A stretch of 63,733 nt of DNA, counting the filler, from Octopus bimaculoides (lineage: Eukaryota), in the NCBI RefSeq assembly GCF_001194135.2. It is 5 parts of 4 records of this genome, joined end to end, with 100 filler letters (N's around TTAATTAATTAA, not from the genome) between each part and the next. Parts side by side here need not be neighbours in the genome. Positions count along the whole stretch, not along the records: positions 45,968 to 53,902 come from NC_068999.1; 4 more parts are not named here. One strand, given 5' to 3'. Below the pieces are notes generated by a model. The model had not been told where the DNA came from, searched no databases, and was given only the letters and a program-made list of their open reading frames with translations. The translations under genes and the position numbers were made by a program. Of the stretch, positions 1-63,733 are shown one piece after another; the stretch's first letter is position 1, and every line of letters begins with the position of its first letter.

Positions 1-29421: not shown

Positions 29422-30281
29422 TCCAGTTCTTGTAGTTCTTTTCATTATTATAATTAAGCAATTAATTTCCCCAATAGCACAATCATTATGTTTAACTTCG
29501 ACTTATTTCACTCCATCGTTTTCTTCTTCTTCGTTTTCATCCTCTTCTCAGCTAATTTTCATGAGTTGTTTGCCAAATATTTTTAATAAATAAAGCGATC
29601 TGCCCTGGACCCTGCTGGGAAAAAGATTTTCCTCTCCTTTTCTTCCTCTCTCCTTCATTTTGTTTTTTTACTTCCTTCATCTCCCACCTCTCCCTCCTTT
29701 ATCTACTTCATCCTCACTCGTTACTCCTTCCTCCTCCTTGTCCTCTTCTACTGAAACCGTTTATCCCCTTTTCCCTCCTCTTCTCCTTACCGCACACATA
29801 CGCTCTCTCTCCGCTAACAATCACAGCCCCATCTTGTCACTTTCTATCCCGCTGGCACTGTTTGTCTTCAACGCTTTATTCCCCCCCCTCTCTCTCTCAC
29901 ATTCTCTAACACACACTCTCTCCCTACCTACCCTCTCTCCCTACCTACCCTCTCTCTTTCTTCCTTTTTCTCGAACAACAATAATACGCTTCACACACAC
30001 ACACACACTCACAGCACGTGACGGGTATTGCTGTGACAGGCCTGTCTCTTCTGTTATTGTATGTTGATGAAGAGGTTGATGGGCGTGGCATAATCGACAC
30101 CATTGACTCGATGCTAAGAGTCGCATCGAGTCGGATTTTATATTAATTTCGCATTGGGAGACCCCGTTGTCACATGCTAGGCCAGGTTGTTCTGCCGTGC
30201 ACGGCACAGCATGAGCAATTATGTGCGGCCAGTTATATTATTAAATAATATATGTAAGTGCGTGTGTGCGTGCGTGCGTTC

Positions 30282-30327
<46 letters not shown>

Positions 30328-30585
30328 CTTTGTTTTTATGTTTAGTTATAATAAAACCAATTTTACATTAATCTCAGTATTTACCCAATACCTTTGTAGA
30401 ATACAAATGTATTATCCATAAACAAGAATATAGTTGAATAGTGACTTCGAAGTTTCGGGCAGTTAAGCCCTCGTCGGGTGATAGTTTAATTGGCTATGTG
30501 GCTGTGTGGTAAGAAGATTGCTTCCCAACCACTTCGTTCCGTGTTCAGTTGCGCATGTGTCTTCTAAGGTAGAATAACTATACAT

Positions 30586-30617
<32 letters not shown>

Positions 30618-31694
30618 NNNNNNNNNNNNNNNNNNNNNNNNNNNNNNNNNNNNNNNNNNNNNNNNNNNNNNNNNNNNNNNNNNNNNNNNNNNNNNNNNNN
30701 NNNNNNNNNNNNNNNNNNNNNNNNNNNNNNNNNNNNNNNNNNNNNNNNNNNNNNNNNNNNNNNNNNNNNNNNNNNNNNNNNNNNNNNNNNNNNNNNNNNN
30801 NNNNNNNNNNNNNNNNNNNNNNNNNNNNNNNNNNNNNNNNNNNNNNNNNNNNNNNNNNNNNNNNNNNNNNNNNNNNNNNNNNNNNNNNNNNNNNNNNNNN
30901 NNNNNNNNNNNNNNNNNNNNNNNNNNNNNNNNNNNNNNNNNNNNNNNNNNNNNNNNNNNNNNNNNNNNNNNNNNNNNNNNNNNNNNNNNNNNNNNNNNNN
31001 NNNNNGCGAAAGCCAAGGAAGGAAAGGATTATTGACCGGAAGCATGTGACCATGCCGGTAGAGAGAGTGGTAGAGGGAGAAACAAAGGGAGGAAGTAGAA
31101 GAATAGGTGAGCAACAGGGGAAAAGAGAAAGAGAGGAAATACGAGGGGGAAAAAAGAGGTACGTAATAGTAACAGAGGAAGAACGAGAGAGGTAAAGCGA
31201 GATATGTAGTAGTAAAGAGGAAGAACGAGAGGGGGAACAAAGAAAGAGAAAGAGATAGAGTAGCGTCGGAGGATATGAGTTTACGAAAACTACTTACATT
31301 TGGAAGGCGCTGCGTTCAATCATGTAAAAACAAATATATATATTTATGTACATGTGTGTGTCTATGCATGTGTGCGCGCTTGCGTCTGTGTGAGTGCTCG
31401 TGCTAATGTATTTATTACTCACACATATACGCATATAAATATTTGCATATCTGAATGCATTAAAATGCTACGAAAACGTTTGATTCCTCGTGTGTTTGAG
31501 TACGTATCTGTATGTGTATGTGTGTGTATGTATGTACATATAAAAATCTGTACGGCGAAGTACGATTCTATTTTTATTGTTTTATCTATTTATTCATAAC
31601 TCGTCAGATAAATCATTATTCTCTATGGAATGGTTCTGTTATTTTACAAGTGTTTGTCCATTTTACTTGTCGGGATTTTTACAGAAATTCAATC

Positions 31695-31743
<49 letters not shown>

Positions 31744-32116
31744 ATGGATGGACAATATTCACATCGGCTGGTAGTAAGTTTGCTTTTTATTGCCTTCAAA
31801 AGTTGTGTATTTTATAATATTTTTATATAAAAGTTGTGCAACAACTAATACATTCGGTTGTGCAAATTGTTTTCACAGGAAACCTGCCCTGTGCGGCATG
31901 TTTCCTGATTTTGTGAATTTGTTTTCGGCTTTCCTAGCCATTTTAGTTTTGAGGATGGCGTCTTTAAGCCATGAAGACGGTTTTGTAACGAACGTCGGTC
32001 TCCTTGGCAACCCGTTTGACGTTGATTTCCCTACACTGCCTTCCCCACAGCTTCATGAAGGGGGGAAGGAGGAGAGGGTAGAAGTCTCGCACAAACAGGT
32101 GCAGGTGTACGCGTGA

Positions 32117-32800
32117 ATGGCCAGCACCGCTACCAACACCTGCAACAACAGCGATGTCGTCGCAAAGCCGTCGACCTTGAAGAATGGAACCACCAACACG
32201 ACCACTACAGCTTCACCGTCAACTGCTACAACGGACACCTCTGCCACCACCACCACCACCACCACCACCACCTCAAAAGACAAAACAAATTTCGCTGAGG
32301 CGATAAGACAAAAAAAGATTCTATCGTCCACTGCCCAACAAATAAAAGACCCCGAATCACTACTCCACAAAAAAGGCGAACCCTTACACTTAAACTACCC
32401 ACACAACATAGAAGAAACACAGAAAAAACAATCATATACACAATACTGAATACAAAAACAAAAAAAAATCCCCCAGAAAACGCAGCACAAGAAAATATTG
32501 AGAAGTGCCTTCGTCCTTTATAGCCACATAAGGATTACGTCAATTGGTGGCATAAATTTGTTCAAGTTCGCTTCCATATCGAAGAATTAGCGAAACAATT
32601 TTCGATACTCACTCTGCGCGCAGATCAATTAACAATGATACCCAGCTATCTTGATCAAAGAGTAACAAAAATAACAATAAAAAATGTGCCCCCAGAGGTA
32701 GAGACGCAGTGGCTGTTATCGGCCATCTGTTTTGAAATGGAGGAAGCCAATATTTTACAGATTGCTGTACTTGATCAGAAATATAGGATATATATATATA
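32117..32800 (+). mobile_element. Decayed non-LTR ORF1-like region
   Basis: Thr-rich N-terminus followed by NFAEAI and PSYLDQRVTKITIKNVPPEVETQWLLSAIC; resembles LINE ORF1 remnants; interrupted by stops and frameshifts. Confidence 0.5.
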
Positions 32801-32849
32801 TATATATATATATGGGATATAGAAATACCCATACAATTTAGGGCAACCC

Positions 32850-33150
32850 CCCAAAAAGAGGAAAACAAGAACAGGTCATAACATTTATAGTGACATACAA
32901 TCAGTGTTACCAAAATATCTTTAGCATTGATAAAGCAAACTTATCGATCATTGTTCAAAGTAATGAATTAAAGGATATAATCACAGATCGAACTATTATT
33001 CCAAGTAAAAGATAGCTGAAGAACTTGAAACAGTTATTAACAAAGGCAAGTGTGACCAAAGCAACAATGACGATTCATTCATTGCATCTAAATACAATGA
33101 TAATCGATGTGGTACATGTCAGCTCATACATACCGGTCAATATATGAAGA
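32850..33150 (+). mobile_element. Penelope-like element fragment (RT to GIY-YIG linker)
   Basis: ITFIVTYNQCYQNIF...IIPSKR*LKNLKQLLTKA...NDNRCGTCQLIHTG matches the PLE pattern TYNP..NIF...SKRQPKNLK.LLT.A...C...RC.TC. Confidence 0.75.
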
Positions 33151-33597
33151 GTAGCATTGGTCGATAACTGATGAAGAATTATGGACTTCCTGACTGTCTC
33201 CCGTTTGGTGCGAAACTGAAGAGTACCGTTGGTCCATAAGTGGTGCAGAATTATGGACTTTCTAACTGTCTCCCGTTTGTTTTTACATTCAGTATATATT
33301 GTCTTTTTATACATTTCTTTTTTCATTTATCAAGTAATGGAACGCAACACACCGAATTTGTATTAAGAAATAAGTTTATATATATATTTATATATATATG
33401 TCTGTGTGTGTGTGTGTCTGTGTGTGTGTCTGTGTGTGTATATGTGTGTGTATGCATATATGCATATATATATATGTATATATGTTTGTGTATGTATATA
33501 TACATATATACATATGTATGAATGTGTGTGTGTATATGTATACATATATATGTGCATATATGTATATGTATATATGTATGTATATATATAAAAGTAT

Positions 33598-33663
<66 letters not shown>

Positions 33664-33769
33664 CAGAACAGAAGTAAATAAAGACCGTTGTAATCATTAC
33701 AATTGATTTAATTCTGAAATTATGCATTTAAATTATTCATTAATTATTATGATGTGAATATCAAATATT

Positions 33770-33995
33770 CAGTAGAGATGCCTTTTGCAGTTTTCACTGC
33801 ACGGATCCTATAAGGCAGGTTACTCATCAGAGGACGAATATTAACTTGAAGAATCTCATGCCAATTTCCATGCAGTAGTCTCAAATGATCTGGCTTTGAG
33901 GCTGTTTTCTTCCTCTTTTGACGAAGAGAACTGTCCGTTATGCCCCAGAATGTTCGATAGGATTCATATCTGGTCACTGACTTCGACATGGAAGT
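33770..33995 (-). mobile_element. Tc1-family transposase C-terminal remnant
   Basis: PDMNPIEH...LMSNLPYRIRAVKTAKGISTEY, compared with the Tc1 consensus SPDLNPIEH...MP.R..AV..AKG..TKY. Confidence 0.82.
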
Positions 33996-34059
33996 TTCTT
34001 AATGCCACTATTTTCCAACCAGTCTTAGGTCTTTTTAGCCGTGTGACAAGGGGACGCAT

Positions 34060-34333
34060 CTCCCATAAATAGTCTTCTTTAAGCATTCAAACGCATGGCT
34101 GGGAAGTGCTGCCACACCCGCCGTACTCTCCTGATTTGGCACCAAAGGATTTCCACCTTTTCGATCTCTTTCACATGCTATGCGCGGTGTTTCGTTCAAT
34201 ACTGATGCAGAATTGAGAGCTTGGTTGGATCAATATTTCGAGTCGAAATCGGGTGATTTCTACCAACGAGGTATTGAAGATCTTGTTGAACGTTGGGAAG
34301 AAGTTGTAAACAACAAGGGTGAATACATAATTG
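34060..34333 (+). mobile_element. mariner (DD34D) transposase C-terminal fragment
   Basis: GWEVLPHPPYSPDLAPKDFHLFRSL...FYQRGIEDLVERWEEVVNNKGEYII. Confidence 0.92.
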
Positions 34334-34358
34334 NNNNNNNNNNATATACATACATACA

Positions 34359-34395
34359 TTAGGCTGGCAACTAAGTTCCCACCGTTTTATTAAAT
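34359..34395 (+). mobile_element. mariner-type TIR fragment
   Basis: TTAGGCTGGCAACTAAGTTCCC resembles mellifera-subfamily mariner TIRs (TTGGGTTGGCAACTAAG), from recall. Confidence 0.6.
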
Positions 34396-34516
34396 TTAAA
34401 TATATGTATATATATATATGTATATATATATATACATGAAGAGATGCTGTAAAACTATGCGCTTTATGGATGTGAAACCCTGGGTAGCCACATAAACCGG
34501 TCATAACATTTTTATC

Positions 34517-34556
<40 letters not shown>

Positions 34557-34713
34557 CACATACATACATGTTTATATGTATGCATGTATGTTTGTGTATG
34601 TATATATACGTATATATATGTCTGTATATAACTGTGTGTGTGAATATATGTGTAACATATGTGTGTGTATGTATATACATATATACATACATATATACAT
34701 ACATACATATATG

Positions 34714-34750
<37 letters not shown>

Positions 34751-35989
34751 CAATTTGTACATGCTTATGTATATACACATTCACAGAAAGTTTCAGAAGC
34801 CAAACGAAGAATGAAAGTTATGTATGGTAGAACGAAAAAAGAAAGAAAGAAAGAAAGACAGAAAGGAAGGAAGGAAGGAAGGAAGGAAGGAAGGAAGGAA
34901 GAGAAATGAACGAATGAATGAAGTAAAGGCAGAAAGAATTGGAATAAATGAAAGAAGTGAAATTTCATTATGTTTACTTCAGTAAATAATCACAATGCGC
35001 ATGTGTATTTCTATATCTCTATGTGACTTTGTCTTCCTGATAACACCACCTTCATCCATTTTGTCTTTTTTATTTTCTTGTTTTACGTATTCAACATGCA
35101 TCATATCTATACAAAATGGCCGTCCTTCTTACTTCGTCAAAAACCATTTATTTGTTTAATTTTCCCTTCCCCTATATTTCTGTCAATCCATTAACAATCC
35201 TAGCTTTTATTAATAGTAACCATTAATAGCCAATCATCACTTTCCAAACGATCCTTCCATTTGCCTGCTATTCACATCGTATCAGTTATTGTGAGGAATT
35301 AAAAGAACTTATAAATTATTCTTGTAGAAGCTATTCAATAAAGCTCATACGATATTCTTCAACACACTCTATAACTGATTCTTCTTCAACGAGATTTCCT
35401 CAGTTATGTTTAACAACAGAATTCTATGTATTTCTGTATGTTCAGCCATATTTAATATTACAACATTTCAATGTGTTTCCAAGATATTTCCCCCTCCCCG
35501 TTCATCTCTACTTTCCTTGTTTAAGAAGTTAGTCAAAAGACGAATAGTAAATGTCCATGTCTTTTATAAGCCCTTCTGCATTTATTAAATTGATGTGGTT
35601 TCTTTTAAATTTGAATATCTATAGATCGTGTCTTCAGAAAAAAACAAAAAAACGTCGACAGGAAGAGTAGTTCCAAAGATCTGCGGTTCTTGCAAAGAAT
35701 GTTTGAGTAAAGAATATAGTTTAGGATTGGCAGGCAGGAAGGGGTCAGATACAGTGGGGACAATGGAAGGGAAAGAAACAAATGTATTGGAAATTTCTGG
35801 ATGGAATCGAAACGCGACGGAGGTGGATGTGACAATGTTCGAAAAGTAGAAAGAGAAAGGCACAATCAGTGTTAGATTTCTTTCTTTCGTTTTCTTTTTA
35901 CTCGTTCCTCACAGCGAATAGAGGCCATACTGGGGCACCGCTTTGAAGTGTTATACACGAATAAATCGACACCATTACTTGTTTTTTCT

Positions 35990-36290
35990 AAGTCTGGTAC
36001 TTACTCTATCCGTCGTTTTTGCCGAACTGCTATGTTATGAAGGCATAAAAAAACCAGCACCGGTTGTCAAGCGACGAGTGGAGACAAGCACAAACATGAA
36101 TACACACTCACACACACACATACACATACAAACAAGCATCTCCATAGTTTCCATCGACAAAATTCACTCACAAGCCATTGGCTGGCCCAGAGCTATAGTA
36201 GATGACATCTACTGTGGTACGCAACGGAACTGAACCCAGAACCATGTGGTTGGGAAGAAACGTCTTATCCGTCAGCCGCACCAGCGCGAT
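35990..36290 (-). mobile_element. SINE family B (GCAGGCGTGGCTGTGTGGTAAGAAG head), decayed
   Basis: rc of ...CAGAGCTATAGTAGATGAC...ACTGAACCCAGAACCATGTGGTTGGGAAG; homologous to 57440-57670, 60785-61050, 61060-61205 and 63130-63275. Confidence 0.82.
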
Positions 36291-36527
36291 AGAATTTTAT
36301 TTCGTGTTTGACAATGTGAAATGATTTTGAGAGAAATTGGGGAGAAAGTTTGACTCTGGCACAACCTTGTCAAACTGTGTCCCGTTGATTCAATGTTAGA
36401 ATCTCGTCACGGCTATACTTATCTGCGGACCACACTGCTACACAATTCAATACAGTCAATACATTTCATCAACGTTATCAGGAAAAATACATGCACGCAT
36501 ATACACACACACATATATTATGTTAAT

Positions 36528-36571
<44 letters not shown>

Positions 36572-37399
36572 AGTGCATGTGTGTGCGCACGTGAGCATTT
36601 TTATATATGCTTCTTGTTTCATGTTTACGTTGATATCAAAATACTTATAAACATACATTTTCAAGCCTAAAAATAATTAGCGATTTCTAATTTTCGAAAG
36701 AGACCGTTAATTAATAAGAATTTTACAAGTCAGCACAATCTGCCTCCCCGCACCACACCCACCAAAGCAGTCTTTAATATGGCGGCTGTTATTCAGTATT
36801 TATATTCAATGCATTAATTTCATTTTGATATTGTCGGCAATTATTCTCTTCTAATTAGATTTGTTATTTAGGTTTTCGTTTTGTCTTTGTTTTTGTTGTT
36901 ATTGTTTCTTATTGTTGCTTTCCTTATTTTCTTCAAAATTTGTGAACAAGTGTTTTTGTATATTTTTATATGTTTTTCTTTTGTATATTTGCTGTCCCAG
37001 TTCCTTTTAATGCTATCGTTAAATTTGGGGACAAAATCGTTTGCCCAGAGAGACTGCCTTCTGATATTTCGTTACAATAAGACTTATTTTGTTATTATTA
37101 TTATTTTAGTTATTGACGATTGTATCCTTTTTTAAAATTATTAATTGGTACCTTTGCACTTCTGTTCTGATAAAAGAGACTTATAATTAAAAACATTCCA
37201 AATGTCGCAATCCCTAGATATGTAGGATTATATAAAACTTGCTTCTCTTTAAGGCAGCGAGATGTGAATTGATGTCATTTCACTGCTATTTCTAGCATGC
37301 CTTATAACCTCATAGGGGCTCCACTCACACTTTCTCGTTCGAAGAAGCGTTTTTGTCATCGTCGTTGTTAACTTACAGTTCATCAATCCTGATAATTTA

Positions 37400-37540
37400 A
37401 ACACGTGATCAAAAGCCCTCCAGCAGTGACCAACACATTTTTCCTATACATAAAGAAGCCAGGAGAACATGATGTTACCTGTCCGTTCTTAAAACAATTT
37501 GGCATAGTTTGAGGGAGATTTCGTTTCTATTTCTAACTTG
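37400..37540 (-). mobile_element. SINE-like repeat family D fragment; related copies at about 43000-43130 and 49290-49440 on +
   Basis: rc GTTAGAAATAGAAACGAAATCTCCCTCAAA...GGTCACTGCTGGAGGGCTTTTGATCA resembles 49300 CCAGCCAAATCTCC...GGATGGTCTCGACTGGAACGCTTTTG. Confidence 0.55.
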
Positions 37541-37681
37541 TTTAAAGACTACGCAGGAACTCCATCGAAAAGACTTCGTTCGAAAGAAGACAGAAGTTTG
37601 AAGAGACGTTTGCAGGATTGTTTCATTATTGGCTTTAATTCGCCTCCAGTCTGTCTTCCCATTTGTTTCGAATTTTAAAAT

Positions 37682-37733
<52 letters not shown>

Positions 37734-38045
37734 NNNNNNNNNNNNNNNNNNNNNNNNNNNNNNNNNNNNNNNNNNNNNNNNNNNNNNNNNNNNNNNNNNN
37801 NNNNNNNNNNNNNNNNNNNNNNNNNNNNNNNNNNNNNNNNNNNNNNNNNNNNNNNNNNNNNNNNNNNNNNNNNNNNNNNNNNNNNNNNNNNNNNNNNNNN
37901 NNNNNNNNNNNNNNNNNNNNNNNNNNNNNNNNNNNNNNNNNNNNNNNNNNNNNNNNNNNNNNNNNNNNNNNNNNNNNNNNNNNNNNNNNNNNNNNNNNNN
38001 NNNNNNNNNNNNNNNNNNNNNNNNNNNNNNNNNNNNNNNNNNNNN

Positions 38046-38088
<43 letters not shown>

Positions 38089-38534
38089 AAGAAAGAGAGA
38101 GAGAAAGAAAGAAAGAAAGAAAGAAAGAAAAAAAGAAAGAAAGAAAGAGAGAAAGAGAGATGCTGAGTTGAGGTGTGAAGCGTGAATGTAACGGTGTTAA
38201 ATAACAATAAACAGAAGGAGGATGTGGAGAGGCAGGAGGAGTAAGAGAAGAAGGAGGAGGAGGAGAGTAACAACAGTAACGACAACAACAACGACAACAG
38301 TTGCATCATTGACCACAACCTTCTCGATGTCGATGACGACGGCGACAAAAACCAGAGCAGCGACGATGACGACGATTTTGCATAATCGCAACACACATAC
38401 ACATACACGCACATACACATTCATGCACACACACACACACACACACATACACACATACATTCACACACACATTCACACACACTCACACTCACACTCACAC
38501 TCACTCACGCACACATAGGCACATATATGCACGT

Positions 38535-38578
<44 letters not shown>

Positions 38579-38759
38579 ATGCACACGCATACATATAAAC
38601 ATATACTGTCCTTAGTCGAAAGACACCTGTTGTTATGTCCTGTTATTTGTATCTGTGTAACATTCTCCGTTTTATTCTGTCCTTGTTTTCGTATACATTC
38701 GCTGCTTTCTTCCAAGGAATCTAATGCTCTTAGCTTAACTTTTCCTTGGGGCCTCCAGG

Positions 38760-39245
38760 CACATCAAGCGCCTGGATGAGATAGTACTACCCTGGGTCAG
38801 GAGGGTGACTGCTGGAAGACCCTACGTCTAGCAACATGACTCTGTACCATGCCACACAAAGAGGAGAATAATTTCTGCGACCACATCACCCCCAAACATC
38901 TGGCTACCTAATTTCCCAGACTGCAACCTCCTTCATTATTATGTGTGGGGCGCAGTTGAGCGAGAGACCAACGAAACTCCTTGCAACACCAAAGATAAAC
39001 TGAAGGCAAGGATTATGGCAACATTCACCAATTTAAACAAGGAGACCGTCCAGAAGAGTTGCAGGAGATTCCGAAGTTGTCTTGAGGCTGTGGTTAGAGT
39101 CAATGGCGATTTTATTGAATAAATTTACTCTTTAGTATTTCAAGATATTTTTATGTAATTTTGGTAAATATATCTGTTAAAATGAGATGTCAGTGTTATT
39201 TCCATTTTTGCGTAATTTATACGACAGTATATTCACCGCACCCTG
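38760..39245 (+). mobile_element. maT/mori-type (DD37D) Tc1/mariner element, 3' part with right TIR
   Basis: LPWVRRVTAGRPYV*QHDSVPCH...NFCDHITPNIWLPNFPDCN...YYVWGAVERETN...RRFRSCLEAVVRVNGDFIE*. Terminus CACCGCACCCTG|TA (TIR begins CAGGGTG). The DD37D call rests on the family consensus because this copy has a small deletion. Confidence 0.82.
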
Positions 39246-41337
39246 TATGTATGTAACCCCATGTGTATCGTTGGCAATTTTTTTCTTCAGTCTTCCTTTT
39301 CTGTTTCTTGTTTCTGACGANNNNNNNNNNNNNNNNNNNNNNNNNNNNNNNNNNNNNNNNNNNNNNNNNNNNNNNNNNNNNNNNNNNNNNNNNNNNNNNN
39401 NNNNNNNNNNNNNNNNNNNNNNNNNNNNNNNNNNNNNNNNNNNNNNNNNNNNNNNNNNNNNNNNNNNNNNNNNNNNNNNNNNNNNNNNNNNNNNNNNNNN
39501 NNNNNNNNNNNNNNNNNNNNNNNNNNNNNNNNNNNNNNNNNNNNNNNNNNNNNNNNNNNNNNNNNNNNNNNNNNNNNNNNNNNNNNNNNNNNNNNNNNNN
39601 NNNNNNNNNNNNNNNNNNNNNNNNNNNNNNNNNNNNNNNNNNNNNNNNNNNNNNNNNNNNNNNNNNNNNNNNNNNNNNNNNNNNNNNNNNNNNNNNNNNN
39701 NNNNNNNNNNNNNNNNCACACACACACACACTAGACTTATGTACATCAAAACATATACATCAAAACTACATCCATATACTTACACTAACATGGAAAATAT
39801 CTTAATCATACACATTTATTACGAGTTATAGTTGAATGTTCGTGTGTGTGTGTGTCTGCGAGTGTATATATATGTGTGTGTGTGTAAACATAATAAATAT
39901 ATACGTATACAAATATATATGTATGCATGTATGTATATAATATATATATATATATAAATGAATATATATGTATATATGCACACACACATATATATATCCT
40001 TTCGTTTACACACACACACAGGTGCGCGCGGGTACACACACAGGAACACACACATGTATGTGTGTGGAGAGAGAGAGGGGGGAGAATGTGAGGGAGATAA
40101 ATAAACATTAAGGTATAACGCGCAAATGTATCTATATATATATATCTAAACGCACAGACACACCATATAACCACATATCCATTTATTCATATATTCATAT
40201 AGATACACGTTCATATCTACCATATACAGAAATGCATTCGTATGTGTCTTTGCATAAGGGAAAAAAGAAAGAAAAGACAGAGAGATATAGTAAGGAAACA
40301 AGTGGAATTAGCTTGAAAGAGGAGGAGGAGGAGGTGGAGGGGGAGGAGGAGGAGGAGAAGAAGAAGAAGAAGAAGAAGAAGAAGAAGAAGAAAAAGAAGA
40401 AGAAGAAGAAGAAGATGATGATGATGATGATGATGAGGATGATGATCATGATGAACAGTAACACCAACACCGCCAGCAACAGCAGTAAAAACAGTATAAT
40501 AATTAAACACACAGACATATATACGTATATGTACATACACACGCACACATATATGTATGTATTTATGTATGTGTGTCTGTCTGTCTGTATGTATGTACGA
40601 AGGTATGTATGTATGTGTGTGTATGTATGTCTGTCTGTATGTATGAATGTATGTATGTCTGTATGTATGTATGTATGTATGTATGTATGTATGTGTGTAT
40701 GTGTGTGTGTATGTATGGTAACGGACCTTTATTTATAAAGTGTCATTTATTACATTACTGATACGAAACAATGTTTGTATTCATAGAACTGAAATCAACT
40801 TAGAAAAACTTCGTTGCGGAATAATAATACTTGTATAGTAAATAAACGAACGATCATTTTGTTCAAACATTGTTATTTCCTCTTGCAATGGCGTTCTCTA
40901 TGTTTGGAGGTAAAATTAACTGAAATTGGATTTTCCTAGTGTTGAAACAGTTTCATTGATACATCGAATGTTTTATATTTTAATTCTATTTTGCTTTTAT
41001 ATATTTGTTTTATTTCAGTATTTGTATTTATTCTTGATTTTCTTCAGTTTGTGTGTTTGTATTTTTTCCATTTTGTACAATTTACGTTGGATTAGACACT
41101 TAACAATAGCATTGTTGGTAGATATTTTTCCTGATTATATACATATATCTATGTATATATATGTATATTAGTTGGTATATATGTGTATGTATGTTTGTAT
41201 GTGTGTGCATTCATGTTTGTATGCATACATACAGATATACCCATACACATACCTATATATATATATTTATGTATATATATATATATATATACGTACATGC
41301 ATACATAAATACTGCACATGCATCTCACTTTCTCTCT

Positions 41338-41379
<42 letters not shown>

Positions 41380-41805
41380 NNNNNNNNNNNNNNNNNNNNN
41401 NNNNNNNNNNNNNNNNNNNNNNNNNNNNNNNNNNNNNNNNNNNNNNNNNNNNNNNNNNNNNNNNNNNNNNNNNNNNNNNNNNNNNNNNNNNNNNNNNNNN
41501 NNNNNNNNNNNNNNNNNNNNNNNNNNNNNNNNNNNNNNNNNNNNNNNNNNNNNNNNNNNNNNNNNNNNNNNNNNNNNNNNNNNNNNNNNNNNNNNNNNNN
41601 NNNNNNNNNNNNNNNNNNNNNNNNNNNNNNNNNNNNNNNNNNNNNNNNNNNNNNNNNNNNNNNNNNNNNNNNNNNNNNNNNNNNNNNNNNNNNNNNNNNN
41701 NNNNNNNNNNNNNNNNNNNNNNNNNNNNNNNNNNNNNNNNNNNNNNNNNNNNNNNNNNNNNNNNNNNNNTGAGTTCATAATAGTAATAATAATAATGATA
41801 ATAAC

Positions 41806-41868
<63 letters not shown>

Positions 41869-41869
41869 T

Positions 41870-42298
41870 TCTATTCAAAAGGACAAGAAATTAGAAAATA
41901 ATAGACCAGACATAACGATTATAGATAAGGAAAAGCGAAGTTGCTTACTTATCAACCAATCATGCCCGTTTGATTCGAGGACCGTAAAAAAAGAGGAGGA
42001 AAAACAAAAAAATACAATCCCTTAAAATTTGAAATAGGAAGAATTTGGAGAATGCGAACAGTAAAGGTGGTGCCTATAATAATTGGTGCGTTGGGAACAG
42101 AAAACCAAGATGGAGACAAATGGCTGAAGGAGATTGGAAATAGAATGCTCTGCAGAGTTTGTACTGAAAGTTTGTCTCTTAAGGACAGCAAGGATTATCA
42201 GGAGGGTTCTCTGAAGACTTGTGGATACCTAAGGTTACAAGCAGTATTCCACTTTCCACATAGTTCCTACCAAGAATAAGACGGAACCTGAGCAAATC
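41870..42298 (+). mobile_element. 5'-truncated R4/Dong-clade LINE (RLE domain plus 3' UTR) flanked by (TAA)n on both sides
   Basis: NNRPDITIIDKEKRSCLL...CPFDSR...KKEEEK..KY.PLKFEIGRIWRMRTVKVVPIIIGALG...CLLRTARIIRRVL*, a PD-(D/E)xK-type restriction-like endonuclease. Confidence 0.93.
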
Positions 42299-42349
<51 letters not shown>

Positions 42350-42351
<2 letters not shown>

Positions 42352-42480
42352 CTTTTCTACTACAGGCACAAGGCCTGAAATTTGGTACTTAATTTATCGA
42401 CCTCGAAATGATGAAAGGTAAAGTCGACCTCGTTGGAATTTGAACTCAGAACGTAAGGACAGACGACATGACGTTAAGTA
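42350..42480 (-). mobile_element. SINE family A, internally deleted
   Basis: GGTACTTAATTTATCGACC...AAAGTCGACCTCGTTGGAATTTGAACTCAGAACG. Confidence 0.85.
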
Positions 42481-42544
42481 AAAAAAAAAGTTTTTAAAAT
42501 AAGCGCAATTATTACTGATACATATTTCTATGAACAATCTAAAT

Positions 42545-42604
42545 GTTCTAGCTTACGGTGTTCCGCGTGTAAGGCGTCTGTGATAACCACTACACCACAG
42601 AACA
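42545..42604 (-). pseudogene. tRNA-Val(TAC)-derived relic (5' two-thirds; T-arm missing)
   Basis: rc GTTCTGTGGTGTAGTGGTTATCAC-AGACGC-CTTACAC-GCGGAA. The D-arm and anticodon loop match eukaryotic tRNA-Val; the anticodon stem has mismatches and there is no GTTCGA T-loop. Confidence 0.7.
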
Positions 42605-43250
42605 ACTCTCGGAGTCCGAATTTTATTCTATGTTTCTGTAAATAGTTCAATGATTTGGGGCTGGGAATCTCGCATAGTGATGTTAAGTTCCGAGAAATAT
42701 ACAGATATATGACACCCATTACAGAGAGAGAGAGACGTTTATAGTGTTACTAGCGTTATATTATCCAATCTTGTCAACGCTTGATTTGAGAGGGATTTGG
42801 TCACGTGACCACATAAATACTACCTTATTGTCTCGTGATTTTCTTCTCCTGAATTGACTTTCTGTGTCAGGACATGTTATAATCTAACTTCCCGTCAATC
42901 TCATATCCACGTCGCCATGACAACCGCCAACATTCCTACCACCATGCAACCACCACTACCTCCACCCCTTGTCTTGAAACGGATAAATCTTTCCGGTGTT
43001 GTTTCTAGTAATCAAATAGTAAGCAAATGTCTATGAAATGACACCAGACTTTGACACACTGGATAATATAGTCTTAGATTTCTAAAACGACCGGGATGGC
43101 CACATCAGAAGCGCCTTTGCCCATAGGTTTACGGAATCAGAGCGGACCTGGGGTTGAATACTACAACAGCACGACTAACATTATAAGCTCTCAGCAGTCG
43201 CTACACACTTCCCTTTAACCCTTAACCTTACACTGTGGGGTTAGAGAAGG

Positions 43251-43251
<1 letters not shown>

Positions 43252-43281
<30 letters not shown>

Positions 43282-43349
43282 CTTCTTCTTCTTCTTCTTC
43301 TTCTTCTTCTTCTTCTTCTTCTTCTTCTTCTTCTTCTTCTTCTTCTTCT
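43252..43349. repeat. (CTT)n microsatellite
   Basis: Direct reading; source of the poly-Arg pseudo-ORF. Confidence 0.98.
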
Positions 43350-43487
43350 ACACACCACAAACACACCCCTAGCCATTGCTTGTTGTTCCAGTTGCTCTGC
43401 AAGTCTACCATTTAAATATCTCTGATCTTTACCCAAGAAAAAATATATATAACCGAATAAAATAATTCACTCTTCCGGCTTTGTGTT

Positions 43488-43544
<57 letters not shown>

Positions 43545-44025
43545 NNNNNNNNNNNNNNNNNNNNNNNNNNNNNNNNNNNNNNNNNNNNNNNNNNNNNNNN
43601 NNNNNNNNNNNNNNNNNNNNNNNNNNNNNNNNNNNNNNNNNNNNNNNNNNNNNNNNNNNNNNNNNNNNNNNNNNNNNNNNNNNNNNNNNNNNNNNNNNNN
43701 NNNNNNNNNNNNNNNNNNNNNNNNNNNNNNNNNNNNNNNNNNNNNNNNNNNNNNNNNNNNNNNNNNNNNNNNNNNNNNNNNNNNNNNNNNNNNNNNNNNN
43801 NNNNNNNNNNNNNNNNNNNNNNNNNNNNNNNNNNNNNNNNNNNNNNNNNNNNNNNNNNNNNNNNNNNNNNNNNNNNNNNNNNNNNNNNNNNNNNNNNNNN
43901 NNNNNNNNNNNNNNNNNNNNNNNNNNNNNNNNNNNNNNNNNNNNNNNNNNNNNNNNNNNNNNNNNNNNNNNNNNNNNNNNNNNNNNNNNNNNNNNNNNNN
44001 NNNNNNNNNNNNNNNNNNNNNNNNN

Positions 44026-44072
<47 letters not shown>

Positions 44073-44413
44073 ATGTATATGTATGTACGTATGTATGTAT
44101 GTATGTATGTATGTATGTATTTGGATGTGACTAGTTGAAGTCTTAACCGTGTTCCATCTGTTGAAAGTTGTTGATTGATTGCTCAGAATACAAATCTTTC
44201 ACCGGTGCCTACCGAATTCTCTCTGCTAAGATTTGGTGCGCAGTACTTCCGGCCCGTGTAGCAGTCAAACGGAAGTTGACCTATTAAACAGCGACAGAAA
44301 GACTGTTTAAAGTTTTGTAAGCAGAAGATCATAGATAGAAAGGAAAGAAAGAAAAAAAGATCACAAAAACTATAACTAAGAAATTAAAAACAAATAAATA
44401 AATAAATAAATAG

Positions 44414-44477
<64 letters not shown>

Positions 44478-44598
44478 CAATAATAATAATACCTATAATA
44501 AAGATATAAGAAGGCAGAATGACGAAGAGTTGAAAAGTTGGAAAGAAAAGAATAAGAGTGTTATAACGAAGGAGTGGATAATTATGTATCTGTGAATA

Positions 44599-44738
<140 letters not shown>

Positions 44739-45718
44739 TAAATACAGCTCCCGTTTCGTTTATATACACACAGAGGAACACATAGGAGGCTGCATGTGTA
44801 TGTGTATATATAAGAAACAGAGATGGAAGCTAGATTTGTAAATATTTGGATTAAAATCTTAAACAGAGAAAAAGTAGTCAAAATATTGAGATAGATTCTT
44901 TATGTGAAAGATATAAAGGAAAATAGTTACATTAGTTTGAATAAAGAGAAGAAATAAGTTTATTTCTTATGAAGGCTACAAACGGGGTGTGATGCGGATG
45001 AGGGAGAAAAGAAAATAGAGATGTATAGGAGTTGGGTGGATGAACGAGAGGAAGAGAGGAAGAGAGACGGATGTGAGAAGGAAAGATAAATAGAGAGAGA
45101 GAGATAGGGGGAGAGGGGGGAGAGGGGAGAAGAATATTAGAGAAATAGATGGAACGATAAAGATGTGTGGATAATTAGATAAATAAAAGTTGTCTTTTTA
45201 GAGATTAAAATACATTTGTAAACTTACTTTGAATATATTTGAATCATAAAAGTAAAGAGAAACATCCTCGGTATAAACAATACATTATATTTAGGATGGA
45301 TTATTCTCGACGCAGTGCCACAGATATGGCTGAAAGGTGTTGCAAAGTGTTTTATTTCAAACTAAATACCATAACAGGAGAGAAATGTTGAATAACAATG
45401 AAAGGAAAAGTCATCACAGAGATTAATTATACAATTCACCGCACAACATACGCCAGGCGACCTCTTAGGAAACCGGACTTTCTGCCAGTTTCATTCCTAA
45501 TCACGCGGTATCCTTTTAAACTCCTCCAGAACATCGATATATTTGCATATTTATAGAGTTACTTACACGTAACACATTAAACTTCAAAGCGGTTTAACAG
45601 AAAACTAATAACGTCAGACATAATTTAAATATTTGACTTGTGCATAATAATCATTGGACAACAATTATTTTTTGAAGGTTATGGCACTATTTCATGAATA
45701 AAGCTGCAGTGAGGGAGA

Positions 45719-45757
<39 letters not shown>

Positions 45758-45797
45758 AAAGAAAGGAAGAGAGAGACAGAGAGAAATAAAGAAGAGA

Positions 45798-45867
<70 letters not shown>

Positions 45868-45967
45868 NNNNNNNNNNNNNNNNNNNNNNNNNNNNNNNNN
45901 NNNNNNNNNNNTTAATTAATTAANNNNNNNNNNNNNNNNNNNNNNNNNNNNNNNNNNNNNNNNNNNN

Positions 45968-46051
<84 letters not shown>

Positions 46052-46521
46052 GCTGCGGAATACGTAAGACGTTCTTTTGAACATTGTTTGTAAATTATAC
46101 TTTAAACTGTGTTTCTCACTTTGTCTTTACAAGTATATGTTATCAATTTTCTTTATAAACTGACAATAAGAACATTAGGAACCTTTTGGAAGGTGCTCGG
46201 TGATTGCTTCTGGCCCGAAAGGGACAGTATTTATTCATTTAATTATCTGTTGCACTCAGAAAACACAAACACACAAGACGGCGTCGTCATCATCATCACC
46301 ATTACCATCCGCATCAGCGACCATCATGGAAGCGTTGAGGGGGGAAAGCCTTTCCTTCCACCAGCCCTCCCACATAATAAGATTCCACCTCTCCCTCATA
46401 TCACTCACTCTCAGCCTCAACAACAACAGCCGAAGCAATGTGAGATCTCGCGAAGCATATGAAATCAGTAGCAGCAACAGCGGGAATGCGAAGACGGAAA
46501 AGCGAGCAAGAGAGAGAGAGA

Positions 46522-46575
<54 letters not shown>

Positions 46576-46899
46576 AGTAGAAATAATAAGAGCAACACCA
46601 CTACGGCGACCACTACTGACACCTGCAAAACAGAAATCATCAAAACAACCTCAAACTTTAAAAAAATGTGAAGAACACCGACCAAAATAATTCCACGAAT
46701 TTAAAAAAAATATCGACGTAACCAACTTTAAAAAAGAAATTTCTCTGCTGGCCCTTGATGAATAAGCAAAAGAATTGGTCCAAGCCCCACAAAAAAAATC
46801 ATAAAGATTGAGTAGGTTAGCGAGTTAGTCCATCGGAAGTTGACGGGCGCAATCAACATCCGTTGGAGGTTAGCCCTGAAAATGGCTATTAGAGTAGAG

Positions 46900-47870
46900 G
46901 CAGTAGTAAGGAAATAGCCTTAGAGTAATATAGGATTGAGGGAGAGCTAATTAGGAAGCTAGAGGAGACGCTTAGGAGGGGCATCGTGACTGACGTGCTG
47001 GCGGCGAGATTGGCTCTTGATCAATTCTTCAATGCCAAACACAAAGGTTGCGTTGTCAAAGCTAGGGTACGTGCTCTAAGACATGAAGGGACGAAAGCTG
47101 TTCGATGGGCCCGGATGACAGAGGTGCAACGTGGCAACAAAGCCACAATTCGGGACAAGCGTATGCTACACGATTCCAAGCAGATGGTACGGAATTCCAA
47201 GCAGATGGTTCGGAGTGTGTGATGTGTCGGTGATGGAAGTGAACTTCATCTCCTAGCTCGATGACATGCTGCGCCTTTCGGCCAGGGAAGCGGAGTTCTG
47301 CGAAATACCGATAACAACCTAAGACATATGGGACGCAACAACGAGCTGAACAAAGGAGTAGTCTCTGGGGCTGGATAGTCCGCCCTTCGAGCTTTATTTT
47401 GATATGCTAGACCTGTTCGGTGATCTCTCGGCGTGTGTCCACCACAAATGGCAATAGAACCGAAGAATAGCCAATGCTGTGAGCCGTGGTGCGGTGGTGC
47501 TGCTGACAAAGGATCCGAACGAGGGGGACAAATGAGATAATTTTAGCACCATAACTCTGCTAAATGCAGATTATAAGATTTTGGCCAAGTTATTAACCAA
47601 AAGGTTAGTGCTTGCCGTCGATAAGCTGATCGATAACGCGCAGACATGTGCGAACAGATCTATCCATGACAACCTCCACCTCACGCCGAAACCAGTGTGG
47701 AAACAGTATGCTGGAACCGCTGCTAGAAGGTAGTAGGCCTTCGTTCCCATACTCGCAACATATCGGATGCAACTGGGCATCACTAACGAGCTACAGGACA
47801 TGTCCTCTTGGGGTTAAAAACATCGCAGTAAAGTCCGTTCGAACGGGACAGACATGTTGAAGTGGCTACG
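46900..47870 (+). mobile_element. L1/Tx1-type LINE ORF2 fragment with a large internal deletion
   Basis: HKGCVVKARVRA...EG; GAVVLLTKDPNEGDK*DNFSTITLLNADYKILAKLLTKRL...LIDNAQTC..RSIHDNLHL, then a jump to post-RT PVWKQ-like sequence. Confidence 0.82.
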
Positions 47871-48150
47871 CACATTACTCACTTGTACAACTACTGCTAT
47901 CATCTCACAGACAGATTTTGAAATAAGCTTTTTTGCTTGTCTTGTGTGTGCGCGCGTGTGTGTGTGTGTGTATCTGTATGTGTGTCTGTGTGTGTCTGCG
48001 ACTTTGTGTGTGAATTAAAAACGATTAATTATATAAAAATATATGAATAATTTCGTAAAATGATATTTTACATGAATTAATTTTAATTTACGAAAACCAT
48101 TTTGTTACATATTGTGACCGTAATAAAAAACTTTTCTAAAATATAAATAT

Positions 48151-48183
<33 letters not shown>

Positions 48184-48737
48184 NNNNNNNNNNNNNNNNN
48201 NNNNNNNNNNNNNNNNNNNNNNNNNNNNNNNNNNNNNNNNNNNNNNNNNNNNNNNNNNNNNNNNNNNNNNNNNNNNNNNNNNNNNNNNNNNNNNNNNNNN
48301 NNNNNNNNNNNNNNNNNNNNNNNNNNNNNNNNNNNNNNNNNNNNNNNNNNNNNNNNNNNNNNNNNNNNNNNNNNNNNNNNNNNNNNNNNNNNNNNNNNNN
48401 NNNNNNNNNNNNNNNNNNNNNNNNNNNNNNNNNNNNNNNNNNNNNNNNNNNNNNNNNNNNNNNNNNNNNNNNNNNNNNNNNNNNNNNNNNNNNNNNNNNN
48501 NNNNNNNNNNNNNNNNNNNNNNNNNNNAAACACAGGATTCTCTGATTTCGTATCATGTACTACAAATCTGTGTGAGAATGTGCGTGTATATGTGCGTGTA
48601 TGTGCGTGTGAGTGTGCGTGTGTGCGTATGTGTATGTGTGTGCATGTGTGTAAATATATACAATAATGATATGATTGACCGTTGACTGAACACTATTCAA
48701 TTTTTTTTCTCCGTGTTTTTCTCCTTGTCTCCGTATC

Positions 48738-48772
48738 CTTTCTGTTGAAGAGCGTAGCTCGAAACGTCAAAG
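48738..48772 (+). ncRNA. Minimal type I hammerhead ribozyme-like motif (Penelope-type) with a variant core
   Basis: CTTT-CTGTTGA-A-GAGC(GTA)GCTC-GAAA-CGTC-AAAG: stem I CTTT/AAAG, stem II hairpin, palindromic ACGT in place of stem III, GTC cleavage triplet. Core A6 is T. Confidence 0.65.
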
Positions 48773-48906
48773 ACTTTCCGTATTCCCGAGCGTCATACTA
48801 ATATATCCTTTTGTTATTTACACCACCTGTCCTCGTCTGTTGTTATTATTTGTATATTCTCCCATATATATGTATATATATATATATATATATGTCTCTG
48901 TTATAG

Positions 48907-49033
48907 AGTGCCCGGACGGTGTAGCGAATGGTTCATATTTTCTTCTGGAGGGAATGTGTGCCGCATGCTGGTGTCAGGCGCCCGCAGCTTCGGCCGGAAT
49001 GACAGCTCCCCAACCAATGGCATCATGTGTCTC
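48907..49033 (+). CDS. Internal coding exon of a single-VWC-domain (SVWC-like) peptide gene, phase 1 to phase 2
   Basis: Acceptor TCTCTGTTATAG, donor TC|GTAAGT. Encodes (E)CPDGVANGSYFLLEGMCAACWCQAPAASAGMTAPQPMASCV(S) with the CxxCxC VWC motif; GC-rich against its flanks. Confidence 0.85.
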
Positions 49034-50188
49034 GTAAGTAACATTGAAACTCTACACAAGCAACAAGCTATCGTAAGTACGCACGCACTCTATCCTTTAC
49101 ATACAACGAAGGAGCGTCCATAACAGTCATAGACAAACTGAGGCCCGCGGGACATTCTAAATGGAACACCATGGCAAGCAAGAATAACCTTGAATTCTCT
49201 ACATGTTCGGCTTGCCTGATGATGGGCCATGTGTCAGGCGGCCCGATTCTCTAAAAGTATGTCTATGCCTGATCTAGAAGGTCAAATGATCTGCTAGACA
49301 TACCAGCCAAATCTCCTGAAATGCAACCTTAAAATCACATCATAGTGAAAAAAAAAAGGTATTGACGTATTGCATAATGTAGTCTTAAATATAAAAATAG
49401 ACAGGATGGTCTCGACTGGAACGCTTTTGCCCGTAGGTTTTCTTCATCAAATATTTTTGGCGAATAAACATAATCTAAAGCAACAATCACACACACACAA
49501 ACACGTGGTAACGAGAGAGCCTATATGTGCTCGCTCTCCTATCTAGAAATAGTAAGTAAATCAACCTCATACCTATGAAAAGGATTTGTTATGTGGTTAA
49601 GTAGTTTACGTCGGTATCTCGCTGTCCAGGGGTTCAGTCCCATTGCACGGCACGGAAAGCAAATACTTTCCTTCATAATCCTGGCCTGTTCAATGCCTTG
49701 TGAAAGTATGTAGGAGATGGATACTGTGAAAGTATGTAGGAGATGGATACTGAGCTTATGTGAGTGATTAAGTATATATCTTTCTTTCGGGGAGGGGATG
49801 TATGAGCGGGGTGGTCTTCATGATTAATTAGTCCTATGTACACGTCTGAAAAAGACACGGCCAGAGCTTGTCTCATTTTGATCAGAAGTCTCTCGTTCAC
49901 ATATATGTCTGAGAGAGGTTTAGATAACGACGACAAAAGCAACACCAACATTATCAACAATAACAACATAAACACCGACAACACTACCACCACCACCAAC
50001 AACAACAACAACAACTACAGCAACTACACCAGTAACAACAATAGCAACAACTACTAATGAAGCCGCAGCTATGGCAATATGCTTCGCAGACAACTAAATT
50101 TCATGTTCCGTAATTATGTCATATTTCTAATACAGCAAAATCTTCGTTTCTTTCATTTCGTTATTCTTGTCTTGTTTCTTTATCGTAG

Positions 50189-50285
50189 ATGTGCTGTAGT
50201 CAATATGGGCTGTGGCGAAACGGAGCTAGTCAACCCCAACGCAACTTACCCAGCTTGTTGTGAGGAAAGGTGTAAAAACAACTAA
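50189..50285 (+). CDS. Terminal coding exon of the single-VWC-domain peptide gene
   Basis: Polypyrimidine acceptor TTCTTGTCTTGTTTCTTTATCGTAG; phase-compatible with the previous exon (TC|A = Ser). Encodes CAVVNMGCGETELVNPNATYPACCEERCKNN*, with the YPxCCxxxC SVWC-type end. Confidence 0.87.
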
Positions 50286-50357
50286 ACACAAAACGGAATT
50301 CTTCATCTCATTGAGAAGAAACTAAAGTTACACTAGCTTCGTACAACACTGATCGCA

Positions 50358-50363
50358 AATAAA
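50358..50363 (+). promoter_or_regulatory. Candidate polyadenylation signal AATAAA; alternatives near 50456 and 50578
   Basis: 73 nt after the stop codon of the VWC gene. Confidence 0.45.
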
Positions 50364-50372
50364 TCGTGCTTT

Positions 50373-50439
<67 letters not shown>

Positions 50440-50699
50440 TAAAGCACGATTTATAAATAAACCGAGGTATTACAGTATTAAATGAATATGAGAAAGACAG
50501 GAGATAAAGCACGATTTATTTGTGGTCAGAGTTGTTCGAAAACCGAGGTTCTACTGTATTAATGAAGTCTCTAAATGAATAAATTGGATTAATTATGATA
50601 ATGTTGTTTTTTTATATATTTACTACGGATTACTTGAAACTAACTCTCTTCCTACACCTCGATTCTTAGATCTTATAAATATATATGTTCTTCTATACT

Positions 50700-50885
50700 T
50701 TTACATGTTTCAGTCACTTGACTGCGCCTTTAGTCGACCAAATTGACACCAGGACTTATTCTTTGTTAATCTAGTAGTTATTCTATCGGTCTGTATGGCC
50801 GAACCGCTAAGTAACAGGGACCTAAACACCCCAACATCGGTATCAAGCGATGGTGGGGTGGACAAACACAGACACACAAATACAT
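50700..50885 (-). mobile_element. SINE family B 3' part
   Basis: TTTCAGTCACTTGACTGCG...CCAGGACTTATTCTTTG...GAACCGCTAAGTAAC; homologous to 55860-56110, 58870-59035 and 59765-59975. Confidence 0.8.
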
Positions 50886-51109
50886 ACATACATATATATT
50901 TGTTTTTTTTTTTCGTGGAAACCCGCAATAAGAATGGTCTTTATACACGACAAATGTGTCACAAATATATATCAAGTGATTTAAAAGTGTGTCTAATAAA
51001 ATTATGCCATCAGCAATGGAATAATTTAAGTAATATTTAACACTACCCTGTAATTAAGTTCTTATCTCCTTTGTGTGTGGATTCACCATGTACGTGAACA
51101 AGTATTTGC

Positions 51110-51302
51110 AGTTTGTGTATATATGCTTTTGCATGTTTGTATATGTGTGTGAATAAATGTGTGTGTGAGTGTATATGTATGTATATATATATGCATATAC
51201 ATAAATGCATACATGCATACATACATACATATCTACATACACACATACATATATACTTGCATACATGCATGCATACATACACGCATACATGCATACATGC
51301 AT

Positions 51303-51379
<77 letters not shown>

Positions 51380-51565
51380 CACACATACATACATGCATGC
51401 ATACATCCATACATACATACATATATACATACGCACATACATACATGCATGCATGCATACATATATGCATACATACGTACGTATATACATACACACATAC
51501 ATGCATACATACATACATACATACATACATACATACATACATACATACATACATACATACATACG
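51110..51565. repeat. Compound (TACA)n/(TA)n/(TGCA) low-complexity tract
   Basis: Direct reading. Confidence 0.95.
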
Positions 51566-51659
51566 TGCGTGCACACAACGTGACAAAAAACGCAACACAA
51601 AATGAAGCAAGGAAAAAATTACTTTGAGAGAATGAGATGGTCTGGATTACAGGGAAGTG

Positions 51660-51732
<73 letters not shown>

Positions 51733-53083
51733 CTGTTTTGTGTTCATATCATGCAAAAACGAAAATTGCGTTTCACAAGGCAGAGGTTTAATCATACAGT
51801 CAACGCACTTCTCTGTTCTTTTCTATTCCCAGGTATAAGACAATGTTTTAAAGGTAGCGCCTGGTAGAAGATCGATAACAGAATAGTATACAGATATTTA
51901 ATTATTTTGATTTTCTTATCTGACTGCTTTTCTCAGTCATTTGAACTTTAATGTGATTTTGTTAAAAGTCATTGCTTAATAAGCACACCTGTAAGACGCC
52001 TTCGTTACAGATTAACTTGTTCAAAGTGCAGCACGCGGTTGGGTTTCTGGTTCTTATAGTCATTTCTCCTTCGTTGACTGTGTCTGTGCTTTGCTAAAGA
52101 CGTCAAATGACACTGAAATATGCCTACAGTTGTCTTCCATAAAATATTCATACCTTGTCTCTGATGACGGAATACCCAGTGCACGGACATGCTAACCTAC
52201 CACTTGGGGTATCCCAGAAACGGCTGTAACACTTCAAATTCACCTTACCCTAATTAAATTATTCTAAATGATTTCAGATACTCGTTCTGCCTTGGTTTGG
52301 ATTTTTCCTCTAATATAATATAATATAATATATTAATATATGATATAATATTTTATATATATNNNNNNNNNNNNNNNNNNNNNNNNNNNNNNNNNNNNNN
52401 NNNNNNNNNNNNNNNNNNNNNNNNNNNNNNNNNNNNNNNNNNNNNNNNNNNNNNNNNNNNNNNNNNNNNNNNNNNNNNNNNNNNNNNNNNNNNNNNNNNN
52501 NNNNNNNNNNNNNNNNNNNNNNNNNNNNNNNNNNNNNNNNNNNNNNNNNNNNNNNNNNNNNNNNNNNNNNNNNNNNNNNNNNNNNNNNNNNNNNNNNNNN
52601 NNNNNNNNNNNNNNNNNNNNNNNNNNNNNNNNNNNNNNNNNNNNNNNNNNNNNNNNNNNNNNNNNNNNNNNNNNNNNNNNNNNNNNNNNNNNNNNNNNNN
52701 NNNNNNNNNNNNNNNNNNNNNNNNNNNNNNNNNNNNNNNNNNNNNNNNNNNNNNNNNNNNNNNNNNNNNNNNNNNNNNNNNNNNNNNNNNNNNNNNNNNN
52801 NNNNNNNNNNNNNNNNNNNNNNNNNNNNNNNNNNNNNNNNNNNNNNNNNNNNNNNNNNNNNNNNNNNNNNNNNNNNNNNNNNNNNNNNNNNNNNNNNNNN
52901 NNNNNNNNNNNNNNNNNNNNNNNNNNNNNNNNNNNNNNNNNNNNNNNNNNNNNNNNNNNNNNNNNNNNNNNNNNNNNNNNNNNNNNNNNNNNNNNNNNNN
53001 NNNNNNNNNNNNNNNNNNNNNNNNNNNNNNNNNNNNNNNNNNNNNNNNNNNNNNNNNNNNNNNNNNNNNNNNNNNNNNNATAC

Positions 53084-53131
<48 letters not shown>

Positions 53132-53863
53132 GTATATATGTATGTATATATGTATATATATGCATATATATATGTGTATATATGTATGTGTGTATATGTA
53201 TGTCTGTGTGTGTGCGTGTGTTGTATGTGTAGGAATATATGCATATGTGCGTACGTATATATCCCTCTACGTGGAAGAAGGAAGAGAAGATATACTGATA
53301 CAGGTGGAGGAGGAAGACATTATATCGACTACAAAAATTTAAAATTTACTCTCTCCCTCTCTCTTTTTCTCTCTCGCTCCCTCTCTTTGTCTCTTGCTCT
53401 CTGTTGCTTTTTCTCTCTCGCTCGCTCTTTCTAAATATTCTACGACCACACACCGTGTATTGTTTAACGAAGTCAGATAAAAAAAATATAAAAGACAAAC
53501 AGACGAAAAAAAAAATCAGAAAGGAAGCCAACAAGTTGATCATAAGTAAAAATCGCAGGAAATTCAATTCACCGTTTCATCTACAATTCCACTTCTTAAA
53601 CAATTTCAATTCCAATTGATGAAGAATTCGACTTGAAAACCCATTCTATAGAATAGGTCAAATTAAAAGACTTCAAAGAGGAATTTAACTAGAATTGCAA
53701 ATAATGACCAATAGAATAGAAAAGAAAAATGAATTCAAAAAGTTTTGTGAATGAAATCGAAAGGTAATCTAGAAAAAAAAAATTGATGTAAAAAAAAAAA
53801 CGAAAGAAAATGGCATTTGAAATGTTAACGCTTCAATTTAAATACTTACATTATTTTATGCAC

Positions 53864-53902
<39 letters not shown>

Positions 53903-54002
53903 NNNNNNNNNNNNNNNNNNNNNNNNNNNNNNNNNNNNNNNNNNNNTTAATTAATTAANNNNNNNNNNNNNNNNNNNNNNNNNNNNNNNNNNNNNNNNNN
54001 NN

Positions 54003-54066
<64 letters not shown>

Positions 54067-54475
54067 GGAGAAAGAAAAGGAAAGCATAATATACACACGA
54101 ATATACTAATATGTATGAATGTATTCATGTATGTATACACACATATATATATTATATATTTATGTATACACATGTATACGCAGTGACGTCTAATGTTTAT
54201 AGGCTCCGTGCAAAAGCGAAGCATTATGGGATACAAAACAGGCTTGTGTGAAAAATGTGTAGAGAGTCAGTTAAAGTATGTGCGTGAATCCAATATATGT
54301 AGGTAAGTAGGCCATTAGATTTGAGCCAATGAAGTAGTTTCTTTCTATCATTGCACTTGGATGTTTTACTTGAATGTACGTAAAACCTCGGTATGGATTT
54401 GATCCTCAAGTTTGGCGATTTGAACCTTTTGTTGATGACGACACATTTTTACAGATGGTGACACATTATAAATTC

Positions 54476-54600
54476 AGTAGAACCTCGCAGTACGAGTGCC
54501 CCATTGTACGAGTAATTTGCTGTACGAGCTGAGACTCGTGCGAATTTGTCTTGAATTACAAGCGGAAATCCGCAGTACAACCACGCAAATCGTCCCATCT
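54476..54600 (+). mobile_element. Tigger/pogo-like MITE left-end fragment
   Basis: CAGTAGAACCTCGCAGTACGAG...TGTACGAGTAATTTGCTGTACGAGC, a Tigger-style terminus with subterminal TACGAG repeats. Confidence 0.55.
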
Positions 54601-54639
54601 TTAAGGTGATTCAGTTAATAAAACCAGTTAATAAAACCA

Positions 54640-55015
54640 GGTCGACTTTGCGTTTCATCCTTTCGGGGTCGATAAATTAAGTACCAGTTGCGTATTGGGG
54701 TCGATCTAATCGACTGGCCCCCTCCCCCAAAATTTCGGCTCTTGTGCCAAAGAGTATAAAAAAAGTTATAGCACCCATTTTTAATAAAGAACCGGCAAAA
54801 GTAGTAGAAACCTTTACTATAGCACAACTTTTCTATGTTTCTCTCAGACGGTAGTGTTAGAAACACTGTTTTCTACTCTAGTCACAAGACCTGGAATTTA
54901 GGGGGAGGGGGGCCAGACGGTTAGATCGACCCCAGTACGTAACTGGTACTTAATTTATCGGCCCCGAAAGGATGAAAGGCAAAGTCGACCTCGGCGGAAT
55001 TTGAATTCGTAATGT
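54640..55015. mobile_element. Two SINE family A copies in tail-to-tail inverted orientation (+ 54640-54770; - 54869-55015)
   Basis: Both carry the GTCGAC...CATCCTTTCGGGG...TAAGTACCAGTT...GGGTCGATCTAA body, on opposite strands. Confidence 0.92.
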
Positions 55016-55263
55016 TTGAAACAGCAACAACTCAATTACCATCGTGGAGGACGCACGATAATTCGCAGTTCTTTATTTTGTTTTCTTTTTCTTTTCAATG
55101 ATTTTAGTTGTAAGTTGCGGCCATGCCTGAGCATTTCCTTAATTTCAATTTTGCTGTCGCTATGTGGCTGAAGGTTGGTCTATGATTGAGTTTATAGCAG
55201 CTGATCTTCCCTGGGTGTTTCGTTAAATGGTTGGCTGGTTCGATGTCATCGTTACGACTTTAT

Positions 55264-55298
<35 letters not shown>

Positions 55299-55859
55299 AT
55301 GTTTCAGTCGAAGTCCCTTTTATATTTCTCATTTCTTTAGCAAGACAGTTGGACAGTTGAAAACCTCTAAGTGCGTCTTCCTTACCACAAAATCCGACAC
55401 TAAAGTACATCTGGGAGGTATTGTAAAGAAATTTTTATGCTTCCCGCTTTCGGCCAAGTAGAGAAAAGCAGGTAAGTAAGATTTACCTGTGACAAGCAGT
55501 CAAGGTAAAGAAGTCCCTTAAACAATGAGCGAACAGGTAAAAACGAAGAAAAAGACAAGAAAAAACAAGAAAAGAAGCCAGTTTTTGAATTCAATAGAAA
55601 CACATTTATCCTTATCTCATTTGTGAAGTGGTCATCTATTTAAGTACCTGTCCATTTAGAGCTACTTATCCCGGGCGTGGCAGTGGACAGCGAGTAGTGA
55701 GAGGTCACGGTGTCAGGCAGCGCTCACGCAAACACATACAGACACACGCACCATTACATGTACACACACAAGTTTGATAATGCCACAAACAAAATCTTAA
55801 GTCTTTGCTTGTATGTGCGTGTGTGTGTGTGTGTGTGTATTGAGTTCGTATATGTGTAC

Positions 55860-56110
55860 GAGGACCGCTCATCATTTTTGTTTTTTTGTCTTTTGCTTGT
55901 TTCAGTCATTAGATCGCGGCCATGCTGGAGCACTGCATTGAAGACTTATAGCCGTACGCATCGACCTCAGTACTTTATATATGTATATATATAAAAAAAA
56001 GTCTGGTACTTATTCTATCGCTAACTTTTACCGAGCCGTCAGGTTATAGGGGCGTAAACACACCAACACCGGTTGTCAAGTGGTGATGGGTGGGGGACAA
56101 ACACAAAGAC
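55860..56110 (-). mobile_element. SINE family B 3' part
   Basis: GTTTCAGTCATT...GCGGCCATGCTGGAGCAC...CACCAACACCGGTTGTCAAG. Confidence 0.82.
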
Positions 56111-56156
56111 ACACGTGTATGTGCGTGTGTGTGTATTGTCTCTCTCTCTCTCTCTC

Positions 56157-56224
<68 letters not shown>

Positions 56225-56227
<3 letters not shown>

Positions 56228-56272
56228 AGGCGCAATGGCCCAGTGGTTAGGACAGCGGACTCGCGGTCGGAG
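56225..56272 (+). mobile_element. SINE family C head only (tRNA-like A box)
   Basis: TGGAGGCGCAATGGCCCAGTGGTTAGG matches rc of 23900-23950. Confidence 0.75.
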
Positions 56273-56541
56273 CATCAATATTTATTTTTGCTTGCAATAG
56301 CCGGTTCTTTTGGTCAAACTATCGTATCTCCAGCTGCTTTGGATGCCAAGATATCAAAAATTGTCAAAGTGTAGTAGAACGGTTTTGCTATGGAATGGTG
56401 AAACTATTTGTTTGTTTTCTGAAAAAGCAATGTTATGGACTTACGACACTTTTGCATAATAACAACGATATATATATATATATGTATATATATTGTGTGT
56501 TTGTGTATGATTATTGCATTTATGATATATATTTTGTATGC

Positions 56542-56633
<92 letters not shown>

Positions 56634-56689
56634 GCATATATATCCTGGTGTACACAGATATAAGGATATTGTCATAAATATGGTAACAT

Positions 56690-57020
56690 GTCATTCCAAA
56701 TTCCAGGGCCTGTGCGTTGAAGGGCTTGGAAATTGATGGGGTAAAATTCGACATTTATCGAACAGAGTGAATTTACATCCATTTATGTCAGCAAGGGTTC
56801 TAAACTAGTTAACAATCTCTCTGGTGCAATTCAATTGTCGCAATCCAGTGACATTTGCAATTTTATCATTATGCAATTCAATATATGTTGGCTGATTTTC
56901 TCAAGCTCACTCGTCGCCTGCAGTCGGGATTTGTGTCAAAGTTCCCTTGTGCTCTTTAAGCGTAACGTATGCTTCGCTTTCGATTCGTGGCTAAGGTTAT
57001 CGCTATTATATGTGTTCGTG
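56690..57020 (-). mobile_element. Penelope-like element RT N-terminal fragment, decayed
   Basis: EAYVTLKEHKG/NFDTNPDCR...TGLRQ...EIVN*FRTL...KFTLFD/VEFYP across frameshifts; fits the PLE pattern A..TLKDHK.NF..P.CRL...WF...KF..FDI..FYPSI. Confidence 0.7.
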
Positions 57021-57289
57021 CTATCTCTCCTGTAATTTTGTAAGCTACTTTTCATTAAGAGCTTAGTGCATGCGTCCTTATCTAACACATTCAGAGATTT
57101 TTCTTCTTTTTTTTCTTTTTTTTGTCTGAAGAATCGTAGCTTCTTGTTAGAATTGTTAATGCTCGGTCGAGATGGCAGGCTTCAATTTACGCTGTAAAAT
57201 AACACTGTATATTTAAAATCATATCAAGCTAGTTGTTTAAAGAATTTCTTGGAAATAATCAGCACACACACACACACACACACACGCAT

Positions 57290-57670
57290 TGCCTTTTGCT
57301 TGTTTCCGTCATTGGACGGCAGCCATTCTAGGCATCATCTTCGCGTATTTTAGTCGAATAAATCTACCGCAGTACTTATGGCGTGTTTTTCTTAAAGTCT
57401 GTCACTAATTCTGTCGATCTTTCTGTCGAACGACTACGTTACAGCGAGGTAAACAAACCAGCACCGGTTGTCAAGTAGTGGGGGTAGAGGAAAACACAGA
57501 CACGTATGTATACATGGATACGATTGCTTCCACACAGTTTCCGTCGACCAAATTCACTCACAAGACATTGGTTGATCCGGGGCTGTCGTAGGACAGTTGC
57601 CCAAAGTGCTGCGCAGTGGGACTGAACCAGAAACGACACGATTGGGAAGGAAGCTTCTGAATCATACTGC
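57290..57670 (-). mobile_element. SINE family B, near full length, decayed
   Basis: Head rc at 57600-57670 (GGCATGGCAGTATG...AAGCTTCC...CAGTCCCACTGCGCAGCACTTTGGGCAA). Confidence 0.82.
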
Positions 57671-57932
57671 CATGCCTACATACACACACACACAAACATA
57701 CACACACACACACACAGAATGACGCACGCTCGCACGCATACACCCAAACACGCGCACACACATAGACACACACACACACACACACACACGTTCGCGCACA
57801 CACAGACGCGCGCGCTCACACACACACAGACACACGTGCAAGCACACACACACGCACAAATATACTCACACGCACCCACACACACGCACACACACGCACA
57901 CATATGCACAAACAAACATACCTACGTGCACG

Positions 57933-57996
<64 letters not shown>

Positions 57997-58319
57997 AGAC
58001 AAATGTCAATGTTTTATTTTTAAAATGAAATATAATCAGAGAAAATTAAAAACGAAAATCAAAGAAAAACACTAAAAGAAAACGCCAAAAAAGAAAACAA
58101 AAAAAAAGAAATATCCTCTATTGATTGTGAGGTTGACTTAGTTAAATATATTTTATTATATTCTTTTTGATCTTTTTAATTTGAAGAAAACTTATCGGAA
58201 AATTAAACAAATAATCCATTGATCATCAAACGATGGTTGATCAAAGTATATATATATATTTGAATGTGAGTATGTATATCGAGAATATTGATTTCTTGTA
58301 TTTGGCACAAGGTGGACGG

Positions 58320-58440
58320 ACGCAGGCAAAGATGAGTGGTTAAGAAACTCTCGCCGTGGCCTCATGGCGTATGCCTCCATCCTCATGAGTAACACCTTGG
58401 CAGATATCTTCTTCCAGTTAACCAAAACCATAAGTGGCAT
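58320..58440 (+). mobile_element. SINE family B head, strongly decayed
   Basis: CGCAGGCAAAGATGAGTGGTTAAGAAACT...CACCTTGGCAGATATCTTCT. Confidence 0.55.
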
Positions 58441-58869
58441 TTAGTAGACAGGACCCATATGTATGTATATATAAAGTCTGTCATACCGGCCATGATGAAA
58501 TACCACAAGGTATAGAAAATACGTATTCGCCTTTATATATTTAATCCTTTATATTGAACACTCAATATTTCATCTATTCAATAAGACATATTCCATATAT
58601 TCAATAAGACATTCAATACTTTATTTCATTGTACCATCCATTTTTATATTATATATTGTATATTCCATATTCTATACCCCACATTGATTNNNNNNNNNNN
58701 NNNNNNNNNNNNNNNNNNNNNNNNNNNNNNNNNNNNNNNNNNNNNNNNNNNNNNNNNNNNNNNNNNNNNNNNNNNNNNNNNNNNNNNNNNNNNNNNNNNN
58801 NNNNNNNNNNNNNNNNNNNNNNNNNNNNNNNNNNNNNNNNNNNNNNNNNNNNNNNNNNNNNNNNNNNNN

Positions 58870-59035
58870 TTTTTTTCTTTTATTCTTTTACTGGTTTCAG
58901 TCATTTGGCTCCGACCATGCTGGAGCACTGCCTTTAGTCGAGCAAATCGAACCCAGGACTTATTCTTTGTAAGTCTAGCACTTATTCTATCGGCCTTCCT
59001 TGCCGCACCGATAAGTTACAGGGACGTAAACACCA
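58870..59035 (-). mobile_element. SINE family B 3' part
   Basis: TTTCAGTCATTTGGCTCCGACCATGCTGGAGCACTGCCTTTAGTCGAGCAAATCG. Confidence 0.85.
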
Positions 59036-59764
59036 ATGGAAGATCTGGAGGGATAGAGAGAAGTAGTCAGCTTGGCCTTGGCAATCAGCCAGATTGGATG
59101 ATGCTTCGATTAAAAGAAAAAGACGCCCAAAACTCTCTTAGATTACACGGCACCGTTTAACCTTTTTGCCAACACAAAGCATTTCCATAAATTTATCCTA
59201 ATCTTCCATATTCGTTTTCGGATCTTTGTAAGCCGTTTTTTTTTTTAATATGTCCTAAGTAATATAAAGATTTCCTTCCCTAAGTGTCAAGTTACTCGGG
59301 TGGTTGAAAAAAAAATGCGAATGTGTATCATAAATGAAGCATAGACACCATGGTAATATGTCTTGTTTATTACATGACATAGACAAGGCAAGTGAAGAGT
59401 TAAGTAGTTCTGTTGGACGAGGCAATTTTAGTGTGGCCTTGGTGAATTGTATGATACAAAATGTGTCTTTAGAGTGAGCAGATCTGTGACATTAATTCTT
59501 TATCTGTCCAAAGCATTTTCATAAATTTGTCTTAATCGTCCAAGCTCGTTTTCAGACTTGTAGATAACCATTTTTTCTCTGGTTCTAAGTAATACAAAGT
59601 CTTCCTTCATAATTCCCTAGCAGAAAAATTATGGTGTCACGCAATATATATAAAAAAAAAATACACGAGAGTAATTCGTGATGGTCTAGCCTGGAACGCT
59701 TCTGTTAATACGCTCTCTCAAACATGGCTGACTTTTGGGTGGATGAAAACGAACGAGAATATGT

Positions 59765-59975
59765 ATCTTGTATTCTTTTATTTGTTTCAGTGATTTGACT
59801 GCGGCCATGCTGGAGCACCGCCTTTAGTCGAGCAAATCGACCCCATGACTTATTCTTTGTAAGCCTAGTACTTATTCTATCGGTTACTTATGCTGAACCG
59901 CTAAATTATGGGGATGTAAACACACCAATACCAGTTGTCAAGCGATGGTGGGGTGGGGGGGCAAACACAGACACA
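59765..59975 (-). mobile_element. SINE family B 3' part
   Basis: TTTCAGTGATTTGACTGCGGCCATGCTGGAGCACCGCCTTTAGTCGAGCAAATCG. Confidence 0.88.
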
Positions 59976-60065
59976 CAAAGATATATACACACAGACATAT
60001 ACATACACATATATATATGTATAATATATATATATGTATAATATATATATGTGTTCATATATATA

Positions 60066-60106
<41 letters not shown>

Positions 60107-60154
60107 TCAGAAGAGTGGTATGTATGAATAGCAGCTAGCAACAATAACAAGAAC

Positions 60155-60220
60155 AATAACTACTACTACTACTACCACCACCGCTACAATTACTACCACT
60201 ACAATCACTACTACCACCAT

Positions 60221-60259
<39 letters not shown>

Positions 60260-60460
60260 CACTACTACTACTACTACTACTACAACCACTACTACAACCA
60301 CCAACACGACGACCACCACCACTAATACGACTACTACAACAACCACAACCACTACCACTACTACTACTACAACCACTACAACCACCACCACTACAACCAT
60401 CACCACCACTGCTACTACTACTATTACTACTACTACTACTACTACGACTACTACTACAGC
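60155..60460. repeat. Degenerate (ACT/ACC/ACA)n trinucleotide tract
   Basis: Direct reading; source of the poly-Val pseudo-ORF. Confidence 0.95.
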
Positions 60461-60520
60461 ATGTACAACTACACTAGCAACAACATTCGCAAGCTATGGA
60501 GGACCGAGTCACTTTATAAT

Positions 60521-60555
<35 letters not shown>

Positions 60556-60784
60556 NNNNNNNNNNNNNNNNNNNNNNNNNNNNNNNNNNNNNNNNNNNNN
60601 NNNNNNNNNNNNNNNNNNNNNNNNNNNNNNNNNNNNNNNNNNNNNNNNNNNNNNNNNNNNNNNNNNNNNNNNNNNNNNNNNNNNNNNNNNNNNNNNNNNN
60701 NNNNNNNNNNNNNNNNNNNNNNNNNNNNNNNNNNNNNNNNNNNNNNNNNNNNNNNNNNNNNNNNNNNNNNNNNNNGGGGGGGGG

Positions 60785-61205
60785 GGTGCACAGGCATGGC
60801 TGTGTGGTAAGAAGCTTGCTTACCAACCACATGATTCTGGTTTCAGTCCCACTGCGTGCCTCCCTTAGCAATTATCTTCTACTATAGCCTCTGGCTGACC
60901 GAAGCCTTGTGAGTGAATTTGGTAGACGGAAACTGAAAGAAGCCTGAAGTATCCATATTTATGTTTGTGTGTGTGTGTGTCTTTGTGCCTGTGCTTGTCC
61001 TCCACCACGGCTTGACAGTCGGTGTTGGTGTGTTTATGTCCCCGTAACCTAGCGGTTCGGACTTCTTTTAGTTTCCATCTACTAAATCCACTCACAAGGC
61101 TTTGGTCAGCCCGAGGCTATAGTAGAAGACACTTGCCCAAGGTACCACTCAGTGGGACTGAACCCGGAACCATGTGTTTGAGAAGCAATCTTACCACACG
61201 GCCAT
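60785..61205. mobile_element. SINE family B (+, 60785-61050) with an inverted family B head (-, 61060-61205)
   Basis: 60785-60940 is complementary to 61060-61205. Confidence 0.9.
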
Positions 61206-62241
61206 TCCATCTTCATCATTGAATGTGAATATAAATATGTGTGTGTGTGTGTGTGTNNNNNNNNNNNNNNNNNNNNNNNNNNNNNNNNNNNNNNNNNNNN
61301 NNNNNNNNNNNNNNNNNNNNNNNNNNNNNNNNNNNNNNNNNNNNNNNNNNNNNNNNNNNNNNNNNNNNNNNNNNNNNNNNNNNNNNNNNNNNNNNNNNNN
61401 NNNNNNNNNNNNNNNNNNNNNNNNNNNNNNNNNNNNNNNNNNNNNNNNNNNNNNNNNNNNNNNNNNNNNNNNNNNNNNNNNNNNNNNNNNNNNNNNNNNN
61501 NNNNNNNNNNNNNNNNNNNNNNNNNNNNNNNNNNNNNNNNNNNNNNNNNNNNNNNNNNNNNNNNNNNNNNNNNNNNNNNNNNNNNNNNNNNNNNNNNNNN
61601 NNNNNNNNNNNNNNNNNNNNNNNNNNNNNNNNNNNNNNNNNNNNNNNNNNNNNNNNNNNNNNNNNNNNNNNNNNNNNNNNNNNNNNNNNNNNNNNNNNNN
61701 NNNNNNNNNNNNNNNNNNNNNNNNNNNNNNNNNNNNNNNNNNNNNNNNNNNNNNNNNNNNNNNNNNNNNNNNNNNNNNNNNNNNNNNNNNNNNNNNNNNN
61801 NNNNNNNNNNNNNNNNNNNNNNNNNNNNNNNNNNNNNNNNNNNNNNNNNNNNNNNNNNNNNNNNNNNNNNNNNNNNNNNNNNNNNNNNNNNNNNNNNNNN
61901 NNNNNNNNNNNNNNNNNNNNNNNNNNNNNNNNNNNNNNNNNNNNNNNNNNNNNNNNNNNNNNNNNNNNNNNNNNNNNNNNNNNNNNNNNNNNNNNNNNNN
62001 NNNNNNNNNNNNNNNNNNNNNNNNNNNNNNNNNNNNNNNNNNNNNNNNNNNNNNNNNNNNNNNNNNNNNNNNNNNNNNNNNNNNNNNNNNNNNNNNNNNN
62101 NNNNNNNNNNNNNNNNNNNNNNNNNNNNNNNNNNNNNNNNNNNNNNNNNNNNNNNNNNNNNNNNNNNNNNNNNNNNNNNNNNNNNNNNNNNNNNNNNNNN
62201 NNNNNNNNNNNNNNNNNNNNNNNNNNNNNNNNNNNNNNNNN

Positions 62242-62400
62242 GTCAGCCTTGTCACACTGTGTCACGCTGAATATCCCCGAGAACTACGTTAAGGGTACAC
62301 GTGTCTGTGGAGTGCTCAGCCACTTGCACGTTAATTTCACGAGCAGGCTGTTCCGTTGATCGGATCAATTGGAACTCTCGTCGTTGTAACCGACGGAGTA
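62242..62400 (+). mobile_element. SINE family C 3' body
   Basis: Reverse complement aligns to 23575-23730. Confidence 0.85.
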
Positions 62401-62402
62401 TC

Positions 62403-62457
<55 letters not shown>

Positions 62458-63013
62458 AATGTACATAACTCCTTTCTCTATCCCTCCCTCCCTCTTTCTT
62501 TCTTTATGTGTACTTCTTCCTGTCCGTCCTATTCTTTCTCTTCCCAACTACCCCTCCTCCCACCCCTCGATAGCAATAAATCAACAAGCAGACGAGTAAT
62601 GGCGGTGACGGGGACGGTAGTGGCAGTGGTGGTTTGAAGTAAGGGGGAAAGAATTCATACTTAACTGGTCTCCTTATTTTAAAAATACCGTTTAAGACTA
62701 ACAATGAATTGATAGCAACACGTATTAACCAGTGTTACAGTATACGATAACATCTGCTTATCCACCTGGGCGTGTAATACTAATAAAAAAAAACAACAAC
62801 AAAAAAAAACAGCAGCAGCATCGACTACAAAATACAATATTAATAATAATAATTCTACAACGATTGATGATGATGATGGTGATGATGTTTCTTACTTTAT
62901 TGTTATGAGGGCAACTATGGAGCGGCCTACAATTACAAAACAGCGTGAGTTTATAAGAGTATAAACTGCTACACCGTCTAAACAAGGGTAAATACACACT
63001 CACACACACAAAC

Positions 63014-63099
<86 letters not shown>

Positions 63100-63129
63100 A
63101 CATGCAACATATACACGCATTCACGACTG

Positions 63130-63275
63130 GCTTTTTTTCAGTTTTGTCTACTAAATTCCCTCACAAGGTCTTCGGTCCGCTCGGAGCTATAATAGAAGGC
63201 TCTCACCCAAAGGTAGCTCGCAGAGGAACTGAACCCAAGACCACATGTTTGGGAAGCAAGCTTCTTAGCCACACT
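63130..63275 (-). mobile_element. SINE family B head
   Basis: ACTGAACCCAAGACCACATGTTTGGGAAGCAAGCTTCTTAGCCACAC. Confidence 0.82.
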
Positions 63276-63733
63276 GCTACGCTAGACATGTTTAACGTAT
63301 TACATACAGACGCAAACACACTCATTTTTACACACACACATACACATGTACATTTATTCATGCATACAAATACACACATACATACATACATACATACTTG
63401 CATAATTTATAATATATAATTTATATTTTTATATAAATTCTGCATACACTAACAGATTTTCACATGTATATCCAATAAAAGCAGGAATCCTGCTGCATGA
63501 TGCCATATGGTAGCCGGTAAACTTATAGGGGCTTTGAACTGCATGATATGAGGTCATTACCCACATGATATTACACACACACACATACACACACACATGT
63601 GTAATTAAAGTAAGCGATCTGACGATTGTCCCTAAGAAAGAAACTTTTTGTAACCATGAAAGAAAACCTGCCGGTTTTATTCCCTTACATACAAGCAAAT
63701 TGCTCTACAACTTTGTATTGGTTGATATATATA

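Follow-up and report, generated by a model that had tools for sequence, protein, structure and literature searches.

The two exons found between positions 48,907 and 50,285 of the window, the 63,733-nucleotide stretch of Octopus bimaculoides DNA analysed here, are the last two exons of a three-exon gene that is already annotated in this species. Both lie within the piece derived from NC_068999.1, which spans positions 45,968–53,902 of the stretch (Table 1). The gene encodes a secreted peptide with ten cysteines arranged as in a VWC domain, a member of an octopod family, and its product is probably an extracellular binding or host-defence protein. This putative role is based on analogy with other invertebrate proteins and on the evolutionary pattern of the gene.

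Table 1. Features of the gene in the window (positions count along the whole stretch)
Feature	Positions	Strand	Description	Product
Intron 1, 3' end	48864–48906	+	(TA)n microsatellite, short pyrimidine tract, acceptor AG	
Coding exon 2/3	48907–49033	+	127 nt; phase-1 intron before, phase-2 intron after; hyperdivergent part of the gene	(E)CPDG...MASCV(S); Cys1–Cys5, would correspond to VWC subdomain SD1
Intron 2	49034–50188	+	1155 nt, GTAAGT...TAG; interrupts a Ser codon between Cys5 and Cys6	
Coding exon 3/3	50189–50285	+	97 nt including the stop codon TAA at 50283–50285	(S)CAVVNMGCGETELVNPNATYPACCEERCKNN; Cys6–Cys10, would correspond to SD2; family-invariant VNP...YPxCCExxC motif
Probable 3'UTR	50286–50363	+	up to the first AATAAA (50358–50363); putative polyadenylation site	

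Direct reading of the two exons across their canonical splice sites gives an in-frame join and a 74-residue peptide, and this joined translation matches exactly the one proposed in the earlier note, intron length included. The peptide is identical, over its whole length, to residues 27–100 of the UniProt entry A0A0L8G8C6 of O. bimaculoides (P0001, 100 aa; 100% identity, 100% coverage), exon 2 being 100% identical to residues 27–69. The proposal of a real spliced cephalopod gene was therefore right, although the gene is not “hidden”, since its product is already present in UniProt. The possibility that the spliced peptide is a chance ORF is excluded by this whole-length identity to an annotated protein and by the intron positions and phases kept in its homologues.

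Exon 2 is preceded by the acceptor ...gttatAG/AGTGCCCGG and followed by the donor ...TGTCTC/GTAAGT (slashes mark the junctions), while exon 3 begins after a pyrimidine-rich tract and the acceptor cgtAG/ATGTGC. The Glu codon with which exon 2 starts takes its first G from the upstream exon and not from the acceptor AG, and in the annotated protein the residue is likewise E. Exon 1 (residues 1–26) gave no tblastn match anywhere in 45,968–53,902 when the full protein was used as the query, and it is placed outside the piece here; in the homologues, it is 79 nt long and encodes the signal peptide, and intron 1 of O. sinensis is 6.5 kb long. A weak “SFLLKSV” match at 48,735–48,755 (E 5.8, with neither an ATG nor a hydrophobic run) was rejected as a chance similarity. 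Upstream of exon 2, an assembly gap occupies positions 48,184–48,527. A putative retrotransposon fragment, also located upstream, had no Pfam match, and scans of the piece against Rfam and for tRNAs found nothing.

The 26 residues of A0A0L8G8C6 that are missing from the 74-residue peptide are encoded by one exon with the signal peptide (MTSFLLKTIVLAVLVQLAFG). The latter was judged by hydropathy and not by SignalP, residues 8–19 having a mean Kyte-Doolittle hydropathy of 2.56. The precursor can be divided in two parts, a hydrophobic signal peptide of ~20 residues and an acidic mature peptide of ~80 residues (pI ~4.1, 8.3 kDa), which consists of one ten-Cys VWC-type domain and nothing else, as no further Pfam domain was matched. 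Since the full protein adds only the signal-peptide exon, upstream VWC repeats are ruled out. As had been supposed from the two exons, the product is, by prediction, a secreted single-domain peptide; it is not the final repeat of some larger protein. The Cys residues of the 74-residue peptide are separated by 15, 2, 1, 17, 2, 6, 14, 0 and 3 residues, and the two N-glycosylation sequons that had been noticed (NGS and NAT) are present, but their positions are not conserved across the family. The entry carries the name “VWFC domain-containing protein”. This name is automatic and implies a match by some signature method other than PF00093.

An exhaustive phmmer search over 1.84 billion representatives returned only P0003, P0004 and P0005 as true relatives. 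They originate from Argonauta hians, from O. vulgaris/O. sinensis (LOC115222397) and from one further entry (P0005), so that the search for cephalopod homologues, suggested earlier as a check, was positive. A search with the family profile added nothing beyond these relatives. P0002 (1084 aa, E 2.6e-31) was discarded as a false positive, being a tandem-repeat translation that matches via 18 repeated short stretches. The UniParc accession of P0005 is numerically near that of P0001, a hint, and no more, that both belong to one O. bimaculoides submission. The family, of which the databases contain one or two copies for each species, seems to be small and has been detected, among the sequences searched, only in octopods (Octopus and Argonauta). 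Neither the family accessions nor diagnostic sequence strings are mentioned in the searchable literature, and the literature combining SVWC with octopus or Mollusca offers general statements only.

Across the five members, the invariant columns are the ten Cys and V, G, VNP, YP and E, and the C-terminal VNPxxxYPxCCExxC tail is kept in all of them. The gene structure is also common to Argonauta, O. sinensis and the window, with the same intron positions and phases: at the Argonauta hians and O. sinensis loci, exon 1 terminates in phase 1 and exon 2, between C5 and C6, in phase 2. The most length-variable element of the family is the Cys4–Cys5 loop, with 16–24 residues. What had been described as an unusually long Ala/Pro/Met linker is simply this loop.

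SVWC (PF15430) was the sole Pfam family matched, by four of the five members, with E-values of 0.0014–0.082; the O. vulgaris protein P0004 gave no SVWC match. The spliced peptide scored 19.2 bits (E 0.0014), the full P0001 17.3, P0003 19.0, P0005 18.0 and P0007 13.6, and the gathering threshold of 27 bits was reached by none of them. The established SVWC member La1 scores 37 bits against PF15430. No family member matched the canonical VWC family PF00093 at E <= 10. The HMMER comparison that the earlier note had proposed is thus favourable to SVWC as the only family matched, but with scores under the cut-off, and gives nothing for VWC. The SVWC signal is specific, being absent from all six Cys-fixed and all four full shuffles, though it is below the cut-off, and SVWC membership is not established. 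An hhalign comparison of the family profile with La1, a single-sequence template of low sensitivity, aligned 11 columns covering the YPxCC motif only (P = 0.011, probability 4%).

In its organization, the octopus protein is similar to SVWC proteins (Vago of Drosophila, Culex and shrimp, MdSVWC1, La1), which also consist of a signal peptide and a single VWC-like domain. Its mature size is inside the range of SVWC proteins, 65–163 aa (PMC11515477), and the C-terminal xPxCC-x(1-5)-C motif is common to both. The SVWC eight-Cys consensus is C-(18,23)-C-(4)-C-(10,16)-C-(6,23)-C-(8,13)-xPxCC-(1,5)-C (PMC11515477), and these eight Cys map one-to-one onto octopus Cys1, 2, 4, 6, 7, 8, 9 and 10. When Cys3 and Cys5 are skipped, the octopus spacing becomes 15 / 4 / 20 / 6 / 11+YPA / CC / 3, and four of the six spacers fit. 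The sequence nevertheless departs from this consensus, with ten Cys instead of eight and two spacers outside the range, namely Cys1–Cys2 (15 against 18–23) and Cys4–Cys6 (20–27 in the octopus family against 10–16). The two additional residues, Cys3 and Cys5, are the canonical VWC pair. The distribution also differs, the octopus family being found only in octopods and SVWC mainly in arthropods.

The ten Cys of canonical VWC domains (PF00093; Crossveinless-2 VWC1, procollagen IIA, VWC2/Brorin), with the motifs C2-xx-C3-x-C4 and C8C9-xxx-C10, are also found in the octopus protein. In the window gene, these motifs read CAACWC and CCEERC, and all ten Cys are invariant in the five members; the combination of CxxCxC and CC-x3-C with a YPxCC tail as in SVWC had been recognized before. 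The octopus protein and its O. vulgaris homologue are called VWFC/VWC2-like by automatic UniProt/UniRef naming. The PROSITE pattern PS01208 has 6–14 residues between Cys4 and Cys5 and 3–4 between Cys5 and Cys6. The octopus proteins are unlike these ranges, with the 16–24-residue loop and a Cys5–Cys6 spacer of 2. Moreover, the octopus domain is free-standing, whereas canonical VWC domains are repeated in large proteins, and the protein is fast-evolving and lineage-restricted, unlike canonical VWC. No gastropod protein was recovered when the octopus protein served as the query of the exhaustive HMMER search, so that any link to granularin, the single-VWC opsonin of Lymnaea stagnalis, would be too distant for sequence detection.

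AlphaFold2 models of the full precursor and of the mature peptides, computed from 4–5 sequences, had a low pLDDT (57.6 and 61.5). Foldseek searches of the PDB with these low-confidence models gave no match at E < 1; a match to the C-terminal region of MUC2, which holds VWC domains, had an E-value of 2.4 and was not taken as evidence. Sequence searches of the PDB with the peptide and with the family profile gave no match at E <= 10. The fold and the disulfide map of the octopus peptide are consequently predicted from the Cys spacing only, with the VWC fold as the reference: a three-stranded sheet in SD1, followed by SD2, and the disulfides C1-C4, C2-C8, C3-C5, C6-C9 and C7-C10. The subdomains and the disulfide map are known from the structure of the VWC1 domain of Crossveinless-2 (CV2), in which SD1 mediates BMP binding (PMC6270503). 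By mapping the Cys framework onto this domain, we infer that intron 2 is located exactly at the SD1/SD2 boundary as defined in CV2 VWC1 (PMC6270503). Exon 2 would then provide the N-terminal SD1 and exon 3 a disulfide-rich scaffold, SD2. In chordin-family VWC domains, SD1 is the ligand-binding face, the counterpart of which would be encoded by exon 2 in the octopus.

The evolution of the gene was followed in one species pair, O. bimaculoides and O. sinensis. An alignment with the LOC115222397 locus of O. sinensis (L002), to which the window is collinear, starts at the last base of exon 2 (49,033, facing L002 position 16,746) and runs to 50,603, with blocks at 49,141–49,488, 49,495–49,569 and 50,027–50,328. 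Intron 2 is collinear with O. sinensis intron 2 at 75–87% identity; the intron blocks taken together are 81% identical (475/587), with 126/156 at the intron 3' end, and the first 43 nt of the 3'UTR show the same 81% (35/43). Exon 3 is 70% identical (64/91 nucleotides) and exon 2 only 56% (38/68, in its Cys-anchored ungapped part), or 49% outside the Cys codons. The difference between exon 2 and the intron is significant (Fisher's test, p = 1.5e-5). The dN value amounts to 0.73 for exon 2 and 0.34 for exon 3. Coding exons, and exon 2 most of all, are thus more divergent than the intron, the UTR and a shared SINE-like repeat. Within the family, conservation is higher for the signal-peptide exon (12/20 and 13/26 identities), against 36–42% for the mature region. 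At the sequence level, the divergence between the two loci suggests either that the coding exons have evolved at an accelerated rate or that paralogues have exchanged exons.

The second of these explanations, which is possible but on balance rather doubtful, would make the hyperdivergence of exon 2 non-adaptive. Exon 2 and the region upstream would have been exchanged with a divergent paralogue through recombination or gene conversion, or the O. sinensis gene would be a paralogue of which intron 2 and exon 3 have been homogenised. A mosaic of this kind could result from an exchange in which P0005, for example, was the divergent paralogue, or from wrongly assigned orthology. The synonymous sites of exon 2 are near saturation (pS 0.65, dS ~1.5, on only 23 synonymous sites) compared with ~19% divergence in the intron, which is not predicted by positive selection alone. 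The similarity also breaks exactly at the exon 2/intron 2 boundary, and a second member, P0005, has in its exon 2 part exactly the Cys spacing of the window gene (15, 2, 1, 17, 2). However, exon 2 appears to be flanked by orthologous sequence on either side, because a GT-rich tract and then (TA)n microsatellites follow one another in the same order upstream in both species and a SINE-like element occupies a collinear position downstream. In addition, no closer O. sinensis/O. vulgaris protein is present in the database clustered at 90% identity.

We favour a role of the peptide in extracellular binding, possibly in host defence. The peptide would be secreted, fold with five disulfides and bind an extracellular partner via SD1. 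Between O. bimaculoides and O. sinensis, the divergence of SD1 has greatly outpaced that of the neighbouring intron and UTR, and SD2 shows the same to a smaller degree; this pattern suggests a partner that drives diversification. A pathogen or a foreign surface would be the most likely partner, a structural or developmental ligand being less likely. This role is modelled on the opsonin, pattern-recognition and cytokine-like roles of invertebrate single-VWC proteins such as granularin and arthropod SVWC/Vago. Vago-type antiviral cytokines are characterised by Dicer-2-dependent induction upon viral infection and by JAK/STAT activation in neighbouring cells, and granularin-type opsonins by the stimulation of haemocyte phagocytosis. 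SVWC proteins are described as secreted host-defence or pattern-recognition proteins, with granularin cited as the molluscan single-VWC opsonin (PMC11515477).

A venom or salivary function is unlikely. The peptide would then resemble scorpion La1, as a disulfide-rich and toxin-like secretion of the posterior salivary gland, and its conserved signal and Cys framework, beside a hypervariable mature exon, would have been shaped by a predator-prey arms race. This reading would agree with the better conservation of the signal exon and with exons that diverge faster than introns, and La1, a Pfam SVWC member, was found in venom. Exons outpacing introns in divergence are the classic pattern of conotoxin and snake PLA2 genes. 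The likeness to La1 is, however, confined to the YPxCC motif, and no octopus venom or saliva study in the searchable literature names the family accessions or sequences. Toxin families are also usually expanded, which does not correspond to the one or two copies that the databases contain for each species.

Still less probable is a canonical VWC-type modulator of BMP/TGF-beta signalling, similar to Brorin/VWC2 or to a minimal chordin/Crossveinless-like module, which would bind BMP-family ligands via SD1 in development or tissue homeostasis. The full ten-Cys pattern, including Cys3 and Cys5, which are absent from arthropod SVWC, would suit such a protein, as would the binding of BMP by SD1 in CV2 (PMC6270503) and the UniRef name of the O. 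vulgaris homologue, “von Willebrand factor C domain-containing protein 2-like”. Yet database names of this kind are automatic, PF00093 is not matched, and the family was detected in octopods alone. Purifying selection would be expected with a conserved developmental ligand, whereas SD1 is the fastest-evolving part of the protein, as its dN indicates.

We would give equally little weight to a role in the extracellular matrix or in association with biominerals, as an epithelial secretion. In the Argonaut eggcase matrix proteome, single- and multi-VWC “kielin/chordin-like” proteins rank first in abundance (bioRxiv 10.1101/2021.07.10.451900), VWC proteins occur in bivalve shell proteomes (PMC5854119), and a family member exists in Argonauta hians. 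Against this, the family is also present in Octopus species that have neither shell nor eggcase, the Argonauta hians sequence was not found in one supplementary file of the eggcase paper, and the hyperdivergence would be left unexplained. Finally, a gene-prediction artefact or a pseudogene, to which the lack of exon 1 in the piece might point, is extremely improbable in view of the intact reading frame with all ten Cys and canonical splice sites, the three-exon structure and phases shared with Argonauta hians and O. sinensis, and the intact full-length family proteins annotated in four species.

As the gene model is already in UniProt, the two exons add nothing new in themselves. The family to which they belong seems confined to octopods, occurs in one or two copies per species and is absent from the searchable literature. 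Its canonical ten-Cys VWC pattern, joined to an SVWC-type tail, bears on the relation of the eight-Cys arthropod SVWC to the ancestral VWC domain. If positive selection lies behind the exon divergence, the peptide would be a promising candidate component of cephalopod immune recognition or venom, neither of which has many characterised components. Octopod-specific secreted ten-Cys VWC peptides with an SVWC-like tail, whose SD1 exon outpaces the flanking introns, may tentatively be regarded as products of an arms-race gene, either as part of a venom or as immune factors with a pathogen-recognition or cytokine-like role. If this reading is true, the gene would represent the first Vago/granularin-type candidate of cephalopods.

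Translation across the junction of exons 2 and 3 of the O. bimaculoides gene is identical to the 74-aa peptide described in the earlier note, and its coordinates and splice sites were all found. The intron between the two exons (intron 2) is 1155-nt-long. The gene had been presented as hidden; it is already annotated, since the single match in a 5.8-billion-protein collection is A0A0L8G8C6_OCTBM (UniRef/UniProt), with 100% identity over 100% of the query. This entry is a 100-aa "VWFC domain-containing protein" of Octopus bimaculoides. Only the N-terminal MTSFLLKTIVLAVLVQLAFGATFMMP is extra in the annotated protein, so the refuting case named in the earlier note, a final repeat in some larger multi-domain protein, does not apply. 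Judged by hydropathy (mean of 2.56 over residues 8-19), MTSFLLKTIVLAVLVQLAFGATFMMP is a typical predicted signal peptide. The product is predicted to be a secreted single-domain peptide, with a mature form after cleavage of ~80 aa, 8.3 kDa and a pI of ~4.1.

Exons 2 and 3 sit in a piece (45968-53902) of animal DNA rich in AT and in microsatellites and interrupted by two assembly gaps. One correction concerns the exon that begins at 48907: it is entered in phase 1, the first base of its Glu codon coming from an upstream exon. Exon 1 was not found in this piece, where just 2.9 kb precede exon 2, one gap included; intron 1 of the O. sinensis homologue measures 6.5 kb. As this gap is part of intron 1 and ends just 380 nt 5' of exon 2, the true distance from exon 2 to upstream sequence is not fixed by the assembly.

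Features of the O. bimaculoides gene and its surroundings (positions along the whole stretch)
Feature	Position	Strand	Description
GC-richer stretch	~46800-47860		GC 0.44-0.51; translation broken by stops and frameshifts
Assembly gap	48184-48527		N run, in intron 1
Exon 2 acceptor	directly 5' of 48907	+	ttatAG; read from sequence
Exon 2	48907-49033	+
Exon 2 donor	directly 3' of 49033	+	GTAAGT; read from sequence
56-nt segment	49141-49196		single-copy, in intron 2
Tandem duplication	49699-49752		perfect, 26 nt, TGTGAAAGTATGTAGGAGATGGATAC x2.1, within intron 2
Exon 3 acceptor	directly 5' of 50189	+	pyrimidine-rich tract and cgtAG; read from sequence
Exon 3	50189-50285	+
Stop codon	50283-50285	+	TAA; read from sequence
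(ATAG)17 microsatellite	50373-50439		flanked by an inverted repeat, AAATCGTGCTTTATA ... TATAAAGCACGATTT (region 50355-50520)
AAAGCACGATTTAT	~50507		third copy
SINE-like repeat	50674-50899		high-copy, just 3' of the gene
Assembly gap	52364-53079		N run

Exon structures were reconstructed from the respective proteins at the loci of Argonauta hians (L001) and O. sinensis (L002). In both, exon 1 is 79 nt long and ends in phase 1. Exon 2 (124 nt in Argonauta, 148 nt in O. sinensis) ends in phase 2, within the residue preceding Cys6, and exon 3 measures 100 and 103 nt, respectively. The O. bimaculoides gene follows the same scheme, with 79 + 127 + 97 = 303 nt, or 100 codons and a stop. Intron positions and phases are identical in these three genes examined as DNA. 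Every annotated family member has an intact reading frame and retains all ten cysteines. Jointly, these shared features rule out a chance ORF and make a pseudogene very unlikely.

Exhaustive searching of 1.84 billion representatives with phmmer yielded five matches at E <= 0.001. Besides the query itself (P0001, 100 aa, 100% identity), these are Argonauta hians GAB1605364.1 (P0003, 100 aa), O. vulgaris CAI9736640.1 (P0004, 109 aa), UniParc UPI0006955C66 (P0005, 74 aa, no species given) and a tandem-repeat translation (P0002). P0003, P0004 and P0005 show 42%, 42% and 43% identity to the O. bimaculoides protein. The cluster of P0004 also includes O. sinensis XP_029648486.1 (LOC115222397), and the UniParc accession of P0005 is numerically near that of P0001. 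P0002 (1084 aa predicted, a 58-aa unit, ...QNPNSTLCYCCSRGW..., repeated 18 times) was rejected as a false positive: its E-value of 2.6e-31 results purely from repeated short matches, a warning on summed scores for such translations. A profile search of a 90%-clustered collection found no further family members. In the databases searched, the family appears confined to octopods, each species having one or two genes.

The ten cysteines and V, G, VNP, YP and E are invariant in the family. The Ala/Pro/Met linker of the earlier note is the Cys4-Cys5 loop, whose length varies from 16 to 24 residues across the family. The N-glycosylation sequons are present in the O. bimaculoides peptide, but their position is not conserved. 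A second annotated O. vulgaris product, CAI9736639.1 (P0006, 144 aa), departs after ...YPACCEE, its final Cys-containing tail being swapped for 45 unrelated residues. It fits an internal AG/GTGTGT donor within exon 3 (L002 ~18780), where O. bimaculoides has AAAG/GTGTAA, and could represent either an alternative isoform or an artefact of annotation.

SVWC (PF15430) is the sole Pfam match of the family. The spliced peptide scores 19.2 bits, P0003 19.0, P0005 18.0 and the further member P0007 13.6, all below the gathering threshold of 27 bits; P0004 had no SVWC match in the Pfam search. This signal is not merely cysteine composition, since none of six Cys-fixed and none of four full shuffles matched at E <= 10. 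The positive control, scorpion venom peptide La1 (sequence probe confirmed in the database at 100% identity), reached 37 bits on this model. Using hhalign, only the YPxCC motif was aligned between the octopus family and La1 (11 columns, probability 4%). No family member matched the canonical VWC model PF00093 in the Pfam search. The octopus peptide fits the published SVWC Cys-spacing consensus (PMC11515477) at four of six spacers. In comparison with SVWC, it has two extra cysteines, Cys3 (in CxxCxC) and Cys5, exactly those that set canonical VWC apart. The proposed "hybrid" of VWC and SVWC is accurate on Cys positions alone, whereas membership of neither curated family is demonstrated. AlphaFold2 models of the family had a low pLDDT (57.6 and 61.5), and Foldseek gave no significant match with them. 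The gene is a real, ordinary, lineage-restricted gene for a secreted Cys-rich peptide of the VWC/SVWC kind; the structural interpretation in the earlier note was largely correct.

In Crossveinless-2 VWC1, the BMP-binding subdomain SD1 extends from Cys1 to just past Cys5, SD2 comprises Cys6-Cys10 and is internally bonded by C6-C9 and C7-C10, and a C2-C8 disulfide joins both (PMC6270503). Mapped onto this domain, the octopus phase-2 intron falls between Cys5 and Cys6, so that exon 2 would encode the counterpart of SD1 and exon 3 that of SD2.

Collinearity with O. sinensis begins precisely at the final base of exon 2 (49033, L002 16746) and continues across intron 2, exon 3 and the 3'UTR up to 50603 (L002 18905). 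On the 5' side of exon 2, microsatellites alone are common to both species, in the same order. Identity is 81% in the main blocks of intron 2 (475/587), in its last ~160 nt (126/156) and in the 3'UTR (35/43). It amounts to 70% in exon 3 (64/91) and to 56% in the Cys-anchored ungapped part of exon 2 (38/68; 49% without Cys codons; exon 2 versus intron, Fisher's test, p = 1.5e-5). Nei-Gojobori estimates are dN 0.73 and dS ~1.5 for exon 2, and dN 0.34 and dS 0.48 for exon 3. Faster divergence of exons than of introns is a hallmark of the genes for conotoxins, snake venom PLA2 and some immune effectors. Here, this pattern, absent from the earlier note and the single feature that merits further work, suggests that the putative binding subdomain (exon 2/SD1) is under diversifying selection. 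A serious alternative is that exon 2 was swapped with a divergent paralogue, or that orthology is misassigned: synonymous sites of exon 2 are likewise near saturation, although only ~23 in number. Exon exchange also agrees with the Cys spacing of P0005, which equals that of the O. bimaculoides gene in the exon 2 part.

Several repeats were observed around these exons. The 56-nt segment of intron 2 is present in ~7 tandem copies (period ~61 nt) in the O. sinensis intron (L002 16900-17320), which explains part of the length gap between 1155 nt and 1951 nt. The (ATAG)17 microsatellite and its inverted repeat lie in the 3'UTR or just past it, around the first AATAAA. The SINE-like repeat has an O. 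sinensis copy at the corresponding position after the collinear block (~76% identity) and at least four further copies in this 29-kb locus (L002 19040-19204, 8656-8906, 16138-16360, 26326-26495 and 28322-28539); no Rfam or tRNA match was found for it. The GC-richer stretch upstream matches L001 22966-23386 (67%) and L002 11339-11532 (75%). Its motif ...STITLLNADYKILAKLLTKRLVLAVDKLI... presumably resembles the N-terminal region of LINE reverse transcriptases, and this retrotransposon-like stretch had no Pfam match.

The accessions and sequences of the family are not mentioned in the literature searched. By its architecture, the gene would encode a secreted, disulfide-stabilised binding module. 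Free-standing invertebrate VWC proteins have a venom precedent in La1. In host defence, granularin is an opsonin and SVWC/Vago proteins are pattern-recognition or cytokine-like molecules (PMC11515477). A matrix precedent is the Argonaut eggcase proteome, dominated by single-VWC and multi-VWC "kielin/chordin-like" proteins (bioRxiv 10.1101/2021.07.10.451900). Such rapid divergence speaks against a conserved role as a BMP modulator in development and favours a putative role in an arms race, as immune recognition or venom. Among the putative roles, immune or extracellular recognition is ranked first, weakly supported mainly by the low copy number and by the family being kept across octopods.
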